Below the pieces are notes generated by a model, which saw only the letters and a program-made list of their open reading frames with translations, was not told where the DNA came from and made no database searches. DNA of 64,000 bases from Caulobacterales bacterium (GTDB lineage: Bacteria > Pseudomonadota > Alphaproteobacteria > Caulobacterales > Caulobacteraceae). The stretch's first letter is position 1. The number at the start of each line of letters is the position of its first letter. The translations under genes were made by a program, and so were the position numbers. Positions 1 to 64,000 of this stretch are shown piece after piece. The stretch is from contig JBBRZO010000007.1 of assembly GCA_038236615.1 (NCBI GenBank), positions 25,780 to 89,779 of the forward strand, given 5' to 3'.

Positions 1-2021
1 GAGACGTAGCTGCGCAGGCCCTTGCCGACCAGGTGGGCGTGAGCCCCGCCGGTGGCCAGGATCATCGGCAGGCCGACCCGGTCGGGGCCGCTGGCCTCGT
101 CGGTCAGCACGATGGTCGAGCAGCCGCGCAGGGCGGCGTCCTCGGCCTCGTTGCGCACCCGGTCGAGATTGGCGCGCAGGGCGTCGCCGCCCCGGGCTTC
201 CGCGGCGGGAATCGGCATGGTGCAGTCGATGACCGCGACGTTCTTCTCGCCGATGTAGCCGAGAATCCGCTCGTACATGCCGTTGGTCAGCACCGGGCTT
301 TCCAGCACATAGACGTCGGTCTGGGCGGCGTCCTGGGCCAGGATGTTGCCGAGGTTCTTGAAGCGGGTCTTCAGGCTCATCACGCCGGTCTCCCGCAGGG
401 GATCGATCGGCGGGTTGGTCACCTGGCTGAAGTTCTGGCGGAAGAAGTGGCTGAGCGGCCGGTACTGCTCCGACAGCACCGCCAGCGGGGTGTCATCGCC
501 CATCGAGCCGACCGCCTCCTTGGCGTCCTCGACCATCGGCGCGACGACCAGTTCCAGGTCCTCCAGCGTCAGGCCGGCGGCGGTCTGGCGGCGGATCAGC
601 TCTTCCTTGCCGAACTTGCGGGGCTCGGGCCCGGGACCGATCTTGGCCTCCAGGTCGACCATATTTCCTAACCACTCCGTGTAGGGATGGGCTTCGGCCA
701 GATGATCGATGATCTCGTCCTCGCCGTAGAGCTGGCCTTCCTGCAGGTCGACGGCGATCATCCGGCCGGGCGAGATGGCCAGCTTGCGGGTGATGCGGTC
801 TTCGGCGACGCCGCACATGCCGGCTTCCGAGCCGATGATCAGCAGGCCGTCGTCGGTATAGGCCACGCGTAGCGGGCGCAGGCCGTTGCGGTCCTTGCCG
901 GCCACCACCCAGCGGCCGTCGGTGGCGCAGACGGCGGCCGGGCCGTCCCACGGCTCCATCACCGCGTTGCAATAGCTGTAGAGCGCCTTGTGCGACGGCT
1001 TCATCTCGGCGTCGGACTTGGAGTTCCAGGCTTCCGGGATCAGCAGCGACTTGGCCATGGGCGCGTCGCGGCCGGCCCGCACCAGCACTTCAAAGGTGTT
1101 GTCCAGCGCGGCGGAATCGGAGCCGCCCGGCTGGATGACCGGCTTCACATCGTCGTCGAACTCGCCGAACGCCTGGGCGGCCATGCGGATCTCATGGCTC
1201 TTCATCCAGTTGACGTTGCCCTTCAGCGTGTTGATCTCGCCGTTATGGGCCAGCATGCGGAAGGGTTGGGCCAGCCGCCACTGCGGGAAGGTGTTGGTCG
1301 AGTAGCGCTGGTGGAAGATGGCCACGGCGGCGGTGAACCGCTCGTCGCGCAGGTCGGGATAGAACTCGTCGATATGCTCGGCCAGGAACATGCCCTTGTA
1401 GATCAGGGCCCGGGCCGACAGCGAGCAGATGTAGAAGTCGTTGATCGCCGAGGCGGCGATGCGCTTCTCGATGCGCTTGCGGCAGAGGAACAGCGCGCGT
1501 TCCAAGGCCTGGCCATCGAGGCCAGGGGGCGGGGCCAGCATGATCTGCTCGATCTCGGGCCGGGTGGCGTTGGCCTTCTCGCCGATCACGGCGGTGTTCA
1601 CCGGCACCTGGCGCCAGCCATAGATGTAGAAGCCGAACCGCAGGGCCTCGGCCTCGACAATGGTCCGGGCCGCTTCCTGGGCCGAGAGATCGGTGCGCGG
1701 CAGGAAGACCTGGCCGACGGCGATCGGCCCGGCGCGCAGGGTGTGGCCGCTGCCTTCGACCTGCTCGGCGAAGAAGCCTTGCGGGATGGAGACCAGGATG
1801 CCGGCCCCGTCGCCGGTCTTGCCGTCGGCGTCGACCGCGCCCCGGTGCCAGACGGCCTTCAGCGCCTTGATGGCCAGCTCGACCACCTCCCGGCGCGGCT
1901 GCCCGTCGATGGCGCAGACCAGGCCCACCCCGCAGGCGTCCTTCTCGTCGGCCGGGTTGTAGGCGTTGCCCTTGATGAGGAGGTCGCGGTTGCGAAGATA
2001 GCGTTCGATTTCAGCGCTCAT
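1..2021 (-). CDS. gltB: Glutamate synthase large subunit, 5' part (runs off window start)
   Basis: Hand translation from ATG at 2021: MSAEIERYLRNRDLLIKGNAYNPADEKDACGVGLVCAIDG...WHRGAVDADGKTGDGAGI, the Ntn-amidotransferase N-terminus of GltB; follows gltD. Confidence 0.96.
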   Translation of the reverse strand, partial: MSAEIERYLRNRDLLIKGNAYNPADEKDACGVGLVCAIDGQPRREVVELAIKALKAVWHRGAVDADGKTGDGAGILVSIPQGFFAEQVEGSGHTLRAGPIAVGQVFLPRTDLSAQEAARTIVEAEALRFGFYIYGWRQVPVNTAVIGEKANATRPEIEQIMLAPPPGLDGQALERALFLCRKRIEKRIAASAINDFYICSLSARALIYKGMFLAEHIDEFYPDLRDERFTAAVAIFHQRYSTNTFPQWRLAQPFRMLAHNGEINTLKGNVNWMKSHEIRMAAQAFGEFDDDVKPVIQPGGSDSAALDNTFEVLVRAGRDAPMAKSLLIPEAWNSKSDAEMKPSHKALYSYCNAVMEPWDGPAAVCATDGRWVVAGKDRNGLRPLRVAYTDDGLLIIGSEAGMCGVAEDRITRKLAISPGRMIAVDLQEGQLYGEDEIIDHLAEAHPYTEWLGNMVDLEAKIGPGPEPRKFGKEELIRRQTAAGLTLEDLELVVAPMVEDAKEAVGSMGDDTPLAVLSEQYRPLSHFFRQNFSQVTNPPIDPLRETGVMSLKTRFKNLGNILAQDAAQTDVYVLESPVLTNGMYERILGYIGEKNVAVIDCTMPIPAAEARGGDALRANLDRVRNEAEDAALRGCSTIVLTDEASGPDRVGLPMILATGGAHAHLVGKGLRSYV

Positions 2022-2058
2022 TGGGGCGCTCCGAAAAAAGACGAGGTCGATGCAGATA

Positions 2059-2223
2059 TTCCTCGCCCCTTGGGCGAGGTGGCGGCGAAGCCGACGGAGT
2101 GGGCCGTGGAACACACGGTGTTTCCGGATTGAGCACTGTCGGAGGGGGCGTGCCTGAAAGTCCGTGTGCTCCCAAGAGCCCACTCCACCACTTCGTGGTC
2201 CCCCTCGCCCAAGGGGCGAGGAA
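2059..2223. repeat. 165-nt REP/CIR-like palindromic intergenic element (family E)
   Basis: Ends TTCCTCGCCCCTTGGGCGAG...CTCGCCCAAGGGGCGAGGAA; related copies at 33615 and 55071. Confidence 0.9.
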
Positions 2224-2243
2224 TACGGAAATGCGCCATCGCC

Positions 2244-3692
2244 CTACTCCGCCGCCACGAGGGCGGGGCTGACACGGGCCAGCAGGTCGGCATGGATGGC
2301 GGCGGCGGCGTCGCGGCCGTCGCGGATGGCCCAGACCACCAAGCTGGCGCCCCGGACGATGTCGCCGGCGGCGTAGACGTCGGGCAGGCTGGTGCGCTTG
2401 GCGCGGCGGTCGGCCAGCTGCACCGTGCCGGCGCGGCCGACCTTCAGGTGCGGGGCCGCGAACAGGGTCGGCAGGTCTTCCGGTTCGAAACCGAGCGCGG
2501 TGATCACCAGCTTGGCGGGCAGGTCGTAGTCGCTGTCCTCCATCGGCTCGGGGCTGGAGCGGCCCGAGCTGTCCGGCGGGCCCAGCCGCATGCGGTGGGC
2601 GCGCACGGCCTTGGCGGTCCCGGTCTGGTCCAGCACCGCGCGGGGGGCGGCCAGCCAGTCGAACACCACGCCTTCTTCCTCGGCATGGGCGACTTCGCGC
2701 ATCGAGCCCGGCATGTTGGCCTTGTCGCGGCGATAGAGGCAGGTGACCGAGCTGGCGCCCTGGCGGATGGCGGTGCGGACGCAGTCCATGGCGGTGTCGC
2801 CGCCGCCGATGACCACGACATCCTTGCCGTCGGCGTCGAGCACGCCGCTGTCGAAGGCGGCCACTTCATCGCCCAGGCCCTTGCGGTTGGAGGCGATCAG
2901 ATAGTCCAGCCCCTTCACCACGCCCTGCGAGCCGGCGCCGGGCACGGTCAGGTCGCGCGCCTGGTAGACCCCCGTGGCCAGTAGGACGGCGTCATGCCTG
3001 GCGCGCAGGTCGTCGAGCGAAGCGTCGCGGCCGACCTCGAAGTTCATCTTGAAGATGATGCCGCCGTCGGCCAGCCGCTGGGTGCGGCGCTGGACGACGT
3101 CCTTTTCCAGCTTGAAGCCGGGGATGCCGTAGATCAGCAGCCCGCCGGGCCGGTCATGGCGGTCATAGACGGTGACGCTGTAGCCCTGCTCGCGCAACAG
3201 CTCCGCCGCCGACAGCCCCGCCGGGCCGGCCCCGATGATCCCCACCGACTGGCCGCGATCGGCGCCCGGGACCAGCGGCTGGACCCAGCCCTCTTCCCAG
3301 GCCTTGTCGCTCAGATACTTTTCCACTGAGCCGATAGTCACGGTGCCGTGCCCGGACTGCTCGATCACGCAGTTTCCCTCGCACAGGCGGTCCTGCGGAC
3401 AAATCCGGCCACAAATCTCGGGCATGGCGTTGGTGGCCTGGGAGAGCTGGTAGGCCTCTTCCAGCCGGCCGGCAGCGGTCAGCCGCAGCCAGTCGGGGAT
3501 GTTGTTGTGCAGGGGGCAATGGGTCTGGCAGAAGGGGACGCCGCACTGCGAACAGCGCGAGGACTGCTCGGCAGCCTTGGCGTCGATGAAGTCGGCATAG
3601 ATTTCGTGGAAATCGCGGTCGCGCGCCTGCGCGTCCCGCTTTTCAGGGGTGGAGCGCGCGACGGTGGTGAACTTCAGCATGCGCTCGGCCAT
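2244..3692 (-). CDS. gltD: Glutamate synthase small subunit (NADPH)
   Basis: CSQCGVPFCQTHCP Fe-S motif, GAGPAGLSAA and VIGGGDTAMDC dinucleotide motifs, AAGDIVRGASLVVWAIRDGR C-terminus. Confidence 0.97.
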   Translation of the reverse strand: MAERMLKFTTVARSTPEKRDAQARDRDFHEIYADFIDAKAAEQSSRCSQCGVPFCQTHCPLHNNIPDWLRLTAAGRLEEAYQLSQATNAMPEICGRICPQDRLCEGNCVIEQSGHGTVTIGSVEKYLSDKAWEEGWVQPLVPGADRGQSVGIIGAGPAGLSAAELLREQGYSVTVYDRHDRPGGLLIYGIPGFKLEKDVVQRRTQRLADGGIIFKMNFEVGRDASLDDLRARHDAVLLATGVYQARDLTVPGAGSQGVVKGLDYLIASNRKGLGDEVAAFDSGVLDADGKDVVVIGGGDTAMDCVRTAIRQGASSVTCLYRRDKANMPGSMREVAHAEEEGVVFDWLAAPRAVLDQTGTAKAVRAHRMRLGPPDSSGRSSPEPMEDSDYDLPAKLVITALGFEPEDLPTLFAAPHLKVGRAGTVQLADRRAKRTSLPDVYAAGDIVRGASLVVWAIRDGRDAAAAIHADLLARVSPALVAAE

Positions 3693-3889
3693 GCCAAACC
3701 CTTTCGAAACCCGTGGGGGCGGAGAAAACTTCCACAGCGGGCTCTTTATCGCGGGCTTGGGGCAAGAAAAATGCGTCGGTCAACACCGTTGACCTTATTC
3801 CACAGGGTTGGGCGTCATTTGCGCAAGCCTGTGATCCAGATCAAAACAACTAGTCCCATGTTGGGACAATCGCTTTTGGGGAAGCTGAA

Positions 3890-4684
3890 ATGGCCGACTG
3901 GCTGAACGCCATCATCCTGGGTCTGATCGAAGGCCTGACCGAGTTCATCCCCGTCTCGTCGACGGGCCACCTGCTGCTGGCCCTGAAGGTCCTGGGCCTG
4001 GGCGGGGAAAACTGGAAGACCTTCATCGTGCTGATCCAGCTCGGCGCGATCCTGTCAGTGGTGGTGCTGTATTTCGCGCGGCTGTGGAACGTGGTCATCC
4101 GCCTGCCCACCGACCCGGCGGCGCGGAAGTTCGCGCTGAGCGTCCTGATCGCCTTTTTCCCGGCGGTGGTCGCGGGCCTGGGCCTGCACAAGGTCATCAG
4201 CGGCCAGTTCATGGAGAGCGTCAGCCTGATCTGCTGGTCGCTGATCATCGGCGGGGTGCTGCTGATCATCCTGGACCGCTGGCGGCCCAAGCCCCGGCAT
4301 GAGGACGCCATGACCCTGCCGCTGCACACCTCCCTGATCATCGGGCTGGTGCAGTGCCTGGCCCTGGTCCCCGGCGTCTCGCGCTCGGGCGCCACCATCG
4401 CCGGCGCCATGCTGGCCGGGGTCGACCGCAAGGCCGCCGCCGAGTTCAGCTTCTTCCTGGCCATGCCGACCATGGCCGGAGCCTTCGCCCTGGACCTGTG
4501 GGAAGCCCGCGACACCCTCAACACCAGTCAGGCCTGGCTGATCGGCATCGGCTTTGGCGTGTCGTTCCTGGTCGGGCTGCTGGTCGTCCGTTGGATGATC
4601 GGCTTCGTGGGCAAGCGGGGCTTCACCCTGTTCGGCGTCTGGCGGATCGTCGTCGGAGCGGCCGGGCTGTGGCTGATCCGCTGA
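3890..4684 (+). CDS. uppP: Undecaprenyl-diphosphate phosphatase
   Basis: LGLIEGLTEFIPVSSTGHL and PGVSRSGATI motifs, highly hydrophobic. Confidence 0.96.
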   Translation: MADWLNAIILGLIEGLTEFIPVSSTGHLLLALKVLGLGGENWKTFIVLIQLGAILSVVVLYFARLWNVVIRLPTDPAARKFALSVLIAFFPAVVAGLGLHKVISGQFMESVSLICWSLIIGGVLLIILDRWRPKPRHEDAMTLPLHTSLIIGLVQCLALVPGVSRSGATIAGAMLAGVDRKAAAEFSFFLAMPTMAGAFALDLWEARDTLNTSQAWLIGIGFGVSFLVGLLVVRWMIGFVGKRGFTLFGVWRIVVGAAGLWLIR

Positions 4685-4700
4685 TCACCCAACCCACGTC

Positions 4701-4837
4701 GTCATCCTAGGCCTTGTGCCTAGGATCCCGCGTTCAGCCGCCGCAAAAGATAGAAATTGAAACGGAATCGGCGCCGCTTCACCACAGGGACGCCCAACAG
4801 CGTATGGCGGGATCCTAGGCACAAGGCCTAGGATGAC
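4701..4837. repeat. 137-nt REPIN-like element with perfect 29-bp terminal inverted repeats (family A)
   Basis: GTCATCCTAGGCCTTGTGCCTAGGATCCC at 4701-4729 and its exact reverse complement at 4809-4837; copies at 31452 and 51356. Confidence 0.93.
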
Positions 4838-4863
4838 GTGGATTGGAGCAGAGAGTCCCCGTC

Positions 4864-5838
4864 CTAGAACGCCCCTTCCGGCGCCTCGGCGTACTGGCCG
4901 CCCTTGCGGTAGCGGTAGAGGTAGCTGGGGACGATGGCTTCGATGCTCTTGGGGACGATGCCCAGGGCCTCGAAGCCCTGGCCCGTCGCCAGGTTATCGA
5001 GCTTGAGCAGCTTGAGCTGGTCGGAAGTGATCGGCGCCGCGACCAGCGGGATCACCCCGTAGACGGCCGCCGCCATGTCACCGCCGATGCCGATCAGCCC
5101 GGCCAGCGGCCAGGGGATCGAAACCAGCGCCCGGTTGCGGCCGGTCTCGCGCAGCACGAACTCCATCAACTCCTTGAAGCTGAACACGCCGGGGCCGCCC
5201 AGTTCGTAGGTCTGGCCGGCCGTCTCCGGGTCGGTGATGATCCGGGCGATGGCCTCGGCCACGTCGGCGACATAGGCCGGCTGGAACTTGGTGTGGCCGC
5301 CGCCGAACAGCGGCAGGGCCGGGCTCAGCGCCGCCAGCTGGGCGAACTGGTTGAAGAAGTTGTCCTCGGGCCCAAAGATGATCGAGGGCCGCACGATGGT
5401 CGCGGCCGGGAAGGCTTCGCGGACCGCCGCCTCGCCTTCAGCCTTGCTGCGGGCGTACTTCGAGTCGGACTTGGCGTCGGCGCCGACGGCCGAGACCTGG
5501 ACCAGCCGGCTGACCCCGGCGGCCGCGCAGGCTTGCGCCACCGTCTTGGCGCCCTGGGCCTGCAGGGCGTCGAAGCCCTGGCGGCCGATCTCCTGCAGCA
5601 CGCCGACCAGATTGACGCAGGCTTCCGCCCCCTCAAGCGAGCGGGCCACCGAGGCGGCGTCGCGCAGGTTGGCCTGGACCACCTCGATCTGGCCGACATC
5701 GCCCAGCATCCGCAGGCGATACCCCTTGCCGGGATTGCGGGCGGCGACGCGAACCCGAAGGCCCCGCTTGGCCAGGGCGCGGACGACCTGGCGGCCGACG
5801 AAGCCGGTTCCCCCGAAGACGGTGACCAGACCCTGCAT
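4864..5838 (-). CDS. Complex I NDUFA9-like atypical SDR / NAD-dependent epimerase
   Basis: MQGLVTVFGGTGFVGR Rossmann motif, SKYARSKAEGE, RPSIIFGPED; start set at MQGLV (the ORF-track extension runs through the tRNA). Confidence 0.9.
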   Translation of the reverse strand: MQGLVTVFGGTGFVGRQVVRALAKRGLRVRVAARNPGKGYRLRMLGDVGQIEVVQANLRDAASVARSLEGAEACVNLVGVLQEIGRQGFDALQAQGAKTVAQACAAAGVSRLVQVSAVGADAKSDSKYARSKAEGEAAVREAFPAATIVRPSIIFGPEDNFFNQFAQLAALSPALPLFGGGHTKFQPAYVADVAEAIARIITDPETAGQTYELGGPGVFSFKELMEFVLRETGRNRALVSIPWPLAGLIGIGGDMAAAVYGVIPLVAAPITSDQLKLLKLDNLATGQGFEALGIVPKSIEAIVPSYLYRYRKGGQYAEAPEGAF

Positions 5839-5971
5839 GGGTGTCGTGCTCCTAAAAGATGGGGTTCGGATAGACGATGGCCCCACAAGAGGCAACGCCC
5901 GCTGTTGACCGTCCGGGGACGGCGCCCTAAGAGGCTCGCCTCGCGCCGATCCGAAAGGGTCGGAGATGCGG

Positions 5972-6058
<87 letters not shown>

Positions 6059-6162
6059 CCCTTCGCTCTCATTGAGAGCTTCGGGTGGCGAGCCACCCTT
6101 ACCTAGGTGGCAATCAGCCCTTCTCTCTCTATAGATACGCCTGAACTGCGTGGAGCCTTCGC

Positions 6163-6780
6163 TTGGCCAATCATCTGCATGAGGGCGACCTGCCCGAAGG
6201 GCTGTTCGAAGGCGTGACCAGTCTCGCCATCGATTCGGAGACCATGGGGCTGAACTTGCGGCGCGACCCGCTGTGCGTGGTGCAGCTGTCGGCCGGCGAC
6301 GGCGACGCCCACATGGTGCGGCTGGACCGGTCGAACTACGACTGCCCCAACCTCAAGGGCCTGCTGCTCAATCCGTCGATCCTGAAGATCTTTCACTTCG
6401 GGCGGTTCGACATCGCCATGTTCGAGCTTTATCTGGGCGTCACCACCGGCCCGGTCTGGTGCACCAAAATCGGCTCCAAGATCGCCCGCACCTATACCGA
6501 CCGCCATGGCCTCAAGGACGTGGTCAAGGAACTGGTGGGCGTGGACCTCTCCAAGGCGCAGCAGAGCAGCGACTGGGGCAACCAGAAACTGAGCCCCGAG
6601 CAGCTGGCCTATGCCGCGACCGACGTGCTGCACCTGCATGCGGTCAAGGAAAAGCTCGAAACCATGCTTATCCGCGAAGGCCGCATGAGCCTGGCCCAGG
6701 CCTGTTTCGACTTCCTTCCCCATCGCGCCAAGCTCGACCTGGCCGGCTGGGAGGAAATGGACATCTTCGCTCACAGCTAA
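6163..6780 (+). CDS. rnd: Ribonuclease D (DEDDy 3'-5' exonuclease)
   Basis: LAIDSETMGL, KIFHFGRFDI, SSDWG..LSPEQLAYAATDV motifs; TTG start. Confidence 0.92.
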   Translation: MANHLHEGDLPEGLFEGVTSLAIDSETMGLNLRRDPLCVVQLSAGDGDAHMVRLDRSNYDCPNLKGLLLNPSILKIFHFGRFDIAMFELYLGVTTGPVWCTKIGSKIARTYTDRHGLKDVVKELVGVDLSKAQQSSDWGNQKLSPEQLAYAATDVLHLHAVKEKLETMLIREGRMSLAQACFDFLPHRAKLDLAGWEEMDIFAHS

Positions 6781-6802
6781 TCGGACCTATATAGCCGCCA
6801 AC

Positions 6803-7429
6803 ATGACCCACGCCGCCGCCCATGGTTTCGAGCCCCGCAGCATCGGCCCCGCCATGGACCGCTGGCGGAAGCGCTCGAGCCTGATCAAGGTCCTGCGCTG
6901 GGCCTTGCCCCTGGCCATGGCCCTGATCGCCGCCCTCCTGGTGGCCATGGTGGTGCTGAGCGGCGTCAAGAGCGCCAAACCCCAGATCCGGGCCGCCTCC
7001 ACCGCCATCCGGCTGGTCAACGCCCGCTTCATGGGCCGGGTCAAGGATGGCCGCGGCTTCCAGATCGGGGCCATCGGGGCCATGCGCGACGAGAAGAACC
7101 TCAATGTCGTGGTGCTGAACGCGCCCAACCTGGTGATCGGCGGCGAGACCGCCACCCCCGGCCGCATCTCGGCCCGGCGCGGCGAGTACAACGAGAAGAC
7201 CCGCCTGCTGACCCTGATCGGTGATGTGCGGATCGATGACGGAACCGGCCGGCGGGTAAACAGCGAGCGGGCCGTGATCGATATGAAGGAAGGCAAGATC
7301 GTCGGCCAGGCCGGCATCAGCGGAGACGGTCCGATGGGCCAGTTCAGCGCTCAGTCATACAACATGGATCAAAAGACCCAGAAGCTCGAATTCAAAGGCA
7401 GGGTTCGCGCGCGGCTCAATACCAAGTAG
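6803..7429 (+). CDS. lptC: LPS export periplasmic protein LptC
   Basis: N-terminal TM helix then beta-jellyroll-like sequence (ISARRGEY, LTLIGDVRI); upstream of lptA-lptB. Confidence 0.85.
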   Translation: MTHAAAHGFEPRSIGPAMDRWRKRSSLIKVLRWALPLAMALIAALLVAMVVLSGVKSAKPQIRAASTAIRLVNARFMGRVKDGRGFQIGAIGAMRDEKNLNVVVLNAPNLVIGGETATPGRISARRGEYNEKTRLLTLIGDVRIDDGTGRRVNSERAVIDMKEGKIVGQAGISGDGPMGQFSAQSYNMDQKTQKLEFKGRVRARLNTK

Positions 7430-7439
7430 TAGAGACCCG

Positions 7440-7976
7440 ATGACCACGAAGAGACTCAGCATGACCGGCGGGCGCTCCCGACTGATCCTGGCGGCCCTTG
7501 CGGCGGCGGTTCTGACGCCCAGCTTCGCGCTGGCCCAGCTCGACACCCGCTCACCCATTGACCTCTCGGCGGACTCCTCTGTCGTGGACAACGCCACCTG
7601 CGTGTCGGAATGGCGCGGCAACGTCGAGGCCCTGCAGGGCCGAACCCGCCTGCGCTCCGATTCCATGAAGGTCTATGGCGTGAAGGGCAATTGCGGCCAG
7701 GCCAGCAATCTGGTCGCCGACGGCAACGTCTATTACGTCACCGCCGACCGCAACGTGCGCGCCGATCACGCTGTCTATGAATCGGGCAGCGAGATCATCA
7801 CCCTGACCGGCGGCGTCATCATCGTGCAGGGCAAGAACGTGGTCCGCGCCGACAAGGCGGTGATCAACACCAAGACCGGCGAAACCCAGCTGCAGTCCGC
7901 GGGCCGCAGCGCCGGCGGCCGGGTGCGCGGCGTCTTCTATCCCGCCGACAAGCCGCAAGCCCCCAAGAAGTCCTGA
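7440..7976 (+). CDS. lptA: LPS transport protein LptA (OstA family)
   Basis: Signal peptide, PIDLSAD, WRGNVEALQG, ITLTGGVIIVQGKN, RVRGVF. Confidence 0.88.
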   Translation: MTTKRLSMTGGRSRLILAALAAAVLTPSFALAQLDTRSPIDLSADSSVVDNATCVSEWRGNVEALQGRTRLRSDSMKVYGVKGNCGQASNLVADGNVYYVTADRNVRADHAVYESGSEIITLTGGVIIVQGKNVVRADKAVINTKTGETQLQSAGRSAGGRVRGVFYPADKPQAPKKS

Positions 7977-7980
7977 TCAG

Positions 7981-8748
7981 ATGGATGCGGCGGTAACCGA
8001 CAAGCCGGCTCCAAACGGCGCTGGGGGCGCTGACGAAGGCCTCGTCGTTGAGCGGATCGGCAAGTCATTCGGCGACCGCCATGTCGTCAAGAATGTCTCC
8101 CTGCGCCTCAAGCGCGGCGAGGTCGCCGGCCTGCTGGGGCCCAACGGCGCCGGCAAGACCACCTGCTTCTACATGATCACCGGCCTGATCCCGGCTGACT
8201 ACGGCACGATCAAGCTGGACGGTATCGACATCACCGCCCTGCCGATGTTCCAGCGCGCCCGCATGGGCGTCGGCTATCTGCCGCAGGAAGCCTCGATCTT
8301 CCGGGCCATGACGGTCGAGCAGAACGTGCTGGCCGTGGTCGAGCTGCGCGAGAAGAACCGCGACAAGGCCGCCGAGACCACCACCGCCCTGCTGGAAGAA
8401 CTGCACATCGCCCATCTGCGGGCCGCCCCGGCCATCTCACTGTCGGGCGGCGAGCGGCGGCGGGTGGAAATCGCCCGGGCCCTGGCCAGCGAGCCCAGCT
8501 TCATGCTGCTGGACGAGCCCTTCGCCGGCATCGACCCCCTGGCCATCCAGGACATCCGCGACGTCATCGCCTACCTCAAGGGCCGCGGCATCGGCATCCT
8601 GATCACCGACCACAATGTCCGCGAGACGCTCGAGATCATCGACCGCGCCTCGATCATCGCCGGCGGCGAAGTGCTGTTCGAAGGCGCGCCCCGGGAAATC
8701 ATCGACAACCCGGAAGTGCGCCGGGTGTATCTGGGCGACCGGTACTAG
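7981..8748 (+). CDS. lptB: LPS export ABC ATPase LptB
   Basis: GPNGAGKTT, LSGGERRR, LLDEPFAGIDP, LITDHNVRETL, VRRVYLG. Confidence 0.97.
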   Translation: MDAAVTDKPAPNGAGGADEGLVVERIGKSFGDRHVVKNVSLRLKRGEVAGLLGPNGAGKTTCFYMITGLIPADYGTIKLDGIDITALPMFQRARMGVGYLPQEASIFRAMTVEQNVLAVVELREKNRDKAAETTTALLEELHIAHLRAAPAISLSGGERRRVEIARALASEPSFMLLDEPFAGIDPLAIQDIRDVIAYLKGRGIGILITDHNVRETLEIIDRASIIAGGEVLFEGAPREIIDNPEVRRVYLGDRY

Positions 8749-8825
8749 CGGCGACGCCTGAGAGGGCAGGACTTCAACGTCCTTTTCGTTCGTCATGAAA
8801 TCAGAACCGGAACATTGATGCTCCA

Positions 8826-8988
8826 AGCCCTTCCCCCGCTGGCGGGGGAAGTGGCCTGAGATGCTCTTGCATCGAAGGTCGATGGGGGTCTTTGCGGCGT
8901 TGGCGAGCGGCACACAGCCCGTAAAGGGCCCCCAACGACCCTCCAGCTTCGCTGTCGGCCCACTTCCCCCGCCAGCGGGGGAAGGGCT
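8826..8988. repeat. 163-nt REP/CIR-like palindromic element (family B)
   Basis: AGCCCTTCCCCCGCTGGCGGGGGAAG...CTTCCCCCGCCAGCGGGGGAAGGGCT; copies at 41649 and 59835. Confidence 0.9.
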
Positions 8989-8993
8989 ATACC

Positions 8994-9176
8994 CTAGCGC
9001 CGCCGCGCGCCGATCAGGTCGAAGAAGGCCGCCGCGACGCCGCTGCCGATCAGCAAGCGGTGCAGGCCCAGGAAGGCCAAGCCGCCGACGAGCACTCCGG
9101 CCATCCAGCGCGCGAACCGGCCTTTGATGGCCGATACCAGGTCACGGATACGCTGGCGATCTTCCCTCAGGCTCAC
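8994..9176 (-). CDS. Small hypothetical membrane protein (60 aa)
   Basis: Hydrophobic stretch WMAGVLVGGLAFLGL; GTG start overlaps stop of upstream ORF (GTGA). Confidence 0.5.
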   Translation of the reverse strand: MSLREDRQRIRDLVSAIKGRFARWMAGVLVGGLAFLGLHRLLIGSGVAAAFFDLIGARRR

Positions 9177-9469
9177 TCGAAATCCACCGGCGGCTTCTTG
9201 TTGGCCCGGCGCTTCTTGGTCTCGAAGTGGTCGAGGAGGGTGACCGCCCCGCCTATCGCCCAGACGGACAGCATCGCCCCGATTCCGACCGGGATACCGA
9301 CCCGCGGATCGTCATAGGCGCCAAGCTTCACCGCCCAGTAGAGGCCGAACACCGCCCCGAACGGGATGGCGATCACCAGCTTCAGCGGGAAGCGCCGCAT
9401 CGTCGGGCTGCTGGTGGCGGCCTCGGCCGCTGCGTCGATGACTTTTTCGAACAGACTATATCCGGCCAT
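9173..9469 (-). CDS. Small hypothetical 2-TM membrane protein (98 aa)
   Basis: Two hydrophobic segments and a basic C-terminus (KKRRANKK); antisense within the lptB-rpoN junction. Confidence 0.6.
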   Translation of the reverse strand: MAGYSLFEKVIDAAAEAATSSPTMRRFPLKLVIAIPFGAVFGLYWAVKLGAYDDPRVGIPVGIGAMLSVWAIGGAVTLLDHFETKKRRANKKPPVDFE

Positions 9470-9620
9470 GGGGCGAAGTTAGCCCACCACCGTTTCCTGT
9501 AAAGGCCGGCTTCTCCACCCGCCTTCCGGCGCGGCCCCGATCTTGCATACGCCGTCAGCCCTCCGTTAACCCAATCCGTGTCCTATTGGCCCTTCGAGCT
9601 TTTCGAAGAGGGCGTGCACC

Positions 9621-11120
9621 TTGGCGTTGGGACCCAGACTTGAGCTTCGGCAAGGCCAGAGCCTGGTCATCACGCCGCAACTGCAGCAGGCGATCAAGCT
9701 GCTGCAGCTGTCGAACATCGAGCTCGAGGCCTATGTCGAGGCCGAGATCGAGCGCAATCCGCTGCTCCAGAAGGACGACCGCGACGCCGAGCCCGAGGCC
9801 GATGTCGCCAAGGCTGAATCGACTGACGACTGGAGCGTCGACAACGCGCCCGACAGTGTAGCGGCGGCCGAGTTCGACGGCGGCGAGGGCGATGCTTCGC
9901 CCGGCGAGCAGGCTACCGGCGACGGCGACCTGGGGGCCCAGCAGGCCGGCGGGGCCATCGACTGGTCCAAGGCCGGCAAGGGCGGCAGCTTCGACGGCGA
10001 GGACGACCTGGAAGGCCGGCTGACCCGCGAAAAGACCCTCAGCGAACATCTGCACGACCAGCTGGCTCATGCGGGCCTCAACGAGGCGCAGCGCGCCGTG
10101 GCCGCTCAGCTGATCGATGCGGCCGACGAGGGCGGCTACATGCGCGCCGACCTCTGGGAGATCGCCGAGCGGCTGGGCTGCGAGCTCAGCTTCGTCGAGA
10201 ACGTGCTGACCGTCCTGCACGGCTTCGAGCCGACCGGCGTCCTGGCCCGCGACGTGCGCGAATGCCTGGCCCTGCAGCTGAAAGAGCGCGACCGGCTCGA
10301 CCCGGCCATGGCCGCCCTGCTGGACAATCTCGAACTGCTGGCCCGCCGCGACATGAGCGCGCTTCGCAAGGCCTGCGGGGTCGATGACGAAGACCTGCGC
10401 GACATGATCGCCGAGCTGAAGTCGCTGACGCCCCGCCCGGGCGCGGCCTTCGGCGGCGAGCCCAGCGCCCCGGTCGTCCCCGATGTCTTCGTCCGCGAAG
10501 GCCTTGGGGGCCTGTGGCATGTCGAGCTGAACACCGACACCCTGCCCCGGGTGCTGGTCGACCAGCGCTATCACGCCCGCATCGCCGGCGGCTCGCGCAC
10601 CGACCAGGAAAAGACCTTCGTCTCCGACTGCCTGGCCACCGCCAACTGGCTGGTCAAAAGCCTGGACCAGCGGGCCAAGACCATCCTCAAGGTGGCCTCG
10701 GAAATCGTCCGCCAGCAGGACGGCTTCCTGGCCTATGGCGTCGAGCACCTGCGGCCGCTGAACCTCAAGACCGTGGCCGACGCCATCGGCATGCACGAGT
10801 CCACCGTCAGCCGGGTGACCTCGAACAAGTACCTGGCCACCCCGCGCGGCGTGTACGAGATGAAGTTCTTCTTCACCTCGTCGATCGCCTCGACCTCGGC
10901 CGGCGCCGAGGCCCATTCGGCCGAGAGCGTGCGCCACAAGATCAAGCAGCTGATCGAGGCCGAGCGCAGCGAGACCGAGGTCCACAGCGACGACCATATC
11001 GTCGACATTCTCAAGGAAGCCGGGGTCGATATCGCCCGCCGCACGGTCGCCAAATACCGTGAAGCGATGCGCATCCCCTCCTCGGTCGAACGCCGGAGAA
11101 TGTTGCGCGCTTCGGTGTGA
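9621..11120 (+). CDS. rpoN: RNA polymerase sigma-54 factor
   Basis: QSLVITPQLQQAIKLLQLS region I, HESTVSRVT HTH, ARRTVAKYRE RpoN box. Confidence 0.98.
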   Translation: MALGPRLELRQGQSLVITPQLQQAIKLLQLSNIELEAYVEAEIERNPLLQKDDRDAEPEADVAKAESTDDWSVDNAPDSVAAAEFDGGEGDASPGEQATGDGDLGAQQAGGAIDWSKAGKGGSFDGEDDLEGRLTREKTLSEHLHDQLAHAGLNEAQRAVAAQLIDAADEGGYMRADLWEIAERLGCELSFVENVLTVLHGFEPTGVLARDVRECLALQLKERDRLDPAMAALLDNLELLARRDMSALRKACGVDDEDLRDMIAELKSLTPRPGAAFGGEPSAPVVPDVFVREGLGGLWHVELNTDTLPRVLVDQRYHARIAGGSRTDQEKTFVSDCLATANWLVKSLDQRAKTILKVASEIVRQQDGFLAYGVEHLRPLNLKTVADAIGMHESTVSRVTSNKYLATPRGVYEMKFFFTSSIASTSAGAEAHSAESVRHKIKQLIEAERSETEVHSDDHIVDILKEAGVDIARRTVAKYREAMRIPSSVERRRMLRASV

Positions 11121-11151
11121 TCCTTTTCACATCTTTCTGCGTTCATAGGGC

Positions 11152-11805
11152 ATGAGCCTCGCAGTCGACGCACCCCTGGCGGTCGCCCCGCATAGTCCCG
11201 GCCGCCGGCTGTCGCGGACCCTGCGCGACATCCGCGACGAGGGCGCCGAATCCGTCGCCGTGCACGACGTCACCGGCCGCATGGGCGAGAAGGCGTTCGG
11301 CGCTTTGCTGGCCCTGTTCACCCTGCCCAACCTGCTGCCCGGCCCTCCGGGTTCAGGGATCATCCTGGCCGCGCCGCTGCTGCTGATCGCCGTGCAGCTG
11401 GCGTTTGGAGCCTCCGCGCCCTGGCTGCCCGGCTTTCTGCGCCGCCGCCGGATCAGCCAGCCGCGGTTCGGCAAGGCCCTGAACCGCACCCTTCCGGCCC
11501 TGGACTGGGTCGAGGCCTTTTCACGGCCTCGCCTCGGCTATCTGTTCAACCCGCCGGCCGAGCGGGTAATCGGCGCGGTCTGCGCCATCCTGGCCCTGGT
11601 CTCGATGATCCCCATCCCCTTCGCCCACATGGCCCCCGCCATCGCGGTGGGGATCTATGGCCTGGCCCTGATGCAGCGCGATGGCGTCCTGTTGCTGGTC
11701 GCCGTAGGCCTCAGCCTGCTGTCGGTGGTCCTGCTGATCCTCGGCGCCGGCGCCACGGCAGCACTTCTTCATCATCTTGCGCCTATGCTCGCGGCCTGGT
11801 TCTGA
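11152..11805 (+). CDS. exoD: ExoD family membrane protein
   Basis: GEKAFGALLALFTLPNLLP, PWLPGFL, IPIPFAHMAPAIAV, ALMQRDG pattern. Confidence 0.85.
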   Translation: MSLAVDAPLAVAPHSPGRRLSRTLRDIRDEGAESVAVHDVTGRMGEKAFGALLALFTLPNLLPGPPGSGIILAAPLLLIAVQLAFGASAPWLPGFLRRRRISQPRFGKALNRTLPALDWVEAFSRPRLGYLFNPPAERVIGAVCAILALVSMIPIPFAHMAPAIAVGIYGLALMQRDGVLLLVAVGLSLLSVVLLILGAGATAALLHHLAPMLAAWF

Positions 11806-11890
11806 ACCGGGCTTTGGGCTTCACGAAACTGCGATCCGGCGTGGTCCGGGTTTTCTTGACACCATCGGTGCGGAGGCGCGTTCTCTAACC

Positions 11891-12496
11891 ATGCAAGTGC
11901 AAGTTTCCGGCAAACATGTCGACGTCGGGGAGGCCCTGCGTACGCGGGTTTCCGACGAACTCTCCACCAGCATCGGCAAGTATTTCGATCGCGGCGGCCA
12001 TGCCGACGTGACCGTTGGGCGGGAGGGTCATGCCTTCCGCGTCGATTGCGCCCTGTCCCTGGATTCGGGGACCAAGCTGCAGAGCCACGGCCTGGGCGGC
12101 GACGCCCACGGGGCCTTCAGCGTGGCTCTGGCCAAGATCGAGACCCGCATCCGCCGCTACAAGCAGCGGCTGAAGAGTCACAGCGCCCAGTCGAATGCGC
12201 GGGCGGCTGAGACCGCGTCCTTCTACGTGCTGCGCGAAACGGACCTCGAGGCCGACGAGGCGGATGACGACCACCAGTCGCACGAGCCGCCCCAGAGCAT
12301 GATCATCGCCGAATCCGAGGCGGATCTGAAAACAATGACTGTTTCCATGGCGGTTATGGAGATGGACTTGACCGAATCCCAGACAATCGTGTTTAGGAAC
12401 GCCGCTCACGGCGGGTTGTCCGTGGTCTACCGGCGCCCGGACGGCCATATCGGCTGGATCGACCCTTCGAGAACCAACAAGCCGAACGGAAAATAG
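11891..12496 (+). CDS. hpf: Ribosome hibernation factor (long HPF/RaiA)
   Basis: MQVQVSGKHVDVGEALR, KIETRIRRYKQRLK, VFRNAAHGGLSVVYRRPDGHIGWIDP; rpoN context. Confidence 0.93.
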   Translation: MQVQVSGKHVDVGEALRTRVSDELSTSIGKYFDRGGHADVTVGREGHAFRVDCALSLDSGTKLQSHGLGGDAHGAFSVALAKIETRIRRYKQRLKSHSAQSNARAAETASFYVLRETDLEADEADDDHQSHEPPQSMIIAESEADLKTMTVSMAVMEMDLTESQTIVFRNAAHGGLSVVYRRPDGHIGWIDPSRTNKPNGK

Positions 12497-12559
12497 CGCG
12501 GGCCGCAAGGCTCGCCTTTCCATCCTTCCCCGGCCTCTAGTGAGTGCAGGCACGCTGCT

Positions 12560-13024
12560 ATGTTGATTGATGATTTGTTGGATCTGCGCGCTATCGCCCC
12601 GAATGTCAGCGGCGGCTCCAAGCGTCAGGTCCTGGGTGTCATCGCCGATATCGCCGCCCGCAACCACGGCGTCGACGCCGCCGTGGTGCTGGACGCCCTG
12701 CTGGAACGCGAGTCCGCCGGCTCCACCGGGGTAGGCCATGGCGTGGCCGTGCCGCACGCCCGCATCCCCGGCCTGAAGAGCATGAAGGCCATCTTCGTGC
12801 GCCTGGACACCCCCACGGCGTTCGAAGCGGTGGACGACCAGCCGGTTGACCTCCTGCTGGCCCTGCTGGCCCCGGAGTCCAGCGGCTCGGAACATCTACG
12901 CGCCCTGGCCAGCGTCTCACGCCGCCTGCGCCAGCCCGAACTGCGCCTGAAACTACGCCAGGCCCGCACGGCGGACGCCATCCTGGCCCTGCTGGTGCGC
13001 GAGGCGCATTCGAGCGCGGCGTAA
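12560..13024 (+). CDS. ptsN: PTS IIA(Ntr)
   Basis: LERESAGSTGVGHGVAVPHAR phospho-His motif, DDQPVDLL, SEHLRALA. Confidence 0.95.
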   Translation: MLIDDLLDLRAIAPNVSGGSKRQVLGVIADIAARNHGVDAAVVLDALLERESAGSTGVGHGVAVPHARIPGLKSMKAIFVRLDTPTAFEAVDDQPVDLLLALLAPESSGSEHLRALASVSRRLRQPELRLKLRQARTADAILALLVREAHSSAA

Positions 13025-13034
13025 GCTGCTCCGA

Positions 13035-13198
13035 CCTCTCTTCCCCCTCTGGGGGAAGCGGCCTGAAAGGCCGAAGGGGGCTCCATCCACGGGCCCTTCC
13101 TTCGCGTCCGCGCCACCATCCTCGACCGCAGGCCCGCGGGCTTCAGCCCCCACCCGCTCGCCTTCGGCGAGTCGCCGCCCTCGAAAGGGGCGGAGAGG
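13035..13198. repeat. 164-nt palindromic intergenic element, divergent member of the B/E superfamily
   Basis: CCTCTC...GAGAGG ends, terminal hairpins CTTCCCCCTCTGGGGGAAG and CGCCCTCGAAAGGGGCG, same architecture and length as B/E. Confidence 0.75.
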
Positions 13199-13329
13199 CC
13201 ATGATCTGAATCAAAAATGACGCCCTCGTCAGGTTTTTCATTGACCCTTAACCCCATTATGTGGACAGTGTTTACATTGCCCAGAGGCCCGCGACGGGGC
13301 CCGGCAGAACCTGGCCGGAGGAGCTCAGC

Positions 13330-14457
13330 GTGACCGACAAGAACATCACCAAGGACGCCATGTACGACGCCGTGGCGCCGGACGATTTCGAGTCCATGCT
13401 GGAGCTGGACCGCTACAACGCCCGCTCGACCGCCTTCGACAAGATCATCTCGGCGACCCACGACCACTTCTGGGATCCGCTCGACAAGGCCTACATCGAC
13501 TTTGACGAGCCCTTCGACATGGTCAACCAGCCGCTGGTGCCGGAAGAGTTCGTGGTCGCCCTGCAGACCGACTATGTCTCCAACCACCTGTCGGACCCCA
13601 AGGAGCGCATCCGCTTCATCAACGAGTCCACCCTGCGGATCTTCTCCTCGATCCTGCACGGCGAGCAGGGCGCGCTGAACCTGTCGGCCAGCCTCTGCCA
13701 CGTGCTGAAGGACCAGGGCGCGCAGGAATACGCCGCCAACCAGACCCGCGAAGAAGCCCGCCACGTCACGGCTTTCGCCAAATATATCAAGGCGCGCTGG
13801 GGCCGTCCGGTCGAGTGCGGCCCGACCCTGAAGAACCTGCTGGTCGAGATCATCCACGCGCCTGAGGTCTACAAGAAGATCATCGGCATGCAGATGCTGG
13901 TCGAAGGCCTGGCCATGGGCGCCTTCGCTTCGCTGTTCAACTCGATCAACGATCCGCTCGGCAAGAAGCTGCTGCAGCTGGTGATGACCGACGAGGCCTT
14001 CCACCACAAGTTCGGGAAGATCTGGGCCGACCGCACCGTGCCCAAGCTCTCGGCCGAAGAGCACGCCATCATCGAGGACTGGGCCGCCCACTGCTTCCAG
14101 GCGGTGCTGTTCAACCTGGTCGGCCCCAACCAGCAGCGCGACCTCTATGAGTCGTTCGGCCTGGACCCCGACAAGGTGGTCGCCGAGTTCGCTCAGATCA
14201 TGACCGACGACATCCGTCGCGAGAACATGAAGGAGCAGACCAACATCTTCCGCGTGCTGGTCAAGACCCTGCTCAACGCCGGCATCATCACCGACCGCAC
14301 CAAGGCCTTCTACGGCATGTATGTCGACCTGGAAGAGCTGCGCGGCGAAGGCGACCGGATGGTCGGCGACGACATCGCCGAAGAAGGCATCCGCTACCTG
14401 CAGACCATCAACTTCCGCGATGGCGCCAACAAGCCGGTCAGCATCGCCGCCGAATAG
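13330..14457 (+). CDS. Ferritin-like di-iron four-helix protein
   Basis: Paired E...EXXH ligands: HGEQGAL, EEARHV, LVEGLAMG, DEAFHH; GTG start after GGAGGAG. Confidence 0.82.
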   Translation: MTDKNITKDAMYDAVAPDDFESMLELDRYNARSTAFDKIISATHDHFWDPLDKAYIDFDEPFDMVNQPLVPEEFVVALQTDYVSNHLSDPKERIRFINESTLRIFSSILHGEQGALNLSASLCHVLKDQGAQEYAANQTREEARHVTAFAKYIKARWGRPVECGPTLKNLLVEIIHAPEVYKKIIGMQMLVEGLAMGAFASLFNSINDPLGKKLLQLVMTDEAFHHKFGKIWADRTVPKLSAEEHAIIEDWAAHCFQAVLFNLVGPNQQRDLYESFGLDPDKVVAEFAQIMTDDIRRENMKEQTNIFRVLVKTLLNAGIITDRTKAFYGMYVDLEELRGEGDRMVGDDIAEEGIRYLQTINFRDGANKPVSIAAE

Positions 14458-14481
14458 GCCTCAACGCCTCTCAAAAGCCTG

Positions 14482-14511
14482 AAGCGCCCCGCATCACTGC
14501 GGGGCGCTTTT
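14482..14511 (+). terminator. Rho-independent terminator
   Basis: AAGCGCCCCGCA-TCAC-TGCGGGGCGCTTTT directly after the ferritin-like gene. Confidence 0.85.
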
Positions 14512-14543
14512 GCGTTTGGCGTGTCCTTGGTAACATCTCCCGC

Positions 14544-15068
14544 ATGAAGACTGTTTCCGCCCTGTTCGCTGCTGTTCTGCTGCTGGTCCCGGCCGCGGCG
14601 TCGGCCAAGACGGCCCCTCAGCCGATCAAGCCCATCGCCCCCAGCTTCTACAGCGGCCGCTGGTACGAGATCGCCCGCACGCCCAACATCAACCAGCGTG
14701 ACTGTGAAGCGCCGACCAGCGACTTCCTGTCCGGAGCCGGCGGCCGCTACCAGATCGTCCAGACCTGCCACCACGGCTCCGCCGCCGGCGCGCCCAAGGT
14801 GTTCAAGTCGGTCGCCGCCCCGGTGCCGGGGACCCAGAACGCCAAGTTCACCGTCACCTTCTTCGGCCTGGCCAAGCAGGAGTACTGGGTGCTGGACTGC
14901 TCGGGCGACGGCGCCTGGGCCATCATGGCCACGCCCGGCGGCAACTATGTCTGGCTGCTGTCACGCCGGCCGGTGATGAGCCAGGCCGAAGAGGCCCAGG
15001 CCCTGGGCCGCATCCGCTCGCTCGGCTACGACGTCAGCCGCCTGGAACTGCCCAGGCAGGCGGGCTAA
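14544..15068 (+). CDS. Lipocalin (Blc-like)
   Basis: Signal peptide, YSGRWYEIAR GxW motif, QEYWVLD, YVWLLSRRP. Confidence 0.9.
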   Translation: MKTVSALFAAVLLLVPAAASAKTAPQPIKPIAPSFYSGRWYEIARTPNINQRDCEAPTSDFLSGAGGRYQIVQTCHHGSAAGAPKVFKSVAAPVPGTQNAKFTVTFFGLAKQEYWVLDCSGDGAWAIMATPGGNYVWLLSRRPVMSQAEEAQALGRIRSLGYDVSRLELPRQAG

Positions 15069-15076
15069 GCCAAGGC

Positions 15077-15358
15077 ATGGCCAAGAAATACCCCGACACG
15101 TCCGAAAAACTGGCGGCGCTCAGCCTCGACGGCGTCAACGCTGAGATCAACCGCCTGCGGGTGGCCTATGAGGACGCCGAGGATCCGGCCGACCGCCAGG
15201 CCCTGTTCGACCGCCTCCTCTGGGTCGAGTCCGAGCGCGAGGCGCTGCACATGATCCCGGCCAAGGCGCACCGTTTCGTGGCGCAAAAGCCCGCGCCCAA
15301 ACCTAAGGCGCCTCCGCCGCCACCGGCCGCTGATCCGGAGAGCGGGGAATCCGACTGA
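15077..15358 (+). CDS. Hypothetical protein (93 aa, Pro-rich tail)
   Basis: ATG after AAGG, host-like codon usage, helical N-terminal part. Confidence 0.65.
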   Translation: MAKKYPDTSEKLAALSLDGVNAEINRLRVAYEDAEDPADRQALFDRLLWVESEREALHMIPAKAHRFVAQKPAPKPKAPPPPPAADPESGESD

Positions 15359-15725
15359 TATCCATCACCCAGGGCATGGCCGAGTCACACCAATACTGAG
15401 CCTTGGGCGTCAGTTCGGCCCGCTGTTTGATCGCCCCCAGGCGCAGGTTGAGATGGGGCGGGTCGTCCTGCCGGTGCGAATAGAGCGCCGAACCGCAATG
15501 GCCGCAGAAGGCCAGCACCGTCTTGGCCCCGCTGCTCCCGGTCTTCACATAGGTCGAAGGTTCGCCCCGCAGGTGGAACTTCTCAGGCAGCACCGGCACA
15601 TTGGCCCGGTAGGGGGCGCCGGAGTTGGTCTGGCAGTCCGTGCAGTGGCAGATGATCACGTATTTCGGATTGATCTCGGCGTCGTAGCCGATCCGGCCAC
15701 AATGGCAGCCGCCTTGGATTTGCAT
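15303..15725 (-). CDS. GFA/CENP-V family Zn protein
   Basis: GGCHCG, ICHCTDCQ, FCGHCGSALY motifs; start set at MQIQGG. Confidence 0.9.
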   Translation of the reverse strand: MQIQGGCHCGRIGYDAEINPKYVIICHCTDCQTNSGAPYRANVPVLPEKFHLRGEPSTYVKTGSSGAKTVLAFCGHCGSALYSHRQDDPPHLNLRLGAIKQRAELTPKAQYWCDSAMPWVMDISRIPRSPDQRPVAAEAP

Positions 15726-15785
15726 CGTCTTTGTCCGTATTTTCAACGGCGCGAGCCTAGCACCGCTTCAACGGGCGTTGACATC

Positions 15786-15800
15786 GAACAAAACCGGAAC
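15786..15800 (+). promoter_or_regulatory. Alphaproteobacterial LexA (SOS) box
   Basis: GAAC-AAAACCG-GAAC (GAAC-N7-GAAC) 12 nt upstream of the mmcB ATG. Confidence 0.85.
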
Positions 15801-15812
15801 TTTTATGGCGTC

Positions 15813-16253
15813 ATGGAGGCCGTCCTCACCCTTCTCACCGTCTCGCGGCCCGAGACCACGCTCAGCGTCACGCGCGGGGCGGGGCGGCTGATGCTGGACC
15901 TGGGCTATGCGCCGGTGGCCGAGGTGGGGCTGCCCAACGGGCGGCGGGCCGATCTGATGTGTCTGGGGCCGCGCGGCGATATCGCCATCGTCGAGGTCAA
16001 GTCCAGCGCCGAGGATTATCTGACCGACCGCAAGTGGAGTGAATACCGGCCCTATTGCGACCGCTTCTACTTCGCCGTCGCCCCCCACTTCCCCCAGGAC
16101 CTGCTGCCGGAGGACCCCGGCCTGATCGTCGCCGACGGGTTTGGCGGGGCGGTGCTGCGCGAGGCCCCCTACAACCCGCTGGTCGGCGCCCGGCGCAAGG
16201 CGCTGACGATCGCGTTTGGGCGGCTGGCGGCGATGCGGAGCGCCGGGTTCTGA
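15813..16253 (+). CDS. mmcB: DNA repair putative endonuclease MmcB (PD-(D/E)xK)
   Basis: EVGLPNGRRADLM, IVEVKSS..DY.TDRKW.EY..YCDRFYFAV, GLIVADGFGG; SOS box upstream. Confidence 0.9.
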   Translation: MEAVLTLLTVSRPETTLSVTRGAGRLMLDLGYAPVAEVGLPNGRRADLMCLGPRGDIAIVEVKSSAEDYLTDRKWSEYRPYCDRFYFAVAPHFPQDLLPEDPGLIVADGFGGAVLREAPYNPLVGARRKALTIAFGRLAAMRSAGF

Positions 16254-16257
16254 GGCG

Positions 16258-16427
16258 CTCCTCCTCCACCGCGTAGCGGGGGAGGTGGCCCCCGAAGGGG
16301 GACGGAGGGGGCGAGGGCCGTGCTCGACATCGCCGCCGCTCCCTGCCAGCCGTCGGAAGCCGAGCGCGCGGTCGCCCCCTCCACCACTTCGTGGTCCCCC
16401 TCCCCCATTCTGCGAATGGGTGAGGAG
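16258..16427. repeat. About 170-nt palindromic element, family E variant
   Basis: Shares CTCCACCACTTCGTGGTCCCCCTC with family E; terminal hairpins CCTCCACCGCGTAGCGGGGGAGG and CCCATTCTGCGAATGGG. Confidence 0.8.
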
Positions 16428-16435
16428 AAACTTCC

Positions 16436-18568
16436 TCAGTCCATCAGCTTCTGGCTCAGATACGTGTACTCCAACGACACCCGCCGCGCCGTCTCGTTGA
16501 GGTTGGCGGCGGCGGCGTGACCCCCGTCGATGTTCTCATAATACAGGAACCTGTAGCCCAGCTGCTCCAGCCGGGCGGCCGCCTTGCGGGCGTGGGCGGG
16601 GTGGACGCGGTCGTCCTTGGTCGAGGTCTCGATATAGACCTCGGGATAGGGCATGCCGGCCTTGAGGTTCTGGTAGGGGCTGTATTTCTCGATCCAGGCT
16701 CGCTCGGCCGGGATGGCCGGGTCGCCGTACTCGCCGACCCAGGAGGCGCCGGCGCCGATCTGGGTGTAGCGGATCATGTCGAACAGCGGCACCTGGATGA
16801 CGATGGCGTTGTAGAGCTCCGGATGCTGGGTCAGGGCGACGCCCATCAGCAGCCCGCCGTTCGAGCCGCCCATGATCCCCAGCCGCCGGGGCGAGGTGAT
16901 CTTGCGGGCGATCAGGTCCCGCGAGACGGCGAAGAAGTCGTCATAGACCAGCTGGCGATGCTCCTTCAGGCCGGCGTTGTGCCAGGCCGGCCCGAACTCG
17001 CCACCGCCGCGGATATTGGCCACCACATAGACCCCGCCGCGCTCGAGCCACAGCTTGCCGACCGTCGCCGAATAGCCGGGGGTCATCGAGACCTGGAAGC
17101 CGCCGTAGGCGTAGAGGACGGTGGGGTTTGACCCATCCAGCTTCATGCCCTTGGGGTGCACCACGAAGTAGGGGATCTTGGTCCCGTCGCTGGACACCGC
17201 CTCGAACTGTTCGACCTCGTCCTTGGAGGCATCGAACTTGGGGGCCAGGGCCTTGATCTGCTCGACCTTCTCGCTGGCCGCGTCGGCCAGCCACAGGGTG
17301 GTCGGGGTCAGGTAGCTGGCCACCGAGACGAAGAAGCGGTCACTCTGGTCCGAGGCCGAGCCCAGGCTGACCGAGGCGTTGGCCGGCAGGTCCAGGGTCT
17401 TGGTCGACCAGCCGTCCCCCTGGGGAGTCATGACCACGGCCTTGCCCTTGACGTTCTCATAGAGGGCCAGGACCAGGGTATTGTGGGTGGCGGTGATGCC
17501 CTCGATGGCCTGCCGCGCGGTCGGCCGCAGCACCAGTTTCGGCACGGCCTTGTCCGGCGCGGCCTTGAAGGCGGCCAGGTCGTATTCGGCCAGGTCCCCG
17601 GACTTGAGGGTCTTTTCCGGCCAGTCCTGCTCCAGCGTAATCAGCAGCCGGCCCTTGACCAGGCCCTGGATCGAAGACTTCAGCGGCAGGGGCAGCTTCA
17701 CGCTTTTGCCGCCCTCGATCAGGTAGTACTCGCTCTCGAAAAAGCTGACCCCCCGGCTGGCCATCACGGCCGCGACCTTGCCGTCGCTGTCGCGCAACAC
17801 GAAGGGGTAGACCGCCACGTCGTCGACCGTGCCCCGGAACACTTCCTTGGCCTCGCTGAGCGGGCTGCCGCGCTTCCAGGCCTTCAGCACGTAGGCGTAG
17901 CTGGACTTGGTCAGGGTCGGCTGACCCTTTTCTTCACCCCAGTCACGGGCGATCAACAGGGTGTCCTTGTCCAGCCAGGCGACGGACTGCTTGCTCTCGG
18001 GCGCCTCGAAGCCGCCTTTCACGAAGCTCTTGGTCGTGGTGTCGAATTCGCGGAACGACACCGCATCCTTGCCGCCGTCCGACAGGGTGACCAGGCAGCG
18101 GGTGTAGTCCGGGGCCAGGCAGTTGGCGCCCTCATAGACCCAGTTGGCGTTCTCGGCCTTGGCCAGGGCGTCGATGTCCAGGATGGTTTCCCACTGGGGC
18201 TCGGCGGTGCGGTAGCTGGCCAGGGTGGTGCGCCGCCAGACGCCGCGCACATGGTCGGGGTCCTGCCAATAGTTGCGCAGCTCCGACTCCTTGGGGCCGG
18301 AGAAGCTGACCGCCGGGATGCGGTCCTTGGCGTTGACGATCTTCAGGGCCTCGTCGAGGAAGCCCTGGTAGCGCGCATCGTTCTGCAGCACCGGCAGCGA
18401 GCGGGCGTTCTCGGCCCGCGCCCAGTCGAGGGCGCGCTGGCCTTCGATCTCCTCCATCCAAGTGAAGGGGTCGTCTGCAGTTGTCGTGGCGGTCACGGCG
18501 GCTCCGGCCAAAGCGGCGCTAGAAAGTGTTGCGGCGGTCATGATCGCGGCGAGGAAATAGGAACGCAT
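16436..18568 (-). CDS. Prolyl oligopeptidase (S9A), exported, paralog 1
   Basis: Signal peptide, DDPFTWMEE, GGSNGG nucleophile, STKDDRVHP, GGH triad. Confidence 0.93.
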   Translation of the reverse strand: MRSYFLAAIMTAATLSSAALAGAAVTATTTADDPFTWMEEIEGQRALDWARAENARSLPVLQNDARYQGFLDEALKIVNAKDRIPAVSFSGPKESELRNYWQDPDHVRGVWRRTTLASYRTAEPQWETILDIDALAKAENANWVYEGANCLAPDYTRCLVTLSDGGKDAVSFREFDTTTKSFVKGGFEAPESKQSVAWLDKDTLLIARDWGEEKGQPTLTKSSYAYVLKAWKRGSPLSEAKEVFRGTVDDVAVYPFVLRDSDGKVAAVMASRGVSFFESEYYLIEGGKSVKLPLPLKSSIQGLVKGRLLITLEQDWPEKTLKSGDLAEYDLAAFKAAPDKAVPKLVLRPTARQAIEGITATHNTLVLALYENVKGKAVVMTPQGDGWSTKTLDLPANASVSLGSASDQSDRFFVSVASYLTPTTLWLADAASEKVEQIKALAPKFDASKDEVEQFEAVSSDGTKIPYFVVHPKGMKLDGSNPTVLYAYGGFQVSMTPGYSATVGKLWLERGGVYVVANIRGGGEFGPAWHNAGLKEHRQLVYDDFFAVSRDLIARKITSPRRLGIMGGSNGGLLMGVALTQHPELYNAIVIQVPLFDMIRYTQIGAGASWVGEYGDPAIPAERAWIEKYSPYQNLKAGMPYPEVYIETSTKDDRVHPAHARKAAARLEQLGYRFLYYENIDGGHAAAANLNETARRVSLEYTYLSQKLMD

Positions 18569-18569
18569 C

Positions 18570-20663
18570 TCAATCCATCAACTGACGGGTCAGGTAGGCA
18601 TAGTGCATGGCCCAGCGCCGGGCGTTGGCCTCGGGATCGGCCCCGTTGGCGTGGCCGCCGTCGGTGTTCTCGAAATACAGATAGCTGTCGCCCAGGTCGG
18701 CCAGCCGGGCGGCGAACCGCCGGGCGTGGCTGGGATGCACCCGGTCGTCCTTGGTCGAGGTGGTGATGTAGGCCAGCGGGTATTTCACCCCGGCCTTCAG
18801 GTTTTGCATCGGGCTGTATTTGCTGATCCAGGCGGCCTCGGCGGGAATGTCCGGATCGCCGTACTCGCCCACCCAGGAGGCGCCGGCCGACAGGTGGTTG
18901 AAGCGCAGCATGTCGAGCAGCGGGCTTTCCACCACCACCGCGTTCCACAGGTCCGGCCGCTGCGTCAGGGCCACCCCCATCAACAGGCCGCCGTTCGAGC
19001 GGCCATAGGCCCCCAGGCGGCGGGGCGAGGTGATCTTCCTGGCGATGGCGTCCTCGGCCACAGCGAAGAAGTCGTCATAGGCCCGCTGGCGGTTCTGCTT
19101 GAGCGCCGCCTCATGCCAGGCCGGCCCGAACTCTCCGCCGCCCCTGATATTGGCGACGATATAGACCCCGCCCCGCTCCAGCCACAGCTTGCCGACCAGC
19201 GGGTCGTACAGCGGCAGCTTGGAGAGCTGGAAGCCGCCGTAAGCGAACAGAAGCGAGGGGTTGGAGCCGTCGTACTTGATGTCCTTGCGATGGACGACGA
19301 AGTAGGGGACCAGCGTGCCGTCCTTCGAGGTCGCCTGGAACTGCTCGACGATCAGGCCGGCGGTGTTGAACTTGCCCGGCAGGCGCGCGACCACGTCGGA
19401 CTTGGCCGTGGCGGCGTCGGCCAGGTTCAGCTCGGTCGGAACCAGGAAGCTCTCGACGCTGTAGAAGACCTGGTCGTCGATGTCGGAGGCGCTGGCGATG
19501 TTGATCGAAGAGTTGTCGGCGGCTGGCAGGGCGGTCTGCGTCCAGGCCCATTCGCCCTTGTCGGCGAAGCTGAAAATACGGCCTCGGACGTTGTCATAGA
19601 CCACGGCGACAACGCGGCTCCGGGTGACCACCACCTGGTCGATGGACTGGCGCGGGCCCGGCGTGAAGATCACTGGCACAGCGTTTGGGATGTAGATCTC
19701 ATCCTTCGACGGCGGGACCAGCAACCCAGGGTCGGCCGCGGCCAGCGAGCCGGCCTTGATGTTGGTCCCCGAATATTTCCAGTCCTCACCGATCGTCAGG
19801 ATGATCCAGCCGTGCAGCAGCCCCTGGATGTTGGACTTCTGCGGCAGCGCCAGTTCCACCGGCCCCTTGTCGGTCAGCTGCCAATAGCGGGTGTGGAAGA
19901 AATCAACGCCGCGCTGCAGCAGCACCACCTGATGGCCCTCGCCGTCTCGCAGCACGTTCGGGCTGGCGCTGACGTCCTTGGGGTCGCCCCGGAACACTTC
20001 CTTGGCCTCAGTCAGGGCCTGGCCGCGCTTCAGGGTCTTGATGACGAAGCCGTAGCCGGACTCGGTCAGGGTGCCGGGGCCCCAGTCGCGGGTCAGGATC
20101 AGGGTGTCGGCGTCCAGCCAGGCGACGGTCTGCTTGCTCTCGGAGAGCTTGAAGCCGCCGGCCACGAAGGCCTTGGTCTTCAGGTCGAACTCGCGGATCT
20201 CGACGGCGTCCTTGCCGCCGTTGGAGAGCTCGACCAGGCAGCGGTCGTACTCGGGGGCGCGGCAGTCGGCGCCCTTCCAGATCCAGTTGGCGCCCTCGGC
20301 CTTGGCCAGGGCGTCGACGTCGATGACAGTTTCCCAGACCGGCTTGCCGGTCCGGTAGCTGGCCAGGGTGGCGCGCCGCCAGACGCCCCGCACATGCTCG
20401 CGGTCCTGCCAGAAGTTGAAGACGGCCTTGCCGACAAAGTCGGGGGCCGGGATGCGGTCGGTGGCCGACAGGATGGTCAGGGCCTGGTCGTGCAGCGGCT
20501 GGTAGCGGGCATCGCCCTGCAGGACCGGCAGGGTCTTGGCGTTCTCGGCCTGCACCCAGGCCATCGGCTTGGCGCCTTCGACGTCCTCGAGCCACAGATT
20601 GTCGGGCAGGGGGGCGGGGCTCGCGCAGGTGAGCAGCGCGGCGGCGAAGGCGGTCAGGAACAT
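18570..20663 (-). CDS. Prolyl oligopeptidase (S9A), exported, paralog 2
   Basis: DNLWLEDVEG, GRSNGG nucleophile, STKDDRVHPSH, DGGH; tandem with paralog 1. Confidence 0.93.
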   Translation of the reverse strand: MFLTAFAAALLTCASPAPLPDNLWLEDVEGAKPMAWVQAENAKTLPVLQGDARYQPLHDQALTILSATDRIPAPDFVGKAVFNFWQDREHVRGVWRRATLASYRTGKPVWETVIDVDALAKAEGANWIWKGADCRAPEYDRCLVELSNGGKDAVEIREFDLKTKAFVAGGFKLSESKQTVAWLDADTLILTRDWGPGTLTESGYGFVIKTLKRGQALTEAKEVFRGDPKDVSASPNVLRDGEGHQVVLLQRGVDFFHTRYWQLTDKGPVELALPQKSNIQGLLHGWIILTIGEDWKYSGTNIKAGSLAAADPGLLVPPSKDEIYIPNAVPVIFTPGPRQSIDQVVVTRSRVVAVVYDNVRGRIFSFADKGEWAWTQTALPAADNSSINIASASDIDDQVFYSVESFLVPTELNLADAATAKSDVVARLPGKFNTAGLIVEQFQATSKDGTLVPYFVVHRKDIKYDGSNPSLLFAYGGFQLSKLPLYDPLVGKLWLERGGVYIVANIRGGGEFGPAWHEAALKQNRQRAYDDFFAVAEDAIARKITSPRRLGAYGRSNGGLLMGVALTQRPDLWNAVVVESPLLDMLRFNHLSAGASWVGEYGDPDIPAEAAWISKYSPMQNLKAGVKYPLAYITTSTKDDRVHPSHARRFAARLADLGDSYLYFENTDGGHANGADPEANARRWAMHYAYLTRQLMD

Positions 20664-20782
20664 GCGGGGAAGCTCAGCGATGTGGATCGGGCCGCGCGAG
20701 CATAGGCGTGGCCCCGAGCGGGCGGCAAGTTAATCCCAGGACAGGTGCGGTAGCCGATAATCTCGCCTATATCGGAGGAGAA

Positions 20783-21607
20783 ATGAGCCGTCCGTTCCTG
20801 AAGATGAATGGGGCCGGCAACGACTTTGTCGTGGTCGAGGCCCGCAGCCAGCCGTTCGCGCCGACGGTGGAAGAGGCGCGCGCCATCGCCGCCCGCGACG
20901 GCGGAATCGGCTGCGACCAGCTGATCGCCATCGAGCCCTCCGCCACCGCCGACGCCTTCATGCGCATCTGGAATTCGAGTGGGGGGGAAGTCGAGGCCTG
21001 CGGCAACGCCACCCGCTGCGTGGCCTGGCTGACCATGCAGGCCTCGGGCCGCGACGCGGTCAGCATCGAGACGGTGGCCGGAACGCTGCACGCCACGAGA
21101 GCCGGCGAGACGATGATCAGCGTCGACATGGGCGAGCCGCGCCTGCGCTGGGACCAGATCCCGCTCGAGAACGAGATGGACACCCGCAATATCGAGCTGC
21201 AGGTCGGCCCCATCGACAATCCGCACCTGCACACGCCCGGCGCCGTCAACATGGGCAACCCACACGTGGTGTTTTTCGTTGACGACGCAGAGGCCGCTCC
21301 GGTCCGCGAGGCCGGCAGCCTGATCGAGCACCACCCGTTGTTCCCGCAGGGCGTCAATGTCGAGTTCGCCCAGATCAAGACCCGTGACCGCATCCGCTGC
21401 CGGGTCTGGGAGCGCGGGGCCGGCATCACCCGAGCCTGCGGCACCGGCGCCTGCGCCACCCTGGTCGCCGCCTTCCGCCGGGGCCTGGTCGACCGCAAGG
21501 CGACCATCGAAATGGACGGCGGCGATCTCGTCATCGAATGGCGCGAGAGCGACAACCACGTGATCATGACCGGCCCGGTCGAGGTGGAGTTCGCGGGAAG
21601 GCTCTAA
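20783..21607 (+). CDS. dapF: Diaminopimelate epimerase
   Basis: KMNGAGNDF, EACGNATRC, NMGNPHVV, ERGAGITRACGTGACA; GGAGGAG RBS. Confidence 0.97.
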   Translation: MSRPFLKMNGAGNDFVVVEARSQPFAPTVEEARAIAARDGGIGCDQLIAIEPSATADAFMRIWNSSGGEVEACGNATRCVAWLTMQASGRDAVSIETVAGTLHATRAGETMISVDMGEPRLRWDQIPLENEMDTRNIELQVGPIDNPHLHTPGAVNMGNPHVVFFVDDAEAAPVREAGSLIEHHPLFPQGVNVEFAQIKTRDRIRCRVWERGAGITRACGTGACATLVAAFRRGLVDRKATIEMDGGDLVIEWRESDNHVIMTGPVEVEFAGRL

Positions 21608-21716
21608 CTCAGGCAAATCCTCACCCGGAGGGGAAGGATTTGCGGAGCCGCGCTTCCTTTCCTGAAAACCTGAACTAAAGTCCCGCGCCTGTCCGTATCC
21701 TCGGGGGAGTATCCGT

Positions 21717-23759
21717 ATGCGTCTCGTTCTCGCCGCCGCCGCCGTCTGCCTGGCCTTCGCGGCCCCGGCCCTGGCCAAGCCGCCGGAAGCCCCCAGCAAA
21801 ATCTTCACCGCCCGCGACCTGTTCGGCCTGGAGGTCGCCTCCGATCCGCGCATCAAGCCGGACGGCTCGGCCATCGCCTATGTCCGATCGACCTACGACA
21901 TCATGGGCGACCGGGCGGTCAACACCATCTGGCTGGCCGACGCCAACGGCGGCGGGCAGGCCCCGATCGCGGCGGGCGGCGGCAGCTACGGCTCGCCGCG
22001 CTGGTCGCCGGACGGCAAGCGCCTGGCCTATGTCGCCGCCATCGATGGCGCCCCGCAGCTCTATGTCCGCTGGATGCAGACCGGCGTGGCCGCGCGGCTC
22101 GCCACCCTGCCTGAGAGCCCCGGCGACATCGCCTGGTCGCCGGACGGCAAGTCCATCGCCTTCACCATGTTCATCCCCGACGAGGGCGTCACCCTGGGCT
22201 CGCCGCTCGCCAAGCCCGATGGGGCCAAATGGGCCGATCCGCTGACCATCATCGGCAAGGTCAACTACCGGGCCGACGGGGCCGGCTATCTGCGCCCCGG
22301 CTTCAACAAGGTCTTCGTCATCGACGCCGACGGCGGGGCCCCGCGCCAGGTCACCTTCGGGGCCTATGACGACACCGGCCCCCTGGCCTGGACCCCCGAC
22401 GGCAAGGCGGTGCTGTTCACCTCCAGCCGCGGTGAGGACTGGGAGCGCGACCCGGTCGAGAGCGAGGTTTTCAAGATCACTGTCGCCGACGGGACGGTCG
22501 CCGCCCTGACCAGCCGTAACGGCCCCGACTTCAACCCGGTCATCTCCCCGGACGGCAAGACGCTGGCCTGGCTGGGCTTCGACGACAAGATGAGGGCCTA
22601 CGAGGACAACATCCTCTACGTCATGCCGCTGTCCGGCGGGACGCCCAAGGCCATCACCACCGGCCTCGATCGCTCGGTCGACGCCGTGCAGTGGTCGGCC
22701 GACAACAGGTCCCTGGTCATCCAGTACACCGACCATGGCGTCACCAAGCTGGCCAAGGTCACGCTGGACGGCGTGGTCACCCCCATCGCCCAGGGCCTGA
22801 CGCCCCGCGCCCTGGACCGGCCCTATGCCGGCGGGGAGTTCACGCTCGCCAATAACGGCATGGTCACCTTCACGATGGGCGATCCCAACCACCCGTCCGA
22901 CCTGGCCGTCGCCGGAAAGGGTGGGACCAAGCGCCTGACCCGCCTCAATGACGAGCTCTTCCAGGGCAAGGCCCTGGGCCAGGTCACCCCGCTGGCGGCA
23001 GCCTCGTCCTTCGACGGCAAGGCGATCGACGCCTGGATGGTCACCCCGCCCAACTTCGATCCCACCAAGAAGTATCCGCTGCTGCTGGAAATCCACGGCG
23101 GCCCCTACGCCGCCTACGGCCCCGTCTGGAGCAGCGAGGACCAGCTCTACGCCGCCGCCGGCTATATCGTGGTGTTCTCCAACCCGCGCGGCTCGACCGG
23201 CCAGGGCGCGGCCTTCGCCGACCTGATCGACAAGGACTATCCCAGCCACGATTACGACGACCTGATGAGCGTGGTCGATGCGGCCATAGCCAAGGGCTCG
23301 GCCGACCCGAACAACCTGTTCGTCACCGGCGGCTCGGGCGGCGGCGTGCTGACCGCCTGGATCGTCGGCAAGACCGGCCGCTTCAAGGCCGCCGTCAGCC
23401 AGAAGCCGGTGATCAACTGGTCCAGCTTCGTGCTGACCTCGGACGGTTATCCGCTGTACGGCCCCTACTGGCTGGGCAAGCAGCCCTGGGAGGATCCAGT
23501 GGGATATTGGGCCCATTCACCCCTGTCGCTGGTCGGCAACGTCACCACCCCGACCATGGTCCTGGTCGGCGAGGAAGACCGCCGCACCCCGCCCTCGGAG
23601 TCCGAACAGCTCTACCAGGCCCTGCAGCTGCGCAAGATCCCGACCCTGCTGGTCCGGGTCCCCGGCGCCTCGCACGGCGGGCTGGCCGAACGGCCCAGCC
23701 AGCTGGCGGCGGAGAACGCGGCCATCGTGGCCTGGTTCGAGCGGTACCGGGTGAAGTAA
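21717..23759 (+). CDS. S9 family dipeptidyl/acylaminoacyl peptidase with TolB-like propeller
   Basis: Signal peptide, repeated WSPDGK, EIHGGP, GGSGGG nucleophile, GEEDRRTP, ASHG. Confidence 0.92.
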   Translation: MRLVLAAAAVCLAFAAPALAKPPEAPSKIFTARDLFGLEVASDPRIKPDGSAIAYVRSTYDIMGDRAVNTIWLADANGGGQAPIAAGGGSYGSPRWSPDGKRLAYVAAIDGAPQLYVRWMQTGVAARLATLPESPGDIAWSPDGKSIAFTMFIPDEGVTLGSPLAKPDGAKWADPLTIIGKVNYRADGAGYLRPGFNKVFVIDADGGAPRQVTFGAYDDTGPLAWTPDGKAVLFTSSRGEDWERDPVESEVFKITVADGTVAALTSRNGPDFNPVISPDGKTLAWLGFDDKMRAYEDNILYVMPLSGGTPKAITTGLDRSVDAVQWSADNRSLVIQYTDHGVTKLAKVTLDGVVTPIAQGLTPRALDRPYAGGEFTLANNGMVTFTMGDPNHPSDLAVAGKGGTKRLTRLNDELFQGKALGQVTPLAAASSFDGKAIDAWMVTPPNFDPTKKYPLLLEIHGGPYAAYGPVWSSEDQLYAAAGYIVVFSNPRGSTGQGAAFADLIDKDYPSHDYDDLMSVVDAAIAKGSADPNNLFVTGGSGGGVLTAWIVGKTGRFKAAVSQKPVINWSSFVLTSDGYPLYGPYWLGKQPWEDPVGYWAHSPLSLVGNVTTPTMVLVGEEDRRTPPSESEQLYQALQLRKIPTLLVRVPGASHGGLAERPSQLAAENAAIVAWFERYRVK

Positions 23760-23825
23760 TAAACCATCCACTTAAGGTTAAGGACGTGTGGCACCCGCTA
23801 CCCCTGCCAAGGCTCAGATCTCAAA

Positions 23826-24629
23826 CTATACGCGTGGGAAAAAATAATCAGTGATGTATGCAGAAATGCCTTCCATATCCGGAAATAGAGTTGTGTAGTC
23901 AATACGCATCAACTCCAGATCCTCCATAGCAACATCTCTTTCTCTTTTGGAAATGACGTGTTTGAATAGTATCGGCATCTGAGGCTGGTGTTGAAACGGC
24001 CCATCTTGATCAAACAATTTTTCCGTATTTCTCCTTGTGGTATCATTTATTGTAAAAGCACCCTGCTGGTATAATTGTCTATAGTTCTTAGGAACATACT
24101 TATCTATAACTTCAAAGTCTTCTTCCCTGAAGACAAATCTCGCATAGCTGGCATCTAACGCCCATATGCAAACATTTCCGGATTTACAGTCGGCCGAGTT
24201 TGCGAAAGCAAAAAATGCCGCAACATAGGGACTGTGCGACCAGTCCAGCAGGCGAGTGGGGACCCCTCTATGTTGAGCAACGGCTTCGATTACGAAGCGT
24301 TTTCGGCGTCCATTGTAGCCCTTGTATAACAGAGCTTCATCCTGGAGGAGGCTGCGGTCCGTTACGAGGCGCTCAAATTCTTCTATCAACTCATTGTACC
24401 GCTGTTGAACGGGAACATTCTCTGGAATGCGCCGATCAAATTTGGGGCTAAGCGAAAATCGCTCACACCCCACACCTCGATATAGAAATGAGGGCCTGCC
24501 GGCACCTGGAGGCCGAACCCCGGCCAGTTGCTGAGCCGCCATTGCCTGTCGCCACTTGGCTGTAAATTCATGCCAACCACTATACTTTATAGTCGCATAG
24601 GGCAGGGGGCTAGTAGACAGGATTTTCAT
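23826..24629 (-). CDS. FRG-domain protein (low-GC island)
   Basis: LYRG, AQHRGVPTRLLDWSHSPYVAAFFA, NYRQLYQQGAF, TLFPDMEG match the FRG family pattern. Confidence 0.88.
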   Translation of the reverse strand: MKILSTSPLPYATIKYSGWHEFTAKWRQAMAAQQLAGVRPPGAGRPSFLYRGVGCERFSLSPKFDRRIPENVPVQQRYNELIEEFERLVTDRSLLQDEALLYKGYNGRRKRFVIEAVAQHRGVPTRLLDWSHSPYVAAFFAFANSADCKSGNVCIWALDASYARFVFREEDFEVIDKYVPKNYRQLYQQGAFTINDTTRRNTEKLFDQDGPFQHQPQMPILFKHVISKRERDVAMEDLELMRIDYTTLFPDMEGISAYITDYFFPRV

Positions 24630-26289
24630 CGTTTACCTTCAGGTCAAAGTAACTAACCAGAGAAGCATGAAATCCATATAGATTAGCGTCGCTCCGAATA
24701 ATCCGAGCGTCGCTCGCCCCTCTCCAATTGTACCTCCAACGTGCTATATTTGCTTGGTCATCGCGAAACGCCAAAAGGCCGTGTCGCCACATTATATTGT
24801 CAAACCTGTATACATCGTCGCCCAGGCCACCAAAAATTGGCCCGGCTCTATCTGTGGAAATCAGACCCGCGGCAGACATAGCTTGAATTAATTCACTGTG
24901 CGTAAACTGCTCCTTACGATCGAGGAACATAACCATCGACTTAAGTTGATCTTTGACGACGTTTCTCATATTGCCAATGAGCGCCCGAGCCGATTTGGGG
25001 TCATCAGCGTCTGACATTGGAAGCTCTTGCTTGGAATCTTGCAGTATTGACGCCATGTAATCGGCGCTCATCAGAGCCTCATTTATACATATGAGGAGCG
25101 ATTCTTCTCCAAACCTGAGCGAAGCGCTGTTGACGGCCTTTCGTAGCGAAGGTTCGCCAAACACTTTCCCCTGGAGCCGCCGCCTAGCCGATTCCAAGAA
25201 TATTTCATTTCCCATGACGACAATATCGCGAGGTATCATTCTCGAGTGTCGGAGTATGTAATCAGACACGGGCTCGACAATAGACCTCTTCACATTTTGA
25301 ACATTAGTAAATCCCAACCAAGCCCCGAATGGGTCCTCATTAACATCTATTTCTGGGCGAGCCAAATATCGACTCTCTAGTCGTCTTATTTTCTCTATTA
25401 GAAATCTACGAACGGTAACTTGATCCCATATCAAGTGTCTAATGTGAGAGTTTGAAATATTTCTGGACGAGTGTTCCGTTCTCATTACGGAGTCAAATAC
25501 TATATCTCTAAGAGCGATAACCACATGTATCTTCGCAAATAGCTCCCTTTCGGAGAAGGTTTGAAATACGGCATAGAATAATCCAAGTTGACATATCGCC
25601 CATAGCGCCGGCGCGTCATCAAACTCTTCATCGATACTATCAATGTAGAACGAAACTTCTCGTGATTTCCTGACAAGGTCAGCCACATAACTCTTGAGTT
25701 CGGGCCACTTTGGGTGTTCCAAATAGTTGGACCAGCCCGTGGCGCCGCGAACTGACCTGACAATTCTGGACAGAAAGGATGTCGGAGTTAACGGTGCCAG
25801 AGGGATGTCGACAAGCTCTCCGAAATAGGCCTTGAATTCGTCCGCCTCTAACATCTCCTCCGAACTTTTTATCGCCGGCCTCTTGCTGTGGAATAAGCTA
25901 CAGACGGCCAGTAGGATGGCTCGCTCCCACAACATCGTCCAGAATCGTAAATTGACGGGCTCGCCGGTCGCGGAAACGGCGGCTCCTAATCTCCGCAATC
26001 TATCCAGATAGGGTTCGGCGCTGTGCACGATTTCGATTAGAGTGCTGGTTCGGAAAGCCTCTTTGTCGTCGAGAACTACGAAATCTCTCTTTGAGGCCGC
26101 AAGTTGGTGGGCCCTTAGATAGAGCGTCTTTCCAGAACCTTTCCTGCCAACGATGATTCTTTCCCTCATCGAGAGCGGATTGTTGATTGGAGATTCGTAT
26201 ACTCCGTCGATCTCGATCAACCCATCCTTCGGGTCAGATCGGGCGGCATCCGAGTCGCCAAAAGGCATTTCCGATGTGACATGAGTCAT
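24610..26289 (-). CDS. P-loop ATPase, Sll1717/FunZ-like (low-GC island)
   Basis: PFGDSDA N-terminus, Walker A IIVGRKGSGKT, Walker B FYIDSIDE, VIALRDIVF, HSRMIPRDIV; family call by pattern recognition. Confidence 0.78.
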   Translation of the reverse strand: MTHVTSEMPFGDSDAARSDPKDGLIEIDGVYESPINNPLSMRERIIVGRKGSGKTLYLRAHQLAASKRDFVVLDDKEAFRTSTLIEIVHSAEPYLDRLRRLGAAVSATGEPVNLRFWTMLWERAILLAVCSLFHSKRPAIKSSEEMLEADEFKAYFGELVDIPLAPLTPTSFLSRIVRSVRGATGWSNYLEHPKWPELKSYVADLVRKSREVSFYIDSIDEEFDDAPALWAICQLGLFYAVFQTFSERELFAKIHVVIALRDIVFDSVMRTEHSSRNISNSHIRHLIWDQVTVRRFLIEKIRRLESRYLARPEIDVNEDPFGAWLGFTNVQNVKRSIVEPVSDYILRHSRMIPRDIVVMGNEIFLESARRRLQGKVFGEPSLRKAVNSASLRFGEESLLICINEALMSADYMASILQDSKQELPMSDADDPKSARALIGNMRNVVKDQLKSMVMFLDRKEQFTHSELIQAMSAAGLISTDRAGPIFGGLGDDVYRFDNIMWRHGLLAFRDDQANIARWRYNWRGASDARIIRSDANLYGFHASLVSYFDLKVNDENPVY

Positions 26290-26528
26290 GTCTTCAACCA
26301 AAACGGCGCCTCCCCCAATCGCTCGAAGTATGCGCGAATTTTTGTGGAGAACAAGGTTCTCAAGTTTGCGTTTTTCGGGGGCGCGCCCTGAGCTAAGGGG
26401 ACAGCCTGTCTAAACATCGCCGAGGCGCTATTGATTGCCGCCGCAATCCACTGTTGGGGGCGTTGGGTCGTTTCTGCTATAGCCCGCCACCAAGGGCGGC
26501 CCGGTGGCCGCCCGCTTGCGTTTGGATC

Positions 26529-27800
26529 ATGAGCGACACCGCCGCCATCGCCGTTCCGACAGAGACGGTCGAGGTCGTCACCTTCGGGTGCCGGCTGAAC
26601 GGCTATGAGTCCGAGCAGATCCGCGCCCAGGTCCAGGCCGATGGCCTGACCAACGCCGTGGTCTTCAACACCTGCGCGGTCACCGGCGAGGCTGTGCGCC
26701 AGGCCCGCCAGGCCATCCGCCGGGCCCGCCGCGAGCGCCCGGACGCCCGGTTGATCGTCACCGGCTGCGCCGCCCAGATCGACCCGGCCGCCTTCGCCGC
26801 CATGCCCGAGGTCGACCTGGTGGTCGGCAACGCTGACAAGGCCTCGCCCGGCGCGCTGAGCCCCGACGGCGCCCGGATCCGCGTCAACGATATCATGAGC
26901 GTCACCGAGACCGCCGGTCACCTGATCGACGGCCTGCGCGACCGGGCCCGGGCCTATGTCGAGGTGCAGAACGGTTGCGACCACCGCTGCACCTTCTGCG
27001 TCATCCCGTTCGGACGCGGCAACAGCCGCTCGGTTCCCGCCGGCCAGGTGGTCAGCCAGATCGGCCGGCTGACCGCCGAAGGCTATCGCGAGGTGGTGCT
27101 GACCGGGGTCGACCTGACCAGCTGGGGCGCCGACCTGCCCGGCCAGCCGACCCTGGGCCAACTGGTGGTCCGCATCCTTAAGCTGGTCCCCGACCTGCCC
27201 CGCCTGCGCCTCTCCTCCATCGACGCCGCCGAGATCGATCCGGACCTGATGCGCTGCCTGGCCGAGGAGCCCCGGCTGATGCCCTACCTGCACCTCTCAC
27301 TGCAGGCCGGCGACGACCTGATCCTCAAGCGCATGAAGCGGCGGCACCTCAGGGCAGATGCGCTGAATCTTATCGCCAGTGTCCGCGCCGTGCGGCCCGA
27401 GACCGCCTTCGGGGCCGACTTCATCGCCGGCTTCCCGACCGAGAGCGAGGCAGCCTTCCAGAACACGCTGGACCTGGTTGAAGAGGCCGGGCTGGCCTTC
27501 CTGCACGTCTTCCCCTACAGCGCCCGCCCCGGCACGCCCGCCGCGCGGATGCCGCCGGTGAACGGCAAGGCCATCAAGGACCGCGCCCGCCGCCTGCGCG
27601 AAGCCGGGGCGCTCGCCCTGACCCGCCACCTGGACGCCCAGGTCGGCCGCACACTCAATGGCCTGGTCGAAAAGCCCGGCGTCGCCCGCGCCGACGACTT
27701 CACCGAACTGGCCTTCGAGGGCGATGCGCCGGTGGGCGAGATCGTGCCGTTCCGCATTACCGGCCACGATGGCGTCCGAGCCCTGGCAGTGCGCGCATGA
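26529..27800 (+). CDS. mtaB: tRNA threonylcarbamoyladenosine methylthiotransferase (radical SAM)
   Basis: TFGCRLNGYES, NTCAVT, VQNGCDHRCTFC, HVFPYSARPGT; dapF-mtaB-ftsY synteny. Confidence 0.93.
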   Translation: MSDTAAIAVPTETVEVVTFGCRLNGYESEQIRAQVQADGLTNAVVFNTCAVTGEAVRQARQAIRRARRERPDARLIVTGCAAQIDPAAFAAMPEVDLVVGNADKASPGALSPDGARIRVNDIMSVTETAGHLIDGLRDRARAYVEVQNGCDHRCTFCVIPFGRGNSRSVPAGQVVSQIGRLTAEGYREVVLTGVDLTSWGADLPGQPTLGQLVVRILKLVPDLPRLRLSSIDAAEIDPDLMRCLAEEPRLMPYLHLSLQAGDDLILKRMKRRHLRADALNLIASVRAVRPETAFGADFIAGFPTESEAAFQNTLDLVEEAGLAFLHVFPYSARPGTPAARMPPVNGKAIKDRARRLREAGALALTRHLDAQVGRTLNGLVEKPGVARADDFTELAFEGDAPVGEIVPFRITGHDGVRALAVRA

Positions 27801-28240
27801 GAACCGGCGGCTGCCAGTGCGGCGCCGTCCGCTTCAAGGTCGAGGGCGAGCTGGGCCGGCCCAGCCTCTGCCACTGCCGCATGTGCCAGAAGGCATTTGG
27901 CGGGCCGTACGGGGCGCTTGTCTCGGTGAAGACGACGCAGCTGACCTGGACGCGCGGGACGCCCAGCCATTTCCAGAGCTCCAACCTGGTCAAGCGCGGT
28001 TTCTGCAGCGCCTGCGGCACGCCGTTGACCTTCGAGTGGAGCGACAAGGTCACCGACCTCGCCATCTTCGCCTTCGATGAGCCGGCCGACATCGTGCCCG
28101 TCGTGCAGATGGCCACCGACACAGCGCCGGCCTGGGCCATGGATGTGGGCGCGATACCGCATCGCTCTTCAGAAGAACAAGTGGTCGCGGCTGCCCACTA
28201 TGCGGCGGTGGTCAGCTATCAGCACCCGGACCACGACTAG
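27797..28240 (+). CDS. GFA family Zn protein
   Basis: TGGCQCG, CHCRMCQK, RGFCSACGTPL; ATGA overlap with mtaB. Confidence 0.9.
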   Translation: MRTGGCQCGAVRFKVEGELGRPSLCHCRMCQKAFGGPYGALVSVKTTQLTWTRGTPSHFQSSNLVKRGFCSACGTPLTFEWSDKVTDLAIFAFDEPADIVPVVQMATDTAPAWAMDVGAIPHRSSEEQVVAAAHYAAVVSYQHPDHD

Positions 28241-28868
28241 GCGGATCAGCTTCCTCCGGCCCCGGAAATCCCGGCAGCGACCAGCTGAACAGGATCGCCC
28301 CGGCCCGCACGCCCAGCGCCACGGCAAAGCCGATACCGCCCGCCGCCAGCCGGTCCACCCCCAGGCTGGCCAGGCCCACGAACACCACTGACCCTGCAAG
28401 CGCCGCCGTCACATAGATTTCCCGCCGCAGCAGCACCGAGGGCTCATTGGCCAGCACGTCGCGGATCACCCCGCCGAAGCAGGCCGTCAGCACCCCCATC
28501 ACCGCCGCCGCGATGGGGTGGACCCCCAGCCCCAGCGCCTTGGCCGCCCCGACCACGGCGTAGGCGGCCATGCCCAGCGCATCCAGCCACAGCAGCGCCG
28601 AGAACCGCCAGGTCCGCCGCCCGGTCAGCCAGACCACAACCGCCGCGCCCAGGCAGACCAGCAGATAGCCCGGCCGCTGCACCCAGATCACCGGCGCGCC
28701 GATCAGCAGGTCCCGCAGCGTCCCGCCACCCACCCCGGTCACCGCGGCGAAGAAGGCGAAGGTGACGATGTCATGCTTGCGCCGCGCCGCCGCCAGCGCG
28801 CCGGTGGCGCCGAACACGGCGACGGCGGCGTAGTCGAGGACCAGGATGGCGGTGTCGATGACGCTCAT
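28212..28868 (-). CDS. Trimeric intracellular cation channel (UPF0126/TRIC) family protein
   Basis: Duplicated TGVGGGTLRDLL / TACFGGVIRDVL motifs, LDALGMAAY, EIYVTAA. Confidence 0.9.
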   Translation of the reverse strand: MSVIDTAILVLDYAAVAVFGATGALAAARRKHDIVTFAFFAAVTGVGGGTLRDLLIGAPVIWVQRPGYLLVCLGAAVVVWLTGRRTWRFSALLWLDALGMAAYAVVGAAKALGLGVHPIAAAVMGVLTACFGGVIRDVLANEPSVLLRREIYVTAALAGSVVFVGLASLGVDRLAAGGIGFAVALGVRAGAILFSWSLPGFPGPEEADPPSRGPGADS

Positions 28869-28902
28869 GGTTGCTGTCTAGCGCGCCTGCGAGAAGAAGG
28901 GA

Positions 28903-29200
28903 GTCCACGAACCACACGAACGGGCGCGATATCCGCCGACGTTGTGCCGCGATCCGGCGTGGGTTTTGGGGTCGCTGCGCGACAGGAAGAGAAGTTAGGG
29001 AAGAAGAGGAAGCGCTTGAGTTCGTCCTCGAAGCGCCGCAGGCGATCAAATCGGAATGAATGCCTGCGGCGCATCCAGGCTGGCGCTGTCGCTTCCTCTT
29101 CTTCTCTAACTTCTCTGCCTTCCCGCGCAGCGGCTTAAACCCACATCTCAGCCCGCGACGCCGAAACAGCGTCTCACACCCGTTCGTGTGGTTCGTGGAC
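28903..29200. repeat. About 300-nt nested palindromic element (family D, long form)
   Basis: GTCCACGAACCACACGAACGGG...CCCGTTCGTGTGGTTCGTGGAC outer arms; inner arms AGAGAAGTTAG/CTAACTTCTCT and GCGCCGCAGGC/GCCTGCGGCGC. Confidence 0.9.
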
Positions 29201-29261
29201 AAATTCTCTCCCGCGCCGCGCAAAGGGTGACGCCGCCAACCCGCCACGCTAAGAGCCGCCA

Positions 29262-30191
29262 ATGGCAGAACAGAAACAAGGCTGGTTCCAGCGGCTGACC
29301 AGCGGGCTTTCCCGCTCGTCCAAGCAGATGACCGAGCAGGTGGCGGAGATCTTCCGCAAGCCGCTCGACCAGGAACAGCTCGACGCCCTTGAGGAAATGC
29401 TGATCGAGGCGGACCTGGGCCCGCACGCCGCCGCCCGCATCACCAAGGCGTTCGGCGAGGCCCGGTTCGGCAAGTCGGCCTCCGAGGACGAGGTCAAGGA
29501 AGCCCTGGCCGAGGCCGTGGCCAAGGAGCTGATCCCCCGCCAGGGCGAGTTCGATCCGCTCAGCGGCCCCAAGCCCTATGTGGTGCTGTTCATCGGGGTC
29601 AACGGCTCGGGCAAGACCACCACGCTTGGCAAGATCGCCGCCGACCTGAAGACCAAGGGCGCGAAGGTTCTCATAGCGGCCGGCGACACCTTCCGCGCCG
29701 CCGCCGTCGAGCAGCTGAAGATCTGGGCCGACCGGGCCGGGGCCGACTTCATGTCGCGGCCGACCGGGGCCGACGCGGCGGGCCTGGCTTATGACGCCAT
29801 CGAGAAGGGCCGGGCCGAGGGCTATGACGTGGTGCTGATCGACACCGCCGGCCGGCTGCAGAACAAGCAGGGCCTGATGGACGAGCTCCTGAAGGTCATC
29901 CGGGTGGTCAAGAAGATCGACCCCGACGCCCCACACGAGACCCTGCTGGTCCTCGACGCGACGGTCGGGCGCAACGCGCTGGCCCAGGAAAACATGTTCG
30001 GCAACCAGATCGGCGTGTCGGGCATCGTGATGACCAAGCTGGACGGCACCGCGCGCGGCGGCGTCCTGGTGCCCGTCGCCCAGGCCTCGGACAGCCCGAT
30101 CAAGCTTATCGGGGTCGGCGAGGGCATCGACGACCTGCAACCCTTCGACGCCCGGGCCTTTTCCAGGTCCCTGGTTGGACTGGAATCGTAA
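29262..30191 (+). CDS. ftsY: SRP receptor FtsY
   Basis: GVNGSGKTTT, GDTFRAAA, DTAGRL, TKLDGTARGG, GVGE. Confidence 0.98.
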   Translation: MAEQKQGWFQRLTSGLSRSSKQMTEQVAEIFRKPLDQEQLDALEEMLIEADLGPHAAARITKAFGEARFGKSASEDEVKEALAEAVAKELIPRQGEFDPLSGPKPYVVLFIGVNGSGKTTTLGKIAADLKTKGAKVLIAAGDTFRAAAVEQLKIWADRAGADFMSRPTGADAAGLAYDAIEKGRAEGYDVVLIDTAGRLQNKQGLMDELLKVIRVVKKIDPDAPHETLLVLDATVGRNALAQENMFGNQIGVSGIVMTKLDGTARGGVLVPVAQASDSPIKLIGVGEGIDDLQPFDARAFSRSLVGLES

Positions 30192-30793
30192 TGGCTGAAG
30201 CCCGCAAGCATCCCAAATGGGTCCGTCCCGTGGTCGACTACGGCGGCCTTGGCCTGTTCCTGGTCGGCTTCCTGATCCACCGCAATCTGATGGAGGCCAC
30301 CTGGTGGCTGGTGGCCGGCTCGGCCATCGGCCTGATCGTCGGCTTTGTCGTCGAGCGCCGGCTGGCGACCATGCCGCTGCTGGCCGGCGGGGCGGCGCTG
30401 GTGTTCGGCGGGCTGACCCTGATCTTCCACGACACCCGGTTCCTGAAGGTCAAACCGACCATCATCAACCTGGCCTTCGCGGTCTTCCTGCTGGGCGGCA
30501 CAGTGCTCAAGCGCAACCCGCTCAAGCATCTGATCGGCGAGGCCCTGCAGCTGACCGACTCGGGCTGGCGGACCCTGACCATGCGCTACGGCTTCTATTT
30601 CCTGTTCGTCGCCCTGCTGAACGAGGCCGTCTGGCGCACCCAGACAGACACCACCTGGACCTTCTTCCGCTTCCCGGGCCTGCAGGTCCTGGCCCTGCTG
30701 TTCTCGTTCAGCCAGGTGCCGCTGATCATGAAGAGTTCGAGCCAGGCCGAAGCCGACGCCGCCGCTGATAAGCCGGTCGCGGCCGACGAGTAA
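30191..30793 (+). CDS. ispZ: Inner-membrane septation protein IspZ/YciB
   Basis: GGLTLIFHD..FLKVKPTI, FVALLNEAVWR, SQVPLIMK; follows ftsY. Confidence 0.9.
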   Translation: MAEARKHPKWVRPVVDYGGLGLFLVGFLIHRNLMEATWWLVAGSAIGLIVGFVVERRLATMPLLAGGAALVFGGLTLIFHDTRFLKVKPTIINLAFAVFLLGGTVLKRNPLKHLIGEALQLTDSGWRTLTMRYGFYFLFVALLNEAVWRTQTDTTWTFFRFPGLQVLALLFSFSQVPLIMKSSSQAEADAAADKPVAADE

Positions 30794-30884
30794 GGGCGGG
30801 CATTAGCGACGCGGACGGATTGTCTGTCGTCAAACGGTCGCGAAAGCCGGATTATAGGTTTGCTCCGTCAAGGGGGATCAGGCG

Positions 30885-31424
30885 ATGGCCAAGGGTTCGA
30901 AGAAGTCAGGCGGAGCGCTGGACCGGTCTCCGGGTCACCTGCTGCACCGCGCGCAGCAGAAGGCGCTGGACCTGTTCGCGGCCGGCGCCACAGCTGGCGG
31001 CGTAACCCAAAGACAGTATGCGGTCCTGGCCGCCGTCGCCCTGCATGAGGGCGCCGCCCAGGCCGAGCTGGTGGCCGCTACCGGCATCGACCGCTCGACC
31101 CTGGCCGAGCTGGTCGCCCGGATGATCGGCAAGGACCTGCTGGCCCGCGAACGCTCCAAGGCCGACGCCCGGGCCAATGCCGTCCACCTGACCGAAGCCG
31201 GCCGCGCCGCCCTCGACGCCGCCGCCCCCCAGGCGACAGCCGCCGACGAGGCCCTGCTGGCCCTGCTGCCCAAGGGCAAGCGCGAGACCTTCATCGACCT
31301 GCTGCGGCTGCTGACCGGCGAGGACGAGCCCAAGCCGAAGAAGGACAAGGCGGAGAAGAAGGCCGCCAAGGCCGAGAAGAAAAAGAAGAAGGCTGAAAAG
31401 GCGGCGAAGGAGCCGGTGGAGTAG
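30885..31424 (+). CDS. MarR family regulator with Lys-rich tail
   Basis: SPGHLLHRAQQ, TQRQYAVL, IDRSTLAELVARM, DARANAVHLT. Confidence 0.9.
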   Translation: MAKGSKKSGGALDRSPGHLLHRAQQKALDLFAAGATAGGVTQRQYAVLAAVALHEGAAQAELVAATGIDRSTLAELVARMIGKDLLARERSKADARANAVHLTEAGRAALDAAAPQATAADEALLALLPKGKRETFIDLLRLLTGEDEPKPKKDKAEKKAAKAEKKKKKAEKAAKEPVE

Positions 31425-31451
31425 GGCGCGGCGCCCGACCCACCCACCACG

Positions 31452-31589
31452 GTCATCCTAGGCCTTGTGCCTAGGATCCCGCGTTCAGCTCGCTGAAAAG
31501 ACTGAAGATTTAGCCGCATCGTCTGCGCCAGCACCCGCCAGTCGCCCAACAGCGGACGGCGGGATCCTAGGCACAAGGCCTAGGATGAC
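31452..31589. repeat. 138-nt REPIN-like element (family A)
   Basis: Same perfect 29-bp terminal inverted repeats as 4701. Confidence 0.93.
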
Positions 31590-31616
31590 GTGGCTTGCTG
31601 GGTCTTCTGCGGGGCC

Positions 31617-33539
31617 CTAAGCCACCGCCGCCACGCCCTCACCACTCGCGATCCGCGCGATCTCGCCCAGCAGCGCCGGCGGTGAGATCGGCTTGCCGAC
31701 CACGCCGTCCATGCCGGCGGCGCGGTAGGCTGCCGTCTGGTGGGCCAGGACGTTGGCGGTCAGGGCGATGATCGGGGTGTGGGCCGCCGCGCCAGGCAGG
31801 GCGCGAATGCGGCGGGTGGCCTCAATGCCGTCGATGCCGGGCATCTGGATATCCATCAGGATCAGGTCGTGACGGCCCTGAGCGGCCGCCTCGACCCCCA
31901 GCTCGCCGTCGGCCGCCGTCTCGACCTGGCAGCCCAGGGCCTCCAGCAGGCGGGTGGCGATCAGGCGATTGGTCGGGTTGTCCTCGACGACCAGCACCTT
32001 GAGGCCTTCCAGGACCTCGACGGGGGCGGCCACTCGGGCGGCCGGAGCCGCGCAGGCGGGAGCGGCGATCTCGAGCTGGAAGGTCGAGCCCTGGCCGGGG
32101 ATGGAAACGAAGCTGACATCGCCACCCATCATCCCCGCCAGTCGCCGGGTGATGGCTAGGCCCAGGCCCGAGCCGCCAAACCGGCGGGTGGTCGAGGCGT
32201 CGGCCTGGTGGAAGCGTTCGAAGAGGCCGGCCTGGGCGTCCAGCGGAATGCCCACCCCGGTGTCCGCCACCTCAAGGCTCAGCCGGTCCCCGTCCCCACC
32301 AGTGTTGGGCAGTCGCCGGGCCAGCACGGTGACGCTGCCCTTCAGGGTGAACTTCACGGCGTTGCCGACCAGGTTGAACAGCGCCTGGCGCAGGCGTACC
32401 GGATCGGTTCGCGCCCAGCCGATCTGGTCTTCGCCGATCAGCCGCAGGGTGACGTCCTTGGCCGCCGCCTGGGCCTGCATCAGGCTGGCGACGCCGCGTA
32501 GCAGGGCGCCGACGTCCACAGGCTCCTCGGTGAGCTCCAGAGCCCCGGCCTCGATGCGCGAGAAGTCGATGACATCGTCCAGCAGGGTGGCCAGCATCTC
32601 GCCGCAGCCGGCCGCCTCGGCCAGCAGCCGCTGGGCGTCCGCCGACATCGGCTCGTCCTTCAGCAGGTGCATGACCCCCATCACCCCGTTCATCGGGGTG
32701 CGCAGCTCGTGGCTCATATTGGCCAGGAACCGAGCCTTGGCCTCGCCGGCCGCCAGGGCCGCGTCACGGGCCTCGGCCATGGCGGTGACGTCCTGCGAGA
32801 TGCCTTTGAGCGCGAACCGGCCGCCCGGCCGCGGCTCGGTGCGGAAGGTGGCGCGCAGGGTCAGCCAGCGGCCGTCCTTGCTGATCATCCGGTGATCGAT
32901 GGTCGCGCCGACGCCCTTCAGAGCCCCGCGATTGAAGGCCTTCCTGGACGCCTCGACGTCGTCGGGGTGGAGCTTGGCGTTGAAGTCGTGGACCTGGCCG
33001 ATCTCGGCCTGGGTCCAGCCGGTCACCACCGTGATGTCGTGCGACCACTCGATGAGGCCCCGGTCGGGCTCGAAGTTCCAGGTGCCGATGCCGGCCGCCT
33101 CGGACAGCATCGAGCGCGTGCGGCGCGCGGCGGCCAGTTCCTCTTCGCGCTCGCGCTCAAGGGTCACGTCGCGCATGGTGCCGATCATCTCGTTGTCGGG
33201 ACCGAGCTTGCTGCGGCCCTCCAGCCACAGCCAGCCGCCTTCCTTGGTCCTCACCTTCAGGCAGTTGAGCGCGAAGCCGTCCTGGCGCATCCGCTTGACC
33301 GTGGCCTTCGCCTCGGCCTCGCTCTCGGGCAGGATGAAGTCGAACACCGAGCGGTCCAGGGTCTGGTCGCGCAGCCAGCCGGTGACCTGCTCCCAGGCCG
33401 GGTTGACCTCCTGGATAATCCCCTCGGCCGAGACCACGATGAAGATATCGAGCGCGTTCTCAAAGAACCAGCCGGCCGCATCGAACGTGACTCTCGAGGC
33501 CTTGCGTTTGGGTCTGCGGAAAGTCTTCCCGTCACTCAT
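31617..33539 (-). CDS. Hybrid sensor kinase PAS-PAS-HisKA-HATPase-REC
   Basis: FLANMSHELRTP H-box, NLVGNAVKFT, DTGVGI, GGSGLGL, LMDIQMPG receiver; start set at MSDGK (longer frame reads into a repeat). Confidence 0.93.
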   Translation of the reverse strand: MSDGKTFRRPKRKASRVTFDAAGWFFENALDIFIVVSAEGIIQEVNPAWEQVTGWLRDQTLDRSVFDFILPESEAEAKATVKRMRQDGFALNCLKVRTKEGGWLWLEGRSKLGPDNEMIGTMRDVTLEREREEELAAARRTRSMLSEAAGIGTWNFEPDRGLIEWSHDITVVTGWTQAEIGQVHDFNAKLHPDDVEASRKAFNRGALKGVGATIDHRMISKDGRWLTLRATFRTEPRPGGRFALKGISQDVTAMAEARDAALAAGEAKARFLANMSHELRTPMNGVMGVMHLLKDEPMSADAQRLLAEAAGCGEMLATLLDDVIDFSRIEAGALELTEEPVDVGALLRGVASLMQAQAAAKDVTLRLIGEDQIGWARTDPVRLRQALFNLVGNAVKFTLKGSVTVLARRLPNTGGDGDRLSLEVADTGVGIPLDAQAGLFERFHQADASTTRRFGGSGLGLAITRRLAGMMGGDVSFVSIPGQGSTFQLEIAAPACAAPAARVAAPVEVLEGLKVLVVEDNPTNRLIATRLLEALGCQVETAADGELGVEAAAQGRHDLILMDIQMPGIDGIEATRRIRALPGAAAHTPIIALTANVLAHQTAAYRAAGMDGVVGKPISPPALLGEIARIASGEGVAAVA

Positions 33540-33614
33540 TCCGGCTACCCTAGGGCGGAGGGGTGAATCATCGGTTTGCGATGCCGGGTCGCGACGTCGC
33601 ATCGCAGACCCCAG

Positions 33615-33815
33615 TTCCTCGCCCCTTGGGCGAGGGGGACCACGAAGTGGTGGAGTGGGCTCTTCCGACCGCACATCGTTGAAGAAGGCCCACTTCGATA
33701 GGTGCTCAATCCTGAAGCCCCGTGCGGACCACGGCCCACTCCGTCAGCGGAGTTTATCCTCGGGCGCGCGCTTCGCGCGACCCGGGGGCTGCCACCTCGC
33801 CCAACGGGCGAGGAA
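33615..33815. repeat. Family E element (201 nt) carrying a nested hairpin insert
   Basis: Same ends as 2059/55071; 45 nt at 33746-33790 replaces GGCTTCGCC. Confidence 0.9.
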
Positions 33816-33834
33816 TAATGACAAGCGGTCCGCT

Positions 33835-34518
33835 CTACACCTCGGCCCACATCCGCAGCAGGTTGTGATAGGCGCCGGTCAGGCTGATGACCTGCGCGTC
33901 GTCCGCGCCCAGCCTACCGCCCACGGCCTGGACGGACTGGTCCAGGTCGAACAGCAGGGCCCGCCGGCCATCGTCACGCACCATGGACTGCACCCAGAAG
34001 AACGAGGCCCAGCGTGAGCCGCGGGTTATGGGCGCGACCCGGTGCAGGCTGGAGGCCGGATAGAGGATCAAATCGCCCGCCGCCAGCTTCACGGCGTGCT
34101 CTCCGTAGGTGTCCTCGACGATCAGCTCGCCGCCGTCGTAGGCGTCCGGATCGCTGAGGAACAGGGTCGCCGACAGGTCGGTGCGGTATCGGATGTTCCC
34201 CGACTTCGAGAACCGGATGGCGTTGTCGACGTGCTCGTCGAACTTCATCCCCGCGTCATAGCGGTTGAACAGCGGTGGAAAGACCCGCAGCGGCAGGGCG
34301 GCCGAGACGAACAGCGGGTTGCGGCCCAGGGCCGCCAGGATGGTCTCGCCCAGGGCCCGAGCCTGGGGCGCCTCTTCCGGGATTTGCAGATTGAGCTTGG
34401 CCAGGGCCGACTGCGCCCCGGCCGTCACCCGGCCATCGACCCAGTCGCCGCCCGCCAGCACCTCGCGCGCACTGGCCACCTCGTCAGGGGTCAGCACCCC
34501 TGGGACCTGAAGCATCAT
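33835..34518 (-). CDS. piuC: PKHD-type Fe(II)/2OG dioxygenase (PiuC/YbiX)
   Basis: [45 protein letters not shown]; coupled to TonB receptor. Confidence 0.93.
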
Positions 34519-34528
34519 GGCCGCCTCC

Positions 34529-36940
34529 TCAGAATGTCTTGCCAAGCGACAGGATGAAGGTGCGACCCGCCGCCGGGACGCCGCGGTTGCCGAACGCCTG
34601 GCTGTAGTTCAGCCGATCGGTGAGATTGTAGCCGTTGATCGCCACCCGCCAGGCGCCGACCTGCCAGGCGACATAGGCGTCGAAGCTGATGCTCTCGGGA
34701 ATCTGCGCGATCAGCGACAGCCGCGACGGGGCCGGGGCCACCCGGGTCACGGTGTAGCGGACCGGCATGGCGTCCTGCCAGGTCACGCCGCCGCCGGCGC
34801 TCAGGCCCTGGACGACGCCGTCCAGGTCCAGGGTGGTGTAGAGGCTGCCCGAGTTCTTCGGGGTGAAGACTGCCGGCCGGCCCTTGATGAAGGGGTTGGC
34901 GGTCGGCGTCCCGGTCGGGACGCCCGCCCCGCAGGCCAGGGTGGTCGGCGAGCAGTTGGTAAAGGCTTCCAGGGTCTCGCTGTCCAGGTAGGCGTAGTTC
35001 AGCGATACCGACCAGTCGGGGGTGATCTGGGCGGTGGTCCCCAGTTCCAGGCCCCGGACCGCTTGCGTCTCGCCCGACTGGGCCAGCAGGAAGCCCGTGC
35101 CCGGATCGGTCTGGGTGGCGTTGCTCTTCCTGACGTCGAAGATCGCGGCGTTGAGGTTCAGCCGGCCGTCCAGCAGGCCCAGCCTCGCGCCCAGCTCCCA
35201 GGTCCTGGCGACCTCGGGCTGCAGGTCGCGGGCCGCCAGGGTCAGGTTCGTGCCGGCCCCCACCACCGAAGTCCCCTGCGGCGTCTGCGAGCGACCCCAG
35301 GTCAGATAGACGGTGCGGTCGGCGGCCGGCTCCCAGACCAGGCTGAAGCGCGGGCTGACCAGGTCGGACTTCGACTTGATGCGGGTCTTCACGCCGTTGA
35401 CGGCGACGGCGTCATAGCGGGCGCTGTAGCGTTCCCAGCGCAGCGAGCCGATCAGCGAGACCTGGTCGGTCAGCCACAGCCGGTCGGTCAGGAAGACTCC
35501 GAAATCGGTGGCGTCGCCGCTTGTGGTCAGCACCGAGGCCGCCGTCGCGGTGCAGACGCGCGGGGCCACCGGACAGATGTTGCTCGCCGTCGGATGATAG
35601 ACCGCATAGCCGGTCGGATAGCGGCGACCAGGGTTGGTCAGGTCGCGGGGGATCAGGTTCCGGGCCGTGATCCCGGCCGGCAGGGTGTAGGAACTGAAGG
35701 TCTTGTCGTTGGACTGATAGCTGACGTCGAGGCCGCCGATCATCAGGTTGCGCAACCCCCCGACCTCGAACTCGCCCTTCACCGTGGTCAGGTTCTGGAC
35801 CCCCCAGGCGTCCATGTCATAGGGTCCCGAGCCGCCCATGCCGGCGGCGGGAACCGTTGCTGGATTACCGTCGAACAGGTTGGCCGTGCAGGCGGCGTTG
35901 CACTGGTCGGTGGTGGTGTAGGCGAAATAGCGGGAATAGACCCCGACCCGACTGTCGTTGGTCAGCACCACCCCGTTGCCGAACGTCTTGGAGAACCGGG
36001 CGGTGACGACGTCGGCCTGAGTCTGGTCGGTGTCTTCCACGTAGCCGGTGAAGGTCGAGCGATCGACGCCGACATTGTACGAGCTGGCGGGCCGGCCGAT
36101 CAGCTCGCCGGGCCGCTGGACGATGACGACGCCGTAGTCGGGCACGCGGACGTCGTTCTGGTGGACATAATTCAGGGTCAGGCTGGTGTCGGTCCCCAGG
36201 CCCAGCCCCAGGGCCAGGGCGGCGCCCCAGCGCTCGTCCTTGATGACATCGCGGTCGACGGCGTTGTTGGACTGGCCCATCAGGTTGATGCGCAACGCCG
36301 TCTGGTCGCCCAGCGGCAGGTTCACGTCAGCCAGGGCGCGGACATAGCGTCCCGAACCGCCGAAGTTGTCGACGGTCGACTCCATCTCGTCCGTGTGGGG
36401 CTGCTTGGAGACGGTGTTGATCGCCCCGCCCACCGAGCCACGGCCGAACAGGGCGCCCGAGGGGCCTTTCAGCACCTGGACTTCCTCGTAGGGGAAGCTG
36501 TCGCGGCTGTAGACGCCGAAGTCGCGCAGGCCGTCGACATAGACATCGTCCTTGGCGTCGAAACCGCGGATCTTGAACTGGTCGCCGCTGAGCGTGCCGC
36601 CCTCGCCGATGGCGATGGTGATGCCGGGGACGCTGCGCAGGGCCTGCTCCAGGCTGCTGACGCCCTTGGCGCGCAGTTCGTCCTGGCCGATGACCTGCAC
36701 GGTCTGGGGGGTGTCCTGCAGCGTGGTCGGGGCCACGGCGAGGCCGAGCTTGGGGCTGGGAGCGTCGACGATGAGGCCGGCGACCGTGTTGGCGGACTCG
36801 GCCGCGTCAGCCATGGCCTCGGCCCCCACGGCCTGCGCCAGTCCCGGGGCGAGGCTGAGCCCGGCGATGCCGGCCAGGGCCGCGAGCCGGCGTGACGGGC
36901 TGGCGCGGGCGGTGACGCCCTGGCCCTGGTAGCGACGCAT
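34529..36940 (-). CDS. TonB-dependent siderophore receptor (Fiu/PiuA-like)
   Basis: Plug motif [27 protein letters not shown], terminal NLTDR...[12 protein letters not shown]; piuC downstream. Confidence 0.92.
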
Positions 36941-36991
36941 GAACACTGACCTCTGGAACGCCGGACCAAGCGGCCCGTCTCGAAATTGCTA

Positions 36992-37047
36992 TTGCGAGTC
37001 GTTCTTAAGATGGGAGCGTCAGCGTGGCAATGATAATCATTCTCATT
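36992..37047. promoter_or_regulatory. Fur-type iron boxes
   Basis: AATGATAATCATTCTCATT at 37029-37047 and TTGCGAGTCGTTCTTAA at 36992-37008, upstream of the TonB receptor. Confidence 0.75.
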
Positions 37048-37315
37048 ATCGCACAGCGGCGCCGGGCGACAGCAGGCCCGCCGCCATCAGGGCGCGGATC
37101 AGCGGCGGGCCCCCGAACCACAGGGCGTAAGCCTTTATGTCATGGGACTCGAAGGCAAAGCGCCGCTCGCCGGTCCAGTATTTCGGCAGGATCAGGAACC
37201 CCAGAGCGAAAGCCACAAGACCGTCGAGCGCCCAGGACGGCGACGGGTCGTTGTGGTTCGCGCCATCGAAGGCCTCCGCCGCAACAGCTGGGCGGTAAAC
37301 ATCCGGCCCCGCCGG
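37046..37315 (-). pseudogene. Headless 89-codon membrane-protein-like frame
   Basis: Hand translation PAGPDVYRPAVAAEAFDG...WALDGLVAFALGFLILPKYW...; no early ATG, directly in frame after the TAG of the upstream ORF. Confidence 0.35.
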
Positions 37316-37894
37316 CTAGAAGTCCTTTGGGGTCGGCTTGGCTGGCGCCTGATAGTCGTCGTTATAGGTAGCCGAGCCATATTTCAGGCTTGGTCCAAGT
37401 GACTCGAGCTTTAGTTTCCCCGTCTTGAAGCACCAGGTCACGACCGTGTTGTCGTAGGTGGCGCCGCCGCGGCTTTGCCATTTTGCGACGGCCTGCTCGC
37501 AGGGTTTGCCATACTTCTGAGTAAAGGCGTCTGTAAGTGTGAGAAAATCCGTACCGCCAGCGTCAAATAGGAAAATCATCATAGTAAGTCGGTTTTGATA
37601 GAAGTAGTACGATGGAGCCAATAAAAGCGTAATTCCTGCCACGACTGGATCCTTGCCACGGCACTGGACTTGATTTTCATCCGGTGAGCATACCCCTGTC
37701 AGGGAGGGATCCATGAATCCCCCGGCTGTCACGTCCTTGAACGTGAAATTTGGGAGACTCGCCGCGCGCGTTGGCGGCGGGGATGGAGGTTTCGCCGAAC
37801 GCACCGCAGGCGCCGGGGCCTTTTTGGGCGGCTGAGCGTTCGCACCCGTCGCGCTTAGCAGCGCAATGCCCGCAACCAAAAATACTCGCCGCAT
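37316..37894 (-). CDS. Exported hypothetical protein (192 aa), AT-richer than host
   Basis: Signal peptide MRRVFLVAGIALLSATGANA, Pro-rich linker, four Cys; many A/T-ending codons. Confidence 0.75.
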   Translation of the reverse strand: MRRVFLVAGIALLSATGANAQPPKKAPAPAVRSAKPPSPPPTRAASLPNFTFKDVTAGGFMDPSLTGVCSPDENQVQCRGKDPVVAGITLLLAPSYYFYQNRLTMMIFLFDAGGTDFLTLTDAFTQKYGKPCEQAVAKWQSRGGATYDNTVVTWCFKTGKLKLESLGPSLKYGSATYNDDYQAPAKPTPKDF

Positions 37895-38048
37895 ACTTCC
37901 CCCCGATGCTCTGCGTTACACCCGCCATTAAAACCCAGGATTGACCTCAATCCTAGCCGGCTCCCCAAACAATTCGAGCCGAGGCTTTTGGTCGGAGGGG
38001 CGGAGGGGCGGCTTGGCGTTGGGCCCCGCGAAGGGCTAGACTCCGTCC

Positions 38049-38863
38049 ATGGTGGACATTGCGGCCCCGACGCTCACCCAGACCCGCCCGGCCCGCCAGT
38101 GGCGGCGGGGCGAGGCCGACAGCGCGGCGATCACCCGGCCCCTGGCCGACGAGACGCCCATCGGGCTGATCTATGACAGTCGGCCGCACGCTGTGCTGAT
38201 GGCCACGCCCGCCGATGTCGAGGACCTGGCCGTCGGCTTCACCCTGACCGAGCGGGTCGCCACCTTCGACCAGATCGAGGCCATCGAGACCGAGATTCTG
38301 GCCGAGGGGGTGCAGGTCCGCCTGACCCTGGCCGAGAGCGCCCGCAAGTCCAGAGCCCGAGCCCGCAGCCGCAGCCTCGAGGGCCGCTCCAGCTGTGGCC
38401 TGTGCGGGGTCGAGCGGCTGGCCGCCGCTGTGCGGCCCCTGGCTCGCCTGCCCCACAGCCCCGCCATCCGCCAGACCGCCATCGAGGCGGCGCTCGACGC
38501 CCTGGAGGACAACCAGGCGCTCGGCAGGCTGACCCGCGCCATGCACGCCGCCGCCTTTGCCGACCACGACGGCCATCTGCTGGCCGTGCGCGAAGACGTC
38601 GGACGCCACAATGCGCTGGACAAGATCGTCGGCGCCGCCGCCCGCCAGGGCCTGGACGCCAGCGCCGGTTTCGTCGTCGTCACCAGCCGCTGTTCCTACG
38701 AGATGGTCGAGAAGGCGGCGATGGCGGGCTTTCCCCTGCTGGTGGCCATCTCGGCCCCCACGGCGCTGGCCATCCGCAAGGCTGAGGAGGCCAACCTCTC
38801 TCTGGTCGCCCTGGCCCGGGCCGACGGCTTCGCGGTGTTCGCCGGCCCCGAGAGGATCGTCCC

Positions 38864-38867
<4 letters not shown>
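38049..38867 (+). CDS. fdhD: Formate dehydrogenase accessory sulfurtransferase
   Basis: SSCGLCG, MHAAAF, REDVGRHNALDK, TSRCSYEMVEKA, SAPTALA. Confidence 0.96.
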
Positions 38868-41145
<2,278 letters not shown>

Positions 41146-41149
<4 letters not shown>

Positions 41150-41679
41150 TCGCGGGCCTGGTTTTGGCGGGCGGCCGATCCAGCCGCTTCGGCTCAGACA
41201 AGGCGGCGGCGTTGCTGGAGGGGCGGACGCTGCTGGACTGGGCCCTGGCGGCTTTGCGGCCGCACTGTGCGGCCGTCGAAGTCAGCGGCCGGGGCCTCCC
41301 CGACGCACCGGGCGATCCGGATGGGCCGCTGTCGGGGGTGAAGGCGGGTCTGATCTGGGCGAGGTCGATTGGCGCGACTCGGCTGGCGACCCTGCCCTGC
41401 GACATGCCCAGGGTTCCGGCCGACCTCATGCTCCGCCTGGCCGCTGTTGATGCGCCGGTCGTGTCGGTCCGTACGGCTGACGGGCCGCAGCCGCTGTGCG
41501 CGTTATGGTCGGTGGATTTGCTGGAGGCGATCACTGCCGAACTGGCGCTCGGCCATCCGTCGGTACAGGCGCTGCAAGCCAGGCTCGGCGGCGTTCAGGC
41601 GCTGTTCGAAGACGCCGCGGCGTTTCGAAACGTGAACCGACCGGAAGACCTTCCCCCGCTGGCGGGGGAAGTGGCCTGA
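41146..41679 (+). CDS. mobA: Molybdenum cofactor guanylyltransferase
   Basis: GLVLAGGRSSRFGSDKA, GPLSGV, PCDMP, FRNVNRPED. Confidence 0.9.
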
Positions 41680-41800
41680 GGCGCGCAGCGACGAAGGTCG
41701 TTGGGGGTTCTTGCAGGAGACTCCAGCGCGCCGGCCAGCGCCGCAAGGGCCCCCAACGAGCCTCCAGCTTCGCTGTCGGCCTACATCCCCCGCCGCATTT
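41649..41800. repeat. Family B element overlapping the 3' ends of two convergent genes
   Basis: CCTTCCCCCGCTGGCGGGGGAAGTGGCCTGAG...CCCCCAACGAGCCTCCAGCTTCGCTGTCGGCC; right arm degenerate. Confidence 0.85.
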
Positions 41801-43025
41801 CCACCCACGCCGCTTCCAGCCCGTCGCGGTGCTGTGGCGCCGCCACGCCGATCAGGGCCTGGGCCCTGCCCTCCAGGGTCAGGCCGCGCAGGTCGGCGGT
41901 CCCGAACTCGGTCACCACCACCGCAAGGTCGGCGCGCGGCACGGATACCGCGTTCATCTCCAGCTTCGGCACAATCCGGCTGAGCGAGCCCCCTTTGGCC
42001 GTCGCCGCCAGGGCCACGATCGGCACGCCGCCCGCCGACAACCTTGCCCCGCGCAGAAAGTCGGTCAGTCCGCCAATGCCGGAGATCTGCCGACCGCCCA
42101 TGAACTCGGCGTTGGCCTGGCCGAACAGGTCGACCTCCAGCGAGGAGTTGATCGCCACCAGCCGGGGAATCTGGGCCAGCACCCCGACGTCATGGGTAAA
42201 GCTGGACGGCGCGAACCGGATGCGCTCGTCCTCGCCGCAGCGCTGGTAGAGGGCGTCCGTCCCCATGGCCATGCCGGTCAGGACGTCATCGAACACGCCG
42301 CCGTCCAGGGCGGCCAGAAGGGGCTCGGTGACCATACCGGAATGGATCTTCAGACCCCGGCGTCCCTCCAGCCCGGCCAGGGCGGCAACCCCGACCTTGC
42401 CGATGCCGAACTGCAGCACCCCGCCGTCGGGGATCAGCTCGGCGATCCGCCCGGCGATCACCGCAAAGGCCGGGTCCAGCCCGCCGGCGTCGTAGGCCAG
42501 AAGCGGCGCGTCGGTCTCGGCGACCACATCAAAGGCCGCCAGCGGGATTGCCGGGCCCTGGGTCCTTGGCATGGCCGGATTGATCAGCGCGGCCTTGAAT
42601 ACCGCGCGATCCATCACCGCCGGCGCCATGTCGGCGGCGACGCCCAGCGAGCACAGGCCGTCCGCGTCCGGCGGCGAGACCTGCATCACCACCGCGTCGA
42701 GCGGCGTCTGGGCCAGCCAGTGATAGGTTTGGAACCAGGTCTGCGGCCGCAGAGTAAAGCGCCCGGCCTCGAAGCTGGGCCGCCAGTCGGCTGAAACAAA
42801 GGTCCCCTCCGATCGCGCGCCGCCGGCCGCCCAGTCCCGCCGGTTCACGCCGGGCACAAGAGCGCCAAGGAAGGTCAGTCCCGCGGCAAGGTCCGGCTCG
42901 CGCTCGAACACCTCGAGTAGCTGTAGCGGTTCGGCCGCACCGCCCTGGATAAACACCCGGCCGCCGCCGTTGCTCGCCTGTGCGGCGAGTTTTTTGGCCA
43001 AAACATCGACGCTCACGCGAATCAT
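41781..43025 (-). CDS. Acetyl-CoA hydrolase/CoA-transferase family protein
   Basis: LQFGIGKV, HSGM, AINSSLEVDLFGQANAE, SGIGGLTDF, VVTEFG, LIGVAAPQHR. Confidence 0.92.
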   Translation of the reverse strand: MIRVSVDVLAKKLAAQASNGGGRVFIQGGAAEPLQLLEVFEREPDLAAGLTFLGALVPGVNRRDWAAGGARSEGTFVSADWRPSFEAGRFTLRPQTWFQTYHWLAQTPLDAVVMQVSPPDADGLCSLGVAADMAPAVMDRAVFKAALINPAMPRTQGPAIPLAAFDVVAETDAPLLAYDAGGLDPAFAVIAGRIAELIPDGGVLQFGIGKVGVAALAGLEGRRGLKIHSGMVTEPLLAALDGGVFDDVLTGMAMGTDALYQRCGEDERIRFAPSSFTHDVGVLAQIPRLVAINSSLEVDLFGQANAEFMGGRQISGIGGLTDFLRGARLSAGGVPIVALAATAKGGSLSRIVPKLEMNAVSVPRADLAVVVTEFGTADLRGLTLEGRAQALIGVAAPQHRDGLEAAWVEMRRGM

Positions 43026-43120
43026 GTCAGATTCGGTTCAGACGACGCCTGCAACCTTCGCGCCGCCTGAGTGTTTCCAGCTTTGAAACCCGGCCCTCGA
43101 AGGACCAAGGACCGCCTGTT

Positions 43121-43240
43121 ATGCAAGTCGCCGATCATAGCCACGACATCCTGCGGCCCTTCATGTGGGTTGGCGCGGTCGCCTTCATTTCCGGGTTCCT
43201 GGGATACCTGGCGCTGTTCATGCCGAACGCGCCTCTCTAG
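43121..43240 (+). CDS. Small single-TM protein (39 aa)
   Basis: [39 protein letters not shown]; AAGGA upstream; stop overlaps dut stop. Confidence 0.6.
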
Positions 43241-43695
43241 CCTGCGCCGGTAGAGCCGAAGCCGCCGACGCCCCGAACCGTCGCATCCAGTTCAGTCACC
43301 TCTTCCCACGCCGCCCGCGCCACCGCGGCGACGATCAGCTGCGCGATGCGGTCGCCGCGCCGGATGGTGAAGTCGCTCTCGCCCAGATTGGCCAGCACCA
43401 CCTTCAGCTCGCCCCGATAGTCGGCGTCGATGGTCCCGGTCAGGCAGGTAATCCCATGCCGGATGGCCAAGCCCGAGCGCGAGCGAATCTGCCCCTCGAA
43501 CCCCAGCGGTAGGGCAAAGGCCAGGCCCGTCGGCACGGCTGTCCGCGCCATGGGGCTGAGCACGAGCGGCTCGTCATCCGGGATGGCGGCGCGCAGGTCC
43601 ATGCCGGCCGCCGCCTCTGTCTCGTAGGCGGGTAGCGGCAGGTCGGGGTTGTGAGCCAGGCGAGTGATCGGGACGTTCGGGCGGTCTTGGCTCAC
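43237..43695 (-). CDS. dut: dUTP diphosphatase
   Basis: [42 protein letters not shown]. Confidence 0.97.
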
Positions 43696-44894
43696 TTAGG
43701 GGTCCCCTGGAGGCTTTGGGCGATGCGCAGCGCCAGGCGCTGGGCGACTTCAGATTTGGGCGCGCGCTCCCAACGCTCGGTCCCGGCGTCGGTGATCAGC
43801 AGCACGGCGTTCTCGCCACCGCCCATCACGCCCGGCTCGGTGACGTCGTTGGCGACGATCCAGTCGCAGCCCTTGCGCTGGCGCTTGGCCACGGCGTGGG
43901 CTTCGACGTCATTGGTCTCGGCGGCGAAACCGACCACCAGCTTCGGCCGCGTGGGACCTGACGCGGACAGCTCCGCGAGAATGTCGGGGTTCTCGACCAG
44001 CCGGATGGCCGGCGGCCCCTCGCGGCCCTTCTTCAGCTTGAGGCCAAACACCTCGTCAGGCCGCCAGTCGGCCACCGCCGCCACGCAGACCGCCGCGTCG
44101 GCGGGCAGGGCCGCGCGGCAGGCGGCCAGCATGTCGCGCGCGCTCTCGACATCGACCCGCGTCACCCCGGCCGGAGCGGTCAGACCGGTCGGCCCCGAAA
44201 CCAGGGTTACTCGCGCGCCCAGCCGGGCCAGGGCCGTGGCGATCGCGTAGCCCTGCTGGCCGCTGGAGCGGTTGGAGATGAAGCGCACCGGGTCCAGCGC
44301 TTCAAGGGTCGGCCCGGCGTTGACCAGTAGATGCTTGCCGGCCAGGGGCGCGCCGCTCGCCAGCAGGCCCAGGATAGCCTCCAGGATGACCGCCGGCTCG
44401 GCCATGCGGCCCGGGCCGAACTCGCCGCAGGCCATGGCCCCGTCGTCGGGCCCAACGAAATGCACCCCATCCGCCTGCAGGGTCGCGACGTTGCGGCGGG
44501 TCGCGGCATGCTCCCACATCCGCACATTCATGGCCGGGGCCATCAGCACCGGCTTGTCGGTGGCCAGCAGGGTGGTCGAGGCCAGGTCGTTCGCCAGCCC
44601 GCTCGCCGCCTTGGCCATCAGGTCGGCGGTGGCCGGAACCACCACCACCAGGTCGGCGGATCGGGAAAGCTGGATATGGCCCATCTCGGCCTCGTCGGTC
44701 AGCGAGAACAGGTCCTGATAGACGCGGTCCTCTGACAGGGCCGACAGCGACAGCGGCGTGACGAACTCCGCCCCGGCCTTGGTCAGCAGCGGCCGCACGG
44801 CCACCCCGGCCTTGCGCAGCAGGCGGGTCAGCTCCAGCGCCTTGTAGGCCGCCACCCCGCCGCCGACGATCAACAGGACTCGCTTCTCGGCCAC
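43692..44894 (-). CDS. coaBC: Bifunctional PPC decarboxylase/synthetase
   Basis: [51 protein letters not shown]. Confidence 0.97.
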
Positions 44895-45007
44895 GCGTCA
44901 GACCCCGTTCAAACCTCGTTTTCCTTTAGGGCGCCGATGGGGGCTGGACAAAGCGCCAAATCTGTTCTTTGTTTGTTCCGACACAACCTGGGGATGGAGG
45001 GAAAACG

Positions 45008-45550
45008 ATGTCCCGTGTGCGTATCCAGTGGCTTGTGGCGGCCAGCCTGTTGGCGTTGGCGGCCTGTGACGGTGGCCCTTCGGCGGTCGCCAAACGTGAC
45101 GGCGCCCCACAGTCGGGCGGCGAAAGCCAGCGCGCCGACAGCCGCTATGACGGCGGCGGTGGATCGTCCAAGGCCGAGGCGCCGGTGAAATTGGCTGAGG
45201 ACGGCCGACCGGTCTGGGCCGCCAGCAAGCGCGGCTCGGCCGAGGAGCAGGCCCAGAAGGCCTTCACCCGCAACGGCGAGGCGTTCGGGGCCGGCAGCCT
45301 GGACGCCTATGTCGCCAAGGCCCACGCCTTCACCGCCGATCCGCCCAAGGGCGCCCAGATCATCACCCGCCGCAACGGCGACAAGCTGATCTACGACCCG
45401 CGCGGCAACATCTTCGCCGTGGTCACCCGCGACGGCGCGCCCCGCACGATGTTCAAGCCCGACGACGGCGCGGCCTACTGGGAAAAGGTCAAGGCCAACG
45501 AGGCCAAGCCGCGCCGCACGTCGAGTAGCAAGGGCGACGACCAGACCTAG
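45008..45550 (+). CDS. Lipoprotein with toxin-RNase-like C-terminal domain
   Basis: Lipobox LAAC; C-terminal AFTRNGEAF..YVAKAHAF..NGDKLIYD..N.FAVV..DGAPRTMFKP..G..YW. Confidence 0.75.
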   Translation: MSRVRIQWLVAASLLALAACDGGPSAVAKRDGAPQSGGESQRADSRYDGGGGSSKAEAPVKLAEDGRPVWAASKRGSAEEQAQKAFTRNGEAFGAGSLDAYVAKAHAFTADPPKGAQIITRRNGDKLIYDPRGNIFAVVTRDGAPRTMFKPDDGAAYWEKVKANEAKPRRTSSSKGDDQT

Positions 45551-45591
45551 TCCGGTCCGTGTGTGGATTCGGTCAGCGCCGTTAGGTTTTC

Positions 45592-45730
45592 ACCACGAAC
45601 AACACGAACAACACGAACGGGTCGGCGCTGACCTGCGCCTTTCCGGCCGAAGGTCGCTCTTGATCCATAGACCCTCCGGGTCACTCGCGGGGTTGCTCGG
45701 ACCGTTCGTGTTGTTCGTGTTGTTCGTGGT
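45592..45730. repeat. 139-nt family D element (outer shell only)
   Basis: ACCACGAACAACACGAACAACACGAACGG...CCGTTCGTGTTGTTCGTGTTGTTCGTGGT. Confidence 0.88.
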
Positions 45731-45771
45731 CAATCCTTGGGGACGATCCGGATGCACCGCGCTGGAAGGTC

Positions 45772-47280
45772 TTAGAACGGCCAGAACCGCGCCAGCAGGA
45801 AGGCGACGCCCGCCACGGCGGCGCCGACGGCGAACCAGGCCATCCGCGAGGGTGGCCGGGGGGTGGCGACCACCACCGGCGGGGCGCCGCGTTCCTCGGC
45901 CAGTCGGGCCAGGGCCCGGATGGCGCGCAGGCCCTCCTCGGCGAAGTCGCGGGCCTTGGCGGCCGGGCCGAGTTCGCGGGCGATCCAGCGGCGCACGATC
46001 GGGTCGGCGGCCTCCCAGAGGTCGTGGCTGGAATCGATGCGGCGGGCGACGCCCTCGACGGTGACCATGGTCTTCTGCAGCAGCACCAGCTCGGGCCGCA
46101 GGTGCATGTCGAACAGGGCGGTGATGTCGAACAGCTGGGCCAGCAGCCGGCCCATCGATACCGTCGACGCCGCCCGGCCGAACACCGGCTCGCCGACCGC
46201 TCGCAGTGACTGGGCGAAGGCGTCGACATCATGGTGGGCGGGGACGTAGCCGGCCTCGAAATGCACCTGGGCGACGCGGGCGTAGTCCTTGCGCAGGAAG
46301 CCGTAGAGGATCTCGGCGAGATACCGCCGCTCGGCCTTGCCCAGCCGCCCGACGATGCCGAAGTCGACCGCCACCAGTTTGGCCGGCGCGTCGATGAACA
46401 GGTTGCCCTCGTGCAGGTCGGCATGGAAGACGCCGTGGTCCAGGGCCTGGGACAGGAAGGCGCGGATGACGTTGTCGGCCAGCTCACGATGGTTCAGGCC
46501 CGGCAGGGTCAGCGAAGCGGGCGAGGACAGCGGCACGCCCTCGGCCCATTCCAGCACCAGGACCCGCTTGGCGACCCCGTCCCAGACCACCCTGGGGCAG
46601 GACATGAAGCCGTCGCGGGCCATGACCTCATGCATTTCCGACGCGCCCGCCGCCTCGAAACGCAGGTCCAGCTCCAGCTCCAGAGAGCGGATCACCGTGT
46701 CGGCGAACAGTTTCGGCTCCAGCCGCCGCAGGGAGGGCGCCAGGCCCAGCAGCAGTCCGGCGGCCAGCCGCAGGGTGGCGCTGTCCTTGGCCACCCGCTG
46801 CTCGATGCCCGGCCGCAGCACCTTGACCGCCACGATGCGGCCGTCGGCCAGCACCGCCCGGTGGGCCTGGGCCAGCGAGGCGGCGGCGATCGGGTCGCCA
46901 AAGTCGTTCAGGAAGCCGTCCAGCGGCCGGCCCAGCGCCTGCTCGACCTCGGCCCGCGCCACGATGGTGGGGAAGGGCGGCAGACGGTCGCGCAGCCGGC
47001 CCAGGTCGTCGCCGAACTGAATGCCGAAGATGTCCGAGCGGGTGGCCAGGAACTGGCCCAGCTTGATGGCGACCGGCCCCATATGCTCCAGGCAGCGGCC
47101 CAGCCGCTCGCCCGGACGACCCTGACGCGCCGCCTTGCCGGCGAACAGCCGCAGGAAACCGGCCACGGCCCGCACCGAGGCCGGCAGCACCGGATCGATC
47201 TCACGGGGGATCAGGGCGTCGGCCCGGACCAGGGTCCAGCCTGCCGCAACCAGGCGGCCGAAAGCCGGCAGGCTCGCCAT
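45772..47280 (-). CDS. ubiB: Ubiquinone biosynthesis kinase-like UbiB
   Basis: GPVAIKLGQFLATR, AAASLAQAH, VAVKVLRP, FHADLHEGN, VDFGIVG. Confidence 0.96.
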   Translation of the reverse strand: MASLPAFGRLVAAGWTLVRADALIPREIDPVLPASVRAVAGFLRLFAGKAARQGRPGERLGRCLEHMGPVAIKLGQFLATRSDIFGIQFGDDLGRLRDRLPPFPTIVARAEVEQALGRPLDGFLNDFGDPIAAASLAQAHRAVLADGRIVAVKVLRPGIEQRVAKDSATLRLAAGLLLGLAPSLRRLEPKLFADTVIRSLELELDLRFEAAGASEMHEVMARDGFMSCPRVVWDGVAKRVLVLEWAEGVPLSSPASLTLPGLNHRELADNVIRAFLSQALDHGVFHADLHEGNLFIDAPAKLVAVDFGIVGRLGKAERRYLAEILYGFLRKDYARVAQVHFEAGYVPAHHDVDAFAQSLRAVGEPVFGRAASTVSMGRLLAQLFDITALFDMHLRPELVLLQKTMVTVEGVARRIDSSHDLWEAADPIVRRWIARELGPAAKARDFAEEGLRAIRALARLAEERGAPPVVVATPRPPSRMAWFAVGAAVAGVAFLLARFWPF

Positions 47281-47282
47281 AT

Positions 47283-48044
47283 CTAGATGGCCCAACCCTG
47301 ATGGAGCGCGGCGACCCCGCCGGTGAAATTCGTGAAGGTCACCCGGCTGAAGCCGGCGTCGCGCATCATCTGGGCGAAGGTCTGCTGGTCGGGGAAGCGG
47401 CGGATGCTCTCGACCAGATACTGGTAGGACTCCCGGTCCTTGACCACCAGCTCGCCGATGGCCGGGATCGCCTTGAACGACCAAAGGTCATAGGCCGCCC
47501 GCACCGCCTCGCTGGTCGGGCGCGAGAACTCCAGGCAGACGAAGCGGCCACCGGGCTTCAGCACCCGCCGGGCCTCGCGCAGGGCCGCCGGGATGTCGGT
47601 GACGTTGCGGATGCCGAAAGCAATGCAATAGCCGTCGGCGCAGGCGTCCGGCAGCGGCAACCGCTGGGCGTCGCCCACCGCCCAGGTGATCTCCGGCTCG
47701 GAGCCCCGCTCGCGGCCGGCGGCGATCATCTCGGCATTGTAGTCGATGACATGGACGGTGGCGTCCGCATCCAGCCCGCGGCGCAGCTGCGCCTGGCGGG
47801 CCATCCTGGCGAACCTGCGGGCCATGTCGCCGGTCCCACCGGCGCAGTCGACGATGACCTCGCCAGGCTGGGGATTGAGGCGGGCGGCGACCGCATCCTT
47901 CCAGAGCCGGTGCACCCCGGCGCTCATCAGGTCGTTCATCAGGTCGTAGCGACCGGCGACCCTGTCGAAAACGCCACGCACCAGCGAGGGCTTCTCGCGG
48001 GCGTCGACATCGCGGAAACCGAAGGAGGCTTGGGGCTCGGACAT
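47283..48044 (-). CDS. ubiE: Ubiquinone/menaquinone C-methyltransferase
   Basis: [45 protein letters not shown]. Confidence 0.97.
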
Positions 48045-48075
48045 GACGAGAGCGTCTTAGCCTTGAGCGCGACCT

Positions 48076-48112
48076 GACGCCAGAGAAGGAAGAGTTCGAA
48101 CGACACGAACGG
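48076..48112. repeat. Degenerate left end of a family D element
   Basis: GACGCCAGAGAAGGAAGAGTTCGAACGACACGAACGG resembles 49144-49196 in direct orientation. Confidence 0.55.
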
Positions 48113-48211
48113 ACGGCGTCGAACGCGGAGGGGCGACCGGGCGGAAAGCGGATGATGTGGACTACTGCGAAGGGAGGAAAGCCGACTCGCCGCGAGACCA
48201 GGAAGCGGCGG

Positions 48212-48508
48212 TCACCGCAGCGCCATGGAGTCGGGACCCTTAACTTCTGTCCATCGCTTTACGCCGAGTAGTGAGGACATGATCTGTAAAAGTGTCTCTT
48301 TGTTGATATATTCATCGTCGCGCAGGATGATGTTCATGCCGGAGACGCCACTTTCCCAGCGCAAGTTCGTTCTCACACCGGGTAACGGTATTCCACTGCT
48401 CTTGCGGGCCGTCACTACCTGCCAGGATTCACCTTCCAACCGAAAGCAGCCCTCGGCAAAATCCATGTCATCCGACATGACTAGATCCCAAGTTACCTCA
48501 GCGTTCAT
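48212..48508 (-). CDS. Small AT-richer hypothetical protein (98 aa)
   Basis: Open frame MNAEVTWDL...; non-host codon usage; inserted between ubiE and mutM. Confidence 0.65.
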   Translation of the reverse strand: MNAEVTWDLVMSDDMDFAEGCFRLEGESWQVVTARKSSGIPLPGVRTNLRWESGVSGMNIILRDDEYINKETLLQIMSSLLGVKRWTEVKGPDSMALR

Positions 48509-48675
48509 TGATATTGCGCCCGATCGAACGCAGTTGATGGTGAAGCGTAGACGTTTGCGGGGAAGGTCCGCAATGGGTCGGAAGCCGCCATCGGCCGCAC
48601 GCCGGAAGCCGGACCACGGCGTCCTTGCCGCAAGACAGCCAATCTACCTTCGCCAAATGGGGAGGCCCTGACGTC

Positions 48676-49128
48676 TTATGGCGGAGAGAGGCCCCCGGAG
48701 ATCAGTTCGGCCAAGTCCTCCGGCCAGATCTGCTCACGCGTCAGGCGGATTTCATCAAGGGACCACCAGCGGTGTTCCGCCATGACCTCCCGCTCCAGCT
48801 CTGTCCAGCCGTCCCTGTTGAGCGTGATCCGGTCTACGTCGATCCGAAAGAACCGTTCGTCCGCCTGGATCATTTCGCCATCCGGCGACCGAAATATTGC
48901 CTCACGGCGCGCGACCTGAGGACCCGGGTGCGGGATTGCCAGTCCGACCTCCTCGGACAGCTCTCTTACGGCGGCCTCCTCGAAGGATTCCCCTTCGTCC
49001 AGGCCTCCGCCCGGCGTGGCCCAAAACTGCGTTCCGGCCAGCGCGCCCTGCTCGAACACGAACTTGAACAGGAGAACGCTCCCGTCAGGGTCAATGACAA
49101 GAACACGAGCAGCCAGTCGAATGCGCAT
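48676..49128 (-). CDS. NUDIX hydrolase
   Basis: Nudix box PGGGLDEGESFEEAAVRELSEEVG. Confidence 0.92.
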   Translation of the reverse strand: MRIRLAARVLVIDPDGSVLLFKFVFEQGALAGTQFWATPGGGLDEGESFEEAAVRELSEEVGLAIPHPGPQVARREAIFRSPDGEMIQADERFFRIDVDRITLNRDGWTELEREVMAEHRWWSLDEIRLTREQIWPEDLAELISGGLSPP

Positions 49129-49165
49129 CCCATACCCTAGCGCGACGCCAGAGAGGGAAGAAGGA

Positions 49166-49475
49166 GTCCACGAACCACACGAACCACACGAACGGGAGCG
49201 AGGCTGGCTGACGCCGTGGCGCGTCCAGGTGGGTTTAAGCCGCTGCGCGGGAAGGAAGAGAAGTTAGAGAAGAAGGGGAAGCGGTCGGGACATCCCCGAA
49301 GCGCCGCAGGCAATCAATCGAATTGAAAGACGGCCTGCGGCGCATCCAGCCATCCACCGTCGCTTGCTCTTCTTCCCTTAAACTTCTCTGTCTTCCCGCG
49401 AAGCGGCACACTTCCCAGCCGAACCCACCGCAAAGCGCCGGCCATCACACCCACCCGTTCGTGTGGTTCGTGGAC
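49166..49475. repeat. 310-nt nested palindromic element (family D, long form)
   Basis: Same outer and inner arms as 28903-29200. Confidence 0.9.
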
Positions 49476-49549
49476 AAAAAACCTCACCACCTGCAATTCA
49501 CCCCCACCCCGGATGGCGCAAAGCCACGAGCGCCCCATATGCTCCCTTC

Positions 49550-50413
49550 ATGCCCGAGCTTCCCGAAGTCGAAACCGTCCGCGCCGGCCTGGCGCCCGCC
49601 CTGGAAGGCGCCCGCCTCTCCCGGGTGGAGGCGCGCCGCCCTGACCTGCGCTTTCCGTTGCCTGAGGGGTTCGTCCAGCGGCTGACCGGGGCCCGGATCG
49701 AGGGTCTGACCCGGCGGGCCAAGTACCTGCTGGCCCCGCTGGACCGGGGCGACACCCTGGTCATGCATCTGGGGATGACCGGGCGGTTTGAGATCGAGGG
49801 CGCGCGGCTGAAGGAACAGCCCGGCGAATTCTACTATTCCACCCCGCCCGACCCCAAGCACGCCCATGTCGTGTTCGAGACGGAAGCCGGCAGCCGCATC
49901 ACCTATTACGATCCCCGCCGCTTCGGCTTCATGGACCTGATCCCGACAGACCAGCTGGCCCAGCACCCCTGGTTCGCCGCCATGGGGCCCGAGCCGCTCG
50001 GCCCCGACTTCGACGCCGAGGTGCTCATCAAGGCCTTCGCCGGGCGCAAACAGGGGCCCAAGACCCTGCTGCTGGACCAGCATGTCGTGGCGGGCCTCGG
50101 CAACATCTATGTCTGCGAGGCCCTGTTCCGGGCCAAGATCGCGCCCGACAAGCCGGCCGGCGAGATACCCAAACGCAAGCTGACCAGGCTGACCGCCGTC
50201 ATCAAGGACGTGCTGACCGAGGCCATCGCGGCCGGGGGTTCCTCGCTGAAGGACTATGCCGCCGCCGACGGGGCGCTGGGCTATTTCCAGCATCGTTTCC
50301 AGGTCTATGACCACGAGGGCGACCCCTGCCCCGATCCCAAATGCCGTGGCGTCGTCGCCCGCCAGGTGCAGGCCGGCCGCTCGACCTTCCACTGCCCCAT
50401 CTGCCAGACGTAA
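49550..50413 (+). CDS. mutM: Formamidopyrimidine-DNA glycosylase
   Basis: MPELPEVE, RRAKYL, HLGMTG, DPRRFG, GLGNIY, C-terminal Zn finger GRSTFHCPICQ. Confidence 0.98.
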   Translation: MPELPEVETVRAGLAPALEGARLSRVEARRPDLRFPLPEGFVQRLTGARIEGLTRRAKYLLAPLDRGDTLVMHLGMTGRFEIEGARLKEQPGEFYYSTPPDPKHAHVVFETEAGSRITYYDPRRFGFMDLIPTDQLAQHPWFAAMGPEPLGPDFDAEVLIKAFAGRKQGPKTLLLDQHVVAGLGNIYVCEALFRAKIAPDKPAGEIPKRKLTRLTAVIKDVLTEAIAAGGSSLKDYAAADGALGYFQHRFQVYDHEGDPCPDPKCRGVVARQVQAGRSTFHCPICQT

Positions 50414-50423
50414 CGGAGCGCCC

Positions 50424-51311
50424 ATGACCTTCAACTTCACGCGGGTGTGGAAGCGCCTCGCCGCCGCCGGGACGATCTGGCTGGCCGGCTTTGGCCTGGC
50501 CGCCGCCCAACCGCCGGTCTGGATCGTCAAGGACGCCGACTCCACCATCGTCCTGTTCGGCTCGGTGCATGTGCTGCCGCCGGGCCTGGACTGGCAGCCG
50601 TCGGCCCTGAAGGCGGCGCTGGCGAAGGCTGATGACCTGTGGTTCGAGCTGCCCGTCGATCCGGTCAGCCAGGCGGCGGGCGTCCAGGTGATCCGTGAGA
50701 AAGGCCTGCTGCCCGCCGGCGAGAGCCTGCTCGGCAAGCTCACCCCGGCCGGCCGCGACCGGCTGGCCCGGCTGGCCCCGAAACTGGGCCTGTCGCTGGA
50801 GCAGGTGGACCATCTGCGGCCGTGGCTGGCCGACGTCACCGTGGGCCTCTCGGACATGGCCCAGCGCGGGGCCGGGGCCTCCGACGGCGTGGAGCAGTCG
50901 ATCTCGGCCGCCGCCCCGACCACCGCCAAACGTGAAGCCTTTGAGACCGCCGAGCAGCAGATCAGCTTCCTGGCCGATGCGCCCGAGGCCGACCAGCTGG
51001 CCTCGCTGGAGGACACCCTGCGCCAGATCGAGGAGGAGCCCGACGCCTATGACCGTCTTCTGGCCGCCTGGCTGAACGGCGACCTCAAGGCCCTGCAGAC
51101 CGAAGGGCTGGAGCCGATGATGAAGGCTTCCCCTGACCTCTACGACCGCATGATCACCCAGCGCAACGCCCGCTGGGTCGAGGCGATCAGCCAACGGATG
51201 AAGGGCTCCGGCGAAACGGTGATCGTGGTCGGCGCCGGCCACCTGGTCGGCCCCGGCGGCGTCCCAGCCCTGCTCCGGGCCCGCGGCTTCACGGTCGAGG
51301 GGCCGCAGTAG
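50424..51311 (+). CDS. TraB/GumN (Tiki-like) family protein
   Basis: PPVWIVKDADSTIVLFGSVH, ETAEQQ, RNARW, VVGAGHLVG. Confidence 0.92.
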   Translation: MTFNFTRVWKRLAAAGTIWLAGFGLAAAQPPVWIVKDADSTIVLFGSVHVLPPGLDWQPSALKAALAKADDLWFELPVDPVSQAAGVQVIREKGLLPAGESLLGKLTPAGRDRLARLAPKLGLSLEQVDHLRPWLADVTVGLSDMAQRGAGASDGVEQSISAAAPTTAKREAFETAEQQISFLADAPEADQLASLEDTLRQIEEEPDAYDRLLAAWLNGDLKALQTEGLEPMMKASPDLYDRMITQRNARWVEAISQRMKGSGETVIVVGAGHLVGPGGVPALLRARGFTVEGPQ

Positions 51312-51355
51312 GGGCGGACCGGTCTTAAGTCAGATCACCCTTCATCCCCTCCCAC

Positions 51356-51492
51356 GTCATCCTAGGCCTTGTGCCTAGGATCCCGCGTTCAGCTCGCTGC
51401 GAAGACGACGATGAAGCCAGGTCGACGCTGCCCCCACAGCCATTCTCACGTGCGGCGGACAGCGGGATCCTAGGCACAAGGCCTAGGATGAC
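51356..51492. repeat. 137-nt REPIN-like element (family A)
   Basis: Same perfect 29-bp terminal inverted repeats as 4701 and 31452. Confidence 0.93.
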
Positions 51493-51549
51493 GGCGGTGG
51501 GTTGGGTCCGGGACTTGAGCCCACGCCCGACCCGGTTCAAAACCGCGCC

Positions 51550-52329
51550 ATGACCTATCAGACCCTGCTGATCGAAAACCCTTCCCCCGGCGTGACCCTG
51601 GTGAAGCTGAACCGCCCCGAGGCCCTCAATGCGCTGAATAGCCAGCTGCTGGGCGAACTGGCCGATGTGCTGGCCAAGGCCGCCGAGGACGAGACTGTGC
51701 GCTGCCTGGTGCTGACCGGCTCGCCCAAGGCCTTCGCGGCCGGGGCCGATATCAAGGAGATGTCGGACAAGTCCTACGCCCAGATGTTCAACAGCAACTT
51801 CTTCGCCGGCGCGGCCAGGGCGCTGGAGGGCTTCCGCAAGCCGATCATCGCGGCGGTCGCAGGGTACGCCCTCGGCGGCGGCTGCGAACTGGCCATGATG
51901 TGCAGCTTTATCATCGCCGCCGACACCGCCAAATTCGGCCAGCCGGAGATCAATCTGGGCGTCGCCCCCGGCATCGGCGGCACCCAGCGGCTCACGCGGT
52001 TTGTCGGCAAGTCCAAGGCCATGGACATGATCCTGACCGCCAGGATGATGGACGCCGCCGAGGCCGAGCGGGCCGGCCTGGTCAGCCGGGTCGTGCCGGC
52101 CGACCGGCTGCTGGACGAGGCCCTGGAGGCGGCGGCCAAGATCGCCTCGCTCTCGCCCCTGGCCGTGATGATGAACAAGGAACTGGTCGAGGCGGCCTAC
52201 GAGACCACCCTGACCGCCGGTGTGGCCCTGGAGCGGCGCCTGTTCCACTCCCTCTTCGCCTTCGAGGACCAGAAGGAGGGCATGGCCGCCTTCGTCGAAA
52301 AGCGGAAGCCCGACTTCAAGGGCCGGTAA
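51550..52329 (+). CDS. Enoyl-CoA hydratase
   Basis: [48 protein letters not shown]. Confidence 0.95.
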
Positions 52330-52747
52330 CCGACTTGAAGGCCGCCCGGCCTTCCGGCGCGGCCAGCCATTGGGCGAAGGCCTTGGCCGTGGCCTCGCCC
52401 GCGCCCTTGGTCACCACCACGGCGATCGGCGCGTCCTTGGGTCCCAGGGTCCAGCGGTTTTCCAGCGGCGCGCGGCGAGTGCGCTGCAGGTTGTCGGCCA
52501 GCCGGGTCTCGCGGGAGATCAGCACCCGCGCCCCGTCGGTCTCGGCCAGGGCGTAGAGTTCCGCGGCCGCGCCCGGCGTCAGGGTCCAGCGCAGGCCGGC
52601 ATGGCGGCTCTGATAGGCCAGCAGCGCGCTTCTGGCGGCCGCGTCCAGATCGGGATCGGTGATCACCGACAGAGACGTTGGCTTGGTCTCACAACCCGCC
52701 AGCACGGCCGTGGACACCAACGAGGCCAGCAGGGTTCGGCGGTGCAT
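52316..52747 (-). CDS. Short lipoprotein, ModA-like substrate-binding fragment (143 aa)
   Basis: MHRRTLL...VLAGC signal/lipobox; C-terminal [17 protein letters not shown] typical of ModA-type binding proteins. Confidence 0.6.
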
Positions 52748-52875
52748 GAGAGTCCTTTCAACGACTTGGCGCCGTCTGCGCATTGACCAGGGGGCCCAGG
52801 TTGCGTATATCGCCCGGCTTCCAATTCAGCGGCGCCCTTTCTTGGGCGTCCAGTCCGTTCGAGGTTTTCTAAGCC

Positions 52876-53145
52876 ATGGCCAACAATCCCGGCGCTAAAA
52901 AAGCGATCCGTAAGATCGAGCGCCGCACCGAGGTCAACAAGGCCCGTCGCTCGCGTGTCCGCACCTTCCTGCGCAAGTTCGAAGAGGCCCTGACCGGCGG
53001 TGACGCCGGCGCCGCCAAGGCCGCCTTCGTCGAGGCCCAGTCCGAACTGATGCGGGCCGTGTCCAAGGGCGTGGTTCACAAGAACACCGGCTCGCGCAAG
53101 GTCTCGCGCCTGGCCGCCCAGCTCAAGAAGATGGCCGCCGCCTAG
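52876..53145 (+). CDS. rpsT: 30S ribosomal protein S20
   Basis: [35 protein letters not shown]. Confidence 0.98.
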
Positions 53146-53224
53146 TCTTGGGGCCGTCAACGCTTCCTTCCTTGTAAGGAGGGACGGCGCACTTCGCAAA
53201 GCGCTGATATATCAGAGTTTTCAG

Positions 53225-53256
53225 ACCGATCCGGCCCCAGGCCGGGTCGGTTTTTT
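53225..53256 (+). terminator. Rho-independent terminator after rpsT
   Basis: ACCGATCCGGCC-CCA-GGCCGGGTCGGT followed by a T run. Confidence 0.75.
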
Positions 53257-53278
53257 CGCTTGACCGGGGGCCCGTTCG

Positions 53279-53437
53279 GAGTCCGTCGCACAGGGCGCCT
53301 GCGGCCAATTAACCCTGCCTGAAACTCGCCCCGCTAACGAATTCCCTTGCCGGGCGAGGGGTCCTCGCGAGTCAACAGAAAGATTCGCCCGAGTCGAAAA
53401 TTTTCCCGTTTGACCCCCCCAAAGAGGTGGCTAGTGT
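53279..53437 (+). promoter_or_regulatory. Putative dnaA promoter with clustered GANTC sites
   Basis: GANTC at 53279, 53369, 53382, 53391; TTGACC at 53410 and GCTAGTGT about 53430. Confidence 0.6.
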
Positions 53438-53614
53438 TGGGCCACAGACGCTTTTTTCCTTCCTCAGTCGGATGAAACCAAAGGCGGCGGCGAATGCTTA
53501 CGCATACGCCGCGCGGGGAAGCTTTTCCCTGTTTCTGAAGGGCCTGAGCCGCCGCGGGGGGTGGTGCAGGTTGTGGGTTTGGGCGTGACCGGAACGAACA
53601 GAAGTGAGGGGCCA

Positions 53615-55063
53615 ATGATGACAAGGGGCGCTCAAGGCATGCCTGAGCTGACGCCAGCCGATACCGTTTGGACCAAGGCCTGCACGGCCCTGCGTCGCGA
53701 GCTGGGTGAGGCTGACTTCGGGTCCTGGCTGAGCCAAGCGGCCCTGCGGGAGGGCGCCACGGGCGCCCTCGTCCTGGTGACGCCTACCGGCGTCGCGAGG
53801 GACTGGATCCGCCGTAACGCCTGGCGCCGCATTGCCGAGCTATGGGCTCAGAACGACCCGCAGGGCCGTCATCTGGACCTCAAGTCGCGCATGGAATTCG
53901 AAGCCCAGGCCGGCGGCTCTTCCGCAACGAATGCCGCGCCGCCGATCGTCGTCTCGCCGCTGGAAATCGCCGACCCCGTCTCCACCGATGTCGCCCCCGC
54001 CGCCGGTCGCGGCCGCAGCCCCGCCCTGGGCGGCTTGCAGGAGCGCTTCACCTTCGACACCTTCGTGGTCGGGCCGGCCAACGAATTCGCCTATGCCGTG
54101 GCCAAGCGCGTGGCCAGCTGGGCCGACGGCCACTTCAACCCAGTGGTGATCCACAGCTCCTACGGCTTTGGCAAGACCCACCTGATGAACGCCATGGCCT
54201 GGGAGGCCATGCGCACCCAGCCCACCCGCAAGGTCGTCTATCTGAGCGCCGAGCGCTTCCTGTCGACCTTCGTGCGGGCCGTGATGGACCGCGCCACCGC
54301 CGCCTTCAAGGAAGAGCTGCGTGACGCCGACCTGCTGCTGATCGACGACGTGCATTTCGTCGGCGGCAAGCAGTCGACCCAGGAAGAGCTGTTCCATACC
54401 CTGACCGCCCTGATGGAAGACGGCCGCCGGGTGGTGTTCTCGACCGACCGGCCCCCGTCGGCCATCACCGAGATCGACGCCCGCCTGCGCAGCCACCTCT
54501 CGGCGGGCCTGGTCTGCGGCATCGAACCGGCCGACCGCGACCTGCGGCTGGGCATCCTGGAAAAGAAGCTCGAAACCCTGGGCCGCCAGCAGGGCTTCGC
54601 GGCTGCCGCCCGGCCCGAAGTGCTGATGTTCCTGGCCGACCGCTTCACCGACAGCGTCCGTGAGCTGGAAGGGGCCCTCAACACCCTGGTCGCCCGCGCC
54701 GGCGTCGGCGTCAGCAAGCTTTCCTTGGATGAGGCCCAGGCCATCCTGCGCCCGCACCTGCGCGGCGCCGAGAAGCGCATCACCATCGACGACATCCAGA
54801 AGGCCACCTCCGAGCATTTCGGCCTCAAGCAGGCCGATCTGATCAGCGAGCGCCGCAACCGCTCCATCGCCCGCCCCCGCCAGGCGGCCATGTGGCTGGC
54901 CAAGCAACTGACCACCCGCTCCCTGCCCGACATCGGCCGGCGCTTCGGCGGCCGCGACCACACGACCGTGCTGCACGCCGTGCGACGGATCGAGGAACTG
55001 AAGGCCGGCGATGCGCAGCTAGCGCGGGACCTTGAGGCGTTGGCTCGGAAGCTGCGGGGCTAA
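53615..55063 (+). CDS. dnaA: Chromosomal replication initiator DnaA
   Basis: FDTFVVGPANEFA, YGFGKTHL, LLIDDVHF, SVRELEGAL, GGRDHTTVLHA; start set at MMTRG. Confidence 0.98.
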   Translation: MMTRGAQGMPELTPADTVWTKACTALRRELGEADFGSWLSQAALREGATGALVLVTPTGVARDWIRRNAWRRIAELWAQNDPQGRHLDLKSRMEFEAQAGGSSATNAAPPIVVSPLEIADPVSTDVAPAAGRGRSPALGGLQERFTFDTFVVGPANEFAYAVAKRVASWADGHFNPVVIHSSYGFGKTHLMNAMAWEAMRTQPTRKVVYLSAERFLSTFVRAVMDRATAAFKEELRDADLLLIDDVHFVGGKQSTQEELFHTLTALMEDGRRVVFSTDRPPSAITEIDARLRSHLSAGLVCGIEPADRDLRLGILEKKLETLGRQQGFAAAARPEVLMFLADRFTDSVRELEGALNTLVARAGVGVSKLSLDEAQAILRPHLRGAEKRITIDDIQKATSEHFGLKQADLISERRNRSIARPRQAAMWLAKQLTTRSLPDIGRRFGGRDHTTVLHAVRRIEELKAGDAQLARDLEALARKLRG

Positions 55064-55070
55064 TCCCTAG

Positions 55071-55235
55071 TTCCTCGCCCGTTGGGCGAGGGGGACCACG
55101 AAGTGGTGGAGTGGGCCCTTCCGACCGCACATCGGGCGTGATTACGCGCCGTGCCGTGGACGTACATGTTTCTAAGTGCGGTCTGAAGAGCCCACTCCGT
55201 CGGCTTCGCCGCCACCTCGCCCAACGGGCGAGGAA
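55071..55235. repeat. 165-nt family E element
   Basis: TTCCTCGCCCGTTGGGCGAG...CTCGCCCAACGGGCGAGGAA. Confidence 0.9.
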
Positions 55236-55248
55236 CGCAAGAACTGCG

Positions 55249-56352
55249 TTAAGCCTTACCAGCCTTCCTCAACGACGCCGAGATCGCCTTCAGCCCCCCC
55301 GCCAGCTCCGCCGGCAGCGGCCAGCCGTAGCCCAGGCGGAAATAGCGGTCGTCCTGCTCGAACCAGTGGCCCGGTCCGACATAGCAGCCGTGGATGTCGT
55401 TCAGGGTGGCGTAGAACACCGCCATGTCGACCTCGCCGACGATGCGCGGGAAACAGACGCAGCCGCCGGACGGCTTGACCCATTCCAGCATCGGCTCGCC
55501 TTCGATCCAGGCCGCCACGCTGTCGAAGGCCGCCTTGAGCGGAGCCTGGACGCTGGCCATCCAGGCGTCGGCCTGGCTGTAGGCGGCCAGGCCGATGGCT
55601 TCGTCCACGACGCTGCCGCAGATGCCGATCTGCTCCTTGGCGCACAGGAAGCGATAGTTCAGCCCCCGGTCGCGGCTGATCACCCAGCCCAGGCGAATGC
55701 CGGGAATGCCGTAGCTCTTCGACAGCGAGGAGACGCTGATCAGCTTCTCGCTGAGCGTCGCGGCGACCGGCGGCTTTTCCACGAAGGACATGTCGCGATA
55801 GGTCTCATCGACCAGCACATGCACGTCATGGCGCTCAGCCATCGCCGCCACGGCCCGCAGCGTCTCCGCCGACAGCGCGACACCCGTGGGATTATGCGGG
55901 GTCGTCAGGCTGATCAGCCTGGTCTTCGGCTTGATCATCGCCTCGAGCCTGGCCAGGTCCAGGGCGAAGCCGTCCTCGAACTTCAGGTCCAGGCACTCGA
56001 CCTCGCAACCCAGGATGCGCGGGGTCTCGATGTTGGTGGCGTAGTTGGGCCGCACCACGATCATGTGGTCGCCGCGGTCCAGCAGGGTCACCGCCACGAT
56101 GAACAACGCCGCCGCGGCGCCCGCCGTCAGCAGCACCTCCTCCGGCTTGACCCCGGCTCGCGCCGCAATCGCCTCGCGCAGCGGCGGCAGGCCCAGATGG
56201 TCGGTGTAGCAGAGGATCTGGTCGTTCAGGTCCAGGCCAAGCTCGGCCAGGGTGCGGTCCCGCAGCGAGGATTCCGTCAGGTTGAACTTGATCTTGTCGT
56301 AGCCGAGCTGTTCGGGCGACTCCGCCTCGATGAGCATGCGTGGAAAACGCAA
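55249..56352 (-). CDS. PLP-dependent aminotransferase class I/II
   Basis: TPHNPTG, DETY, SLSKSYGIPGIRLGW; start could be TTG 56352 or ATG 56337. Confidence 0.9.
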   Translation of the reverse strand: MRFPRMLIEAESPEQLGYDKIKFNLTESSLRDRTLAELGLDLNDQILCYTDHLGLPPLREAIAARAGVKPEEVLLTAGAAAALFIVAVTLLDRGDHMIVVRPNYATNIETPRILGCEVECLDLKFEDGFALDLARLEAMIKPKTRLISLTTPHNPTGVALSAETLRAVAAMAERHDVHVLVDETYRDMSFVEKPPVAATLSEKLISVSSLSKSYGIPGIRLGWVISRDRGLNYRFLCAKEQIGICGSVVDEAIGLAAYSQADAWMASVQAPLKAAFDSVAAWIEGEPMLEWVKPSGGCVCFPRIVGEVDMAVFYATLNDIHGCYVGPGHWFEQDDRYFRLGYGWPLPAELAGGLKAISASLRKAGKA

Positions 56353-56379
56353 AGGCGGAGCCCCCTCTAAAACGTCAGA

Positions 56380-57276
56380 TCAGTACGACTTACCCGGCAT
56401 CTTGTAGAAGGCGAAATAGTCCAGCATCCGCTTCCAGCCATCGGTGGCGGCCTCGGCGTTGTAGCTGGGGCGGTAGTCGGCGTGGAAGCCGTGCTGGGCC
56501 TCGGGATAGACGATGATCTGGCTGTTGGTCTTGCGGCCGTCCACCAGCGCCTGGCGCATCTTGTCGATGTCGCTCTGGGGATTGCCGGCGTCCTTGCCGC
56601 CATAGAGGCCCAGCACCGGGCATTTCAGCGACGCCGCCAGCTCGATCGGCCACTGCCGCTCCGGCTCGGAAAGGAACCCGCCCGGGGCCGGCCGGGACAG
56701 GCGGCCATACCAGGCCACCCCGCACTTGAAATATTTGTAGCGCTCGCAGGCCAGCCAGACGACCGCTCCGCCCCAGCAGAAGCCGGTAATGGCCATCTTC
56801 TTGGGATCGACGAAACTCTGTTTGGTCAGCCACTGCACGCTGGCGTCCAGGTCGCTCATGACCTGGGCGTCGGACTGGGCGGCGACGATGCGGCGGATCT
56901 CGTCGAAGTCGGTGATCGGGGCCGGATCGCCCGTCCGCACGAAGTAGTCGGTGGCCATGGCCACATAGCCGGCCTTGGCCAGGCGGCGGCAGATGTCGCG
57001 GATATATTCGTGGATGCCGAACACTTCCGAGACCACCAGAACGGTGGGGAATTTGCCCCGCGCGTTGGGCCTGGCGACATAGGCCGGGATGGATCGGTCG
57101 GCGGTCGGGACCATGACGGTCTCGCAGACCAGCCCGACTTCGTCGGTATGGATCGGATCGGCGTCGGCCGAGAAGGCGGCCACCGCATAGCCGGCGAAAA
57201 ACAGGCCGCCCAGCGCGCGGCGCGAAAAGTTGAAGTCGCCGGGCAGGGGCCCTTCGGGCCGGTTGAGCAGGATCAT
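56380..57276 (-). CDS. Dienelactone hydrolase family protein (Tat-like signal)
   Basis: SEVFGIHE, TGFCWGG nucleophile Cys, YPEAQHGF, SRR in leader. Confidence 0.93.
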   Translation of the reverse strand: MILLNRPEGPLPGDFNFSRRALGGLFFAGYAVAAFSADADPIHTDEVGLVCETVMVPTADRSIPAYVARPNARGKFPTVLVVSEVFGIHEYIRDICRRLAKAGYVAMATDYFVRTGDPAPITDFDEIRRIVAAQSDAQVMSDLDASVQWLTKQSFVDPKKMAITGFCWGGAVVWLACERYKYFKCGVAWYGRLSRPAPGGFLSEPERQWPIELAASLKCPVLGLYGGKDAGNPQSDIDKMRQALVDGRKTNSQIIVYPEAQHGFHADYRPSYNAEAATDGWKRMLDYFAFYKMPGKSY

Positions 57277-57350
57277 TGAGGCAGCTCCTCCACTATTGCC
57301 GCCACCCTATCCCCGGGGCCCGCGGGAGGGGAAGAGGTGACAGTCCGGAA

Positions 57351-57953
57351 CTATGCCGGTCGCGCCCGCCGAAGGGTCAGATTGATCCGTCCACCGCCTG
57401 GAATCAGCCGCGAGGAGCCCGACAGCAGCCGGTCCACGCCATGGAAGGCCAGCCGCGCCTCGCCGGCCAGCAGGCAGACATCGCCGGAGCTGAGCTTCAG
57501 CGAACGGGTGGGGTCGGCGCGCTTGCGGCCGCCGATGCGGAAGACGGCGACATCCCCCAGCGAGACCGACAGCACCGGGAAGCCGAAGTCGGCCTCGTCA
57601 CGGTCCTGGTGCAGGCCCATGCGGGCCCCATCGCGGTAGAGGTTGACCAGGCAGGCGTCGGGCGGCGTCACGGGGTCGGCCAGCTCGGCCCAGAGGTCGA
57701 GCAGCAACGGGGGGATGGGCGGCCAGGGCCGGCCGGTGACCGGGTGGGCGGGCTCATAGCGATAACCGGCCGTGTCGGTGGTCCAGTTCAGCGGCCCCAG
57801 GCCGGTCATCTCCACCCGCATGGGCAGGCCGCCGGGCGTGATGGGGCGGTAGAAGGGCGCTTGCTCGGCGGCCGTCAGCACCGCCTGGACGAGGTCGGCC
57901 TGGGCCTGCGCGTCGAGGCGGCCGGGCAGGTAGCGGAAGCCGGGCAGGATCAT
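57351..57953 (-). CDS. alkB: AlkB-family Fe(II)/2OG dioxygenase
   Basis: PDACLVNLY, MGLHQDRDE, VLSVSLG, FHGVDR, RINLTLRR. Confidence 0.92.
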   Translation of the reverse strand: MILPGFRYLPGRLDAQAQADLVQAVLTAAEQAPFYRPITPGGLPMRVEMTGLGPLNWTTDTAGYRYEPAHPVTGRPWPPIPPLLLDLWAELADPVTPPDACLVNLYRDGARMGLHQDRDEADFGFPVLSVSLGDVAVFRIGGRKRADPTRSLKLSSGDVCLLAGEARLAFHGVDRLLSGSSRLIPGGGRINLTLRRARPA

Positions 57954-58022
57954 GGATCTTCGATAGCGCATGGCACGTCAGAAAGCCGAGCCCCACGGCA
58001 TTGCCGCGTCCGGAATCCGCCG

Positions 58023-58787
58023 CTAGCGAGGCGCTTGGTGGCTGGCCTGAAATGCCCGGCGAAATTGCGTCAGCTCGGCGCCCTCGACATCCGACACCGC
58101 CCAGAAGTCCAGCCCGTCCGCCCGCCAGTGCTGGACCGAATAGCTGGTCGGCCGGGCGAAGGGCCAGGACCAGCCGCCGCCGCCCCTGTTGTTTGGGGGC
58201 AGGATGAACAGGTTGATGACATGGGCGCGGCGTTTGTAGACCACCGCCGCCACGGTCCGCCCGCCGGCATAGTCCAGTCGGCCGCCCACCAGCGGAAAGC
58301 CTTGCGGCGCCAGCTCGGGCACCGGCGGGGCGAAGTCGACCCGGCCGTTGAACCATGGCCGCACCACATGCCGGTCCGACGTCGCCACATCGATCAGATG
58401 GCCCGGCTGCAGCGAGCGGACATGGCTGGCCACCAGCTCCTGCTCCAGCCCCGTGGGCGCGGCGACCATGGGGGCCATGACCAGGGCGGCGGCGATGGCC
58501 CCGCCGAGGCCCCAAGCCGCGGGCAGCCAGCGGAGGGCGGGCGGACGGACGGGCGCGCGAGCCTCGCGGTCCAGCATCGCCTCCACGCGACGGCGCAGGG
58601 CGGCGGGGGCGGGCGACGACAGGGCGGGGTCGCCCAGCCGCTCGCTCAAGGCCTGCAGGCTCGCCAGATGGGCGGCGCAGCCCGGGCAGTTCGCCAGATG
58701 GCTTTCCAGGGCGATGGTGTTGGCGGCGTCCAGCTCGCCGTCCAGCAGGGCGTGCAGAAGCGGCTCGCGGTCGGGGCAGGGCGTCAT
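58023..58787 (-). CDS. Zinc-finger transmembrane anti-sigma factor
   Basis: ALLDGELD..HLANCPGC ZAS motif, one TM, HVVRPWFNG, LVGGRLD periplasmic domain. Confidence 0.9.
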   Translation of the reverse strand: MTPCPDREPLLHALLDGELDAANTIALESHLANCPGCAAHLASLQALSERLGDPALSSPAPAALRRRVEAMLDREARAPVRPPALRWLPAAWGLGGAIAAALVMAPMVAAPTGLEQELVASHVRSLQPGHLIDVATSDRHVVRPWFNGRVDFAPPVPELAPQGFPLVGGRLDYAGGRTVAAVVYKRRAHVINLFILPPNNRGGGGWSWPFARPTSYSVQHWRADGLDFWAVSDVEGAELTQFRRAFQASHQAPR

Positions 58788-59386
58788 GCTTCGCCTCCCT
58801 TCAGCGCCGAGGCCAGCAGGGCCCGGGCGCGGGCCAGCCGCGACATCACCGTGCCGATGGGCGCGCCGGTGATCTCGCCGATCTCGCGATAGCTCATATC
58901 CTGCAGTTCGCGCAGCACCAGGGTTTCCCGGAAGGGGTCGGGCAGGGCGTCCACCGCCGCCAGCAGCGCCCTTGTGTCCCCCGCCCGCACCAGCGCCGCC
59001 TCCGGCCCCTCGGCGGGATCGGCGGCGCTGGCCTGGGCCTCGTCATCGGCGACTTCGCGCGAAGCCCCGCGCCGCCGGGCCCAGTCCAGGAAGCTGGAGC
59101 GCACGATGGCCAGCAGCCAGGCCTTGGGATCGCCGCCCCGGAAGCCGCCGAAGCCGCGATAGGCCCTCAGATAGGCCTCCTGCACCAGGTCCTCCGCCAC
59201 GGCCGCGTCGCGGCAGAGATGCCTGGCGAACCCGAAGGCGGCGTCCATGTGCGGCAGCATCAGCCGCTTGAAGCCATCTGGATCGGCCGCCTGGGCGGTA
59301 GCTTCCGCAACCACACGCAGCCGCCGTCCCGGCCGTGCGGCGGCCAGGCTGAACAGCGGTGGAAAGGCGAGGACGCGGGCTGACAT
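58784..59386 (-). CDS. ECF sigma-70 factor
   Basis: AEDLVQEAYLRA, KAWLLAIVR, LPDPFRETLVLREL, GTVMSRLARAR; start uncertain. Confidence 0.93.
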   Translation of the reverse strand: MSARVLAFPPLFSLAAARPGRRLRVVAEATAQAADPDGFKRLMLPHMDAAFGFARHLCRDAAVAEDLVQEAYLRAYRGFGGFRGGDPKAWLLAIVRSSFLDWARRRGASREVADDEAQASAADPAEGPEAALVRAGDTRALLAAVDALPDPFRETLVLRELQDMSYREIGEITGAPIGTVMSRLARARALLASALKGGEA

Positions 59387-59408
59387 ACGGACCTGGGTTC
59401 GTCCTGAC

Positions 59409-59735
59409 TCAGGTGACGGTTACGCGGCCGGTCATGTGCGGGTGGATCGAGCAGAAATAGCCAAAGCTGCCCGCCGTCTTGAAGGTGAAGGAGAACCGCT
59501 GGCCGGTGTCGAGCACCTGGGAGCGGAAGGCGGTCTTGTCGTCCGACACGACGGTGTGGGGGATGTCGTCATCGTTGACCCAGGTCACGGTAGTTCCGGC
59601 CGGAACGCTGAGCTCGGCGGGGGTGAAGACGAAGTTGGTGATGTGGACAGTGACCGGCGCGGGGGCCGCTATCGACCCGATTGGCAGGACGAGCAGGGTC
59701 AGCGCCAGAAGGACGCGGGAGAGAAGCTTGGACAC
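59409..59735 (-). CDS. Cupredoxin (plastocyanin/amicyanin-like)
   Basis: Signal peptide, WVNDDDIPHTV, YFCSIHPHMTG type-1 copper ligands. Confidence 0.93.
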   Translation of the reverse strand: MSKLLSRVLLALTLLVLPIGSIAAPAPVTVHITNFVFTPAELSVPAGTTVTWVNDDDIPHTVVSDDKTAFRSQVLDTGQRFSFTFKTAGSFGYFCSIHPHMTGRVTVT

Positions 59736-59799
59736 TTGAGGATCCTTTTCGGTGAGAGGGCTGTCGCAAACGGAAGTTTCGCGAAAATCCTCCCCCTGC

Positions 59800-60033
59800 G
59801 GGCTAGCGGATTCACATATCGGGCAGACGGCCCAAGCCCTTCCCCCGCTCGCGGGGGAAGTGGCCTGAGGCGCGCAGCGACGAAGGTCGATGGGGGTCCT
59901 TGCGGCGGTGGGGGTGCATCAACCTCAGCAAAGAGCCCCCAACGAGCCTCCAGCTTCGCTGTCGGCCCACTTCCCCCGCGAGCGGGGGAAGGGCTGGTTG
60001 GCGTGCCCGGCATCTGTGTGAATGCGGTAGCCC
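59800..60033. repeat. Family B element (59835-59995) inside an outer palindromic shell
   Basis: Outer arms GGGCTAGCGGATTCACA (59800-59816) and TGTGAATGCGGTAGCCC (60017-60033). Confidence 0.85.
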
Positions 60034-60082
60034 TACGGGTGAGGAGAGCGCGGAGCCGCACGGCTTCATGTTCCTGGCCAGG

Positions 60083-61015
60083 CTAGGCGAGGGGTTTGTC
60101 GACGACGGCCAGGTCGTGGCGGCCGCGGACCAGGCTGACGGTGCGCAGGCCCAGCAGGCCGCGCAGTTGCTCGGCCGGGACTTTCAGCGGGCCGGGTGAC
60201 GGCGCGGAGCCGGGCGCGGGCTGCGGGAAGGCGGTGGAGCGGGCGGTGTGGAAGGCGATGTGGCCTTCGACCTTCTGGATGACCTGGTGGATATGGCCGT
60301 TCAGCACGGTCACCGAGCCGAAGCGGCGCAGCAGGCTGAGCGCCGGCTCGGCGTCATCGGTGCCCCAGCCCCAGGGCTCGTAGACGGTCCACAGCGGGAT
60401 GTGGGTGAAGACCACGATCGGCTGGCTGGCCGGGCGGCCTGCCAGATCCTTCCGCAGCCAGGCGATCTGGTCGGCCCCCAGATGGCCCATGCCGCCGGCC
60501 TGCAGCTGCTTGACGTTGACCAGCCCGACAAAGTGGACGCCGCCCTGGTCGAAGCTGGACCAGCCGTCGCCGATACTGCCCTTGCCGTAGCGGTCCAGGA
60601 AGGCCTGACCCTGCCCCTCGTCCAACATGTCGTGCTCGCCGGGGACGTGGAAGACGGTGAGGCCCGCCTCCCCCAGGATCTGGTCGGCGTCGTCGAACTC
60701 GTTCGGCCGCGAGAGCTGGCTGACATCGCCGGTGTGCAGGATGAAGGCGGGCTTCTGCGGCAGGGCGCGGATGGCGGCCACGGCCTCGCGGAAGGTGGCT
60801 CTGGCGTCCGGGTTGGGGTCCTTGGCGAACCCGATATGGCTGTCGCTGACCTGCACGAAGCTGAAAGCCCCGGCGGCGGGGGTGGCGAACGCTTCCCCCA
60901 GCGGGACCGAGGCGGCCAGGCCGCCGCTGACGGTCCACAGCACGCCCGTGCCGGCCCAGGCGGAGCATTCCAGAAAGCGGCGGCGACCAGGATCTGGTGG
61001 GGTATCGTGTGGCAT
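60083..61015 (-). CDS. Tat-exported calcineurin-like metallophosphoesterase (Icc/CpdA-like)
   Basis: GRRRFL Tat signal, VSDSHIG, HTGDVS, VPGEHD, FTHIP, NGHIH. Confidence 0.92.
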   Translation of the reverse strand: MPHDTPPDPGRRRFLECSAWAGTGVLWTVSGGLAASVPLGEAFATPAAGAFSFVQVSDSHIGFAKDPNPDARATFREAVAAIRALPQKPAFILHTGDVSQLSRPNEFDDADQILGEAGLTVFHVPGEHDMLDEGQGQAFLDRYGKGSIGDGWSSFDQGGVHFVGLVNVKQLQAGGMGHLGADQIAWLRKDLAGRPASQPIVVFTHIPLWTVYEPWGWGTDDAEPALSLLRRFGSVTVLNGHIHQVIQKVEGHIAFHTARSTAFPQPAPGSAPSPGPLKVPAEQLRGLLGLRTVSLVRGRHDLAVVDKPLA

Positions 61016-61046
61016 GGCGCGTCCGTTTGGTTGGTTTCAACCAGGG

Positions 61047-61074
61047 AAGACGCGGGCACGGGCAGACTTATTCC
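61047..61074 (-). promoter_or_regulatory. Putative ECF-type promoter
   Basis: Minus strand GGAATAA-N15-CGTCTT about 30 nt upstream of the metallophosphoesterase ATG. Confidence 0.6.
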
Positions 61075-61161
61075 CGGACGGGGCGTTTCTGACAAAAGCT
61101 TCATGATGGCGGGCCCGTGCGAGCCACTAGTTTGCCCTCGCAATCCCTGGGGAAGACTTCG

Positions 61162-63723
61162 ATGTTCCAACGCCTGACCCGCGCGGCGGCGCTCGCCACG
61201 GCCCTGATCCTGGCCGCCTGCGCGCCCCGGATGGACACGCGCCAGGTCCTGCCGCCCGGCGTCACGCCCCTCCATTACGACATCAGCGTGGTCCCCGACG
61301 CGGCCAACCTGCGGTTCGGCGGCACGATGAGCGCCGACATCCTGCTCAGCGCCCCGACCACGACCCTGACCCTCAACGCCGCCAACCTGAAGTTCTTCAA
61401 GGTCGCCGTGGACGGTCGCACCGCGGACCTGAAGATCGCCTATGACCAGGACGCCCAGCAGGCCAGCCTGACCTTCCCCGCCGCGCTGGCCACCGGCAAA
61501 CACCGCCTGACCATCGACTACACCGGCCGCATCGAGCAGCAGGCCCAGGGCCTGTTCGCCATCGACTATGACGGCGCTTCTGGCGAGAAGAAGCGGCTGC
61601 TGGCCACCCAGTTCGAAAGCCCCGACGCCCGCCGCTTCGCGCCCCTGTGGGACGAGCCGGCCCTGAAGGCGACCTTCACCCTCAGCGTCAGCGCGCCCAA
61701 GGACCAGCTGGTGGTCTCCAACATGCCGGCCGCCGCGACGGCGGACCTGGGCAACGGCCTGACCAGGACCACCTTCCAGCAGACCCCGAAAATGAGCTCC
61801 TACCTGCTGTTCATGGCCATGGGCGATCTGGAGCGGGTGCACCGCCAGATCGGCAAGGTCGATGTCGGGGTGGTGGTCAAACGCGGCTCGACCGCCCAGG
61901 CCGCGTACGCCCTCGACGCCGCCTCGCAGCTGCTGCCCTATTACGACGACTATTTCGGCGCGCCCTACCCGCTGCCCAAGCTGGACATGGTGGCCATCCC
62001 CGGCGGCTCGACCGAGTTCTCGGCCATGGAGAACTGGGGGGCCATTCTCTATTTCGAGAAGGCCGTGCTGGTCGACGCCGCCGTCTCCTCGCAGGAAGAC
62101 CGGCAGAACGCCTTTACCACCATCGCCCACGAGATGGCCCACCAGTGGTTCGGCGATCTGGTGACCATGAAGTGGTGGGACGACATCTGGCTGAACGAAG
62201 GCTTCGCCGCCTGGATGCAGACCAAGGCCACCGACCACTTCCACCCCGAATGGTCGATCTGGCTGCAGGCCCAGGCCGGCAGCAACGGGGCCAAGGACCT
62301 CGACGCCCGCGCCGCCACCCACCCGGTCGTGGTCCAGGTCGACGACGCCCGCGACACCCCCTTCGACACCATCTCCTACCAGAAGGGCCAGGCGGTCATC
62401 CGGATGATCGAGGCCTATGTCGGCGAGGACCGCTTCCGCACCGCCCTGCGCCGCTACATGGCCAAGCACGCCTACGGCAACGCCACCAGCGCCGACCTGT
62501 GGGCCGAAGTCCAGGCCGCTTCGGGCCAGCCGATCCTGGCCATCGCCAAGAGCTTCACCACCCAGAGCGGCGTGCCCCTGGTCAAGGCTTCGAGCAGTCT
62601 GGGCGTCATCCGGCTGCGGCAGACGCGGTTCGGCGTCGATCGCCAATCGCAGGCCTGGCGGAACTGGAATATCCCGGTGCGGGTGGATGGCGAGCGCCTG
62701 GTCCTGACGCCCGGCCACAGCCTGCGCTTCGAAACTGGCGGCCTTGGCGTCGTTAACAGCGGCCAGACCGGCTATTTCCGTACCGACTACGACGACCGCA
62801 GCTTCGCGGGCCTGGGGGACCGCTTTTCCCAGCTTCCCGCCGCCGACCAACTGGGCCTGCTGAACGACAGCTGGGCCCTGGGCGAGGCCGGGACCGAGCC
62901 GCTGGCCCGCTGGTTCGCCCTGGCCGGCAAGCTGCCCGCCGACGCCAATCCCATCGTCTGGATCCGGGTCGCCGACACGCTCGAGAACGTCGACGGCCTC
63001 TATGACAACGACCCGCGCCAGGCCGCCTTCCGGGCCCGGGCCCGCGCCCTGCTGGCCCCGGTCTGGGCTCGCGTCGGCTGGACGCCCCGGCCCGGCGAGC
63101 CGCCGACCGCCATCCTGTTGCGCACCCAGCTGATCCAGTCCCTCGGCCGCTTCGATGACCCCGTCGTCCTGGCCGAGGCTCGGGCGCGCTACCAACGGAT
63201 GGACACTGACGTCACGGCCATGCCCGCCGCCATCCGCAACGCGGCGCTGAAGGTGGTGGCCAGCCATGCCGACAGCGCGACCTGGGAGGCCCTGCATGCC
63301 AAGGCGGCGACTTCGAAAAACGCCCTGGAGAAGCAGCAGTTCTACACCGTGCTGGGCGCGGTCCGGGATCCGGATCTGGCCCGCCGCACCCTGGCCCTGG
63401 CCCTCAGCGACGAGCCGCCGATCACGCTTCGGCCCGTGCTGCTGCGCGAGGTCAGCCGGCGCTACGCCGCCCTGACCTGGGACTTCCTGCTGCGGAACCG
63501 CGCCAAGGCCGACGCCCAGTTCGCGCCGGAGGGCGTGGCCGCCGTGCTGCCCCGGCTGGTTTCCGCGACCAACGACCCGGCCCTGGCGGCCCGCATGCGG
63601 ACCTGGGCCCTGGCCAATGGCGGTGTCGGGACGCGGCTGAGGGCCGGCCTGTCAGCCGTCGAAAACCGCGCCGAAGTCAGGAAGACGCGGCTGGGCGAGG
63701 TGGACCGGTGGGTGAAGGGGTGA
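61162..63723 (+). CDS. M1 family aminopeptidase with ERAP1-like C-terminus, lipoprotein
   Basis: ILAAC lipobox, ATQFESPDARR, AMENWG, HEMAH-x18-E (NEGFA), YQKG. Confidence 0.95.
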   Translation: MFQRLTRAAALATALILAACAPRMDTRQVLPPGVTPLHYDISVVPDAANLRFGGTMSADILLSAPTTTLTLNAANLKFFKVAVDGRTADLKIAYDQDAQQASLTFPAALATGKHRLTIDYTGRIEQQAQGLFAIDYDGASGEKKRLLATQFESPDARRFAPLWDEPALKATFTLSVSAPKDQLVVSNMPAAATADLGNGLTRTTFQQTPKMSSYLLFMAMGDLERVHRQIGKVDVGVVVKRGSTAQAAYALDAASQLLPYYDDYFGAPYPLPKLDMVAIPGGSTEFSAMENWGAILYFEKAVLVDAAVSSQEDRQNAFTTIAHEMAHQWFGDLVTMKWWDDIWLNEGFAAWMQTKATDHFHPEWSIWLQAQAGSNGAKDLDARAATHPVVVQVDDARDTPFDTISYQKGQAVIRMIEAYVGEDRFRTALRRYMAKHAYGNATSADLWAEVQAASGQPILAIAKSFTTQSGVPLVKASSSLGVIRLRQTRFGVDRQSQAWRNWNIPVRVDGERLVLTPGHSLRFETGGLGVVNSGQTGYFRTDYDDRSFAGLGDRFSQLPAADQLGLLNDSWALGEAGTEPLARWFALAGKLPADANPIVWIRVADTLENVDGLYDNDPRQAAFRARARALLAPVWARVGWTPRPGEPPTAILLRTQLIQSLGRFDDPVVLAEARARYQRMDTDVTAMPAAIRNAALKVVASHADSATWEALHAKAATSKNALEKQQFYTVLGAVRDPDLARRTLALALSDEPPITLRPVLLREVSRRYAALTWDFLLRNRAKADAQFAPEGVAAVLPRLVSATNDPALAARMRTWALANGGVGTRLRAGLSAVENRAEVRKTRLGEVDRWVKG

Positions 63724-64000
63724 TCAGTCCCCGGTGTAGCGATAAACGCTGGTCTCGCAGACATCGATGCCATGGCGGATCAGCACATCGCCGTCGCTGA
63801 ACACCGCCTTGAAGTCGTATTTGCAGTAGCCGGTGCCGTCGTCGACATTGACCGTCACCGACCCGCCGGGCTTGAGCATGTCCGAACCCAGGATGTCCTC
63901 TTCCCAGTCGTTCTGGCCGACGTTGGAGGCGTAGAACTGCACGATGGTGTGGTCGGTCTCGTTGATGATCTTGACGCGGCGGTCCTCGGCCAGGGCCGGG
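63724..64000 (-). CDS. Small exported hypothetical protein, 3' part (start beyond window)
   Basis: ...PALAEDRRVKIINETDHTIVQFYASNVGQNDWEEDILG...GYCKYDFKAVF...VC, with a Cys pair. Confidence 0.8.
   Translation of the reverse strand, partial: PALAEDRRVKIINETDHTIVQFYASNVGQNDWEEDILGSDMLKPGGSVTVNVDDGTGYCKYDFKAVFSDGDVLIRHGIDVCETSVYRYTGD

Follow-up and report, generated by a model that had tools for sequence, protein, structure and literature searches.

DS-41 ('AAA2', WP_033812887.1) is a single-gene anti-phage system that was validated in E. coli by the DefensePredictor study, which described no mechanism for it (PMC13092281). FRG proteins were scored as 'predicted novel defense gene' in the supplementary tables of the same study (PMC13092281). 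FRG has also been flagged as a defense candidate by PADLOC (candidate set PDC-S15), so that two independent computational screens point to this domain. The Aravind group assigned Frg to the ADP-ribosyltransferase (ART) superfamily, with a possible role as an NADase effector, and also placed it among the possible signal-generating domains of that superfamily (PMC9503650). The searchable literature contains no biochemical activity or other experiment on any FRG protein, or on the pairing of FRG with an ATPase that we describe here.

We identified this pairing in a 64,000-nucleotide stretch of Caulobacterales DNA (GenBank assembly GCA_038236615.1, contig JBBRZO010000007.1, positions 25,780 to 89,779), hereafter called the window. 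Two minus-strand genes encode a P-loop ATPase of the Sll1717 family (gene 1) and an FRG-domain protein (gene 2). We lean toward the explanation that the two genes arrived by horizontal transfer as a conflict module, most likely directed against phages, in which the ATPase acts as a sensor or switch for an FRG effector.

A horizontally acquired islet encoding an ATPase and an FRG-domain protein

The ORF list places both genes on the minus strand with a 20-nucleotide overlap at positions 24610–24629, in agreement with the operon of 559- and 267-residue ORFs described in the initial annotation (Table 1). This overlap suggests translational coupling of the ATPase and FRG. An alternative start of gene 1, a TTG at 26301, would give a protein of 563 residues. 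Both ORFs are real genes, as homologs of both are found (E-values down to 1e-188) and their AlphaFold2 models are confident (mean pLDDT 86.7 for the ATPase and 93.7 for FRG).

The islet that carries the two genes is foreign, accessory DNA that was acquired horizontally. It is 2.6 kb in size, and the GC content of positions 23760–26400 is 48.4%, compared with 68.7% and 69.2% in the flanks and 67.1% in the whole window. The abrupt drop in GC content noted earlier is thus borne out. Similarity to one same-genus genome picks up again at position 26475. The distance between dapF and mtaB is 4.9 kb in the window versus approximately 0.9 kb in five same-genus genomes, from which the S9 peptidase gene is likewise missing; in a sixth same-genus genome the neighborhood is rearranged. 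Identity between the same-genus genomes and the window at mtaB is only 81–84%, and an exact empty site is not definable from the six genomes compared.

Among 37 same-genus genomes (the source genome counted), only two others contain a match above the cut-off of the Sll1717 model. One of these copies matches the profile of the window ATPase clade weakly (51 bits) and has no FRG gene nearby. The other is broken by a stop codon and does not match this profile. A tblastn search with the ATPase returned no matches among 72,556 plasmids and 50,697 phage genomes. Within the islet we looked for an integrase, a tRNA and flanking direct or inverted repeats and found none. A sigma-70 consensus scan of the divergent intergenic region did not find a minus-strand promoter, and a consensus scan for a terminator of the operon also found none.

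Table 1. Features of the ATPase–FRG locus, in positions of the window.
Feature	Positions	Strand	Description
Low-GC islet	23760..26450		About 48% GC; lies between the stop of the S9 peptidase gene (23759) and the upstream region of mtaB
Gene 2, FRG-domain protein	23826..24629	-	ORF, 267 aa; proposed effector
QQGAF, residues 188–192	24054..24068	-	Q188 invariant, directly ahead of a predicted strand
QHRGVPTRLLDW core motif, residues 119–130	24240..24275	-	H120, T125, L128, D129 and W130 invariant in 74 sequences
YRG ('FRG' motif), residues 50–52	24474..24482	-	R51 and G52 invariant; on a predicted beta-strand
Gene 1, Sll1717-family STAND/ORC-like P-loop ATPase	24610..26289	-	ORF, 559 aa; ATG at 26289
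ATPase C-terminal region, approximately residues 411–559	24610..25059	-	Helical bundle, then a small beta-rich domain (predicted secondary structure)
RMIPRD, residues 350–355	25225..25242	-	In helical lid; R347, H348, P353 and R354 invariant
Extended Walker B SFYIDSIDE, residues 213–221	25627..25653	-	D217 and D220 invariant; YIDSIDE is residues 215–221
Walker A GRKGSGKT, residues 48–55	26125..26148	-	G48, G51, G53 and K54 invariant
Divergent intergenic region	26290..26528		From the ATPase start to the mtaB ATG (26529); presumed location of the operon promoter

Gene 1 matches the NCBIfam model for Sll1717-family P-loop ATPases (NF047389) at 100.4 bits (E-value 1.3e-28), above the cut-off of 75 bits, and its earlier assignment to this family can be kept. 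The alignment pairs residues 10–393 with model positions 1–353 of 454 and leaves the final 100 model positions unmatched. Homologs of DS-41 also exceed the NF047389 cut-off, at 120 and 113 bits. A search for gene 1 homologs returned 442 cluster representatives at an E-value of 1e-3 or below. The earlier annotation had also used the name 'FunZ', which no NCBIfam, Pfam or PADLOC match bears and for which a full-text literature search returned no relevant paper. A literature search for Sll1717 was likewise without a relevant paper.

All motifs quoted in that annotation are present at the expected places in genes 1 and 2. The Walker B motif of the ATPase has the form D-[GAS]-h-D-E, which we take to be typical of NACHT/STAND NTPases. 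No Pfam family reached its cut-off against gene 1 (best match, ORC-CDC6-like at 13 bits), and the NACHT, NB-ARC and AAA_16 models specifically gave no match at threshold. The region around RMIPRD is a candidate sensor-2 or arginine finger. Residue invariance in the ATPase was judged on alignments of 35 and 37 sequences. In a Foldseek search with the ATPase model, the top PDB match was RdrA of RADAR (8hr7_A, E-value 3.3e-4, probability 1.0), followed by matches to AAA+, BrxC, ORC and DnaA folds. Comparison of the ATPase profile with PDB sequences yielded only P-loop noise.

Gene 2 matches the Pfam FRG family (PF08867) across residues 48–147 at 64.2 bits (E-value 2.2e-17), well beyond the gathering threshold of 25 bits, and it carries both motifs characteristic of the family, FRG and QH.G.PTRLLDW; the FRG call stands. 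It also matches the PADLOC PDC-S15 model PDLC04937 at 158 bits (E-value 6.6e-47). This match is nearly full length, spanning residues 12–259 of gene 2 and model positions 13–244 of 254, and gene 2 matches 13 further PDC-S15 models; membership in PDC-S15 is read here from these HMM matches. FRG-domain proteins are encoded in approximately 10% of sampled Pseudomonadota genomes.

We aligned 74 FRG sequences and identified six invariant polar residues (R51, R66, H120, T125, D129 and Q188). The LFPD motif of gene 2 lies at residues 248–251. The initial annotation had drawn attention to an arginine in the core motif where tyrosine was thought usual. This substitution carries no weight, as the position after QH varies freely (R, W, H, N or Y) in partner FRGs.

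The FRG alignment contains no invariant Glu, which leaves the canonical R-S-E or H-Y-E triad of ARTs incomplete. Foldseek comparison of the FRG model with the PDB returned ADP-ribosyltransferases as 13 of the 14 best matches, with a best E-value of only 0.02 and query-normalized TM-scores to ART structures of only 0.20–0.29 (approximately 0.25). The FRG profile found nothing among PDB sequences, and the FRG model had no significant match among viral structures (BFVD). Judging from the predicted model, QQGAF would sit where the [QE]xE motif sits in ARTs, with Gly at its second position (Q188-x-G190). The ART assignment of FRG is weak. With a best E-value of 0.02 and Q-x-G in place of the catalytic Glu, an NAD chemistry is conjectural and would be atypical if real.

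ATPase–FRG pairing among relatives

Within their own clades, the ATPase and FRG form a real unit with conserved order, coupling and co-inheritance. An FRG gene lies directly downstream of the ATPase gene in all nine metagenomic relatives with readable context, and it does so on the same strand at loci L001–L007 and L078–L080. Genome loci were searched with an alignment of eight closer ATPase sequences; FRG is directly downstream at 21 of the 36 strong loci, which span five or more phyla, among them Pseudomonadota, Bacteroidota, Actinomycetota and Chloroflexota. Viewed from the FRG side, the ATPase precedes FRG at 28 of 29 closely related loci examined in the linked FRG subclade. Junctions between the two genes range from -20 to +61 nucleotides, and from -17 to +61 in the nine relatives whose genes were called independently.

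The two proteins also share an evolutionary history. ATPase-linked FRGs cluster in the FRG tree, which requires two label changes compared with a mean of 15.2 after shuffling (0 of 500 shuffles as low). ATPase and FRG distances co-vary (Mantel r = 0.79; 0 of 5000 permutations as high). Linkage to FRG tracks the C-terminal region of the ATPase: among strong genome loci, FRG is linked to 21 of the 28 ATPases with C-terminal similarity and to none of the seven without it (Fisher p = 5e-4).

FRG-less forms of the ATPase comprise tandem copies, fusions to a Ser/Thr kinase, fusions to an AAA domain and solo copies. Most of these forms, including most solo copies, group together in a single subclade of the ATPase tree that is derived and largely actinobacterial, a distribution that suggests partner swapping. 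In this derived branch FRG has been replaced by other modules, and its replacement by kinase and AAA modules marks FRG as the effector position. Intact solo ATPases are also found in the same clade as the window ATPase (L021, L028, L032, L039 and L042), and FRG is thus not always needed.

The initial annotation had proposed co-occurrence of homologs of the two genes as a check on the pair. Co-occurrence holds for the conserved unit within its own clades but not beyond them: across the whole FRG and Sll1717 families the pairing is rare, and none of 45 other FRG copies, from 39 Pseudomonadota genomes in a 401-genome sample, lies beside this ATPase. One FRG of the linked clade (L081) also lacks the ATPase.

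The neighbors of the pair are mostly housekeeping genes (134 ORFs at 25 loci), in a survey that used crude longest-ORF calls without a background set and is descriptive only. Some related loci adjoin DNA methyltransferases, PD-Lambda-5_A, capP, transposases or an integrase.

The locus had been put forward as a novel defense system. It is indeed absent, as a pair, from PADLOC v2 and NCBIfam release 20, but each gene on its own belongs to a catalogued defense-type family. Since FRG falls in PDC-S15 and DS-41 is a member of the ATPase family, the phrase 'novel defense system' overstates the novelty.

Proposed mechanism and alternative explanations

We infer a role in defense, a direction of control and a chemistry for FRG along the following lines. 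The ATPase would be a nucleotide-dependent sensor or switch and FRG its effector, probably bound by the C-terminal region of the ATPase. As long as the cell is uninfected, FRG would be kept inactive by the ATPase. A phage cue would shift the nucleotide or oligomeric state of the ATPase, and this shift would activate FRG. The active effector may then attack NAD+ or an NAD-dependent target through an active site that resembles those of ADP-ribosyltransferases but is atypical (R51, H120, D129 and Q188). Growth would stop before the phage cycle is completed.

A bolder version of this proposal is that the pair represents a new two-component abortive-infection family, in which the STAND-like ATPase directly gates FRG and FRG follows a chemistry other than classical ADP-ribosyl transfer, one that relies on R, H, D and Q and dispenses with a catalytic Glu. 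We regard this version as possible, though not probable, and put it forward tentatively.

The two genes might instead constitute a toxin–antitoxin-like or addiction module, that is, a selfish or regulatory unit in which the ATPase restrains FRG as a toxin that arrests growth, thereby stabilizing the islet, or in which the pair takes part in NAD- or ADP-ribose-linked regulation. The ATPase fits such a unit poorly, as a STAND-like protein of 559 residues would be an atypical antitoxin, and the sole tested member of the Sll1717 family is anti-phage. The genomic setting is more favorable to it: here and at several related loci the two genes alone form very small islets between housekeeping genes with no other defense genes near, HicB-like genes flank one relative (L002) and three copies are decaying (L019, L049 and L050). 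An order of sensor then effector, together with swapping of the partner for kinase or AAA modules, is however typical of immune-type systems. We consider this explanation unlikely; it also overlaps with the one we favor, because many toxin–antitoxin modules are themselves abortive-infection systems.

It is distinctly unlikely that the ATPase and FRG are independent single-gene defense factors, adjacent by chance and without functional coupling. Chance adjacency would not outlast transfer across so many phyla, and order and strand are fixed, with overlapping or very short junctions, at approximately 30 loci. Self-sufficient factors would be in keeping with the protection of E. coli by DS-41 as a single gene (PMC13092281), the definition of PDC-S15 by PADLOC as one gene, the occurrence of intact solo ATPases in this clade, the 45 other Pseudomonadota FRG copies that do not have this ATPase next to them and the linked-clade FRG at L081. 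Against this, the linked FRGs form a near-single clade, the ATPase and FRG proteins co-vary and the presence of FRG follows the C-terminal domain of the ATPase.

By analogy with Thoeris-type systems, FRG could conceivably make an ADP-ribose-derived messenger instead of killing the cell, with the ATPase as regulator or responder, in line with the listing of Frg as a possible signal-generating ART-superfamily domain (PMC9503650), but this is highly improbable, as the conserved unit consists of two genes only and lacks a conserved neighbor that could serve as a separate receptor or effector, and Pfam searches recognize no nucleotide-sensor domain (SLOG, Macro or STING) in the ATPase.

A clade with obligate ATPase–FRG coupling offers a handle on FRG activity and on the mechanism of the Sll1717 family. 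Simple mutants could be used to take apart toxicity, triggers and chemistry, given that FRG is presumably under the control of the ATPase. If the two-gene conflict module does protect against phages, defense catalogs would gain a named two-gene system, and a set of small low-GC islets for which current tools give only partial annotation would be explained. If the bolder version of the proposal holds, the pair would be the first tractable, switchable system for the function of this widespread domain.

Comparison with described systems

FRG has a possible likeness to the ART superfamily, which includes the R-S-E clade toxins and the RES-domain NADase toxins: ART enzymes are the top PDB matches of its model, the first core strand bears an invariant Arg and the 'LLDW' strand is followed by a turn rich in S/T. 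It differs from the superfamily in lacking a significant fold match and in having Q-x-G where the catalytic Glu would be expected.

Like RADAR, the locus consists of two genes, a large AAA+/STAND-like ATPase and a separate enzyme whose expected substrate is a nucleotide-type metabolite. The partner in the window is FRG, whereas the partner of RdrA in RADAR is the adenosine deaminase RdrB. The locus is not RADAR itself: the fold match to RdrA has TM-scores of only 0.30/0.21, PADLOC models give no match to RdrA or RdrB, and Pfam gives none to RdrA.

With the STAND defense NTPases (Avs/AVAST and bacterial NLR-like proteins) and ATPase–effector pairs that work by sequestration, such as PARIS (AriA/AriB), the window ATPase shares a NACHT-type Walker B (DSIDE) and a helical C-terminus. 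The exchange of effectors among relatives of the ATPase (FRG, Ser/Thr kinase or an extra AAA domain) is a further likeness. In contrast to the STAND systems, the effector in the window is a separate gene and not a fused domain, and the ATPase has no repeat-type sensor domains.

Gene 2 matches models of the phage defense candidate PDC-S15, which PADLOC defines as a single gene and which is unvalidated. The window FRG differs in belonging to a distinct subclade that almost always has the ATPase upstream.

DS-41 is similar in size to the window ATPase (approximately 500–560 residues) and has in common with it the N-terminal P-loop core and a 'PF..' motif before Walker A. Gene 1 was rejected as DS-41 itself, as the equivalog model NF053860 gives 16.1 bits, over residues 343–394 only, against a cut-off of 370. 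Aligned by hhalign, the profile of the window ATPase clade and DS-41 homologs give a probability of 14.8%. The tie to the validated system therefore holds at the family level only. Three Sll1717-family proteins (L105–L107) match the profile of the window ATPase clade, and each also matches the DS-41 model in some search. The C-terminal regions are unrelated, and DS-41 homologs end in a Cys-rich motif. DS-41 acts alone, whereas in the clade of the window ATPase coupling to a separate FRG gene is the ancestral state. The pair is a credible, unnamed candidate variant of the ATPase-plus-effector architecture.

An islet holding an Sll1717-family ATPase gene and an FRG gene

We identified an adjoining pair of minus-strand genes, encoding an Sll1717-family ATPase and an FRG-domain protein, between an S9 peptidase gene and mtaB. 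The ORF list bears out the initial annotation of the pair as a two-gene operon with overlapping reading frames, and the abrupt GC drop that it described is also present (48.4% over 23760-26400, compared with 68.7% and 69.2% in the flanks and 67.1% over the whole window). We searched this low-GC islet for an integrase, a tRNA and bounding repeats and found none. The hairpin next to the islet is found where the intergenic GC is native, 16 nt before the mtaB ATG.

Coordinates of features at the ATPase–FRG locus
Feature	Position	Strand	Description
ATPase gene	24610..26301	minus	563 aa from TTG, 559 aa from ATG at 26289 (ORF list)
FRG gene	23826..24629	minus	267 aa (ORF list)
ATPase/FRG overlap	24610-24629	minus	20 nt
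S9-family peptidase gene	21717-23759	+	native GC; between dapF and mtaB
Hairpin	26494-26513	+	perfect 8-bp all-GC stem, GGGCGGCC cggt GGCCGCCC
mtaB start codon	26529		ATG

The spacing between dapF and mtaB is 4.9 kb in the source genome versus ~0.9 kb in five same-genus genomes. Since the S9 peptidase gene occupies this interval in the source genome and is missing from the other five, the interval varies beyond the islet. An empty site is not precisely definable because mtaB is only 81-84% identical to its same-genus counterparts. Among 37 same-genus genomes (source genome included), just two others contain a match above the cut-off of the Sll1717 model. One of these (L010) matches the profile of this ATPase clade only weakly (51 bits) and has no FRG gene nearby; the other (G011, L009/L018) is an Sll1717-family gene with an in-frame TGA stop and gave no match to the profile.

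Searches of plasmid and phage collections returned no ATPase matches. The neighbours of 25 linked loci, in which the ATPase gene lies directly upstream of the FRG gene on the same strand, are mostly housekeeping genes, as judged from crude ORF calls with no background set. A minority are a few DNA methyltransferases, one PD-Lambda-5_A, one capP, several transposases and HTH proteins. On one metagenomic contig (L002), HicB-like antitoxin genes stand on both sides of the pair (2795-3025 and 7676-7888), with an amidase gene between the upstream one and the pair.

Conservation and evolution of the pairing

Within the relevant clades, the ATPase and FRG form a unit. FRG lies directly downstream on the same strand in all metagenomic ATPase homologues with readable contigs (L001-L007; 52% down to 24% identity). 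A scan that took a single genome for each prokaryotic species gave 45 loci. The ATPase match is strong in 36 of them, and FRG follows immediately downstream in 21 of these 36; the 21 span Alpha- and Gammaproteobacteria, Bacteroidota, Actinomycetota and Chloroflexota. In the reverse direction, four close FRG homologues on long contigs were checked, and three have the ATPase upstream; the fourth is L081, described below. Independent gene calls place the junction at -17 to +61 nt (-20 in the window).

In an FRG tree that took in 19 unlinked FRGs, the linked state needs 2 changes (shuffled mean 15.2; 0/500 shuffles as low). Pairwise distances of the two proteins are correlated (Mantel r = 0.79, 0/5000 permutations as high; Spearman 0.34). 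In one locus (L081:4197-5849), an FRG of the linked clade follows an uncharacterised gene of 264 aa in place of the ATPase, which may be a partner replacement.

These patterns bear on a rival reading, that the ATPase and FRG are two independent single-gene systems. The pairing of the two genes holds within their own clades but is rare across the wider families: a sample of 401 Pseudomonadota genomes has PF08867 in 40, and none of the 45 FRG copies outside the source genome in this sample adjoins the ATPase.

We rooted the ATPase tree with homologues of DS-41. FRG linkage occurs in nearly all basal and middle branches, and the window ATPase falls in a well-supported clade of eight, all FRG-linked. 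FRG-less ATPases are confined to one derived, mostly actinobacterial subclade, except for one solo copy in a Halarcobacter MAG (L028:3549-4946), which has a KAP-family P-loop NTPase gene directly upstream (PF07693, 1.2e-39). The FRG-less forms in this subclade include solo genes with housekeeping neighbours (L021), tandem paralogues (L020, L023, L024, L036) and ATPases with a Ser/Thr kinase or an additional AAA domain fused at the N-terminus (L025, L026, L034, L040, L008). The tandem and fused forms occur in Solirubrobacterales and related Actinomycetota, and most lack FRG. The pattern is one of partner swapping, as is typical of conflict systems.

FRG accompanies 21 of 28 ATPases that have the C-terminal region, versus 0 of 7 without similarity beyond ~residue 450 (Fisher p = 5e-4), which suggests that it is through this region that the ATPase would cooperate with FRG. 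Frameshifts split the ATPase and/or FRG in three decaying copies (L019, L049, L050). A short contig of a Methanophagales archaeon MAG (L047) carries a fragmentary homologue in two ORFs (40% identity over residues 9-369), suggesting that the family extends to archaea.

Protein families and predicted structures

At 100.4 bits, the ATPase clears the curated cut-off (75) of the NCBIfam model for the 'P-loop ATPase, Sll1717 family', NF047389, supporting its initial family assignment, and the motifs first noted were located (GRKGSGKT at residue 48, YIDSIDE at 215, RMIPRD at 350). Its extended Walker B, D-S-I-D-E, has a form known from NACHT/STAND NTPases. No Pfam family reaches threshold, and PADLOC v2 has no model for this protein. 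In the AlphaFold2 model (mean pLDDT 86.7), the P-loop alpha/beta core is N-terminal, the invariant R347-H348...P353-R354 motif sits in a helical lid, and a long bundle of helices leads to a small beta-rich domain at the C-terminus. Among PDB folds the model comes closest to RdrA (8hr7_A, E 3.3e-4), which is the ATPase in the defence system RADAR; next come proteasomal AAA+ subunits, BrxC of BREX, ORC and DnaA, all with low TM-scores.

The anti-phage system DS-41 ('AAA2') consists of one 502-aa protein and was validated experimentally in E. coli (DefensePredictor study, PMC13092281). Its homologues from genomes exceed the cut-offs of both NF053860 'DS41_1_antiphage' (442 and 396 bits) and NF047389 (120 and 113 bits); the window ATPase and a validated defence protein therefore share a curated family. 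We rejected the window ATPase as a DS-41 orthologue, as its match to NF053860 is weak and local (16 bits; cut-off 370) and the hhalign probability is 15%.

The FRG-domain call is confirmed by Pfam (PF08867, 64 bits). Fourteen PADLOC models of PDC-S15, a single-gene 'phage defence candidate' class, also match, the best nearly full-length (6.6e-47). FRG-domain proteins are listed as a 'predicted novel defense gene' in the DefensePredictor supplementary tables, with FRG absent from the main text (PMC13092281), and one preprint places PDC-S15 among the top predictors of Pseudomonas aeruginosa phage infectivity.

The motifs YRG, QHRGVPTRLLDW, QQGAF and LFPD were located at residues 50, 119, 188 and 248; the R that follows QH where Y was called usual, singled out initially, has no significance, the position being freely variable. 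AlphaFold2 models the protein with very high confidence (mean pLDDT 93.7). A Foldseek search of the PDB gave no significant match; 13 of the 14 top matches are ADP-ribosyltransferases (best E 0.02, query-normalised TM ~0.25). These matches agree with, and do not prove, the Aravind group's assignment of Frg to the ART superfamily, in which it may be a NADase effector (PMC9503650). In a 74-sequence alignment the invariant polar residues are R51, R66, H120, T125, D129 and Q188, with no invariant glutamate, so the canonical R-S-E / H-Y-E triad is absent. We regard NAD involvement in FRG chemistry as tentative, with the balance tilted against it.

Proposed mechanism and relation to known systems

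The model with the best support treats the pair as an abortive-infection module of the ATPase-plus-effector type, in which the STAND/ORC-like ATPase would sense infection and turn on the FRG enzyme, which would then act on NAD+ or an NAD-linked target. We slightly favour the reading in which the two genes are coupled as a conflict or defence module whose effector is FRG. Besides independent single-gene systems, its rivals are a toxin-antitoxin or addiction module and, last, FRG as a signal synthase.

As initially proposed, the pair is not a recognised named system: it appears in neither PADLOC v2 nor NCBIfam release 20. We found no description in the searchable literature; the likeliest source lies outside that scope. 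The specific, ancestrally coupled Sll1717-FRG pair is probably the new element, and it would be useful chiefly as a tractable way into FRG biochemistry. Both parts are already catalogued and the architecture is familiar: RADAR, PARIS and Septu likewise combine a sensor ATPase with a separate enzymatic effector, as proposed here.
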